Assembly: GCA_964016885.1 (NCBI GenBank)
Contig: OZ024740.1
Location: forward strand, 278,504,001 to 278,568,000
DNA length: 64,000 nt
Direction: 5' to 3'
From: Eledone cirrhosa
Taxonomy: Eukaryota
Positions 1 to 64,000 of this stretch are shown one piece after another (within the stretch, counting starts at the first letter, position 1; every line of letters begins with the position of its first letter). The notes beneath the pieces are model-generated. The model was given only the letters and a program-made list of their open reading frames with translations, was not told where the DNA came from and did not search any database. The position numbers were made by a program, and so were the translations under genes.

Positions 1-210
1 ACATCGATGGTTCGTTTTTGTCTTGAACCGTTTCTGTTTCACCTTTGAAAAGAGGGTATTAGCCCTGAAATATCATGTTGAAATATAAACATTATTTGTC
101 ATCCTTTACCCTTTAAACATTTTGACCGCATTGTAACGTCTTTTTGAAAGCTATTAGTCTTTATGACATATCTCACAATGCTTCGTATTAGCTCTACTAC
201 TATACGTGTG

Positions 211-332
<122 letters not shown>

Positions 333-1403
333 GAAAAGAGAGGTTTGAAAAACAAAGCTAGTCATAGGCCATCCAGTAGTATATATACATATATACGATT
401 GTGAATATATGTGTGTATTTACATGTTTGTGTAAATACTCATGAGAGAGGGTTACACCTACTTGAAAACTGCGATGTTTGTAGTCTCACTTTCTTTTTAT
501 TTATTGCTAGCTAATCGGCTTCGAAAGTTTAGAGTTGTTCTTGTGATACACAAATGTTTATCACTATGAAATCTGATGTGCAGGCACAATTTACGCAATT
601 TTGTTTTAAACGCTAACCCCACCCAGCGGAAATAATGGTACTAACACCTTGAAGCAACATACAGATGGCAGGCATTTGTTGGGGCGGTCGATGTATCACG
701 TATGAAGATTTTTATTCAGCAATAATAAAATAACGCCATCTCTGTAGTTTTATCACTCAGGAGTAGTATTGGAAAAAACATCACAAATCTTTGGTTGCCG
801 AAGCTGTTTCCTATGTTGAAACGTTGTCTGTGTCTGTTAGTAGCTGGAGCCTCGGTCTTGCTATATTGCTGTATGTATTTGTCATCATGAGAGCCCTTAG
901 GAATGTATATATATATATATATATAAATAAAAATAGACAAGGGTTAAAATGTCCTCTTCAGTAGTCTTCTGATTTATCGTTGGTATTTCGGCGCATTAAA
1001 GACTATATACCTAAAATCAGTGCGAGCGATAACTCAATTAAGTTATCGAGACAGTGGGAAAACGGGGGGAAGAAAACAAACACATGGTGGTATGCAACGA
1101 AAAGAGAGGAAAATTAGAGACAAGTCAATGAATCACGTGCGAATAAGCCCGACATATCAAATTGACGAGAAGAAATAGACACGTCCGAGCTGCGAGAAGA
1201 TTGAGAGAGGAAAGAAATTCAAGCAGGTCAGACGGGAGGAAGTGAGAGGGGGGGGAGAAGCAGAGAGGAAGCGAGTGAATATATATATATATATATATAT
1301 TATATGGATACATACACACACACACGGACACACACGTTTATATATAACATACATATATATATATATACACACACGTACACGTATATATATATATACATAT
1401 ATA

Positions 1404-1836
<433 letters not shown>

Positions 1837-1839
<3 letters not shown>

Positions 1840-2249
1840 CGTTTCTGAATTTGTTTACCAAGATTCTTTATCTGAAATCGTGTGTTGAAACCGATATTGT
1901 TATACTTTGGGAGGGTCATGTTGCCAATAAAAAACACATGCAGCAGTTGCTTTCACTTCAATTTATTATAATAAATTTATAATAAATTTATAAATTTATA
2001 AATTTCTGGTTGGTTGGTTGGTTCTACAACCAGATAGTTGTTTATATATTGTCATAGTTCTTTCGTCACACACTCTGTGACCTCTTCAGTGACTGGGGAT
2101 TCCTTTCTTTGTTTCTGTGCCTCTCCTTTGTTCTGTCCTACGCAGAAATTTATAAATTTATAAATTTATTATAAATTTATTATAATAAATTGAAGTGAAA
2201 GCAACTGGTGCGTGTGTTTCTTATTGGCAACATGACCCTCCCAAAGTAT

Positions 2250-2257
<8 letters not shown>
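1837..2257 (-). mobile_element. PLE pLTR fragment with inverted end copy (family of 31081-31664 and 51862-52155)
   Basis: Inverted arms about 1895-2007 and 2143-2257; matches 31415-31664; minus-strand HHR at 2051-2093. Confidence 0.7.
2051..2093 (-). ncRNA. Minimal type I hammerhead ribozyme
   Basis: Minus strand: gtca-CTGAAGA-g-gtcaca..tgtgac-GAAA-gaac-TA-tgac. Confidence 0.65.
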
Positions 2258-2325
<68 letters not shown>

Positions 2326-2347
2326 GTTTATGTATATATAAGTGTAC

Positions 2348-2397
<50 letters not shown>

Positions 2398-2645
2398 GAA
2401 TGTATGTATATATTTAGATGTGTATGTGTCTGTGTGTTCCTATGTTTGTGTGTCGGTGTATGTGTGTGTTACAATATGAAGTTATGTATAAAGTAAATTC
2501 AATTTTAGATGCCGAAAGGAAATCTTTTTGAAACAAATATATCTTGTTTTTTCTATATAAAAACGAATTTCTCTTGAGAGACTTTTTTTTTGTTCCTACA
2601 TTTACATTATATGCGTGTGTATCTGTTTTATATTTTTCTTCACTA

Positions 2646-2678
<33 letters not shown>

Positions 2679-2874
2679 GTGTTTGTGTGTGTATGTGTAT
2701 GTATGTGTGAGCGTGTCTGTGGCTGTGTATCTGTCTGTGTATGTGTGTGTGTGTGTGCGTCAGTCTGTGTCTGCGTGTGTGTCTTTGTCTTTGTCTGTGT
2801 GTGCGTGTATGTGTGTGTGTTTGTGTGTGTATGTGTATGTATGTGTGAGCGTGTCTGTGGCTGTGTATCTGTCT

Positions 2875-2916
<42 letters not shown>

Positions 2917-3744
2917 CAGTCTGTGTCTGCGTGTGTGTCTTTGTGCATCTTTGTCTTTGCCTGTGTGTGTGTGTGCGTGTGTGTGTGTGTGAAGGGGGGG
3001 GTGTCTGTGTCTGTGTCTGTGTCTGTGTATATTGTTTTCTTTTTCTATCTTACTGTCAGATACACTTTGTGAAACTTTAGATACTTTCTACGGCATACAA
3101 TCTTCCGAATAGTGAGATTTATCAAATGTTTCTTCTTATTTCATTATGTTGTAATTTCTTAGAATTTGCTCTGTATTTGTATATATATATATATTTTTTT
3201 TTATATCTTATTTTCTCGATGTAATCTGATTGTTTATAGCCATGTCCAAGTCCCAGAATGATTTTATTACATTTATGGTACATTTATGGCTTATATCCGT
3301 AACATCTTTCAGCAGCACATTACCATCACAATTTTAAGCATCTCATTACATTACATAATTGTGTCAGTTCTAATATTCATTCAGGCTCAGACATTTACGT
3401 TCCGTATTTATACCTAACCTAATCGAAAAGGCACCGAATTATATATCATCACCAAAGGGCTTTACCGCGATGAAAAATGCAAAACATTCAACGACTCAAT
3501 TAATTCAGTAGCAAATACGTAATTTGAATAGGTACATCTCACTGTTTCAAGCCGTGAATGCGGTCTATAACTAACAATTGCTCAGCTATTATCGTTCGTT
3601 TCGTTTTGATTTTTATAGAGATGGGATACGCTACGCTGACATCCTTCACGTACGAGTGTCGGTTGAAACGTTCTTAGCCTGACTATAAAGGATTGATGCT
3701 AGAGCTGTGAAATCTGACATGCATTCAAACTCTTCTTATTAATT

Positions 3745-3935
3745 AATTGTTTCTACTTTTGGCACAAGGCCAGCAATTATCCCAGTGTATTACTGGTACT
3801 TTATTTTATCGACCCCGTAAGGATGAAAGGCAAAGTTAACCTCGGCGGGATTTGAACTCAGAATGGCAAGGGCCGTAACTCTATGCTGCAAAGCATGGCG
3901 TCCGACCCTCTACTGATACTGCCAATCCAGCACCC
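3745..3935 (-). mobile_element. tRNA-derived SINE family 1 (MetaSINE-like core)
   Basis: A box TGGCAGTATCAG, B box GAGTTCAAATCC, core GCCTTTCATCCTTACGGGGTCGATAAAATAAAGTACCAG; TSD cttattaattaat; the flanking repeat recurs without the SINE at about 6030-6210. Confidence 0.85.
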
Positions 3936-4152
3936 TTATTAATTAATAACTGTATTCTTTCCTTTTAGGGACTTTGTTGAAAAATAAACCTCATTTGGTC
4001 ATTCCATGAGAGTATCTTGGTCAGCCTATGAACATTTCAGTCAAAATCTCGTACACTATATAAGAACATAATTTTCAATAATGCACGTAGAAACTTAACG
4101 ATCTATAATATTAAGCAGTTCACTTTTAGCACTCTATATGTCTGTTAATAGA

Positions 4153-4222
4153 TTGATATCAAAGACAAATACATATCGACATCAATAGATTGATGTCGAT
4201 ATGTATTTGTCTTTGATATCAA
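4153..4222. repeat. Perfect 34-bp-arm palindrome
   Basis: ttgatatcaaagacaaatacatatcgacatcaat-ag-reverse complement. Confidence 0.9.
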
Positions 4223-4253
4223 GTTGAAGATTTATCAATTGATTATCTTATAT

Positions 4254-4441
4254 AATTGTTTCTACTTTAGGCACAAGGCCAGCAATTACCCAGTGCATTA
4301 CTGGTACTTTATTTTATCGACCCCGTAAGGATGAAAGGCAAAGTCAACCTCGGCGGGATTTGAACTCAGATCGTAAAGGGACGTAACTATGCTGGAAAGC
4401 ATGGCGTCCGACCCTCTACCGATACTGCCAATCCACCGCCT
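4254..4441 (-). mobile_element. tRNA-derived SINE family 1
   Basis: Near-identical to 3745-3935 and 26492-26684. Confidence 0.85.
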
Positions 4442-4514
4442 TCATTGATGTGTATTAATGTGTAGCTGGTATCCGTTTATGTGTAACTGTTTCGTTGTAT
4501 ACTTTAAATCAGTT

Positions 4515-4579
<65 letters not shown>

Positions 4580-4620
4580 CCTAAGAATGTATATATGTGT
4601 GCGCGTGTATGCGTGCGTGC

Positions 4621-4656
<36 letters not shown>

Positions 4657-4944
4657 CAAGGACGAATGTTTACGCCTTCATTACGTTTATTGCGTGTGTT
4701 TCGATATTGATCAGCTCAAGGTTCGATCCCTATCGAGCTGGTCCGACTCTGGAATCAAAAGGTCGTCGGACCTCGATACTGATGTGAACCTAAACATCGC
4801 GTTCTCACCTGGGTGAACCTACTGTAACTTCGCGTTAAACTCCCTGGATATATATGAATATATATATTTATATGACAGTCGATCGACTTTCGTCAAATCG
4901 GACCGTGGAAACGATGTTTCCGTTGGTCTTTCCCATTGCTAATA

Positions 4945-5072
4945 CTGGTAGAAGGAGCAACGTGAAATAAAGTGTCTTGCTCAAGGACATAACACATCAC
5001 CCGGTCCAGGAATCGAACTCACAACCTCACGATTTTGAATCCAGTTCTCTTACCACTCAGCCACGCGCCTTC

Positions 5073-5074
<2 letters not shown>
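4945..5074 (-). mobile_element. tRNA-derived SINE family 2 (5' part)
   Basis: Minus strand GTGAAGGCGCGTGGCTGAGTGG..GAGTTCGATTCC..GTCCTTGAGCAAGACACTTTATTTCACG; matches 47683-47978. Confidence 0.75.
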
Positions 5075-5277
<203 letters not shown>

Positions 5278-5939
5278 TGTGTGTGTGTGTATACATGTGT
5301 GTATATTAATATGTATGCATATTTGATGTTGTTGATTTTACTGTTGGTGCTACTGTGATTATATTTTGTTGAAAATTGTTATCATGACAATGTTGATAAC
5401 GATGATTTCAATGTACTTGTTTAAGTACACGACTCTTTTGTGTCACTAACAAATTGCACGCTAATTCTTTTTCTACTGGAACGTTTTCTTTTCATCTCTT
5501 TAGGTGTTATCTTGTCTGTTTTGATTATAGAGTTATGGAGAGGAAATCATACTTAATGATTAGAACATTACAGACATTAAACAGCTAAAATATATTCAGA
5601 TATATGGCAAAAGAAAAATCGATATTAGCAGATGACATATCTATTTTTATTTTATTTTATCGAGAAACATATTTTTGTGAAGGCTCCTCAACGAAACATA
5701 GCCGCTCTGTAACTTGCTTAAGTATTAGCGGCTAAAATGAAGTAACTTGTGCTTGCCGATGAAAACAAATTAACATTATTCATCGATTTATGATATTCTT
5801 GTTTGTTGTTCGTTTATTTTTCTACAGCCGTCATTCACAGTCGAGTATGACTTAGTATTATGTACCATGCTTTCGCTAAGTGTTTAAGTGCGTTGCTTCC
5901 CTTGCTTTAGCAGAATATCCAGTATGGGGTAGTTGAGCT

Positions 5940-6022
5940 GATAAATTCTTTATTCGTTCAGAAAAGATGAAAGGCAAAGTGGGTACCGGTGGGATTTGAA
6001 CTCAGAGAACAGAGAGCCGGGA
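5940..6022 (-). mobile_element. Old partial SINE family 1
   Basis: GATGAAAGGCAAAGT..GGGATTTGAACTCAGA. Confidence 0.55.
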
Positions 6023-7203
6023 CATACAACGGTTAGTTGAAACGTTCATTGGCTAACTATGAAGGAGTGATGCTAGAGCTGTGAAATCTTGCGTGCATTA
6101 ATTTCAACTCTTCTTGCTAATAACTGTTTCTTTCTAGGTACTATGTTGAAAAATAACCTTCATTTGGTCATTCCGTGAGAGTATCTTGGTCAGCCTATGA
6201 ACTTTTCAGCCGACACTTGTATAGCCAACACACCAACGACAGCAAGTATATGATTAAATATGTTAGTTCTGTTAATGAAATATAAATAGTTAACTTCCCT
6301 ATGTACAATCTGTCTGCTATAAACAGTTGACGGGATGTGTATTTTATGAATATTTCTTTACTGTGTGTTGCTAACATTCAAGAATTCTTGATGACTCTTC
6401 ACAAAAGTAGAAATTCTTGTGTCACCAGCGGTTATTTTTTATTTAATTGTTTTGGGTTTTTTTTGGGGGGGGGGGCATTTATAAACACTGCCTCATTGAA
6501 AAGCAGCTTGCTATAAAGCAATTTCTTTACAGAGATGCTATCTACGATTTTCTGTAGAGCTATACAATTGATATTTTCTCCCTACTTTTGCTCCATTGGG
6601 ATTCGTCAAAATTTTATTTCGTCGTAAAAGCGTTGTACGTGGATCCTTAATTTGATACATATCAGAAGATAAAAATTCCATCTCTTTCTTTTTACTCTCT
6701 TATACCCTCGCTTTCCTCTCTCTATCTCTCTCTTTATCTACTTCTCACTAGCTTTCTCTATCTACCTATCTAACACTCTCTCTTTCTTGTCAGTTAGTGA
6801 TTCATATGTAACAAGAATTCAATGAAAAATTAGAACACAATCCAAGCATGCACACTGTTATATAAATGTGTGCTGTGATGCCTGGGTGTAATGCTATATA
6901 TATATATGCGTACTTGTTTGTGGGGGGGGTACAGAATAATATATCAATAAAATATTGTCAGCACAGTAATAAAACAGTGTTTATCCCTTGAATCAAAAAT
7001 ATATTATCAAAACATCAAATACTCTATTTTGTTCATCCTTTATATATATATATGTGTGTGTGTGTGTACACGCACACACATACATACATATATATATATA
7101 TATGTGTATGTGTGTGTACACACACACACATACACATATCTAGATTAAGGGATATATCAAGGAAATTTGCTAATTTATCATTATTCTCGAATTCTATTAG
7201 CAT

Positions 7204-8430
7204 TAGAATTCGAGAATAATGATAATTTAGCAAATTTCCTTGATATATCCCTTGATGTAGATACCGGCCTATATTACCCATCTCATAAGGATAATGAGAA
7301 CCTAAATTACGTTAACTTTAAATCTAACCACCCGCATAATGTTAAAACTGCTATAGTCAGAAGTGTAGAAAAAAGAATTTCTAATTTATCCTCTAATAAA
7401 GATATCTTCGAAGCTAATGCCAACTATTATAATAATGCGTTATCTAGGGCTGAATATCCAGACAAAATTAGATACACTAAGGAAACTAATCTTGGCAGAA
7501 CTTATAGTAATGTAGCTAGTAATAATCATACCACTAACAAAAGGAGGAGACCTAGGTATAAAATATCCTTTGGTACAACGCTCCCTTCTCCCTTTCAGTT
7601 ATTAATAATATCCCTAAATTATTTTTTCGGGCTTAAGATAACAGCTTCCCTCCTTCACATATATATAGTAACATTTTCAATAAGCATACTATTAAATTCT
7701 CATATTCCACTACTTCCAACATTTCAAAAATTATCTCAAGACATAATTCTAAAATAGTAAATAATAACTCATATGCATCCAACCATGAGAGTCATAATAA
7801 TAACACTATAAGGCCCGACGTCAATGTAAACTCTAGTCAAAATAACACAAGTATAAATACGACGTCAATTGTAACTTTGAGGAATGCTTCAAATAGTAAT
7901 GTAAATCTGGAAACTTTAGCAGCTCCTTTAGCTAATTCCACCACTCCAGTTCCTAATATAATTAATCCTGGGCCACTTGCAAATAACTCTGTTAATAATC
8001 TTAATCGTAAATGCAACTGCCCTATTAGAACTAATTGTCCTCTTAGTAATTGCTGTCTCGATAAAAACCAAATATACGAATGTAAAGTGCTAACTAGTAC
8101 CAATACCTATACCTACATTGGCTCTACTTCTACCTCTTTTAAAGCAAGACTCTATAATCATTCTTCTACATTTAAATATCCACTTAAAAGGACCAACGCC
8201 GCACTCTCAGAACTTATTTGGTCCTTAAAAGACAAAAACATTAACTACGAAATTTCTTGGCGTAAAATCTGCAACGCTTCTCCATACTCCAATGCTTCCA
8301 TATCTCGTGTTTGTAATTTATGTCTAGCTGAAAAATTTACCATTATCTCGAATTTTAACTCTATAATACAGATTTATTTGGTCTTTGTAATCATAAATCC
8401 TTCAAGACCTTCCACAAAGTATATAGCTAA
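7204..8430 (+). pseudogene. Frameshifted PLE RT C-terminus plus GIY-YIG endonuclease
   Basis: ORFs 7167-7757 and 7877-8440 are in different frames and homologous to 39753-42072. Confidence 0.85.
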
Positions 8431-9234
8431 TGTCCTATAACATATTCCACGAATAACGGTTACTTTCTTACACATATATTTTTTTACACATATATTTTTT
8501 CACATATTTTTTTCACAAATATTTCATTATATTCTACAATGTATTAATTCAGTTTTCTCAGCATATTTTAAGCCTTTCAACTTTTTTCTCTATAGCCTTA
8601 AATTTTCGTTCAAATCTTCGTAGATTCTGTAAACAAACTATGACGTCATATGTTTTTCTACGTTTATAAATCATTCTAGCAATTTCCTTTATTTACTTGT
8701 TGATATAAAATAATAATTAAATATATAGATTTTTAATAGAAATTTTTAATTTAGACATAGATAGACTATTCTTATTTTTATTTTTTTATTCTATCTTATT
8801 TTATTTTATTTTATTTTATTTTTAAAAACTTTTTTTATAATTATTTTAATTTATTTTATTTTATTTTATTTTATTTTACACTTCTTAATCCAAGTTTTAA
8901 TATTTAAACCCAATATAAAATAATATACCCAGTTTCTATATTTTAGACCTCTAATATTTGAATACCATCTATAATATTCGCACATACACCTCATCAATTT
9001 ATTTTTTAGCCGTTATTTACAGCTGTTTTCATTTTGACAGCGTTCCTGATAAAACGTCTTCTCTTTCTCTTTCTCTCTCTTCCTTCTTTCTTTTTTTTTC
9101 TTTTTTTCCTTCTTCTTTCCTTTTCTTCATTTTTCCTATTTTTCTCTTACTCTTATATTTTTGTCTGGACACTTATGTAGACTGTACACTTTCTTATTGA
9201 CAAGTGTTTTTTTAGGCCTCAAATCATGTTACAT

Positions 9235-9304
9235 TATTTTATCTGATGAGAACACAATTTTTGTCCCAGGATGATATTGTTTTCGAAATGCGCATAATAA
9301 AATA
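9235..9304 (+). ncRNA. Type I hammerhead ribozyme with palindromic stem III
   Basis: tattttat-CTGATGA-gaacacaat..attgttttc-GAAA-tgcgca-TA-ataaaata; overlaps AATAAA. Confidence 0.85.
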
Positions 9305-9337
9305 TATGGAACTTTTTTAACCATCTTTTAATTTCTT

Positions 9338-9371
<34 letters not shown>

Positions 9372-9374
<3 letters not shown>

Positions 9375-9841
9375 TATTATGATTGGTGCTCTGAAATAGC
9401 GATGTATACATGAATGTATGTATAGTATATTTGGCAATATACCGTATGTTTAATTAAGAACATTTAGAAGACCATACGCTATCAGTTTTAAAGTAGTGAC
9501 TATGTCACTTACTTCTTTTTGGCGAAAGAAGGGAGAGAAGCTGACAGTCTGTTTCACGCTGATTGGCGTTCGTCAGAGCCATGTACTCCCCTGATTTCGC
9601 CGAAAATTATAAAAGCTGGATTCTTATAGAATTCCAGTAATAATCAGGCGCTGATTATACAGAGCGATTGCCGGTCCAACAAAGATTAAAAATTAGGATT
9701 GGTGCTCTGAAATAGCGATGTATACATGAATGTATGTATAGTGTATTTAGCAATATACTGTGGACAGTCTAAATGTTTTTAATTAAACATACGTATATTC
9801 AAGTATACATCGCTATTTCAGAGCACCAATCCTAATACCTA
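9372..9841 (-). mobile_element. Retrozyme-like non-coding element: 316-bp unit, about 1.3 tandem copies, inverted end
   Basis: gattggtgctctgaaatagcg at 9381 and 9697; inverted copy at about 9780-9841; HHR 9540-9579; homologous to 52642-53083. Confidence 0.75.
9540..9579 (-). ncRNA. Canonical type I hammerhead ribozyme
   Basis: Minus strand: gct-CTGACGA-acgc-caatca-gcgt-GAAA-cagactg-TC-agc. Confidence 0.9.
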
Positions 9842-9846
9842 CTTTT

Positions 9847-9951
<105 letters not shown>

Positions 9952-9964
9952 GTGTATATATATA

Positions 9965-10008
<44 letters not shown>

Positions 10009-10193
10009 GATAAATCTACCAAGAGTTTACGGTAGTGTCCAATCCGTATGAAGAACTCAATGTATTCCGGATATCATGGAAAGAAGAGATGTAATGAAAA
10101 ACCACTTTCGGTGAAAGATAAACGGTATACAGAGTCAAGATAAAATATTAAACAAATAATGAATAAACAATTCCTTATATTAAACAAAAAAAG

Positions 10194-10348
10194 TTCATTA
10201 TTTAACGATCGTTTCTAGGATATATATGTGTTAGAATTGGTATGCATATTCAACAGATCTATGTACAAAATTATACAAAATTATACAAATTATCAAGATT
10301 AAATATACATACCAAACACATATATACGCCGTCTTCAGAAATAATGAA
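10194..10348 (-). ncRNA. Type I hammerhead ribozyme with 116-nt stem II domain
   Basis: Reverse complement of 16290-16444. Confidence 0.8.
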
Positions 10349-10999
10349 GTATATTTATTGATAATAACAACAATTCAAAATTTCAGTTCCGTTTGGGAAC
10401 AAAATTGACCAATGAAAACACAAAGGGTTAAATGCAGTTCGGTGTGTGTATATACATGTAAAACCCTTACACATATTTTACAAAAATGTATGTATAATTT
10501 GTATACGCATACTAAAAGGATGGATGCAAATACAAAATTTCAAGGTTAATGTCTCTGTAAGTTTATAATGCGCAGATAAGATGCGTATTGACACTTATGA
10601 AGTTAAGTATATAAATATATTTTTTCATACTCACACATATCCGTACAATCACACATACACGCGCGTATATGCATAAATATACACATAACCACGAACATAC
10701 AAACACACACACACCCCCACTCACATTTATATATGTGGATATAAAATCATAAGCACATGGATATTAATTCACTCACATAAAACACTGGCACACACATTTT
10801 TAGATCAAGATACAGAAATTAGGTGGGAGGGGGGGGGAGGGGTCAGTATTCAACGGTCTGAGCAGACTGCCTAATATAAATGTATCTATAAACTAAGAAA
10901 AATAAAAAAATAAAATATAATAAATAAAACATTAAAGAGGAAAGAATAGAAAGAAAAACAGAAAAAAGAAAAAAGAAAAAAGAAAAAAGAAATATATCA

Positions 11000-11032
11000 A
11001 GAAAATAAATATATATATATATACACATATAT

Positions 11033-11073
<41 letters not shown>

Positions 11074-11269
11074 TATATATATATATATAAAAACATACAT
11101 ATATATACACATAGACACACACACATCCATACATAAATATACACACATATATAAACACATACATACATATACACACATCCACACTAAGAACATACATATA
11201 CACACATATATAAACATATACATATACACACATACATACATATAGACATATACATACAAATACACATAC

Positions 11270-11314
<45 letters not shown>

Positions 11315-11692
11315 CATATATATGTACATACACGTACATATACACACACATATACATATAATCACACATACTATATAGACACAGATATATATAACCACAC
11401 ACATACATGCACATATACAACACTTACATACTAATATACATACAGATATACACATACATAGCTATATATACACACAAATATATACAGACTTACATATATA
11501 CATACAGACAAATACTTACGCATCTATATATCGGTATATACATACAAACACCACTACACTATCACACAACTTAGAAATACAAAGAGAAAGGTATATACCT
11601 ATACACACATACATATACAAATAGAAAAACATATAGATATATATATATATATATATACATACACACACATATACATATACATATATATATAT

Positions 11693-11735
<43 letters not shown>

Positions 11736-11972
11736 AAATACACATACACACACATACAGATATATACACATACATACATGTACACACACATAGAAATATT
11801 TACGCATACACACATACACACATACATATAAAGTCATACACACACATACACCTACACGAACATACACATACACATATATAAAGATATATATATACTCACA
11901 CACACACGCAACACATACACACATACACATATATATAAAAAATAAATAATAAAGATATATACATATATATAT

Positions 11973-12021
<49 letters not shown>

Positions 12022-12096
12022 CACCTAAATATACATATACATACATACACACATACATAGACATACATGTACATACATATACGTACATCGATATAC

Positions 12097-12127
<31 letters not shown>

Positions 12128-12708
12128 GACATATACATACATACACACACAACTTACATACACACATATATATACATGCATATTCATACATAGAATTAGA
12201 TATATAATCATACATACATATGCACTTACTTATACTCATATATACAAATACATACGCATCCATATATGCGTATATACATAAAAAACCACTACAACCTCAC
12301 CTAACTCAGACATACAAATAAAAATAATAATAAAAAGGCATATGTATATACATACACACACGCATTAATAGAGATATATATATACACACATACATATACA
12401 TATATATATATATATATATATACACATACATATATATATATATACACACATACACTCATACATATATATATATATATATATATACATAGATACCCACACA
12501 CTCATACCACCATAAATACACATACAAACACCCACATATACATATATATACACACGTATATATATATATATATATACACACACATAAAAAACAGACATGC
12601 ACATATATATATATTTTTTTACACTTACATATACACTTATTATATACACATACACAACCTCACTTATACACACATACACATAAGTTATATTATAATAATA
12701 AAAAATAA

Positions 12709-12742
<34 letters not shown>

Positions 12743-12833
12743 CATACATACATATATATATATATATACATATAAACATATACATACATATATACACACA
12801 TACGAATATAGACATATATTCACACATAGACAC

Positions 12834-12872
<39 letters not shown>

Positions 12873-13380
12873 TACATATACACAGACACATATACACACT
12901 CACATATATATATGTGTGTGTGCACACACACATATATACACACATACACATATATACACATAAACACATATATGTGCATACATGCACACACCCACACATA
13001 TATCACATAGATACGAAGATAGACATATAAATAGAGAGACATACATATATATACAACACACATACACACACATACATGCACACGCATATACATATACATA
13101 TATATATACATATATATATTCCTATATATACATATATACATATATATACACATATATACACATACATACACATATACGTACACACATTCACATACACATA
13201 CATATATACATGCATATATACATATATATACATACATACACACACTCATATATACACACACAAACTTACATTCATATTTGCATGCGCATATATGTATTTT
13301 TATATTTAGATATAAATACCCAAACCTATATAGACACCTACCTACATATATATTCATACATAGACGCTTACAAATACAGA
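11000..13380. repeat. Degenerate (CA/TA) cryptic microsatellite inside the PLE 3' region
   Basis: About 2.4 kb of mixed ACAT/ATAT/ACAC. Confidence 0.9.
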
Positions 13381-14535
13381 TGATAATAGTATGGGGGAAA
13401 GGGGGGGTTTGGAGAAGGGGATCAAAGTAAATATATGTTTCAAGAAACATAGAATATTTTCCGTATCTTTATCCAATGTATGTTCTTACATATTTTCAGT
13501 GTTAGGAAATACAACAAACAAGAACCAAGGCAAAATCTATGCATCTCAAAATAAACAAGTATACCATTAATCATATGTCAACTAAACCAAAGATAGTTAA
13601 CATATTGATTTCTAAGGTGTAAATTAGTTAGGTTTATAATATTTGAAGCAGAATTTTGAAGTTAAATAGTAGTAGAGTATTAATTACAGTATAACTAAAT
13701 TAAAGTTAATAACGTTATAGTATCAATATTAGGAAATGAATTTAGTAATAGGGAAAAAAAACACAAATAAAATAAAGTATTACATCGGTAGTAGAATATA
13801 AATTATAGGTTAACTAAATTAAAAATTATATATTTATTTCTATAGTATATGTTAATTAGGTATATAATACATAAAGCAGATATTGTATTTCATCAATAGC
13901 ATAATATAATTATATGCAAATAGAAATCAAAATTAATACGCATACATATACATATACATACACATACATATATACATATACATACACACATATATATATA
14001 TACATATATACACACATACATACACACACACATACACATACACATATACATATATATATCTTTTTCAAAAAATTGCATAGAATATATTAACTAGGTATAT
14101 ATCCAAAACACATCCCATTCTATGATTACATGACATTCTGCAATTCGTCTGTATAAGGATACTAATTTTAAGCAAATTAAAATTAAAATTTTTAGGTTGA
14201 TTAAAACTAAAACCAAATTATAAATATATTTCTAAAATGTATATTAATTAGGTCTATAATACTAAAAATTATTTCTCTGTCATTGGATACACGATATTAT
14301 TTTGTTATATTTTATCTGTAAAAGAATTATAATAAAAAAATTATAATAAAAGGTTTAAATAAATTAAAATTAATCTATAAATTAAATTACTAAGTATATA
14401 TTAGTAATATTTAAAGGTTTTTCACAATTTATGATTACATAATATTTTATATTCTCATCTGTAATAAAATTTTAATTAAATTAAATTTATAGGTTAACTA
14501 ACATTTAAATTAAATTAATTTCTAAAATAATGTTA

Positions 14536-16140
14536 TTAATTAGGTTTATAATATTTAAATGTTTTTTTTAGTTTATGATTACACGATATAATTAATTCCT
14601 GTCGTTTATTTAATAAGATATCCTTAGACTTCATTATTTCAAATAGTTCTTGGGAACATAATCTACATTCATTTCTATTATTTTGATAAGGGGTGGCTCT
14701 TTTGAGCACACTCCAGGTCAAATCATATTTTATATTCTTATTTTTATAACTATTGATTTTTTCTGCTAGAGATGTTGTATTAGCCAGTGCGGCATTTTTA
14801 AAACTATGCTTGTGGGTATTAAACCTTGTCTTAAAATTGTTAGAGGTAGCTCCTATATATGAGCAAATAGAATCTTTAGTTTTAACATTACATTTATAGA
14901 CTATGTTGTTAACAAGACAATTCCCTTTTAATGGGCAGTTTGCTTTGTTTCTACAGTTACATCCTTTCGTTAATTCTGTATTTGAGGAGATATTATGGTT
15001 AATTTGATGTACTGGTGGTATACTTATGGTTTTCTTACATTTATATGCATTATATGCACTTATATTTTGTTTTATGTTATTTGTTGTAGAGTATGAGAAT
15101 TTAACTGTAGACCTATTTAAGATTTGATGGTATTTGTGGTTTGGCGGGAAGTTTTTCTCAAGGATATAAAAAAATTTTTTAGCAATATTATCCTTAACTT
15201 GTAAATTAAAAGGAGCATTATACCAAGTAACCCGTCTATTACGGTTTCTATGTTGTTTATTATTTTTATTATTTTTATAGGTTGTATCGTGATTTTTACT
15301 AGGAGGATTAATGTTAATGATCTCACCACAACTATTTTTAGTTATATTTGTAGATTTAGGTGTTTTATCCTTTTTATTAGGAGTTTTATTATTAATATTT
15401 ATTAGAGTTGTATGATGAGTAGTTTTTTGAGAGTTACTATACTTTATATTAGAAGATTTGGTATTTTGGGGTATAGTGTGGGTGGCATTTAGGTGTGTAC
15501 TTTTCATTTGGTGTTTGTTGGTAATATTATGTTGTATGCTTTCAGTATTTTTAGTAGAAGGTATATACTCTAATCTATTTTTGTGGCCACTTCTATCTAG
15601 AGCTTCGTTATAGAAGGTCGCATTTTTATCAAATACATCTTGGTTAGAAGAAAGGTTAGAAATTCTAAGTGATATATTATATGCAAGGTTTTTAAGGATA
15701 GATTTAGGGTGATTAGATTGTGAGTGTATGTAATGTAAGTTTTGGTTAGGTTTATGGTAAGGTTGGTAGATACCTGTAGCTAAATCTAAAGTTATATCTA
15801 GGAAATTTACTACTTTACTTGTTTTTTCAAAAGTAATATTAAGATTATAATAGTCTTTAAGGAAAGTTCTAATATGTTTTTTGTTTTTTTCAATTTCTGA
15901 AAGGTTAAGGTTGTTAGAAAGAAGAAGACAGTCATCACGATATAAACCCCCTTTGAGGTGGGGAAAAGAGACATTTATGTTGAAAAGGAGAAAGAGGCCC
16001 ACAAGATCAGTAATTTGGGCGGAATCGCTTGAACCCATAGTAATATCAAAAAGATTACTGTATGTGTTTCTGGTCCAGTATTCATTCTGAAATTCAATAA
16101 GTGTTAGTCTAGCATGTGTAATAATGTTAATGTCATCCAA
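14536..16140 (-). CDS. PLE reverse transcriptase (5'-truncated) plus GIY-YIG endonuclease, 534 aa open frame
   Basis: FDITMGS, GGLYRDD, VNFLDITL, SNHP, CNCRNKANCPLKGNCL, NIVY..YIGAT..FKTR, CRLC, CNH. Confidence 0.92.
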   Translation of the reverse strand: MDDINIITHARLTLIEFQNEYWTRNTYSNLFDITMGSSDSAQITDLVGLFLLFNINVSFPHLKGGLYRDDCLLLSNNLNLSEIEKNKKHIRTFLKDYYNLNITFEKTSKVVNFLDITLDLATGIYQPYHKPNQNLHYIHSQSNHPKSILKNLAYNISLRISNLSSNQDVFDKNATFYNEALDRSGHKNRLEYIPSTKNTESIQHNITNKHQMKSTHLNATHTIPQNTKSSNIKYSNSQKTTHHTTLININNKTPNKKDKTPKSTNITKNSCGEIININPPSKNHDTTYKNNKNNKQHRNRNRRVTWYNAPFNLQVKDNIAKKFFYILEKNFPPNHKYHQILNRSTVKFSYSTTNNIKQNISAYNAYKCKKTISIPPVHQINHNISSNTELTKGCNCRNKANCPLKGNCLVNNIVYKCNVKTKDSICSYIGATSNNFKTRFNTHKHSFKNAALANTTSLAEKINSYKNKNIKYDLTWSVLKRATPYQNNRNECRLCSQELFEIMKSKDILLNKRQELIISCNHKLKKTFKYYKPN

Positions 16141-16289
16141 AGTTAAGGGTTTTACATGTATCCAAAGTTAAGGGTTTTACATGTATATACACACACCGAA
16201 CTGCATTTAACCCTTTGTGTTTTCATTGGTCAATTTTGTTCCCAAACGGAACTGAAATTTTGAATTGTTGTTATTATCAATAAATATAC

Positions 16290-16444
16290 TTCATTATTTC
16301 TGAAGACGGCGTATATATGTGTTTGGTATGTATATTTAATCTTGATAATTTGTATAATTTTGTATAATTTTGTACATAGATCTGTTGAATATGCATACCA
16401 ATTCTAACACATATATATCCTAGAAACGATCGTTAAATAATGAA
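16290..16444 (+). ncRNA. Type I hammerhead ribozyme with 116-nt stem II domain
   Basis: ttcattattt-CTGAAGA-..tatatatgtgtt..aacacatatata..-GAAA-cgatcg-TT-aaataatgaa. Confidence 0.82.
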
Positions 16445-16489
16445 CTTTTTTTGTTTAATATAAGGAATTGTTTATTCATTATTTGTTTA

Positions 16490-16540
<51 letters not shown>

Positions 16541-16576
16541 ATATATGTTTATATATGTATATATGTATATATGTAA

Positions 16577-16816
<240 letters not shown>

Positions 16817-16852
16817 TTGTGTATATATATGTATATATACATGTATATATGT

Positions 16853-17355
16853 ATAAATGTAATCTGAGTTTTCCGAATATTAATAATAACATTCGATTCG
16901 TTTGCAATTTTGCAAACAAACCTGAATTTTATGGCCATGTCAGTAGAATGAACACTTCATTCTTGCTCTTGTGTTGGCATGCGAACAGAACTGCAGACAC
17001 TAATATTTCTGGGTATCACCTTTCATCAGTACAGCTCGCTGATCATCTGCCAAACTGTTAGAGCTAGTGAAAATATATGGTATTTTCAAAAATACACTGT
17101 GACTGGTCGGCCTGATTTGCATATTAGCAGACTGGCTGATCGGTCAGATCTGCATATTAGCCGATCCACTGATCAGCCAGATTTGCATATCAGCAGACTG
17201 GCCAGAGCAAGAATGAAGTGTTCATTCTACTGACATGACTATAAAATTGAGGTTTGTTTGCAAAATTGCAAACGAATCGAATATTATTATTAATATTCGA
17301 AAAGCTCAGATTGCATTTATCGTATTCAGCCATGTAGAGCCAATTTTTCTTTTTT
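16853..17355 (-). mobile_element. Short non-coding HHR element with about 116-bp inverted ends and internal octamer repeats
   Basis: Arms about 16854-16970 and 17204-17320; HHR 16990-17035; second copy at 23428-23931. Confidence 0.75.
16990..17035 (-). ncRNA. Type I hammerhead ribozyme
   Basis: Minus strand: gctgta-CTGATGA-aaggtgataccca-GAAA-tattagtg-TC-tgcagt. Confidence 0.8.
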
Positions 17356-17358
17356 ATA

Positions 17359-17432
<74 letters not shown>

Positions 17433-17489
17433 TATAAAAAAGAAAAATTAGCTCTACATGCGATTCTCGCTGAATTTATATATATATAT

Positions 17490-17869
17490 AAATTCAGCGA
17501 GAATCGCATTTCGGCGGGTAGAAATAAACGAAAGGCAACGCAAATTCCAAGTCATGCTGGCAAGCGCTCCATGAACCAAAAGAGACCAGAGCAATAAGCA
17601 TAGGTTATAAAGGCCATACAAAATGAGATGGCGGTGAAGAAGCTATCAACCACCTAAGCCCAAAAAACGAGTCAAGCTAAACGAGTCAAACAAAATAAAT
17701 GAAATATTCACCTGGACCCCTGGAAATGATGGTATAATCCAGTACATGGTTTCTGCGACACCTAAATCAATAATACTGTCTGCTTAAAATAATAAGCCTT
17801 TGATACAATGATCGAACAAGGATATCACGTTATCAACAGGTATTCTGTTCTGCGCCAGTGTTGTGGATG

Positions 17870-17871
<2 letters not shown>
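17490..17871. repeat. Duplicate of 24416-24797 (part of an HHR-bearing pLTR)
   Basis: Near-identical sequence from aattcagcgagaatcgc to ccagtgttgtggatga. Confidence 0.85.
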
Positions 17872-17921
<50 letters not shown>

Positions 17922-17942
17922 ATCTAAATATATGTATATGTA

Positions 17943-18041
<99 letters not shown>

Positions 18042-18070
18042 ATCTATATATATCTATATGTATATATGTA

Positions 18071-18142
<72 letters not shown>

Positions 18143-18147
<5 letters not shown>

Positions 18148-18281
18148 AAATGTGTGAGATCCTTAGTACAGTTAGGTATATTTGAAAAAAGGAAAAGAAT
18201 GACTTCACTTGTAGATCTAAATAATTTGATTATTATTTAGAACTACAAGAGAAGTGATTCTTTTCATTTTTTTTAAATATA

Positions 18282-18354
<73 letters not shown>

Positions 18355-18502
18355 GTATGTATATATGTATATATATATATATATATATATGTATATGTAT
18401 GTATATATGTATATATATACATATATATATGTATATGTATGTATATATGTATATATATACATATATATATATGTATATGTATGTATATATGTATATATAT
18501 AT

Positions 18503-18598
<96 letters not shown>

Positions 18599-18826
18599 AT
18601 ATATATGTATATATGTGTATATGTATATACATATGTATATGTATATATATATATTTGTATATATATATATGTATATATATACATATATATATTTGAAAAA
18701 AATGAAAAGAATCACTTCTCTTGTAGTTCTAAATAATAATCAAATTATTTAGATCTACAAGTGAAGTCATTCTTTTCCTTTTTTCAAATATACCTAACTG
18801 TACTAAGGATCTCACACATTTTCCAA
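18143..18826. repeat. Inverted pair of a 135-bp hairpin-ended module around a (TA/TATG)n tract; third copy at 24895-25030
   Basis: 18143-18277 is the reverse complement of 18691-18826; each carries an internal foldback centred on aataatttgattatt. Confidence 0.85.
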
Positions 18827-18921
18827 TATATATATATTAATTCAAAGTATAAAAAAAAAAGATATTCTTGTGATCAAGTATATTTTATTATACATATTTC
18901 AGAGGTAAATATATACTTACA

Positions 18922-18976
<55 letters not shown>

Positions 18977-19007
18977 GTACACTTATATATATATATACAT
19001 AAACATG

Positions 19008-19075
<68 letters not shown>

Positions 19076-19116
19076 TTCAAAATATTAACAAAAATAGAAC
19101 TTCTTGTGATCAAGTA

Positions 19117-19183
19117 TATTCTATTATACATATTTCAGAGGTACTGAGTTAACTTCAACAGTACGTCCTCGTCAGATAAAATA
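19117..19183 (-). ncRNA. Type I hammerhead ribozyme
   Basis: Minus strand: tattttat-CTGACGA-ggacgtactg..cagtacctct-GAAA-tatgta-TA-atagaata. Confidence 0.8.
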
Positions 19184-21129
19184 AGATGATTCATGACATA
19201 CGCTGACATAATAGGTGGTTAAGATTCAGCCATGGTAGTGAATAATATATGACAAAACTCAATATTTATATACCTTAATATTGAGAACATGAGAAAAATA
19301 TATAATACATACAATAGAGACGGTGCGTGTGAGACAGCTTAAAAAATACTTGGCATCAATATAAAGTTTAAATAATTTAAATTACTGAAGAAAGAGGAAA
19401 GAAAAGAAAGGCATAGAGGAAGAAACAGATGAGGGGATAATATAGTTAGTAGGGCCTAGAAAAACAAAAGAGAGTTGATTACAGAGAAAGAGATAAAGAG
19501 GAATAACTTATGTTCAAGTCTTTAGACAATTATCCATATATACAATATATATCTAAACTTATTTGGTTGACCGTTAATATTCAAAATATTTAATTTAAGT
19601 TAGTTCAGAGTAATGAATAATATTTTAGGTTTTAAAAGTTAATAGGTATCTGTATTAATATTAAAGTATACTATCAAATTTAATTTCTAAAATCAAATTT
19701 TATGAAATCAAATTTAAAGGCTTTACAAACACAATAAAGAAAACATAATGTTTTTACAACCTCACGCAGGTAAACTTTACCAAATTTATTATATAATATT
19801 AACAACAGTTTATATAATATAATTTAGAAAATAATTACAGTTATAATTTTTAAAGAATTTATTATTAACAATTTGAGTGCCTAAAGGATCAACAGGCCTT
19901 ATAATTAAACATAAAAAGGTCTGAATTTTAAATTACATATATGTGTTAATCAAAAAATACAAAAAAAATACACAAAGATTATATTGTCTAAAGACTTAAG
20001 ATGATACCTTTCAAATATACATAACATAATACAATATAGTAAATAAGTTACTGAAAATATTGTTAAAAATTAATGTTTTAGATCAATTATTGTAAAAGGA
20101 TCATTTAATAGATATATACTATAAATATATAAGTCAAAACTTCATGAGTCCTAAGGATAAGGGCTAGATACAAAATAAAAAGTGAAAAAATAATGAATTG
20201 TTTGCGAAACTTAAAAATGCCCAATATTAAAAAATATAGTTTAAAATGCAAGAGGGTTTTATGATATAGTAGACAAAAGATACTTCTAAAATGTCCAACG
20301 AAGGTGATAGAAAGAGGAGCTAAAGATTTGAATGACCCGAAGGTAATCTAAATTTAATTAAAATAAAATAAATTAAATTAAATTAAGTAATAATCATTTT
20401 ATAATTTCGAACATTAAGGAAATATCTAACCCTTATAACAATAGAGAGTCATTTGAGTATCTAAATTACTTATAAATGTAACTACGAGCATGTTATTATA
20501 CTAGATAAACATATTTGTTCAAATATATAGAGAGAGTATTATAGGTATTAGTGAAACGATTTACATATAATAAATAAATAATTAGAATCATTATTAGTAA
20601 TGTTATAATTGTAGTTTTACCTCCAGTTCAGTGGAAAGAGAGACCAATATTTGTCGACTAGTATGGTTTGTTATATTTATACCTAAATATATATAAAAAA
20701 TATACATGTGCAAATCTAAATTTCTGAGTCCCAAAACATACCCAAAATGAGTAAAATATATAAATGCATGAATGATTTACGGTTCAATTATAACCGGCAA
20801 TCTTACAAGTTATATATCCAAATTATATATTTAAAACAAAGACAAATATATATAAGGATCCGAATCTAAATTATAAATATCTAAAATAATCCAAAGGTGT
20901 GCATATTCATCAAGAGAACAAGTTAACAAATAATATGTTTATATACCTAAACAGGATCCTTCATTCTAACATTAATTCTATCATAAATGATTAGAAAATA
21001 AAGTATTATTAAAGTTTTATAAACTGTTATAACGTTTTAGGTAGAACACATGGTAAGAGACGTGAAAAATTAAAACCTGTTTGTTTAGTGTTTTTTCCTG
21101 ACTTTTTGCGAGGCTTGGAATGTAGACAA

Positions 21130-22850
21130 AGCTTAATGAAGGCAGTTTGAGAATAATTCACTTTTTTTGTTAATTAAGTTTTCATAATTAGTAATTATTA
21201 ATAGGGTCTCCTTAGTACAGAGGTTGCAGTTAGTTGATATAGACGAGTTCGAGTAAATTCTACTATTACAAAGCTTCGTCCAAAAAATCGAGTATTTAAA
21301 AATTTTTGTCTTTTAATGACCATATAAGTTGTGATAAAGAAGTCGAAGACTTCCTATTAGGATTCGAAAACGAGCATTTGTGATTCGCAAATCTCGATTT
21401 AAATGTCGAAGAAGTTGCCCCTATGTAGTTGTATATGATTTTATTTGCTTTTACGGTGCATTTATACACCAAATTTCTATCCAGACAATTATTTTGCAGA
21501 GGGCAATCTGGTTTATTTCTACAATTACATTTCGATTTATTATTATTTATATTAACACTATTATTAACACCATTATGCTGATTTTGGTTTAGAATTCTAC
21601 TATTTAGTTTAGCGATGTTTTGGGCCATATTCATAGTTGTAGAATAAGAAAGCTTAATTGTGTGTCTATTAAATATGGAACGGTATTTATGTTGACTAGG
21701 GAAGGAATTATCTAAAGCCTGAAAGAATAGATTAGCTAGTGGTGTTTTTACTGCTACAGAAGCAGGGGGGGTGCAAACCATATAACTGATTTAGTTTTGG
21801 TTTTTCCCCAATTTATTCACAGCACAGGTGTTTGAATTATAATTTTTAGAATTTCGTTTATACATGCCAGTCATATTATTATTATTTTTATCAGGATTAA
21901 GATTCGAATTATTATTGTCTATATATTCTATATTATTTTTATAACCTGCCTTTCTTAGCGCATCATTGTAATATCCTGCTTTTTCATCAAATATTGATTT
22001 ATTAGCAGACATTCTAGTTATGCGTTTCTGTACACTATTGACAATTGCATTTTTCACAGATTTAGGGTGATTAGAGTAATAACTAACGTAATTTAAGTTT
22101 TCATTGGCCTTATGGAAAGGGTAATAAAAACCAGAGTTTAAGTTAAGGGTAACATCAAGGAAATTAACTATTTTGGTACCACTTTCAACCTCTAATTTAA
22201 GGTCGTAATTTTTAAAGAATTCAATTATATTTTTCTTAACCCTATTTAGTTCTGTATAGCTGTGTTTAACAACCGTAAATAAAATTTCGTCCCTATATAA
22301 ACCACCGGTAATCTCCGGCAGTTTTCTATTTACCATATTTAAGATGAAAATCCCCAGAAGATCCGTGACTTGCGCTGAATCCGATGATCCCATGGTAATG
22401 TCAAAGTTTTTCTATTTCTATCTGAGCGGGTCCAATACTCATTGTTGAAATTAATTAGAGTTCTTCTAGCAGTTAATATGATATCGATTTCATCCGTAGT
22501 TAGATCTGTATGTTTGTAAGCGTAGGATAAAGCCTTATTTAGTAGGTTAGGCGTAATGGAAGAGTAATAGCTTGTTATGTCCATCTGGATGAATTTATGG
22601 TTTTTCTTATCATCTATATTTTTATACCAAACAATCACTTCATTGGTGTCCTTCCACAAGCTCAATTTAGACCTCAATTTCAAAATAGGTAGAATTATAT
22701 CAATAATATTCTTACTGATTACTCCAATGTCCGATTTAGATGGAGCAATCAGTCTAACTGGCAGATCTTCCTCAAAGTTTCTTTTGTGATCTTTAAAATT
22801 AATCCTTGGCTGTCTAGGTATAGGAGGCTCGGTTCTTCCTTCAATTCCTA
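21130..22850 (-). pseudogene. PLE RT plus GIY-YIG with multiple frameshifts
   Basis: Three or more reading frames homologous to 39753-42072; catalytic YRDD changed to YRDE. Confidence 0.85.
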
Positions 22851-22856
22851 ATTTTT

Positions 22857-22923
<67 letters not shown>

Positions 22924-22984
22924 TAATTATATATACATATATATATATATATAATTATAATTATATATACATATATATATATAC

Positions 22985-23058
<74 letters not shown>

Positions 23059-23115
23059 ATATATATATGTATATATATATATATGTATAAGTATATATGT
23101 ATATATGTATATATG

Positions 23116-23161
<46 letters not shown>

Positions 23162-23175
23162 TATGTATATATATG

Positions 23176-23208
<33 letters not shown>

Positions 23209-23209
23209 G

Positions 23210-23273
<64 letters not shown>

Positions 23274-23287
23274 TGTATGTATGTATA

Positions 23288-23359
<72 letters not shown>

Positions 23360-23379
23360 TGTATGTATGTATATATATG

Positions 23380-23427
<48 letters not shown>

Positions 23428-23430
<3 letters not shown>

Positions 23431-23931
23431 AAATGTAATCTGAGGTTTTCGAATATTAATAATAACATTCGATTCGTTTGCAATTTTGCAAGCAAGCCTC
23501 ATTTTTAAAGCCATGTTAGTAGAATGAACACTTCGTTCTTGCTCTTGTGTTGGCATGCGAACAGAACTGCAGACACTAATGTTTCTGGGTATCACCCTTC
23601 ATCAGTACAGCTCACTGTTCATCTGCCAAACTGTCAGAGCTAGTGAAAATATATGGTATTTTCAAAAATACACTGTGACTGATCGGCCTGATTTGCATAT
23701 TAGCAGACTGGCTGATCAGTCAGATCTGCATATTAGCCGATCCACTGATCAGCCAGATTTGCATATCAGCAGACTGGCCAGAGCAAGAATGAAGTGTTCA
23801 TTCTACTGACATGACTATAAAATTGAGGTTTGTTTGCAAAATTGCAAACGAGTCGAATATTATTATTAATATTCGAAAAACTCAGATTACATTTATTGTA
23901 TTCAGCCATGTAGAGCGAATTTTTCTTTTTT
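23428..23931 (-). mobile_element. Second copy of the short HHR element at 16853-17355
   Basis: Same inverted ends; HHR 23566-23611 (gctgta-CTGATGA-agggtgataccca-GAAA-cattagtg-TC-tgcagt). Confidence 0.78.
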
Positions 23932-23934
23932 ATA

Positions 23935-24899
<965 letters not shown>

Positions 24900-25098
24900 A
24901 AATGTGTGAGATCCTTAGTACAGTTAGGTATATTTGAAAAAAGGAAAAGAATGACTTCACTTGTAGTTCTAAATAATTTGATTATTATTTAGAACTACAA
25001 GAGAAGTCATTCTTTTCCTTTTTTCAAATATATATATGTATATATATATGTATATATATATATATATATGTATATGTATGTATATGTGTATATATATT

Positions 25099-25146
<48 letters not shown>

Positions 25147-25240
25147 CATATACATATATATGTATATATATGTATATATGTGTATATGTATATACATATG
25201 TATATGTATAAATGTATATGTATATATATATATTTGTATA

Positions 25241-25274
<34 letters not shown>

Positions 25275-25280
25275 TATATG

Positions 25281-25333
<53 letters not shown>

Positions 25334-25572
25334 ATATATATATATATGTATATATATATGTATGTATATATATATATATGTATATATATATGTATGTATA
25401 TATATATATATATGTATATATATATGTATGTATATATATATATATGTATATATATATGTATGTATATATATATATGTATATATATATGTATGTATATATA
25501 TATATGTATATATATATGTATGTATATATATATGTATGTATATATATATATATGTATATATATATATGTATG

Positions 25573-25619
<47 letters not shown>

Positions 25620-25721
25620 GTATATATATGAATATGTATAAATGTATATATGATTTACAAGAAATTGCCATGGATTTTATGATGAATGTGTGAAAACTTC
25701 ATTTTCCTCATAAAGATTTCA

Positions 25722-25759
<38 letters not shown>

Positions 25760-25826
25760 CAATATATATATATATATATAGTATAGAAAAACGAGAAATC
25801 AGTGATGCATCTGGACTCAGTTTATT

Positions 25827-26066
25827 GCATGTTACAATTGTTTCGCCGGCAGGTAGCTCGAGACATGATCACAGTATGGATCTGGCTGATTCTACGGCTA
25901 CAGGTTCCTTCGGACTCGGGCAGTTCGTTCGGACCAAATATTCTCACTGGGGTGTTATCGTCAAAAAACACCATCAAAAAACATCTTCCACTCTTGTCAT
26001 GCCATTGGGTGTTGCTATTCTACGTCATCTTGATCACTATTTACTGCTACACGGCTCATCAGCCAT
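25827..26066 (-). ncRNA. Atypical hammerhead motif with about 210-nt stem II domain
   Basis: Minus strand: CTGATGA-gccg..cggc-GAAA-caattg-TA-acatgc-AATAAA; stem I is weak. Confidence 0.55.
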
Positions 26067-26491
26067 TTTCCGTCCGACACACTTCAATGGAGCCCTGCTG
26101 GGTTCCGTATCTCACACGTCTGTTCACACTCCAGAGTATGTACCCACATATATACACACACACACACACATATACACACACGCGCAGGCACACACACATG
26201 CATGCATACACATATATACACGCACACACTCTCCCTCTCTTCCACAAACCCAGGCACACCCACATCCAGATACCGACCGCCACATGCTTATTGGCGCCTG
26301 CCTAAACAGCGCCATACATCCGGTCTCACACGCACGCATAGGCGCACACGCGCGCAGACACTCACGGCCACGCATACAAGTACACATATCGGCCTTCGGG
26401 CACATCAGCACATACATACACACAAACACTCTCAGACACATACATGGATACACACGCACATACACGCATATCATTATTGATAGGCATCAAT

Positions 26492-26684
26492 ATGGCGGTG
26501 AATTGGCAGTATCGGTAGAGGGTCGGACGCCATGCTTTCCAGCATAGAGTTACGGCCCTTGCCATTCTGAGTTCAAATCCCGCCGAGGTTAACTTTGCCT
26601 TTCATCCTTACGGGGTCGATAAAATAAAGTACCAGTAATACACTGGGAAATTGCTGGCCTTGTGCCAAAAGTAGAAACAATTAT
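26492..26684 (+). mobile_element. tRNA-derived SINE family 1, full length
   Basis: A and B boxes, MetaSINE-like core, 18-bp TSD attattgataggcatcaa. Confidence 0.9.
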
Positions 26685-27111
26685 TGATAGGCATCAAGGA
26701 CAGACACACTTCCAAAGACAGAAGCACACATACACATATATACACACACCTGTACATATATCTACACACATGTACATGTACCCGCATATAAACACATAGA
26801 CAAACCCTGTCCTATGTGGGTGTATGTATGCGCCCACACACACACACCCACTGACAGATACTCACACCATATATATATATATATTTATATATGTGTGTAC
26901 ATAGACACACACACACATATACACACGCATGCAGACACACACGTATACACATATACATATATGTATACGCACACATACATACACATACACAAGTTTACAC
27001 GCACATACACATACATACCAATATGCATATATGTCCATATGTGCACACACACCCACGCAAACATACACATATACACACACATACGCGCGCACATTTACCT
27101 ACGCACAACCC

Positions 27112-27167
<56 letters not shown>

Positions 27168-27562
27168 CATACAAGATACACATACGTACACCTAACTACA
27201 TACACACACATATATATAAAAAAAACTCTTCCTGCTGACGCACACCCACATATATACATACATATATACATGCACACATATATACATGTACATACATATA
27301 CATACGCACACGGACGGCCACTTGCACACACATGCACGTATGTATATTTGCTTACACACACATGCTTCCACTTATACATATATAAACAAAACCGTAAAAT
27401 AAATATATAATATATAATAAAAAGTACAATATACAATAAAATAACAATAAAATAACATAACATAAAATAACAATATAGTATACAATATAATATACATATA
27501 TATACGTGCTTACATATTCATACATATATATATACATACACAATGGATATATGATAAAATAA

Positions 27563-28494
27563 TCTATATATATAAAACTGTGGTTGTCTGTCTGTCTATC
27601 GATTTTTGGCACACATCTCCTCTTAGAATCTCTGACGGAATTGCACCGAAATTGCTATACTTGTACATTGAGCCCTAGCGAAGACATCGGAAAAAAAATA
27701 TTTCAAATTGACCCACCCTATGTGACGAAATCGAATATAATGTATCGATTTTTGAGCGTAAGTTATCAGTTATTTCCCTTTGTTCTGTTTACATTGAGCG
27801 TCTTACGTAAAAAATTACGCTGGCTTTCTCAGCGTTTAAAATGACATTAACACAATACACGAACAGTTGTCGAGCCAGCAAAATATTGACCTGCAAAATT
27901 CATCAGTTCGAACACTAAACTTCCGTTTTGCTTCATTTCCATTTAAAAGCATTTTAAAACAATATTTTTACTTGAAAACAAGTCTATTTAAAGACTACGT
28001 AAAACAAGCAAATATTTCGTCGTTAGGCGTGCAGACAGACAGTCGTGCAGAGAGGTGATATACGCGTGCAGACAGACAGTCGTGCAGAGAGGTGATATAG
28101 GCGTGCAGACAGACAGTCGTGCAGAGAGGTGATATAGGCGTGCAGACAGACAGTCGTGCAGAGAGGTGATATAGGCGTGCAGACAGACATAACTGATAAT
28201 TTGGTTACGCTAATGTTTTTCTCTGCGTTGCAGTGTTTACATTTTCGATCTTTGTTAATAAATAACCAGTGCAGTTTCTATCCCCAGCATCCTCTTTTGT
28301 TATAACATTCGGGTTATCGTTATGTTTTCTTAACTTCATAAGGCATATTGTTGGTTGAGGGAATATTAATCAAAAACACCACATGCAAGTCTGCACAGTA
28401 GACACTACAGTTTTTAAGCCAAGAAAGAAACTTAACATTGTAACTTTAACACAGCTACTGAGCGACCCCGAGCAACGCCGGGCTTTACTGCTAG
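27563..28494 (+). mobile_element. Non-autonomous Helitron
   Basis: 5' TC, (CTGT)n near the 5' end, 3' hairpin cccgagcaacgccggg followed by CTAG; inserted between A and T. Confidence 0.85.
28025..28189. repeat. 37-bp minisatellite, about 4.4 copies, inside the Helitron
   Basis: Unit aggcgtgcagacagacagtcgtgcagagaggtgatat. Confidence 0.9.
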
Positions 28495-29400
28495 TATATA
28501 ATAAAATGAATATATAATCCATCCGTACACATTCCTGTGAGATGTACACATATATATATATATATACACATAAACATACATATACATACATATAGAGACC
28601 CACATATACATACATATGCACACACACATATATATACATACGCACCCACATACACACACATACTCATACACAGCTATACATATATATATAAATATACATA
28701 TGTATACATACACACAGCCACATTGTACATACATGTACATGCATGCACACACACACGTATAAGCTCATGCATATACATACACATGCACACATACACAACC
28801 CCATACACACACACGTATATATATATATATCTACATACACACACACATGCATATACGTACGCACAGTTCTACACATAAAAACACACATATATAAACACAA
28901 TAAGATAATAAAATAAATTAAATAAATTTACAATATTTTAGAATATATTAAATCTGTATGTAACTTCACAAAGAAATAAATTAAAAGGGGGGGGGGGGTA
29001 CAGGAGAAGGTGCGTGTATCCATGTGATATACTACACACAGGTAGTATGAGGTGCAAACCCAGGTCCGTATATGGAACAAGTAACAATAACAAAACAATA
29101 ACAACAGTAATAATAATTGTTCCAAAGTGGAACATGTGGAGAGTATATATTCACGATTTACGGGGTACACATTCAAGGGGACGCTTGCCCCGGTCACCAT
29201 GGGGTAAGCCACCGTGGTTGGGGTGTGCTGTTCTAAATTGTTGGGGTATTTGACTGGACGACCGTGGACTCCGTGTTAGCCGGTCCCAGCATAGGCGATG
29301 TACCTGCCCAATGTTGCGTGCTCGGTCAGCTGTGCACCCTGGTTTACTTATGTTTGCCACACGGGTCGCACAATGTCATCAGGGCATGGTGTCAGGTCCC

Positions 29401-30070
29401 TTAATCCCGTTGGGCCGCTCGGGGGGTCTGTGCGTACCCGGTCCCATGCCCCACATCTGTGCCATCCGGAGGATTCCATGCAGCAAATGTGCATCTTCTC
29501 TGGTGTCTGCAGGTCATGATAATTTCAGACTTCAGGTTGACCGCGTCAGCTTTCAGTCTGACTATCTCCATGGCCTCGTGTAGGCATAATCGGCACTTTC
29601 TACTTCCAGCCAAATATGCCCTCGCATAGCGAACGATACTCCATTCCAGGGTGTACGGAGTGCCTTGGTCTTTCAGGTCTCACACCAGGTCTGCTAACCT
29701 AGTGGAGTGCCTTTTGCTACGGTCCCTGAAGGAATTCGTGTGATTATACATCCGCGATTTAAAGGTCGTGGATGTTACGCCGATGTATATTCGATGCGTA
29801 TTTTGGGTGGTAACCACACACTTGTATATCAGGTCCTTCGTCAGGCATTTTCCCAACAGGGGGCACTGGGTGCCCGCTCTGCAGTTACAAGTTCTGTTGT
29901 CGGTTCTTTCGCATCTGATGTCTGGGCTTCGATCTGTTATGGCCCTCTCAGTGTTCACAGGGTGTTGTTCCGCCGACACTGTGGTCTCCCCTATGCCACT
30001 CGTTCCCTCTCGACGTTGTCCACATCACCTTCCGCGAGCGTTCCGGCAACCTCGGGGGCCAGGTTGTCAT
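29401..30070 (-). pseudogene. PLE GIY-YIG endonuclease fragment with an in-frame TGA
   Basis: [23 protein letters not shown], stop at 29680-29682, then CRLC and CRH. Confidence 0.85.
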
Positions 30071-30071
30071 T

Positions 30072-30202
<131 letters not shown>

Positions 30203-30510
30203 GTTATATATATATATATATATATATGTATATGTACATATATATATATATATGCATATATATATACATATATATATATATGTATATCTATATATATGTA
30301 TATATGTATATGTATATCTATATATATGTATATATGTATATGTATATCTATATATATGTATATATGTATTTGTATATATATGTATATATGTATATATGTA
30401 TATATATATATGTATATGTATATATGTATATATATATATATATATATGTATATGTATATATCTATATATATATATATGTATATATCTATATATATATATA
30501 TATATATATA

Positions 30511-30596
<86 letters not shown>

Positions 30597-30715
30597 ATAT
30601 ATACTATATATATATACATATAGCTACATATACATATATACATATATGCATATATATACAATACATATATACATATATATAGATATACATATATATATGT
30701 GTGTGTATATGTATA

Positions 30716-30802
<87 letters not shown>

Positions 30803-30822
30803 CATGTATATATATATATATA

Positions 30823-30872
<50 letters not shown>

Positions 30873-30958
30873 TATACATATACATGTTATATGTTATACA
30901 TATATATGTTATGGAATACTGTTAGCTTCTCGCTACAACAATTTCTATACTTTTCATT

Positions 30959-31007
<49 letters not shown>

Positions 31008-31080
31008 CACACACACACACATATATATATATAGAGAGAGAGAGAGATATAGATATATATTGAAGGTCACTTTAACCCGT

Positions 31081-31664
31081 CTATTTTAGCAACATGCTAA
31101 AATAGAACATAAGGGGAAATTAGAGAACATAGAAATAAAAATAGAATCTACACACAGAAAAGACGCAATGTTTAGACAAATCACAGAGGCAATAAACATA
31201 AAAGAATTACAACCAAAATTAAATAGAAATATGAGTGGAACAGCAACATCACAACTTACAATTAAGGACAAAATGAAAACACACACGCACATAGAACAAA
31301 CAACCAACCGGTAACATGTAAATAAACAAATAAATAAACGAATATAAACACACACAGACACCCGGATGTGGCGCATGCGCAGACTGAGCACACAACACAC
31401 ACACATAAACAAAATGGCGTAGGACAGAACAAAGGAGAAGCACAAAAACAAAGAAAAGAATCCCCAGTCACTGAAGAGGTCACAGAATGTGTGACGAAAG
31501 AACTTTGACAATATATAAACAACTATCTGGTTGTGGAACCAACCAACCAACCAGAAATTTATAAATTCCTAAATTTATAAATTTATTATAATAAATTGAA
31601 GTGAAAGCAACTGGTGTGCGTGTGTTTCATATTGGCAACATGACCCTCCCAAAGTATAACAATA
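31081..31664 (+). mobile_element. 3' end of a Neptune-like PLE with short 5' inversion and HHR
   Basis: 31093-31240 reads HAKIEHKG..RQITEAINIK..LNR (GIY-YIG C-terminus); inversion ctattttagca/tgctaaaatag. Confidence 0.7.
31467..31509 (+). ncRNA. Minimal type I hammerhead ribozyme
   Basis: gtca-CTGAAGA-g-gtcaca-gaatg-tgtgac-GAAA-gaac-TT-tgac. Confidence 0.7.
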
Positions 31665-32192
31665 TATATATATATGTGTCTATATGTATATATATATATA
31701 TATATTATATATATGTGTGTGTAAGTATAAATGGAATAGAATGAAACGAAATTTCATTTCTCACTCTTAGTATGGTACTTACTTAAATGTAAGTATCTAT
31801 GTATACGTACATACATATATGTATACAGACGTACAGTAGTATGTATACATATATGTATGTACGTATACATACATACTTATATGTAAGTATCATCATCATC
31901 ATCATCATCATCACCGTTTTACGTCCGTTCTTCCACGCTAGCATGGGTTAGACGGGTTGTCCTGTTGTGGGCAGTGTCTGGTCGGCTGACCATGCCTTGC
32001 TCATACAGGAACTGATCTGGCTTGATTTCTACAGCTGGATGCCCTTCCTAACACCAACCTCATTTACAGTGAGTGCTGGGTGCTTTTTCGTGGCGCCTAC
32101 ACGTCCACTTTACAGTGTGGGCTGGGTGCTTTTTTGCCGTGGCACCTCCACGACCACCTTGCGGTGGGGGGGGGGCATATTGTTTGTATGCT

Positions 32193-33025
32193 TCAGCATG
32201 TACCCATGGGAGGTCGGGTACCCTGTATTACTGCGTGACGCCAGAAGTCACGGTCGTCTGTCATTGACTTTGAGAGGTGTAGTTGGGTAAGGTCGGCTTT
32301 TATCACCTCATCCCAAGTCATCTTGGGTCTCCCCACTCCGCGGTTTCCATCAACTTCTAGTGCTCTGCACCTTTTTATGCAGCTGTCATCCTTCATACGC
32401 ATCACATGTCCATACCAGCGTAACCGCCTCTCCTGCACGCAGCATTTGATTCCTCTTATGCTCAGTCTCTCTCTCATTTCCTTTATGCTTTGTCGTTCAC
32501 GTATATTACTGTTACACATCCATCGGAGCATGCAGGCTTCGTTTCTCTCTAATCTACGTAAGTCTTCCACCTTCAGCGCCCAGGTCTCACTACCATGCAA
32601 CATCGCTGTTCGGATACACGCATCATACAGTCTGCCTTTCATTCTGAGGGAGAAGCCTTTTGCAGCTAGCAGTGGTAGTAGTTCCCTAAACTTCTTCCAT
32701 CCCGTTCTTACCCTAGTTATTGTACTTTCTGAGCACCCACCTCCGTTGCTAATTCGGTCACCTAGGTAGCAGAAGCTGTCTACTGTATCTACAGGGCCCT
32801 CCCAGAGATTGGTGGTACTTGTTTCCTGTGGCTGTTTGCTTGCTGTTTCAGCACAGCTGCTGCATGTGAATCCTACATTCTTAATTAAGCTTCCTGAGAT
32901 CCCGCTACATCTCTTGTGTACCCATTGTTTGCATTTGGGCAGAGAATGGAGTTCCTACCTACACCTTTCCTACATACTGAGCAAGGCCATTTCCTGAGGG
33001 GATCTGGGTTCTGTTTTCTCGTCTA
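32193..33025 (-). pseudogene. RTE ORF C-terminal part (Cys-rich finger plus thumb), out of frame
   Basis: WPCSVCRKGVGRNSILC..WVHKRCSG near 32900-32990; ORF 32193-32642 with HGSETW and RLRWYGHV. Confidence 0.85.
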
Positions 33026-35209
33026 CTTATAAGGACCCTTAGTCTTTGTCATGTTGACTTTGAGGCCCTTTCTCTCTAGTCCCTGCTTCCAGGTTTGGAA
33101 TTTATTCTCTAGTTCTACCATAGATTCAGCTATGAGTGCGAGGTCATCAGCATGCAGGAGTTCCCATGGGCATCCGGTCTTAAACTCCTCCGTTATTGCC
33201 TGCAGGACTATGATGAACAGGAGAGGGCTAAGAACAGAGCCCTGGTGGACCCCAACCTGTACGCTAAATTCCTCGCTATACTCATTGCCAATCCTAACTT
33301 TGCTGACTGCTCCCCTATACATGGCTTGTACCGCTTTCACAAGCCATTCATCTACTCCTAGTTTTCTAAGAGCCCACCAGATTACTGCACGTGGAACTCT
33401 GTCAAAGGCTTTCTCAAGGTCGACAAATGCCAAGTAGAGTGGCTTACTTTTAGCTAGGTACTTTTCCTGTAATTGCCTCACAAGGAAGAGGGCATCAGTG
33501 GTGCCTTTCCCTGGTACAAACCCAAATTGCATCTCGTCTATATTCACCCGGTCCCTAATCAGCTGTGCTATAACTCTTTCTGTTACTTTCATGACCTGGT
33601 CCATCAACTTTATACCTCTATAGTTTCCTCTATCTAGTGCATCGCCTTTACCTTTGTAGCAGTTGACAATGATGCTACTGCACCAATCTTTTGGTATGGC
33701 CCCCTCTAGTATTACCTGGTTAACGATACGTGTGGTTATAGTGTGACCTACAGACCCAGATGCCTTCAGCATCTCGGCAGCTATACCCGATGGACCGGTT
33801 GCCTTCCCTATCTTCATATCTCTGATTGCCTTACTTACTACGCTGCCGCTGACTTGTACTGCTGGTCCCTCTATAGGGTCTACGTGGGGTAGGGTCTCTT
33901 CTTCCCATGCATTCTCCTCATTTAGTGATCTATCATAATGACTCTTCCATGCATCTTTCTTCTCAGCACTTGTGAGGGCAAGCTCACCTTTATCATTCCG
34001 GATACACTTCTCTCCAATGACATCACAACTATCTCTGACACACTGCCTCGCAATCTTGAATACCTCCTGTTTCTGGTCCTCACGTTGTAAAACATGCTTG
34101 AATTTTCTATCCTCTGCTTCCCTCCTAGCTAAGTATACTTGTCGCCTAGCTTCCCTCTTGGTCTCTATGTAATGTACCCTGCTCCCCCCGTTCTTCCATT
34201 CTTTCCATGCCTGTCTCTTGGCCTTGACTGCTTCATCTACCTTATTGTTCCACCACCAAGTCACTCTCCTCCTGCTTGAGGTCTTACTCCAGCCACAAAC
34301 CTCATCCGTCGCCTCTAGTAAGTTATTTTTTAGGAACTCCCAGTTCTCTTCTACGTTAAATGTCTCTATCTGTTCTTCTTTACTGTCGTAGGCGTTGAGT
34401 AAAATATCTTTAAATCTGTTACTGGTTGAGGGGACTTTCAGCTTCCAGATCTTTCTTCTCCAGGTTGGCCTCTGTTTCAGGGCTCGTCTAGTTCTGACCG
34501 TGAGGTCGCTGACAACTAAGCTATGTTGGGATGTACATTCCTCACTAGGGAAGGCTTTTGTGTTTACGACCGTCCATCTGTCACGTCCTCTGATGAGGAT
34601 AAAATCTAACTGACTAGAGTGCTCCCCTGATCTATAGGTGATCAGGTGGTTGTCGGGTTTTTTAAAGTTTGTGTTACATATCGACATGTCATTGGCGTCG
34701 CAGAATTCTAGAAGTCTGAATCCTTCCTCATTCCTTGTGCCAACTCCATGGCCTCCATGTACTCTATTGAAGCCGTCGCAGTGTTTACCTACGTGTCCGT
34801 TAAAATCTCCTGCAATGATTAGGAAGTCCTTGTCGTCTGTTAGAGCTGTAGTGTGTATTAGGGACTCGTAAAACCTATCCTTAAGTTCGTCTGGCAGCCC
34901 CGATTGGGGTGCGTAAGCTGATATTATTGTGGTAATTGTCTTATTCAGGACTAGTCTGAGTTTAATGATTCTTGCATTTACCCTGTACACTGAGATTACT
35001 TTATCTACCTTATCTACCCACTTGTCAGCTAATAGTATACCTACACCACCCATCCCATCGTCATTTCCCACCCAGAAAAATTTGTAGCACTGGCTTTTTC
35101 CTACAAGGACTCTAGCAGACCCTCCTCTCCATCTAGTCTCTTGCACACAGCATACATCAACTTCCTTTCGCTCTAGCATTTCTACGATTTCTCCTGCTCT
35201 TCCTTTCAT
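33023..35209 (-). CDS. RTE APE endonuclease plus reverse transcriptase (frameshifted at the C-terminus; YADD changed to HADD)
   Basis: CVQETRW, GDFNGH, LDFIL, NYRGI, FVDLEKAFD, GVHQGSVLSPLLF, LLHADD. Confidence 0.92.
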   Translation of the reverse strand: MKGRAGEIVEMLERKEVDVCCVQETRWRGGSARVLVGKSQCYKFFWVGNDDGMGGVGILLADKWVDKVDKVISVYRVNARIIKLRLVLNKTITTIISAYAPQSGLPDELKDRFYESLIHTTALTDDKDFLIIAGDFNGHVGKHCDGFNRVHGGHGVGTRNEEGFRLLEFCDANDMSICNTNFKKPDNHLITYRSGEHSSQLDFILIRGRDRWTVVNTKAFPSEECTSQHSLVVSDLTVRTRRALKQRPTWRRKIWKLKVPSTSNRFKDILLNAYDSKEEQIETFNVEENWEFLKNNLLEATDEVCGWSKTSSRRRVTWWWNNKVDEAVKAKRQAWKEWKNGGSRVHYIETKREARRQVYLARREAEDRKFKHVLQREDQKQEVFKIARQCVRDSCDVIGEKCIRNDKGELALTSAEKKDAWKSHYDRSLNEENAWEEETLPHVDPIEGPAVQVSGSVVSKAIRDMKIGKATGPSGIAAEMLKASGSVGHTITTRIVNQVILEGAIPKDWCSSIIVNCYKGKGDALDRGNYRGIKLMDQVMKVTERVIAQLIRDRVNIDEMQFGFVPGKGTTDALFLVRQLQEKYLAKSKPLYLAFVDLEKAFDRVPRAVIWWALRKLGVDEWLVKAVQAMYRGAVSKVRIGNEYSEEFSVQVGVHQGSVLSPLLFIIVLQAITEEFKTGCPWELLHADDLALIAESMVELENKFQTWKQGLERKGLKVNMTKTKGPYK

Positions 35210-35260
35210 TGAGCCTACATTGATGGTACCCTACATTGATGGTACATATATATATATATA

Positions 35261-35589
35261 TAACGAAGGAAGTGTGGTAAGGAACCAGATGGACCATAAC
35301 GCACCAGAGTACTCAATACTTAGGGTAGAAGAGTGGGTAATAAGAAAAGGTTTAACCCCGACGTATATATGTATAGAGAGAGAGGGAGAGGAAAAAGCTT
35401 AACCCCGACGACAGAGCTCAAGCCGTTTCGACGGCTATTTCAGACGGCTAGTCCAGAAATAGCCGTCGAAATGGCTTGAACTCTGCCGTCAGGGTTAAGC
35501 CTTTTCTTATTACCCACTCTTGTACCCTAAGTATTGAGTACTCTGGTGCGTTATGGTCCATCTGGTTCCTTACCACACTTCCTTCGTTA
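35261..35589. repeat. (TA)n-anchored foldback element; family also at 47362-47573 and 52451-52610
   Basis: taacgaaggaagtgtggtaaggaacc.. is present in inverted orientation at both ends; internal hairpin 35398-35498. Confidence 0.8.
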
Positions 35590-35605
35590 TATATATATAT
35601 ATATA

Positions 35606-36015
35606 CTAGCAGAGGTACCCGGCGTTGCTCGGTTATTAAATAGCAGTTATGTATACCATTTATGTCAATACTTCAGTGCTGCTTCGAAAACTATACTTTT
35701 ACAAAATAATCAGCTTTTTCCCACAGGGGGTTCCTGCCCCCAGGGGGTCATTCATCTGTAGAACAAACGTAGCCCATGTGTCAAGTTTTGTGAAAATCGG
35801 TTGCGAACTCCAGAAGTTATGACGTTTTGTTGCATTGCACTGCAGTGCTTCAGTCGACTCCAAGGAACCGTTTGAACGGGGTTATGTGCTGGGAGGCCCT
35901 ATAATCAATATCTGGAAAAATGAAAGTGCCCATGACCATCCGGAGTACATAAGTAACCTATGTCTTAAGTTTGGTGAAAATACTGTAGAAATGCATAAGG
36001 CTTACACACAGACGC
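35606..36015 (-). mobile_element. Non-autonomous Helitron (3' end clear, 5' end approximate)
   Basis: a-CTAG-cagaggta-cccggcgttgctcgg, same terminus as 28465-28494. Confidence 0.6.
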
Positions 36016-36319
36016 ACGCACGTGCGTGTGTGCGTGCGTGCGTGTGTGTGTGTGTGTTTGTGTGTGTGTATGTATTTGTGTGTGCGTATGTATATGTATG
36101 TGTATGTCCGTCGGCGCATACGTATGTACTGGCCTAAATCTTCACTATTTACTTTTACTATTTTAATAACCTCTGTCATTTTCGTTTTCAATTTTATTTA
36201 CATCATTCTTAAACTCCGGGGCTGGAAATCATTCGGTTATTTTAAATAGAATATTAGTCTAACGACTCCATTTATACCATAAACTTGGTCTTGTCTTTGC
36301 ATGAAATTGTTCTTCTCGG

Positions 36320-36530
36320 TGCACATAACGACGTATTATCCTCGTTTTTTTCCGTTCATTGCCAGGGAACGTCTTCACGAACCAAAATATCGTGTCTTCC
36401 TGTTTTCCTTCAGTTGCAACGTTTCTGGAAATATTTACTTCTGCGTTGACAGATTAATTTTTTTAGTTTCAGAAGATCCCGTTAATGTTAAAAGCAGCGA
36501 TTCTTTGCTTAAACTTTAATCTCTTCTTAT

Positions 36531-36608
<78 letters not shown>

Positions 36609-36806
36609 TAACAGATTAAAGTTTAAGCAAAGAATCGCTGCTATCACCCTTAAAGGGATCTTCTGAAACTAAAAAAGTCAATCTGTGAACGCAGAAGTAA
36701 ATATTTCAAAAAACGTTGCAACCGAGGGAAGACAGGAAGACGATACTTTGGTTCGTGGAAACGTTCCCTAGCAAAGAACGGGAAAAAACGAAGATAATAC
36801 GTCATT
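36320..36806. repeat. Two diverged inverted copies of a 200-bp repeat flanking (TA)n; third copy at 63648-63851
   Basis: Core agattaaagtttaagcaaagaatcgctgct..ataatacgtca. Confidence 0.8.
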
Positions 36807-36938
36807 ATTTGGTGCAGTGAAAACAATTACAATTATTTGCTCTACGGTTCTTATATATTTGATATATATTTAACCTTATCGAGCCCTCTTTGGATTTTAG
36901 TCTTCAAATTTATTATTATTACTATATATATATATAGG

Positions 36939-37092
<154 letters not shown>

Positions 37093-39429
37093 TGCTTTGT
37101 ACGGCTTTTGGAGAAAGGAGTGACCAGCAGTGCGTTGTTAGGTATTATTACGAAAAGGTGTAGCAGATAACCCCGCGTGAACTAACAGCTCGGGAGGAAA
37201 CTGCTTATCTCGAACATTCATTCGCCATCGTTCTTGTCAACGCTCCGTTTTTTGGTATTTGTTGGTCTACAGTTAGATGAATGGTGCACAAAGGGTTAAT
37301 GTTTATTTGCAAGAATTTTTTTGAATAATAAAAGACGGGTTAAAGCAACCTACAATGTATCTGTATATATATATATATAAAATTTCAGGTTATCAATAAT
37401 GTAGTGATAATATATCGTTACGTTAGAGATGAACAGCGTACGTGCAGGTTTGCTCAACGAGTATAAATTATATTCCGGAGAAATGTAGAAAGGATGAATA
37501 TAAAATGAAAGTGCTTTTGTTAAAAAAGGAATTTATTAGGTATTGACATATGTTTCTGTAACAGACCGAATACCTATGTATCGCTGCTTGCGTAATCATA
37601 TAATGTTAGCAAGTATTCGATAGCAAATGTATAATCAGTTGTCACTTCTTCAGAGATTTTGGATAAACTGGATAAAATCAGAAAAATTGAAGTATTTATA
37701 TTAGTAAAAGAGGAAGGAACAGAGGGGATAGAATATGACAGATGGTAAAATAATTTACTGCTAAACAAGTATATAATGGGTTTTTAATGAGAATACCATG
37801 AGTAAATCTAAATAAGAATTTTGGGGGTGCCGATTTTAATCTCTACTTGACCAACTGGACAGTGGACAGGGCTGGTCATTTGGTGCAGTAGTATTAATCA
37901 TAAAGTGTCAATTGGGGAAGGGGGAGATTTCGATTGCTACTAAATAACATCAATGCTAGTGGTCAGCTGGTATTTGCACTAGGGAATTGAATAAAAAAAT
38001 CAGAAATCTCATTTTATCTATAGCAGTTTGTATTAAAAGGTAAATAATAGAAGAGTTGATAGAATTAAGACTAATAAAGAATGTTCATATCTATTTTGAC
38101 AATCAAACGGGGATAGAGACAGGCGTTCAATCCTGGTAGTATTTATAATATGAAAATGTAGATTTTAAGCGATGGTTACAGTATAACGATCGCTCTATTC
38201 TGTTATTTAATAAAATGTTTTTGGATTTCATAATACAAAATAATTCTACATTACATAATCTACAAAATTCCTGTCCATTGGAATATGGGGGGCAGTCGCT
38301 ATTATATCCCATTTTAGGTGAAATTGTTGGTTATTTTCACGCAGCTGCCAAGCCTTGTCTGCGAGTGTTGTTACATAACGCTGGTTTTCATGTTTTATCG
38401 AATAACACATAACAATACACGTAAAACATTAGCTATAACATCACAAAACAACAAACAACATCCTGTCCTACATAAGCAACCTCATCAACCCATCCATGGC
38501 AATACAACAACGCAAAATTGTAATTGCAACTGTCTCCAACCAGGAATGTGTCCGTTGAACAACCAGTGTCTTGAACGCAACATCGTATACAAATGTACTA
38601 TCGAATCGGATAGACAGAAGTGGTACTATGTGGGATCTACAGCCACCTCCTTTAAATCACGCCTTTATAGACATCGTTATTCGATAAAACATGAAAACCA
38701 GCGTTATGTAACAACACTCGCAGACAAGGCTTGGCAGCTGCGTGAAAATAACCAACAATTTCACCTAAAATGGGATATAATAGCGACTGCCCCCCCATAA
38801 TCCAATGGACAGGAATTTTGTAGATTATGTAATGTAGAATTATTTTGTATTATGAAATCCAAAAACATTTTATTAAATAACAGAATAGAGCGATCGTTAT
38901 ACTGTAACCATCGCTTAAAATCTACATTTTCATATTATAAATACTACCAGGATTGAACGCCTGTCTCTATCCCCGTTTGATTGTCAAAATAGATATGAAC
39001 ATTCTTTATTAGTCTTAATTCTATCAACTCTTCTATTATTTACCTTTTAATACAAACTGCTATAGATAAAATGAGATTTCTGATTTTTTTATTCAATTCC
39101 CTAGTGCAAATACCAGCTGACCACTAGCATTGATGTTATTTAGTAGCAATCGAAATCTCCCCCTTCCCCAATTGACACTTTATGATTAATACTACTGCAC
39201 CAAATGACCAGCCCTGTCCACTGTCCAGTTGGTCAAGTAGAGATTAAAATCGGCACCCCCAAAATTCTTATTTAGATTTACTCATGGTATTCTCATTAAA
39301 AACCCATTATATACTTGTTTAGCAGTAAATTATTTTACCATCTGTCATATTCTATCCCCTCTGTTCCTTCCTCTTTTACTAATATAAATACTTCAATTTT
39401 TCTGATTTTATCCAGTTTATCCAAAATCT

Positions 39430-39546
39430 CTGAAGAAGTGACAACTGATTATACATTTGCTATCGAATACTTGCTAACATTATATGATTACGCAAGCAGC
39501 GATACATAGGTATTCGGTCTGTTACAGAAACATATGTCAATACCTA
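39430..39546 (+). ncRNA. Atypical hammerhead motif (copies at 42545-42661 on + and 37537-37653 on -)
   Basis: CTGAAGA-a-gtgaca..tgttac-a-GAAA-catatg-TC-aataccta; canonical stem I is only 1 bp. Confidence 0.6.
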
Positions 39547-39752
39547 ATAAATTCCTTTTTTAACAAAAGCACTTTCATTTTATATTCATCCTTTCTACAT
39601 TTCTCCGGAATATAATTTATACTCGTTGAGCAAACCTGCACGTACGCTGTTCATCTCTAACGTAACGATATATTATCACTACATTATTGATAACCTGAAA
39701 TTTTATTAATCTCCTATACAGTTGAGCAACTAATTCAGCATACGCTTCTAAA

Positions 39753-42072
39753 ATGGAAAGGCACCAATTGGATATGTCGTTAAAAAACATACCTATTCAG
39801 GCAAAAAGGGAATATATTCTAGGTATGATACGAAGGACCAATGATTTTATTCGACGAATCAGATGGAAAACATTCCATTTTGACAAAAGCCGTATAAACC
39901 AAACATCGGATCTTAACAAGGATAAATTTGGATTTAAATCTTACAAGAACCCACCCTCAAACCCACTTTTGGATGCATTTGAACAAGACCTAATGGATAT
40001 GATCATGGAGATCAAATTTACAAAACGTAAGAACAATAAACTACAGAATGACATCACGGCACTGCTCAATAATCTAAAAAACGCCAATGGAGTTATTGTT
40101 AGAGCAGACAAAACATCAAACGTATATACCATGGATGTGGACACTTACAATAACTTCATCCGTAAGGAATTGCATAAAAAATACAGGAAAACTAATGAAG
40201 CCACACTTAAAAACATCAACAACTCGGCATGTGATATTGTTAAAAAACTTTGTATTGACGATAGAACGCAACCCTTAACACCAGCTATACCATCCTTCAA
40301 CCTGAAGGACCACAAGGTAAACTTCGATACTAACCCTAATATTAGACTTATATGCCCCTCTAAATCTGATATAGGTAAAATTAGCAAATATATACTAGAC
40401 AGAATTATCCCCCAAGTTAAGGTTAAAGTAGAGATTAAACTATGGGGTAACACTCATGAAGCAATAAGATGGTTTAACAACATTACTGATAAGAAAAAAT
40501 CAAAATTTATTCAGTTTGATATTGATGAATATTATTCCTCAATTTCACCTGATACTCTACATGAAGCTCTTTCGTTCGCTAAGGATAATTCCGACCTTAC
40601 GGATGCTGAAATTAAAATTATTATGGAAGCGAGAAAAACTATAGTTAAATTCGATGATAGCTACTGGGTTCGCAAAGATAGACCTTCTAATTTTGATATC
40701 ACTATGGGTTCTAATGATTCGGCGGAGGTAACAGATCTTGTGGGAATTTATATCACCCACAGATTACAAGGAAAATTCAAGGATCTCCACGGTGGAATTT
40801 ACCGTGACGATGCGCTCCTATTAGTTAAGAATATGAATAACCAGAATTTAGAAAGGATGCGTAAAAATATCAGAAAACTTTTTAAAGAACTAGGATTAAA
40901 TATTACATTTGAATATAACCTCAAAGAGGTCAATTTCCTTGATGTTACTTTCAATCTCAATACAGATACGATTAAACCGTTCCATAAACTAAATGAGAAC
41001 CTTAAATATGTAAATACGAGTTCTAACCATCCACTCTCTATAATTAAATCCATCCCTAGAAATGTTTCTCTTAGAATCTCCCGCCTATCGTCCAACCAAC
41101 AAACCTTCAAAGAACATGCCGAGTATTATGATGATGCACTTAGGAAAGCCGATCACCTAGATAATATAGAGTATATAGTCAATGATCACCAAAACACCCA
41201 AAATAAATCACATAGGAGTAGAAATAGCACAGAATCACCACCATACATACACTACCGCAATAGACACAAAAATAGTCGCACACCACCAAACAGAAGGCGA
41301 TGTAAGGAGTATATCTGGTACAACCCGGTCTATAACAAATCTATTAAAACCAATCTACCCTCAAAATTCTTTCGATTAGTTAGAAAACACTTTCCAACAT
41401 CACATAAATATAATAAAATCTTAAACCCTAACACCATCCGACTTTCATATTCAACCGCCCCTAATATTGAACAACATATAAAAATGCTTAACGCAAAACG
41501 GTTGTATAAACGCCTTCCAACACATAACAATACACGTAAAACATTAGCTATAACATCACAAAACAACAAACAACATCCTGTCCTACATAAGCAACCTCAT
41601 CAACCCATCCATGGCAATACAACAACGCAAAATTGTAATTGCAACTGTGTCCAACCAGGAATGTGTCCGTTGAACAACCAGTGTCTTGAACGCAACATCG
41701 TATACAAATGTACTATCGAATCGGATAGACAGAAGTGGTACTATGTGGGATCTACAGCCACCTCCTTTAAATCACGCCTTTATAGACATCGTTATTCGAT
41801 AAAACATGAAAACCAGCGTTATGTAACAACACTCGCAGACAAGGCTTGGCAGCTGCGTGAAAATAACCAACAATTTCACCTAAAATGGGATATAATAGCG
41901 ACTGCCCCCCCATAATCCAATGGACAGGAATTTTGTAGATTATGTAATGTAGAATTATTTTGTATTATGAAATCCAAAAACATTTTATTAAATAACAGAA
42001 TAGAGCGATCGTTATACTGTAACCATCGCTTAAAATCTACATTTTCATATTATAAATACTACCAGGATTGAA
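39753..42072 (+). CDS. PLE RT plus GIY-YIG protein, 720 aa to a premature TAA at 41913-41915; natural end at 42072
   Basis: SLKNIP, ADKTSN, FDIDEYYSSI, FDITMGS, GIYRDD, CNCVQPGMCPL, YVGST..FKSR; after the stop, CRLC..CNH continues in frame. Confidence 0.93.
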
Positions 42073-42707
42073 CGCCTGTCTCTATCCCCGTTTGATTGTC
42101 AAAATAGATATGAACATTCTTTATTAGTCTTAATTCTATCAACTCTTCTATTATTTACCTTTTAATACAAACTGCTATAGATAAAATGAGATTTCTGATT
42201 TTTTTATTCAATTCCCTAGTGCAAATACCAGCTGACCACTAGCATTGATGTTATTTAGTAGCAATCGAAATCTCCCCCTTCCCCAATTGACACTTTATGA
42301 TTAATACTACTGCACCAAATGACCAGCCCTGTCCACTGTCCAGTTGGTCAAGTAGAGATTAAAATCGGCACCCCCAAAATTCTTATTTAGATTTACTCAT
42401 GGTATTCTCATTAAAAACCCATTATATACTTGTTTAGCAGTAAATTATTTTACCATCTGTCATATTCTATCCCCTCTGTTCCTTCCTCTTTTACTAATAT
42501 AAATACTTCAATTTTTCTGATTTTATCCAGTTTATCCAAAATCTCTGAAGAAGTGACAACTGATTATACATTTGCTATCGAATACTTGCTAACATTATAT
42601 GATTACGCAAGCAGCGATACATAGGTATTCGGTCTGTTACAGAAACATATGTCAATACCTAATAAATTCCTTTTTTAACAAAAGCACTTTCATTTTATAT
42701 TCATCCT

Positions 42708-42766
<59 letters not shown>

Positions 42767-42807
42767 CGAAACATAAGTCAATTGCATGAACTCATAATCC
42801 TTTATTT

Positions 42808-42863
42808 ACTGCTATATATATTTCGATGATAGCCATTGAATGGCTATGACCTCATCAGGCAGT
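42808..42863 (-). ncRNA. Canonical type I hammerhead ribozyme
   Basis: Minus strand: actgc-CTGATGA-ggtcatagccattcaatggctatcatc-GAAA-tatata-TA-gcagt, then AATAAA. Confidence 0.9.
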
Positions 42864-43980
42864 TAGTCAGTTCTTAGATATGCCAGCTCTGTGTGTATAG
42901 TGTTGATGGTATCAGAGCCTTGGGACATATGAGCTTGTTAGGAATACTTTGATGTTGTCAGCAGGATTGGTCTTGATTCTCATTGGTCATTTTGTAGATG
43001 GTAGTAGGTTGGTATTTGACCTCAAAGAGGCAGGTGGTTCTGTAAGGTTCAAACCGTCAGGCAAGATGACAATAGTTCCACATGACTGATTTTCACAAAA
43101 GGCATTCTTGGTCAGATATATTTTCAAATAAGGTTAATAGTATGAAAGAGATACTACAGGTCATTCTTAAATTGAGGAATTTATGTGGAGTGGTGTTACT
43201 GAAAATTATGTTTGGAGTAGAAAGTTTACAAATAAAAAGGCTTATATAGGTTGGCTTACACTACACTCACACCCACCCCCACAGACACACACACACATCC
43301 ACACATACAAAATGTGGGGTGGTAATACTTAAAATAATGGTTAGAGTCCAATACTTAGATAGTTTAGAAAATTTAGAAATAAAAGGTTTATGCTGGTTCA
43401 CTTGTACATACACTCACACCTACCCCCTCAAACACACACATCTACACACACAAATCCATACAGGTGTGTATATATATATATATATGCATGCATGCATGTA
43501 CGCACAAGTATACACATATATATATATACATGAAATATATATATATACACAGAACATACATATAAATAAAATATATACCAACAAAATTATAAAAAATATA
43601 TATATGCATAGAATAATAACACACACATAAAATATATGCACACGTAAAAGATATATATATATATATTAAAAAAATACACACACACATACACACATATATA
43701 TATATAAAATATATACATACAGATACGCACACATATATAAAATACGCATACATACACATATAAAATACACATATATATACACATGATACATATATACATA
43801 TATATATAAAATCAGGTTCAATAAAACATTGTTTAGATGACTCCTAACCAGTAGAGGATCCGGTGGACCATCCACCATAGGGACCGCAAACCATGGGTGG
43901 TTGTTGTTGTCCATTGGTCATTGGTACGGGGTGTAGGGGACCTACCAGGGAGGGCGGCTTGTGGGAGGCCGTAACCGGGT

Positions 43981-44740
43981 TTATCCATATAGCTTGAAGA
44001 AAGTTCCCGTCCTTAGGTGTCTGCAGGCACCGAATAAGTCGGCCCTTCTGTTTAATAGCTTGGTTCCGCCATGAAGAATATCGAGTGTCGCACTAAGACA
44101 GAGGTTGCAAATTCCAGACCCGCCTCTGTCTGGGGGAACCTTTCGAACCATGGACCAGACCAGAGAGTGCGGGGTCTTTTCAAGTTTGAGCTTCCAGATC
44201 AATTCAGAAAGGGCCGTACATTTCCTTTATCTATTTGTTAAAGGAATGGCGATGATTATACCACCGAGCTTTGAAGCTCGTCGCTGTGGATCCTATGTAG
44301 TGGTGCTCCGAGTTAGAGGTTGTGACCTTGCACCTGTAGACCACGTTTTTGGTCATGCATTCATTACTAAGGGGGCATAGCGATGGGTCTCTGCAATTAC
44401 ATGACTTCTTAAGCCCCACCACATGTACCGCGTGGTTAGCATCACTCGGGGTTGGCTGGGTAGCCTCCGCAATCAGCACAGGGTCGTTGGGTTCCGGTGT
44501 GCTAGTTGGGCCTGTCTGGGTTCCGATGCGTCCCGCGTACTGGTTCTGTTGGGTGGCTCCGGGGTTTACGGTGGTATTAGAGGCAGTGAGCCTATTCCTA
44601 TTTATGCCAGCTATGTGCTGGGCTACGGAGCGTGTGGTTGAGTAGGAAAGTTTCACCGTGTGCCTGTTGAATATTTTATGGTACTTATGGGCCCTAGGGA
44701 AACATATATCCAGTACTCTAAAGAATGTTCTAGCCAGGCT
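43981..44740 (-). pseudogene. PLE GIY-YIG endonuclease, frameshifted
   Basis: ORFs 44231-44806 and 43981-44202. Confidence 0.85.
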
Positions 44741-44862
44741 GATATATATATATAAGGTTAATGATAATGTTACAATAAAAGTAGGTGACAAGTGTAACAT
44801 AAACAAAATATTTCACATTGTTACAATAAAACTGTTATAGGGAAATACTGAATGTTCTTTAA

Positions 44863-45087
44863 CCCTCTAGAATTTAAACCGGCCATATCCGGCCAGAATT
44901 CTCTCACTTCGTCCTGTTTAAACTGGCTGTAACGGGCTGTTCATACTTATGTTAAGGTATTGTTCTCAAAATAAATAATATCAAAGTCTGATAGATTCAA
45001 TATTATGTGAGATAGTTATGCGAGATAAAGTAAGTGTATACCGTAATATTACAATAGTGAATATAGATTAATGTAAATGCTAAAGGG
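44863..45087. mobile_element. piggyBac-type MITE
   Basis: TTAA on both sides; TIR CCCTCTAGAATTTA / TAAATGCTAAAGGG. Confidence 0.75.
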
Positions 45088-45852
45088 TTAAATAATAATA
45101 ACTACTTAAATGAATATCAACTGATTGATCAAATATCCGTACTTAGAGGCAAATGATATTTTCCAGTGAACGCAGACTCCTTTTGTTGTTATTCATATGC
45201 TTCATCAGTCCGCGAGTATAGCAGAAATATTTTTAAATGTCAGCTCATCTACCTATATGTTCGCTAAAGGTAATTTTTTCTGTAGCCGAGAAATGTGTTG
45301 TCTATGGAATGACATTTTAAAGTCCTTTCAGTTTGTCCTATATAATTTGTCTCCACATCCTCAACATGTCAAACTGCCTGAAACTACAATACAAAGCTGT
45401 TTATATTAAAGTGTTACTTCAAACCAGTTCGATAATTCAATCAAAATGGTAGCATATTCGTCACATAAACAGCTGACAAATATCACATGATCCACATAAC
45501 AAGTGCAATGTGTCCCAACACGGAAGAGCCGAACTTCCACTGTCATCGCCTCCATCTCTCCCGCCTCCCCATTTCTCTGTATTGTGAGAAAATGGGGTCC
45601 CACGTGCTGGCCGCTCCACGGCCCCGGTGGACGGAATGGAGAAGGCGTTTCCCCGTGTATTAATTACATTTCCGGATACATAGTCATAATTACACTTTGT
45701 AATATTATCCTTGATCTTCAAACCATTTAAAACATATTCCATAGTTGGATCACTCACATTTTGTAATTGTTTGTTCTGTTGATTTTTAATATAATTTTAG
45801 TATTTATTCACATTCTCCTTGAAGATTCTGGTTGTCTTATGCATATTATAAT

Positions 45853-46034
45853 AATGCTTTCTACTATAGGCGCACGACCAGCAATTTGGGTTGGAGAAAA
45901 AAGTAGATTAAACCGACCCCGGTGCACTATTTATTTTATCGACCTCTGCTGGATTTGAATTCAGGCGGTAAAAGGCCGTAACTCTGTGTTCAAAGCATGG
46001 TGTCTGCCGCTCTACCAATACTGCCAATCCACCG
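45853..46034 (-). mobile_element. SINE family 1, diverged
   Basis: GGATTTGAATTCAG..TACTGCCAATCCACCGC. Confidence 0.7.
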
Positions 46035-46162
46035 CATGCATTTGCACATATATTATAAGCTTCTTTAAAATATATTATAAGTTTTCTTATTTCTATGGTA
46101 TGTGAGTAGAAACTTATGATAACACTTTCAATTTAAGTACATTATTTTGAGTTGTTTATCTT

Positions 46163-46354
46163 GGCCAGTGGATTAGCAGTATCGGTAGAGGGTCGGACGC
46201 CATGCTTTGACGCATAGAGTTACGGCCCTTGCCATTCTGAGTTCAAATCCCGCCGAGGTTAACTTTGCCTTTCATCCTTATGGGGTTGATAAAATAAAGT
46301 ACCAGTAATACACTGGGTAATTGCTGGCCTTGTGCCAAAAGTAGAAACAATTAT
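46163..46354 (+). mobile_element. SINE family 1
   Basis: 22-bp TSD attattttgagttgtttatctt. Confidence 0.9.
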
Positions 46355-46379
46355 TTTGAGTTGTTTATCTTAGTACCCG

Positions 46380-47105
46380 AACATCAATGTTTGTCTCATC
46401 TAATTCCATTACCAAAAGGAATATCGGAAACAACTGTGCATATCCTTTCGGCTAAAATAAATGATAAATTATTTTCTAGTCTGCTTCAGATGACACTAAC
46501 TACCTAAATCAGAAACCATTATTGTGCTAAATGTAGAAACAATTATCTATTCCATAAAGTGGCATTATAAATTCATTTAGATTCTCTGCGTTTGTATTCC
46601 ATAAAATAAAGTAATCATCCAGAAATCTTATCTTTTCTATATTATCAGAAAAATGTTCTATTCTTCTGTAATATTTCTTGATACATTGTTGTTTCCAACT
46701 ATCGCACAACTAAATTTGCGTTATTGCAGCTCCGGATTTTTGCCGATAATTGTTAACATCAAACATAATTAGTTATTATGGAGCGTAAAATTTAATCCGT
46801 TAATTATCAATTCTTTTTCTAAACGTTCCGGGAAGTCATCTGCAAAATTCTTCAGAGAGAATTTTATCGGTATTTTTCCATAATCGCGAGGGATATTTGT
46901 ATATAAACACACTTTATCAAAAGAGACAATAAATTGGCCGTTTCTGGATGTTGATTCAACGTATTTAGGTCGTCTTTCATAAAACTGTTCATGTTTTTAA
47001 CAAATTGTCTCAATAAGATGTCGAAATAGTTATTCAAACAACGAGTTTCACATCCTGGACCTGCTACTGTTATTCTTAATTTTAAATCTTTAAAACATTG
47101 AAACA
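46380..47105 (-). pseudogene. Old Neptune-like PLE RT remnant
   Basis: RITVAGPGCETRCL..DILLRQFV..SFMKD; RFLDDYFILW. Confidence 0.65.
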
Positions 47106-47120
47106 CACACCTGCTGATAT

Positions 47121-47298
47121 TATCGGTAGAGGGTCGGACATCATGCTTTGACGCATAGAGTTACGGCCCTTTCTATTCTGAGTTCAAATCCTCCTGCCGA
47201 GGTCAACTTTGCCTTTCATCCTTACGGGGTCGATAAAATAAAGTACCAGTAATGTACTGAGTAATTGCTGGCCTTGTGCCTAAAGTAGAAACAATTAT
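47121..47298 (+). mobile_element. SINE family 1
   Basis: B box plus MetaSINE-like core and tail gtagaaacaattat. Confidence 0.85.
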
Positions 47299-47305
47299 AG
47301 ATAAG

Positions 47306-47361
<56 letters not shown>

Positions 47362-47364
<3 letters not shown>

Positions 47365-47573
47365 AAAAGTGTCAGGACCCCCAACGGCTGAGCTCCGGCC
47401 GTTTCGACAGTTAGATCCTAACTAAGCCAGCAGTATTAGAACGGCGGGAAATCTAGACGGCTTAGCCGTCGAAGTCCTGACTCTTTTCCCTATTACCCAC
47501 TCTACAACCCTAAGTATTGAGTACTCTGGTGCGTTGTGGTCCACCTGGTATCTTACCACACCTTCTTTTGTTA
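47362..47573. repeat. Foldback element of the 35261 family
   Basis: Shared terminus tattacccactc..ccacaccttc; imperfect arms ggaaaagtgtcaggac / gtcctgactcttttcc. Confidence 0.7.
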
Positions 47574-47592
47574 TATATATATATATATATAT

Positions 47593-47682
<90 letters not shown>

Positions 47683-47686
<4 letters not shown>

Positions 47687-47978
47687 GGTGCATGGTTTAG
47701 TGGTTTGAGAATTGGCTTCACAACTGCGAGTTCGAATCCCTGACCGGACGGTGAGTTGTGTCTTTGAGTAGTATACTTTATTTCACGCTGCTCTTGTTAA
47801 TCCAACTGTAGAAATTAGTTGTGACGTCACTGGTGTAAATTTGTAACGACCTTTGCCTTTCCCTTGTGACATGATGAGCGGAGACAAATATGCATGGGCG
47901 ATTGCTGGTCATCCATAAAACACCTTGATCAAGTTTTGCCTCGCAGAGGAACTTTCTAGGTGCTAAGCTCATGGTCAT
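47683..47978 (+). mobile_element. tRNA-derived SINE family 2
   Basis: TGAAGGTGCATGGTTTAGTGG..GAGTTCGAATCC..CTTTATTTCACGCTGCTC. Confidence 0.7.
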
Positions 47979-49227
47979 ATTCTTCGCATAACATTGTAAA
48001 TAACTTTGGGCTGCTGTTGGCGATATAGATTATATCTTCTCCAATGGCATGCCGCAATCAAACTTTTTTATCACGATGTGAAAGTTTGGGAGCTTCTTTT
48101 TCTTTCTTAATGATCAAGTATTATTTAATAGCTACCTCCTTTTCCTGAAGAGTGAAGGTGTATGCTTTAAGGTGGGATGTGATTTAGCTAACAGTTGTCC
48201 AAAAGTAGCTGCTCTTTATGTCAATGTTGTTGCTATCCTTCAGCTTGTGGGATATGTACCAACGTTTGGAATCTTTGATATTTATGTTCTACATAATACA
48301 AGAATATGAACTTTGAGATATATATAAATTTTAAGACAAACATCTAATGACATTGTTTTTCAATTATCACTCAAATAACTTGATGCTAAAGGTTTTATTC
48401 TGGTATTATAAACACATAATCTAATAGATAAATACAATTTGGAGATCACGCATATGTTTACATTGGACCATCTATATAACGGTTAGATCCATTTGAATAT
48501 TGTTGCTTTCTTTTGAAATACAGGTTCAAACCTATGGCTCATATGCATCCTATTGTGTTAACCATTGGGCCTCGGGCTGAAATTGTAAATTAAGTCCTTG
48601 CCTTTAATGCGATGCCAAAACGTAAGACTTTTCGATAATTTAAAATGAAAATTAAATGTTGCAAGTTTCAGCATTCAATTATTGCAGGTTATTACTTTTG
48701 ACAGAAATTAGCATTAATTATAACCTGTATGAGTTATTAAATATCAGTTTAAGACGTATCTGCTGAACTACAGGACCTGTAAATTAACCATTAATGATTA
48801 CGTTTAGAAATCACTCATCTCTGCAAATCACGTTCATAATTGATTTCTTGAAAGATTGTTTGAAACGAATCTATGCTCCTATGAATAAATGAACTCCATT
48901 AAAAGCGGAGGTAAGAGAATGTGTATTGGTTAAATGTTCTGTAGTTTTTGCATCGATGAGCAACGTAAAATACGTGACATACTTCCAGTAGGATTAGATG
49001 TGTAACTGAAATCATTCTGTTTCCTTTACGCCAATAATAACTTTGAAATAAATGTTTACAAAAAGATTTTGGGATTTTCTGTGCAGTCGGAAAGAATCTG
49101 TGTTAATCTAAGATTAATCTATGTAGTCGTTAAATCTGTTATCAATGACAGTCAAATGTCCTTCATATCGCACATATCTTTCAAGTAAGGAAAGAGCGCA
49201 TTAGATCTCGTAATTCTACATATTACT

Positions 49228-49537
49228 GGCACTCCCTCGGTTACAACGAAGAGTGTTCCAGTTGATAAGATCGATAGACCAGCCTTCTTGTGAAATTTAC
49301 GCGCAGGAAGTGGCTGAAAATTCCACAGTCCCACGTACCCATAAGGAGACTCAGCGTGACTCAGAATGTAACAAAGCTGACCACTTAGAATTACAGATAC
49401 AATTTATTTTTGCCAGCTGAGTGTACTGGAGCAATGAGAACTAAAGTGTTTTGCTCAAAGACACAACGCGCCGCCGATGATGGAACTCATAACCTTATGG
49501 TCGTAAACCGAATACCCTAAATACTAAGCCATGCGCC
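49228..49537 (-). mobile_element. tRNA-derived SINE family 2, diverged
   Basis: GGAGCAATGAGAACTAAAGTGTTTTGCTCAAAGACACAAC..CTAAGCCATGCGCC. Confidence 0.65.
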
Positions 49538-50406
49538 ATATACTGAAAAAGGCTACCGTTACATATTGTTTGTTTTTCTCACAGCGACCTGCCAATCGCA
49601 ATTTTGGAAACTTGAAATAAAGTTGAGTAGCCACATTAGAAAACCATAGTAATACTAAATTTGTGCCTCGGAAAACTTAAAAGTCATCGGTTTCCTAACA
49701 ATTAAAGTCTAACACATAATCTCTGCATGGCGGAGTCTTGCTGAGTTGATGATAATCGGTTTGTTTTCTGGGTTAAGAGTGTAGAGGTTGGTGTTATTTT
49801 GTGTAACATGCTTGAAAAGGTTTTTGTTTGAATCCTCTCTTCCATTCTAACTTTCTAAATACTAACATATTACTTCTTTAAGTTTTCTTTCCATCTTGGC
49901 GAATCCTTTGACGTTTTGATTTCCAATTAGGCAACGCTTTTAATAAAATGGGAAATCACGCCAGCCAACTCGTTTTATATCATCCAGTTTTACTTCTAAT
50001 CGAAGTTTTGGCCAATTTCACAATGTCTCTTTAAAATTCACCCATCATTTTCTCTACATCAAAATCTGTAAACGCATTAACGCAACGTTTGAAATATTAC
50101 TTCCACACTCCATTCATACACTTAAAACTGATATTCTCCTATGCTGCTGCAATATTTTTGCACTGAAAAATGTAGTAATTTTTTTCAGAACACTAATCTT
50201 ATTCACTCTTAATGATATAGCTTTGAAAAACGGTGAATAAAGATACGTTTTAAATGCTAAAGTTCTTTCATCCAAACATACTGAAGGATAAAAGTGGTGT
50301 TAGGTTGCATGTAGATAACACTTATGTCTGGATAAATGTCTTCTGGTAGACACGCTGACCAGGCACATTACCTAGCGTTTGTCGGGTTTCTTTTCGAAGG
50401 CAATAT

Positions 50407-51266
<860 letters not shown>

Positions 51267-51528
51267 TCTATATATATAAATATATATATATATATTATTT
51301 ATATATATATATTTTTTAGGAACGATCGACTTTTTTTTTTTGTCAAATCGGACCGAGGGAACAATGTTTCCGTTGGTCTTTCCAATTGCTAATCCTATCT
51401 ATCGGTCGCAACTCCAGGTTATATATATATATATATATAAATAATATATATATATATATAAATAATATATATATATATATATTATGAAATACTGTTGGCT
51501 TCAGCCTCACAATAAATTCTATACTTTC

Positions 51529-51577
<49 letters not shown>

Positions 51578-51739
51578 ATAGGCTTCTACATTTTTCTTGC
51601 ATCAAATTTCACTCAGAAGTCATTGGTTAACGTAAGATCATAACAGAAGACACTTTTATATTTATACATACATATGTATAAACACACAGACACAGACACA
51701 CACACACACACAAACACACATACATGCATATAAATAAAT

Positions 51740-51844
<105 letters not shown>

Positions 51845-51861
51845 ATATATATATATATATA

Positions 51862-52155
51862 TTTCATTTTTGAATTTGTTTTGCAAGATCTGAAAACGTA
51901 TATTGAAGCAGATATTGTTATACTTTGGGAGAGTCATGCTGCCAATAAAAACACACGCACCTGTTGGTTTTCACTTCAATTTATTATAAATTTCCGGTTG
52001 ATTGGTTCGATAACCGGAATGTTGTTTATATATTATCAAAGCTCTTACGTCACACATTCTGTGACCTCCTCAGGTTTTTTATTTTGTGTCTCTTCTTTGT
52101 TCTGTCCTACACCATCTTATTTTTGTTGGCAGCATCACCCTCCCAAAGTATAACG
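51862..52155 (-). mobile_element. Diverged pLTR of the 31081-31664 family with a decayed HHR
   Basis: Matches 1837-2140; HHR core reads CTGAGGA..GTAA. Confidence 0.65.
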
Positions 52156-52412
52156 ATATATGCAGGATAAAGTGTATTTATAAATAAGAAGAAAGCAATT
52201 TCCCTTCATCAATTGTCTTCTGGACATCATAGATATTTCTATGCATTAAAGACAAGATGCCTAGCTCCAGTGCGTCAATAACTAAAGGAACTTATTGGGG
52301 AAAGATTGGGAGAGAGAGAAAAATGTACAGAAGGGAAAAAAGAAAAGAAAACGGAAAAAATCGGAAAAAAACGTCCCGAAGAGGGAAACATGGGAACCAC
52401 GTGTAGTAGCAA

Positions 52413-52450
<38 letters not shown>

Positions 52451-52452
<2 letters not shown>

Positions 52453-52607
52453 CGAAGGAAATGTGGTAAGGAACCAGGTGGACCATAACGCACCAAAGTA
52501 CTCAATACTTGAGGTAGTAGAGTGGATAATAGGAACCAGTAAGACCCCGACAGCTGAGCTCAAGCCGTTTCGACGGCTTGAGCTCAGCTGTCGGGGTCTT
52601 ACTGGTT

Positions 52608-52610
<3 letters not shown>
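52451..52610. repeat. Foldback element of the 35261 family ending in a perfect 38-bp-arm hairpin
   Basis: aggaaccagtaagaccccgacagctgagctcaagccgt-ttcg-reverse complement (52531-52610). Confidence 0.85.
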
Positions 52611-52641
<31 letters not shown>

Positions 52642-52643
<2 letters not shown>

Positions 52644-53083
52644 GTGAATGTATATATAGTGTATTTTGCAATACACTGTATGCTTAATTAAAAGCATTTC
52701 GAAGACCTTACGCTATTGTTTTAGAGTAGTGACAGTCTCACTTACTTTAAATTTTCAGCAAACAGGGGAGATAAAGCTGACAGAGCTCTGTTTCGTACTT
52801 GTTGGTACTTAGCAAAGCTAAGTACTCCACCTGTTTGCTGAAAATCATGAATGTTTGATTCTCATAGAATTCTAGTAATAATCAGGAACTGATTATACAG
52901 AGCAGTTGCCGGTCAAGTAGAAATTGAAAATTAGAATTGGTGCTCTGAAATAGCGATATATATATGAATGTATATATAGTGTATTTTGCAATACACTGTC
53001 TGCTTAATTAAAAGCATTTCGAAGACCTTACGCTATTGTTTTAGAGTAATGACAGTCTCACTTACTTTAAATTTTCAGCAAAC
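52642..53083 (-). mobile_element. Retrozyme-like non-coding element: 320-bp unit, about 1.4 tandem copies
   Basis: gaatgtatatatagtgtattttgc at 52646 and 52966; HHR remnant 52776-52818; homologous to 9372-9841. Confidence 0.72.
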
Positions 53084-53199
53084 ATATATATATATATAAG
53101 ATATATCTAAGACATGTCTGCATATATATATATGATATATCTACAGCCAATAGTACACACACAAAAATATCCGACGAAATCCATCATTACTTAATACCT

Positions 53200-53650
53200 T
53201 TCGTTTATGCTAACATCAATCTTGAGACCAGATTGTGAACTTTAATTTAAGCAAGGTGGTTTAATGTAATCCCTTTGGAAATGATTGCTTTCTGGGACTT
53301 CCCAAAGCGTCTAAAGGTGAGGTGTAGGCGTCAAAAATGTAGTTAAAGTCGATGAATACAATGTAAATTTGGTTGTTGTATTTAATTGATTTTTCTATAA
53401 TTTACTGCGGGGAAAATATTTCTTCTTTTTTTCCTCCTCATGGCAGATAGTAGCTTGACAACAAGGAAAACAACAAAGAAAGCAGACGTAGAAGTAAATT
53501 TCTATAATGATAGTCGTGAGTAATTTATAGATGTATCTTAGAGAGCCGATAATTTTCCCCTTTTGTTAAAGTACCTATTTTGAAAGCGAATGGAAAATCA
53601 CCAATTGTCGGGATACTATTCAGAAATTTGCGTGGAATATTTTTGGTTGT
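53200..53650 (-). pseudogene. Ancient RTE-like RT remnant
   Basis: 53327-53402 on the minus strand reads IIEKSIKYNNQIYIVFIDFNYIFDA. Confidence 0.55.
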
Positions 53651-54014
53651 TCTCCCCCAGTCTGAAGAAATTCTGTACATATATTACCAAGGTTAGTTTT
53701 TTTATGTTTTAAATTAAACAACATAATCATCTACCTAATATAATGTTATTGCTGGAATGTTAAATTCGCCCTTTGGTAGTTTTGTACCTATTCGTCCTTA
53801 TTTGTTAAGTCAACTCCTAAATCATGCAACTGACTTTACTGATAATAAAGTTAGTTGTACAATGACATTGCTAACCTCAAAATAATCGAGGCTGGAATAC
53901 TTTTGATTAAAAGCTGCTCGATCCGGGATGCTCTGTGGTTGAACAACAATAATTATACAATAACAGTAAAGAAATACATCTCCCTCATATCTCTCAGTTT
54001 ATCGTCTTGAAAAA

Positions 54015-54212
54015 TAATTGTTTCTACTTTAGGCACAAGGCCAGCAATTTCAAGAGAGGTGGGGTCGATGCAAACTTACTAATGCTTTATTTTATCAATC
54101 CCGAAGGGATGGAAGGCAGAGTTAACGTCGACGGGATTTAATCTCAGAACGTAAAGATCCGTAACTCTATAACACGAAGCATGGTATCCGATGCTCTAAG
54201 GATACTGCCAAT
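54015..54212 (-). mobile_element. SINE family 1, diverged
   Basis: aattgtttctactttaggcacaaggccagc..gatactgccaatc. Confidence 0.75.
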
Positions 54213-54250
54213 CGATAATAGAAGGATACATTGGACATATTAGTCTAGAA

Positions 54251-54567
54251 AAGGGACGTGCAACAGACGGCCCGCGGGCCACAATCAGGCCCGCCAAACC
54301 AGTCAGAGTGGCCCGTGATGGTCGTTTTTAATTTTTACCTTGTAGACTTATTTAGAATTTTTTTCGTAACCGTAATACAATTTTCTGTTAGTTGGCCTAT
54401 ACTAAAGGGCTTCACTGATAGTTATGTGTGATATAATTTCCCAGTTCCATGTTATGGAAAGAAGTTGTGGGGAATCTTTGGAATAGTGCTTAATAAATAT
54501 TAATGGCCCTAATATTTGTTCCAATGTTAAAAAGTGGCCTGCTAATGGAATATGTTGTACACCCCTG
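54251..54567. mobile_element. hAT-Charlie-type MITE
   Basis: 8-bp TSD GTCTAGAA (fits NTCTAGAN); TIR AAGGGACGTGCAACA / TGTTGTACACCCCTG. Confidence 0.8.
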
Positions 54568-54995
54568 GTCTAGAATATAGAAGATGAGGCATTTCACGAT
54601 GCATTTGATCAATCAGTACTAACTTAGGTAAAGTTAACAACAAAAGCAACAATAGTAATAACAACTAAGATTGTAACATCTACTTGAAAAATATATAAGC
54701 AAAACAATTAATATACGTTTATTTCAAGTAGGAAAAACAAAATGGGAATGTAAATAAATAATAAAACTAATAAAATCAAACCAATTCAGAGTAAACCAAA
54801 ATAAAATAAAGATAAGCAAAATAAAGTAATTTCAATGTAATAATTATGTATTCCATTATGGAAAACAATGGTATAGTTCTATTAACATAGATTTTAATGG
54901 AGTGAAGCTGTTATTTTCTCATAATTATATGTGCATACTCACGTACATACATACATATATACATACATACATACATACATACATACATACATACA

Positions 54996-55028
<33 letters not shown>

Positions 55029-55494
55029 GTGCGTGTGAGTGTATATGTATGTAGTTATGTATGCATGTTGTATTTTATATATGTATATATATATATATAT
55101 ATAAACATATATATGTATATGTATGTATGTATGTGTATATGTATGTATATGTATATGTATGTATGTATATGTATGTATATGTATGTATATATATATGTAT
55201 TATGTATGTATGTATGTATGTGTGTATATATATATGGCTGACTTAACACACTTGCTTTTCCCAAAAAAAACATTTTCTTCGTTTCTTCTTCTCACTCTCT
55301 CCTGTGTTTCGAGTTTTATTATTTATCGATCAATCTTCTGATGAACCACTAACTTTTGAAACCTTAATACTTTTCCCATTTTATCAAGAGTTAAAATAAT
55401 ATATATCTTCATTATACTGTAGTATTTATTTTGTTGTTTTCCTTTTACCTTTCGGATATATATTTTTTATATGTATATGTATGTATGTGTGTAT

Positions 55495-56100
55495 GTCAGG
55501 TCACCAGTTGGTGCTTCTGGTAACATGTATCCCAGTACAACCTGTCTCATGGTCGGGTCGTTGGCGACTAAACTGGAAACCCCACCAAGGTTTCTTGGTG
55601 AGGAGGGTGACTTTGGACATCCTGCAGGACTAAAAACATAACCTGTCAAAGAGCAAAGGAGCTCTTAAGAGTCAATGGCCATCCAAAATCACCGGGAGAG
55701 ATGACCCCTTAGCCTTTGTCAAGGCAGAATTCTAGAAGGAAAACTCTGATATAACACCTGCAACCCTGATGGTATCCAATAATGTTGACTTGTTCTTCTT
55801 TTTGGTAAATATCATCTTGGTTAAGAGAGTGGGACTGGCTTTGTGCAGTGCCTTTGCTCACTATAAAAGCTTCACGGCACACATTGCTTTATATCTGGAG
55901 ATCTCTCTGCACTTGTCGTCACATGGTACCATGGGCCCAGCACTATGTGTCAATAATTGTCACAAGTGTAGTGTTTGTACCAGAGTTTTCAAGTCGCTGG
56001 CTGGACTAAAAAGTCACACTAGTTCAGCGCATCGGTAGGGGTTCTCCTACATGGATATAAAGTAGTGGCCGTACCCGAAAACGAGTTGGCAGCCACCATG
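55495..56100 (+). mobile_element. Non-autonomous RTE-derived element (5' UTR-like part plus C2H2 3' end)
   Basis: CSVCTRVFKSLAGLKSHTSSAH followed by a short UTR and (TGTA)n; inserted in (TATG)n. Confidence 0.55.
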
Positions 56101-56556
56101 TGTGTATGTATGATATATATATGCATATACATATAAAAATATATATCCGAAAGGTAAAAGGAAAGCAGCAAAATAAATACTACAGTATAATGAAGATATA
56201 TATTATTTTAACTCTTGATAAAATGAGGATCCGCTAAGGTGAAACAATTGTTCTCGGTATGGTGAACTAACTGTTGTGTAACCACTTCTACCTAACTCGC
56301 CCCATGGACTGAGTGCTCTACCACTACAGATATTACCTTCCATTGTTCTACTACTATATATATATATTTATTTATATAAAGATTTACATATATATATAAA
56401 ATCATAGATATATATGTGTCGTTATTTGTCGGAGGTTTCTTCATAGGAGCCTTTATTCTTATAGCTTGGTCTAATTGATTTTTTATATGGTTAATTATAC
56501 TAATTGGGAGAGGTATTGGTATATCTTATATCTAGTGATTCTAAAGACATATTTTA

Positions 56557-56647
<91 letters not shown>

Positions 56648-56697
56648 CATGCTTGCATACATACATACATACATACATACATACATACATACATACA

Positions 56698-56727
<30 letters not shown>

Positions 56728-56728
<1 letters not shown>

Positions 56729-59328
56729 TGCTCCTAGAGAAAGAACTATTGCTCCTACACAACAACAAAAACATACGAAAAACATAAGTGAGGGTACCCT
56801 TGAGACTGTGATGGGAAAACTCCAAGATAAGAAAACACCAGGAAGAGACATGATTGTCGGCTACTGGTACAAAAACTGATATTCTATCGGAGGTACGTTA
56901 CGGACCTCTACCAACAAGTTCTTAAGGGAGATACACTTATACCAGAATAGTTGACATTAGCACAAACATTACTGGTCCCCGAGAACAAAGACACCCACTT
57001 GGCAAAAAACTACCGACCCGTTGCATGCCAGAACCTGATGTATAAGATGTATACAGCCTGCCTGAACCTATTCCTCCAAGATCACTGTGAAAATAATAAC
57101 ATCATCACAGATGAACAAGCAGCTGGAAAGAAAGGGGTTTGGGGATGTGCTGACCAACTCCTAATCAACAAAACTGCGATGTCGGAGGTGAACAACTTAG
57201 AAGGAATATGGCTACAGTCTGGCTGGACTACAGGAAAGCTTTCGATTCTGTTCCCCACTCTTGGATGATAGAGGCCCTCCAACTTGCTAAAGTCCCAGAC
57301 ATTATTGTCAGAGCCATAGAGAGGCTGTCTTCTTCTTGGGCTACTATCCTCAGGTTAAAGACAGAGAGGGAGGACTCTATTTTCACTGATAAAATAAAAT
57401 ATTGCAGGGGTATATTTCAGGTGTACAGTCTCTCTGTGATATTATTCATCTTGTCATTAAACCTCTTGTCCTTTCTGCTCAAGATATGTGAGGGATACAT
57501 CATTGGTTCACAGGAGGACAGAAATACGAACCTAACCCATAATTTCTATCTGAAACTCTATGCCAAGAACATGGATGGGATGAAGAAGAATCTTGACCTG
57601 GTTACAACGTTCTCAAAGGATATAGGAAGGGAGTTTGGTTAAGCTAAATGCTCATACATGACTATAAAGCGAAGAAAAACAACAACCCAATCTAGCAACA
57701 TTGTCATCAATGGCCTAACTGTTACACCGATATCTGATGAGGACTGCTACAGATACCTGGGGATAGATGAGAACATATCCTATAATGGTATCTGTAATAA
57801 AGAACGCGTAACCAGGGAATACTACACCCGATTAAGAAATATCTGGTCATCGGAACTCTCTGCGCAAAACAAAACAGTGGCTCACAATGGGTTTGCTGTG
57901 CCTGTCCTAACACCAGCGTTTGGAATACTCAATTGGACGATAGACGAAATCCGAGCAGTTGATGTTGGAACTCGAAAAATACTGAACAACACCGGAAACT
58001 TCCACATCAACAGTGACATAGACCGCCTTTACTTGAAACGTAAGCAGGGAGGCAGAGGCCTAACATCAGTCCAGACAACATTTGAATGTCGCATCATATC
58101 TCTCCGACAACATCTACGAACCTCGAAGCGTAGAAGCCCGTTTCTCAAGCAAGTCTATCTGCATGAAACAGATAAGATCATTAGAGTTGGGAAGGAATTC
58201 CTTGAGAGATATTCCCTGTGTGATAATCAAAAACTCACACCCAGGGATGTCGCTCAGCAGTATCGCAGTGAATCCATGGATGAAAAACTGCATGCCTATC
58301 AGCAAAAAATCATGCATGGATATGTTGCCAGGAATCTCCAGAGTGAGAGTAATATAGATAAGGAAAGTAGTCTATCTTGGACCAACAACCGCTATATTGA
58401 CTCCCACTTTGAGGATACGCTTTTACAATCCAGGAACAGGAGATTAGCACGAAATACCTGATTCACAAAAGAGATAGGGATGCAGGCAAAACACCTAGAT
58501 GTGATAACAAGTGCAGACCCTGCAGAACTAACATTGAGGATATCACCCATGTCATCAGCAGCTGTCCAAAGATGTCATCGCGGTACTATCTACCTATGAG
58601 GCATGATGTAGTGGCCAAAACACTGTACAATGCTGTTCGTAAAAAAGATAGCCCCGATAATAAATACATTAAAAGCTACAACAATGTGGAAAACATCCAT
58701 GTACATAATATGAAAGAGTACTGGTGGAATGTTCCAGTAAAAACCCCAATAAAATGCAGGCATAACAGACCAGATATTATGATATGGGATAGGGAGAAGA
58801 AAACATGCACAGTAGTAGAAATTAGCTGCCCAGCAGATGCCAATACAATATCAAAGATTAGTGAAAAGGAGAATATTTATGCACAACTGATGAGAAATCT
58901 GCAGATACTCCACCCTGATTACACCTTCAGATGTATGCCTGTGATTGTTGGGGCACTGGGATATGTTAGTAACTGCCTCAATACAAATCTTGAGAAGCTG
59001 GGCTTCACAGGAATAGAAAGAACACAACTAGTTAGGAAATTACAAGTACAACCCATTAATGGAACAGTAAAAATATGTAAAACATTCCAAAAATGTTGCA
59101 TCTAATAACTACATATACACATGTACAGATACAAAGCATATACACATGCACACATACAACTCAAAACATACACATCCACACATACAATAACATCCATATC
59201 TACACATGCATGCATACATACATATCTACCTAGTTGATGTGTAAATTCCAATGAGAGAGTCTTGTGTCTATGTTAGAAACCGCCTCTCTCTATTGGTAAA
59301 ACTTTGTGAAATTATAAAACCAGAAGAA
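56728..59328 (+). mobile_element. 5'-truncated R4/Dong-type non-LTR retrotransposon (RT plus restriction-like endonuclease), degenerate
   Basis: NYRPVAC, WLDYRKAFDSVPH, GIFQ..SLS, YRYLG, GGRGL, CCHC finger, RHD, RPDIMIWD..VEISCP; (CATA)n on both sides. Confidence 0.9.
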
Positions 59329-59512
59329 CATACATACATACATAAATACATATATATTTTTTTTTAATTTGGGTCCCTTTCAATTCTCCTCCCATTTTCC
59401 TCCAGATTCCATCACAATCACAAAATAGTGTGGTAGAACTACTTCTTGTTGTCTTACGTCAGATGTCGTTTTACTATGCAACGTTATTTTTTCTAGTCAA
59501 CCGATTTCATTG

Positions 59513-59563
59513 AATACCAGACGATTCATGCAAAAAAAATTTTTGCATGAATCGTCTGGTATT
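59513..59563. repeat. Perfect palindrome
   Basis: aataccagacgattcatgcaaaaa..tttttgcatgaatcgtctggtatt. Confidence 0.85.
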
Positions 59564-60455
59564 GCAAAACAAATCAAATATCTCGTTTTTACAGTGGCTT
59601 CAAATAAATCAATGTTTTAAACTAATATAAAATGATAAGTTCCTTCAGTTTGTAAAAAGAGAAGAACATGAAAGATTCCCCAGACGCTAGATTTTAAACA
59701 ATAAATATTTTAACTTTTCTAAGTCAATTGAACAAAGATTAATAAAATTTCATATTCTGCCGTAATATATTTTATGTGAATCAACGAGTCTAGAAAGAAA
59801 GGAGTAACAAAAATGTTTACTTGTCCATAGGGGAAACTTGCTAGTGCCACATTTACCTCCCGATTCCCCATTCTCCTCCATTCACCTTACATTATAATGT
59901 TTTACTGCATACTGTGTAATATATGGCACATATTGATGTTTATGTCATTAAACGTGCAGCAACTACTTCATTACATGTGACGTTTTTAGCATCTTTTACC
60001 GGTTTACTAAGTCAGAGATTTGTACACGGGAAGCTAGTTTAGCCATATAATGCAAACGCACGAAAATATTTCTCTTAACTCGTCGTTTAGAATTTTGAGT
60101 AGCTGCCAGTTCTTAATTTTTCTACTATAATATTGTTGAAAGCTGCTCATAATTGAATCAGTTGTTTGTCCATTCACATATTCAATATCAAGGCACGTTC
60201 AAGCCGAATAAGAAACAAAATTGCTGAATCAATTTTCGTATGGTCACATGTTTAAATAACGCTATTCTCTATCAATTACACGATCACATATACTAAATAT
60301 GAATAATACATTCCCTACAACACATTTTATAATAACTTTTCTTTTATAGGTATTGTGATTTAAAAATCTATAATGAAATTCTCAGTATGAACTATTAGCC
60401 AACTTCAACCTGTATTTCACAACCTTTGTAAGAACCCGGACTTATGAAGAGACAA

Positions 60456-61065
60456 AGGTAAGTTGGTAAGCAGGTGGGTAAGTAGGTAGGTAGGCAGGGA
60501 GGGAGGTGGGTAAGTAAGTAGGTAGGTAAAAAGGTAGATATGTAGGTAGGTAGGTAAATAGATAGGTGGGTAGTTTGGTAGAGAGATAGGGAAGTAGATA
60601 AGGAGGTAGGTGGGTAGATAAATATATAGATAGATAGGTAGGTAGATAGGCGGATAGGTAAGTGGATAGGTAAGTAGGTAGGTAGGTAGGTGGATAGGGA
60701 CATAGGAAGGTAGGTAGGAAGGTAGGTAGGTAAGTAGGTAAGTAGGTAGGTAAGTAGGTAAGTAGGTAGGTAAGTAGGTAAGTAGGTAGGTAAGTAGGTA
60801 GGTAAGTAGGTAGGTAGGTAGGTAGGTAGGTAGGTAGGTAGGTAGGTAGGTAGGTAGGTAGGTAGGTAAGTAGGTAGGTAGGTAATTAGGTAGGTAGGTA
60901 AGTAGGTAGGTAAGTAGGTAGGTAGGTAGGTAGGTAAGTAAGTAGGTAGGTAGGGAGGTAGGTAGGTAAGTAGGTAGGTAGGTAGGTAGATAGGTAGGTA
61001 GGTAGGTAGATAGGTAGGTAGGTAGGTAGGTAAGTAGGTAGGTAGGTAAGTAGGTATGTTGGTAG
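60456..61065. repeat. (TAGG)n / (TAAG)n microsatellite
   Basis: About 600 bp of tetranucleotide repeat. Confidence 0.95.
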
Positions 61066-61093
61066 ATATTGTATATGTATATGTGTGCGTGAG

Positions 61094-61192
<99 letters not shown>

Positions 61193-62594
61193 CATCCGTC
61201 GAAATAAACGATATCTATATATAATATAAAAGAAACCTGTTTATTGGTTGGTTGACTGGCTGGTTGGCTGGTTGGCTGGTTGAATCACACGAAAACTACA
61301 CACACAAATACATACACACACGTCTAATGAGAGAGAAACATAGAGGGGGGAGGCAGAAAGAGAAAGATAGGCCGTTATAGAGAGAGAGAGAGATACAATT
61401 AAAGTGTTCGATATTCAGAGAGAGAGAGTGATGTCGCACATCGGTTTAAACTATAGATCGAAGTATATCAGTTGAAGGTTTAACAATATTGCATCAGCTA
61501 TTATAAAGTCGTTTTACAATCTTTGATTTTACAGAACAAAGAAAAATTGATACTATTTGAAATTAATCTACCCTCTACTTAGCCTAATAGTGGGGTTTAA
61601 AACCTTCTAAGAAATGGAAAAAGATGAGCATTGACGTACATGAGAGTCGAACCCACATCTTTGGTTATCCAGGCGAAAGCTTCTATTTTTAATTTCAATC
61701 TCGCTCGCTGTTTCAAAAGATTCTTACTTGTCATTATACTTGCTAAGAATGTAAGAATGTGTGTGTATGTAGACCCGTAATCCTGGTGGAGAAACTGGGG
61801 TGCCGTAGTAACATACGACATTTTTTTACCATTTTAAACCTGGCAGAGCCCATCCCTTCTCCAGGTGATGACAACAGAGCCAATTTATACCAGCTCTCTC
61901 CAAAGCAGTATTTGGGGTAGTGTGGACAATCGTTTCTTGTTATATCATGTGAACTTCAGCACACGATAGTGTGTAAAAAAGAACAGTATCCAATGTTGGT
62001 GTTGCTCCGGGGTTCAAATGTACAAATGTTGTTTCTTTGGCATTGACATTCTTTTGAGAGGTGGAAATTGCTTCGTTGTTTGTTTGTTTGTTTTTCTTTT
62101 GTTTTTCATTTGTTTTGTTTTGTTTGTTCGTTTTTCTGTTTAAGCTTACCGGTCTATATATATATATATATATGTATATACTCATCCGATGGGGTGTGAA
62201 TTATTTATCAAGGTATGTATCTAGTGAATCTGGTTTACTGGTGTTACAACTGTAGCTATTGTATATAAAGAATCTCTGACATGTTACAGTGTTGTTACTT
62301 GAAATGGAGTCAAATGACATCTGTCAGAACTGTAGCAGCTTGCCGCTGCTGTTGTTGCTGTTGCTGCTACTGCTGTTGTTTTTTCTACTGCTACTGCTGA
62401 GTTACCTCCTGGTTTGCATGATCCCGTAACTCCTGGAGGGGTTGTTGGGCGCCATATTGACATATGGCGTGTCTAGGACATTTTTAAATCTGGTGAAGCC
62501 CATCCCTCTCTAGGTCTGAATACAGCAGATTTCTTCCAGAGAAGGATAGAGAGTAAGGAAGATGAAGAGAGAAAGATATATAGAGGAAGAATCG

Positions 62595-62731
62595 ATCCCA
62601 GTAATAGAGTGGTACTCTTTTATCGACCTCGAAAGTTGACCTTGGTTGGATTTGAACTCAGAGAGCAGAAAGCCGAAACGAATACCGCAAATCATTCTAT
62701 CTGACGTTCTAACGACTCTGCTAGTTCACCG
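62595..62731 (-). mobile_element. Old SINE family 1-related copy
   Basis: ggtactcttttatcgacc..ggatttgaactcaga. Confidence 0.55.
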
Positions 62732-62928
62732 TAAGTAAGAAAGGACACATGATTTGCGAAGGCTGAATCAGATGAAATAGAATCGGGTGGTTGGCTGCAT
62801 GCATGATTTAATACAATTGCTAGCTCTCTCATGTACTTAACGAATGCTTTAACTTTATTTTCAACTTAATTTTCTCTTAATTTTGTTATAAAAGAATGGG
62901 GTTATTTTTTCAGTGGTTTTATTGAGCA

Positions 62929-63647
62929 CTAGCAGTGTATCCCCGCGTTGCACGAGTAAGAACACCTCCAATGAGAAACGTTGGTAATAACACCTCCAAT
63001 GAGAAACGTTTATTTGTGAGTGCCTGTTAAAAACTCACGAAAATATACGGACAGGAAACTTGTTTTATTTGGAGAAAATTAAGAAGTTGAAAGTACAGTT
63101 TAGCTGTCTACGCGCATTGTTCATAGAAATATTGTTGAGTCCCTTCTTTTCATACTCCTCTGTTTTTGGCCTTTTGGAGTAAATGTGAAAGAGAAAGTCA
63201 CAGGTTAAGTTGGCAGAAGGTTCCAGTGTCATAGCAGTAAGGCGTAGGCTACTTACCTCAAAGGTTAATTCGCATTCTTTCCCCTAAGTTACTCTTTCTC
63301 TCTATCCCTCTCGGTGCAGTCCCTTGCGAATTTCTCGCGTAGGCCTGGTGTAGATTTGCACCCGATCCATCTGCCCGATGCATATGTCCGCTTTGTACGG
63401 CTTTTGGAGGAAGGAGTGACCAGCAGTACGTTGTTCGGTATTATTACGAAAAGGTGTAGCACAGAATCCCGCGTGAACTAACAGCTCGGGAGGAAACTGC
63501 TTACCTCGAAGATTCATTTGCCATCGTTCTTGTCAACGCTCCGTTTACTTGGTATTTGTTGGTCTACAGCTAGATGAATGGCGCAGAAAGGGTTAATGTT
63601 TATTGGCAAGAAGTGCAACTGGGCTGCCTTGCCTCGTTTATATTATA
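62929..63647 (-). mobile_element. Non-autonomous Helitron; internal part repeated at 37094-37315
   Basis: a-CTAG-cagtgtatccccgcgttgcacgag terminus; other end tttatattatatat; 63390-63613 matches 37094-37315. Confidence 0.55.
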
Positions 63648-64000
63648 TATTAAAATAACAGATTAAAGTTCAAGCAAAGAATCGCTGCTTTCACCCTTAA
63701 CGGGATCTTCTGAAACTAAAAAATCAATCTGTGAACGCAGAAGTAAATATTTCGAAAAACGTTGCAACCGAAGATAAACAGGAAGACGATACTTTGGGTC
63801 GTGAAGACGTTCCCTGGCAATGAACGGATAATAGCGAACATAATACGTCATTAATGTTTGTCAGAATGTCGTAATGTAGACAGCCAGGCATACAGACAGA
63901 TATTATAAGGGCGCGACGGACATCGATAACCGGCGCCTAACACCCCTTTAACAACAGAAAATTGAAAAATAAAAGTTGCAGTTAATATCTTTAGACCGCA

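Follow-up and report, generated by a model that had tools for sequence, protein, structure and literature searches.

A Penelope-like element hammerhead with a one-base-pair stem I and a candidate substitute strand inside its stem II arm

Results

In a family of Penelope-like element (PLE) retrotransposons of Eledone cirrhosa, designated family A, the hammerhead motif has lost its normal stem I, and its stem II arm carries a strand perfectly complementary to the eight bases that follow the predicted cut. Read from the sequence, this combination of helix loss and complementary strand is a real, family-wide oddity. The explanation that we put first, though with somewhat less than an even chance, is that the family A hammerhead cuts after the GUC ending at 39538 with this pseudoknot as its stem I, acting in a dimer. 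For the 8-bp helix, whose sequence and conservation are documented below together with the stem loss, a catalytic role is a candidate only and unproven. Positions are those of the window, the whole 64,000-nt stretch of contig OZ024740.1 that was analysed, which lies in a 3.0 Gb genome.

The host element has a single ORF (39726-41915, +) whose translation, read by eye, contains at 39753..41915 a reverse transcriptase (RT) followed by a C-terminal GIY-YIG-like endonuclease with a YYVG motif. The RWK, DKT and CxCX5C linker motifs, given for the Hydra clade of PLEs in the available text of PMC8557442, are present, together with CxxC and CxH in the endonuclease tail. A Pfam search of the ORF returned 0 families, and its homologues in the protein database were 32-40% identical. 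The original prediction of a PLE hammerhead was borne out. The insertion sits in (TA)n as a tandem with a unit length of 3115 bp plus an inverted, 5'-truncated partner (37377-38406), an arrangement like that of Hydra-clade PLEs, and the ORF is preceded by an upstream partial copy (pseudo-LTR) and 5' leader (38404..39725, +). Family 3' ends fall at 39600 or 39706, in (TA)n; these are two preferred insertion 3' ends, with a similar TTGAGCAA motif about 20-25 bases after each.

A premature TAA (41913-41915) cuts the ORF of the window copy and is also found in the other direct copy (38798-38800), while the inverted copy has a sense codon there but a one-base deletion nearby. Most other family A copies read past this site, and intact ones continue to a 781-residue stop-to-stop frame. 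The 122-nt hammerhead motif is the same letter for letter at 39430 (+), at the 3' end of the full-length unit (42545..42666, +) and in the inverted partner (37532..37653, -). Since these three copies belong to one tandem-plus-inverted insertion they are not independent, and the argument that had been built on their identity failed, the insertion's own ORF having a premature stop. In the genome the cut-site motif of family A had 2,070 matches against 0 in the control, and all 100 of the 100 matches listed were members of family A.

The motif copy at 39430 holds all parts of the type I core on the plus strand. The core box C3-A9 (CTGAAGA, 39430..39436), in which no variant is common to at least five of 99 family copies, is followed by a 90-nt stem II arm defined by folding (39437..39526) and by a block (39527..39538) made of GAAA (39527-30), the palindromic stem III (ACATATGT, with CATATG at 39531-36) and GTC (39536-38); the cut is predicted at 39538/39539, after GUC. 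CUGANGA, GAAA and NUH with A15.1-U16.1 are all present. Stem II pairs gtgaca (39438-43) with tgttac (39520-25), flanked by a39437 and a39526, and stem III reaches 8 bp only in a dimer (-7.0 kcal/mol). Core boxes, stem II, palindromic stem III and GUC were thus found intact in all three identical copies just where they had been predicted. The numbering of hammerhead positions and the range of U1 pairing used here are those in general use.

Stem I, which in a type I hammerhead stands directly before C3, is as short as had been claimed: within its normal 5' strand (39405..39429, +) only t39429 pairs adjoining the core, and t39429-a39539 is the only contiguous pair. Bulging c39428 gives a stem I of 1+2 pairs in the window copy (+5.9 kcal/mol) and 1+3 in the older subfamily (+5.0), and a possible distal 7-bp helix (39414-20/39547-53) is weak, with a pairing probability of about 0.2. 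An Rfam search at the motif found no hammerhead model.

The post-cut strand aataccta (39539..39546, +), with whose first base 11 genomic copies start, is complementary over 8 bp to taggtatt (39507..39514, +), the proposed substitute 5' strand of stem I. This pairing, a central point of the original prediction, was confirmed, and it begins exactly at base 1.1, at the cut. A perfect complement of bases 1.1-1.8 appeared in 0.27% of 20,000 dinucleotide shuffles of the 90-nt insert (P 0.003), and any 8-mer near the site in 4.4% of the same shuffles. The helix has an energy of -7.1 kcal/mol versus +3 to +6 for the best normal stem I of family A, and it is the sole stable partner of the post-cut strand. 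By folding, the arm also contains an inner hairpin (39458-39506, +), whose end at 39506 directly precedes the borrowed strand at 39507, and a rod extension of stem II in which atac (39451-54) pairs with gtat (39510-13) (+).

Folding placed the two subfamilies in different shapes. The window subfamily (G39516) forms a long stem II rod that leaves the post-cut strand unpaired (stem II P 0.97, helix P 0.02), and the older subfamily (C39516, the majority; 5 copies folded) forms a hairpin closed by the 8-bp helix (P 0.9-1.0) that traps GAAA and the cut site. Contigs of three runs confirmed C39516 as the majority form. Both predicted monomer ground states, rod and closed hairpin, are inactive; the folding program cannot score pseudoknots, and these monomer pairing probabilities leave the pseudoknot out. 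Summed by hand rather than taken from program output, the terms for stem II with the strand free (-15.8), the helix (-7.1) and dimer stem III (-7.0 per pair) put the pseudoknotted dimer at a rough estimate of about -26 kcal/mol per strand, which would beat the older closed hairpin by about 3 kcal/mol and fall short of the window rod as a dimer by about 3.

The borrowed segment had also been proposed to switch to cgaatac in the insert. The letters do match, cgaatac (39464-70) being complementary to gtattcg (39510-16), but folding gave no support to the switch: its pairing probability was 0.00 in the window copy and in 5/5 older copies, and forcing it cost about 10 kcal/mol. Across families 52% of its cells were paired versus 53% in shuffles, and C39516 breaks its seventh pair in most copies. 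The real competitor of taggtatt/aataccta is atac at 39451-54, through gtat, not cgaatac. A decayed minimal hammerhead beginning right after taggtatt was likewise rejected, with only 2 of 6 core bases matching.

Variation within family A was compared in 99 distinct copies, what remained of 113 after 14 from a core-broken lineage had been set aside; four selected positions were excluded. Variants common to at least five copies fell at 4 of the 25 positions of the normal 5' strand (39410, 39415, 39417 and 39425, the last breaking a pair of the bulged stem I), at 1 of 63 in the insert and at one in the linker; the core, stem II, stem III and both helix strands had none. When three older copies were set against the window copy, the motif showed 1 fixed change in 126 nt versus 47 in 494 nt upstream (Fisher P 0.0003), and its difference from the ORF end (8/176) was not significant (P 0.085). 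The conserved block starts at C3, with three fixed changes in the preceding 20 bases. Conservation is likewise high 3' of the motif, and promoter or priming signals, or recombination, may therefore be partly responsible alongside the ribozyme.

With 2,070 matches to the motif and both subfamilies affected, the loss of normal stem I is, on the sequence evidence, a trait of the family and not decay of the window copy. The earlier view that decay is unlikely stands on this family-wide ground, not on the three identical copies. Most of 30 loci examined (e.g. G000:C7:29755, C8:25091, C9:30257, C13:46073 and C19:29652) belong to a family A lineage whose core is broken and whose stem III is shortened. 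This lineage retains the 8-bp helix via a G-U pair; similar flanks and places near contig ends suggest that it spread by subtelomeric duplication.

A protein search of the genome identified the sister family B (76% identity over the query, 70-71% overall), and family D was found at a neighbouring locus (66-68% identity). A tree of only the genome families and unnamed homologues did not settle the order of A, B and D. Family A keeps the core of the canonical hammerhead of Hydra-clade PLEs with a stem I of 1 bp, whereas its sisters B and D have the canonical form. Family B has the same 90-nt arm with a normal 4-bp stem I, and its equivalent strand (TAGGTAAC) is the perfect complement of GTT^ACCTA, so that it covers the cut site; because it pairs across G16.2-U17, this helix cannot be catalytic and represents an off state. 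When A and B are aligned by the helix, two compensated pairs differ and the register relative to the cut is off by three bases. In family D stem I is normal (5 bp) and AGGT is retained without a partner; a pseudoknot partner predicted there in advance was absent. The AGGT of the borrowed strand is invariant in A, B and D, and the stem III loop differs in B and D yet remains palindromic.

Normal stem I has an energy of -3.5 to -4.1 kcal/mol in families B, C and E and of +0.1 in D. Families C, E, F and H and three other window motifs have a normal stem I (F, H and the window motifs judged by eye), and in every reconstructed family other than A it measures 4-6 bp. A few single copies have a stem I of 0-2 bp, and those that could be placed were decayed or cut by the locus end. 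A GU-rich pseudoknot in one family C copy was discarded, the majority of 30 old copies having a normal 6-bp stem I. The search for a second family with the pseudoknot wiring found none among 86 matches (50 loci read); a second search gave 24 matches, fewer than the control count and none with the wiring, and a recurring look-alike proved to be an unrelated repeat. Repeat families elsewhere in the genome carry GAAA, the palindrome and NUH but no upstream CUGANGA.

In 11 sequences of A, B and D, both partners have changed at 6 of the 9 stem II pairs and at 1 of the 4 pairs of the rod extension, where D is one base out of register. Covariation across related families, to which the original prediction had looked for support, did not materialise for the helix: 0 of its pairs covary in the core-anchored A/B/D alignment, in which 7 pairs are invariant and the one exception is due solely to an unpaired cell.

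The element had also been called the youngest PLE, which holds within the window, but in the genome family D (e.g. G000:C3:214629200-214638000) has dozens of intact 785-residue frames and is no older than family A. Other hammerheads of the window, with normal stem I and long stem II arms, lie at 9243 (+), 16300 (+)/10338 (-) and 42858 (-), and Hydra-like ORF fragments lie near them at 7182-8284, 14689-16146, 21302-22857, 29632-29865 and 44131-44749. The window further contains the ORF of an endonuclease-RT LINE (33023-35230, -), which by eye we take to be RTE-like, and at 57154-59105 (+) a disrupted RT element whose tail is a restriction-like endonuclease.

If the RNA is cut at the predicted site, some insertions should begin at 39539. 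Of 35 genome matches in which the base preceding the cut is altered, 11 were 5' junctions at 39539, 23 were point changes and 1 was an unrelated sequence. At 39540 there were 3 junctions in 32, plus one mirror of an already counted event, at 39543 none in 17, and at 39537 6 in 31, five of the six with microhomology allowing 39539. In a 16-base window (19 matches; 6 internal indels dropped, two pairs merged) 4 of 11 events fell at the cut (P 0.0035). The same design applied to family D, as a control with normal stem I, showed no significant pile-up, with 2 of 17 at the cut (P 0.29; 18 matches, 1 unrelated dropped). Family B gave 2 of 7 (8 in the script), counted from 21 matches after removal of 9 unrelated ones and 5 internal changes. 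The junction peak in family A hints at cleavage in vivo. It is real but small, amounting to 11 of about 2,070 copies, and B and D calibrate it poorly. A pause of the reverse transcriptase at the helix would give 39546, not 39539.

Discussion

Site-specific self-cleavage at 39538/39539 is a prediction, to which the junction peak at 39539 speaks indirectly. We prefer the pseudoknot as its stem I because, if the family cuts, the helix is by far the most stable hold on the post-cut strand and the normal strand seems unused. The monomer would sit in one of its two inactive shapes, the rod in the window subfamily or the closed hairpin in the older one. Two RNA copies would then pair via the ACAUAUGU palindrome, which would open the inside of the closed hairpin and let stem II form while the 8-bp helix stays stacked at the cut. 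In the active form aataccta would pair with taggtatt from inside its own stem II arm, and u39429 may hold the first pair adjoining C3, on which the borrowed strand would stack. Probably family A inherited the helix in an off-switch role like that seen in family B, and the helix took over once the normal strand was lost.

Several results weigh against this pseudoknot mechanism. The equivalent helix of B blocks the cut, D is without a partner, no helix pair covaries, the rod wins in the window subfamily and older copies fold the helix as an inactive hairpin. The 5-6 nt linker would also have to span the distance between the core and the far end of stem II, which counts against the mechanism as well.

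The strongest alternative, which we nevertheless consider rather unlikely, is that the 8-bp helix serves only as an off-switch, an anti-ribozyme hairpin, and that the active form combines the long stem II rod and a minimal, bulged stem I, with dimerisation and the element's protein as aids. Family B, where the helix blocks the cut site next to a normal 4-bp stem I, fits this alternative, as does the closed hairpin of the older subfamily; both strands of the rod pairing atac/gtat differ in B (ttac/gtaa) and, judged by eye, in D (taac/gtta), there one base out of register. In the accessible parts of the sources, the D. virilis Penelope hammerhead has a helix I of 2 bp (PMC4209133) and the Anolis hammerhead cleaves only with its own protein (PMC11167929). 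Set against this, the bulged stem I is unfavourable by +5 to +6 kcal/mol, changes continue to arise in its 5' strand, among them the pair-breaking one at 39425, and insertions next to C3 are described in the consulted text of PMC3088659 as impairing natural hammerheads.

As part of the same alternative, the helix perhaps masks a splice donor, taggtatt also resembling TAG|GT at 39509/39510. This idea arose from the invariant AG|GT and the conserved AG before the start codon, an acceptor-like AG (39720-21) being conserved in A, B and D, but spliced genomic copies numbered 0 of 6, with 0 matches. The possible leader intron would be 212 nt long, from 39509/39510 to 39721/39722 with both ends conserved in the three families; its excision would take out GAAA, the cut site and an upstream ATG at 39534. 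Splicing as the source of a new stem I strand, known from D. virilis, was rejected, with no conserved AG seen by eye before the core.

Still less probable in our view is that the ribozyme has been dead since the loss of stem I, with the region kept for promoter, priming or protein binding and the helix a template-switching by-product or an inherited off-state. In its favour, only 11 of about 2,070 copies start at the cut, folding predicts an inactive ground state in either subfamily, conservation extends into the region 3' of the motif, and hammerhead cleavage was not needed for insertion of the Anolis element in vitro according to the portion of PMC11167929 consulted. This account is opposed by the conserved block starting at C3 after three fixed changes in 20 bases, by core bases that are all intact in both subfamilies, and by a junction peak at the exact predicted base.

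In element type, location and type I order, and also in the mismatch at the stem II base and a short, mostly palindromic stem III, family A resembles the Hydra-clade PLE hammerheads described in the available text of PMC8557442, according to which all members of the clade have a canonical hammerhead close to the 3' end. It differs in its stem I of 1 bp and its 90-nt arm: in File S2 of that source, all 26 of the 26 Hydra rows have a contiguous stem I of at least 3 bp and a loop II of at most 10 nt. The D. virilis Penelope/min-HHR, in the text available from PMC4209133, shares a very short helix I (2 bp) and a palindromic stem III, and is described with dimer cleavage, low activity and an intron end overlapping the motif. 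Unlike the proposal for family A, it is presented there without a pseudoknot substitute for helix I, and its intron ends at helix I, whereas the donor-like site of family A lies inside the stem II arm.

Precedent for a pseudoknot in place of a core helix, in that case helix II, comes from the PK hammerhead and from the pseudoknot contacts described in the accessible parts of PMC11300833 and PMC3088659: a pseudoknot beside an additional stem-loop provides the helix, and a 1-bp helix backed by a pseudoknot is active. There helix II is replaced and helix I is normal (PMC11300833); family A would be the reverse, with a nested and covarying stem II. A pseudoknotted wiring of an unchanged core is also known from the non-circularly permuted SGC, CSG and GCS hammerheads, and in the sections of PMC10085705 consulted all six permutations assume that the stem I strand and CUGAnGA are joined as block C. 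Family A has the ordinary CGS order and is none of those three; block C itself would be split.

We hold tentatively, with a little less assurance than for the cutting mechanism, that in this natural hammerhead the stem II arm, and not a segment joined to CUGANGA, provides the 5' strand of stem I. Dimerisation would switch the ribozyme on, and the arrangement, evolved from an inherited off-switch helix, would add a seventh wiring to the six block permutations. In the literature searched, including the available parts of PMC6765202, PMC12192606 and bioRxiv 10.64898/2026.07.22.740005, no natural hammerhead was found whose stem II arm provides helix I, although short-stem-I cases may sit in supplements. 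The suggestion of an undescribed hammerhead topology thus survives as regards the split stem I/CUGANGA block, with its catalytic role unproven.

If the helix is only an off-switch, family A would be a modest regulatory variant of a known element. The junction pile-up is a rare genomic hint of a PLE hammerhead cutting in vivo, a question left open in the literature as far as the sources available go. If the pseudoknot is the catalytic stem I, it would break the assumption, made in the consulted text of PMC10085705, that the stem I strand and CUGAnGA are inseparable, and standard descriptors would miss a class of hammerheads. Families A, B and D would then form a natural series in which an inhibitory helix becomes catalytic.
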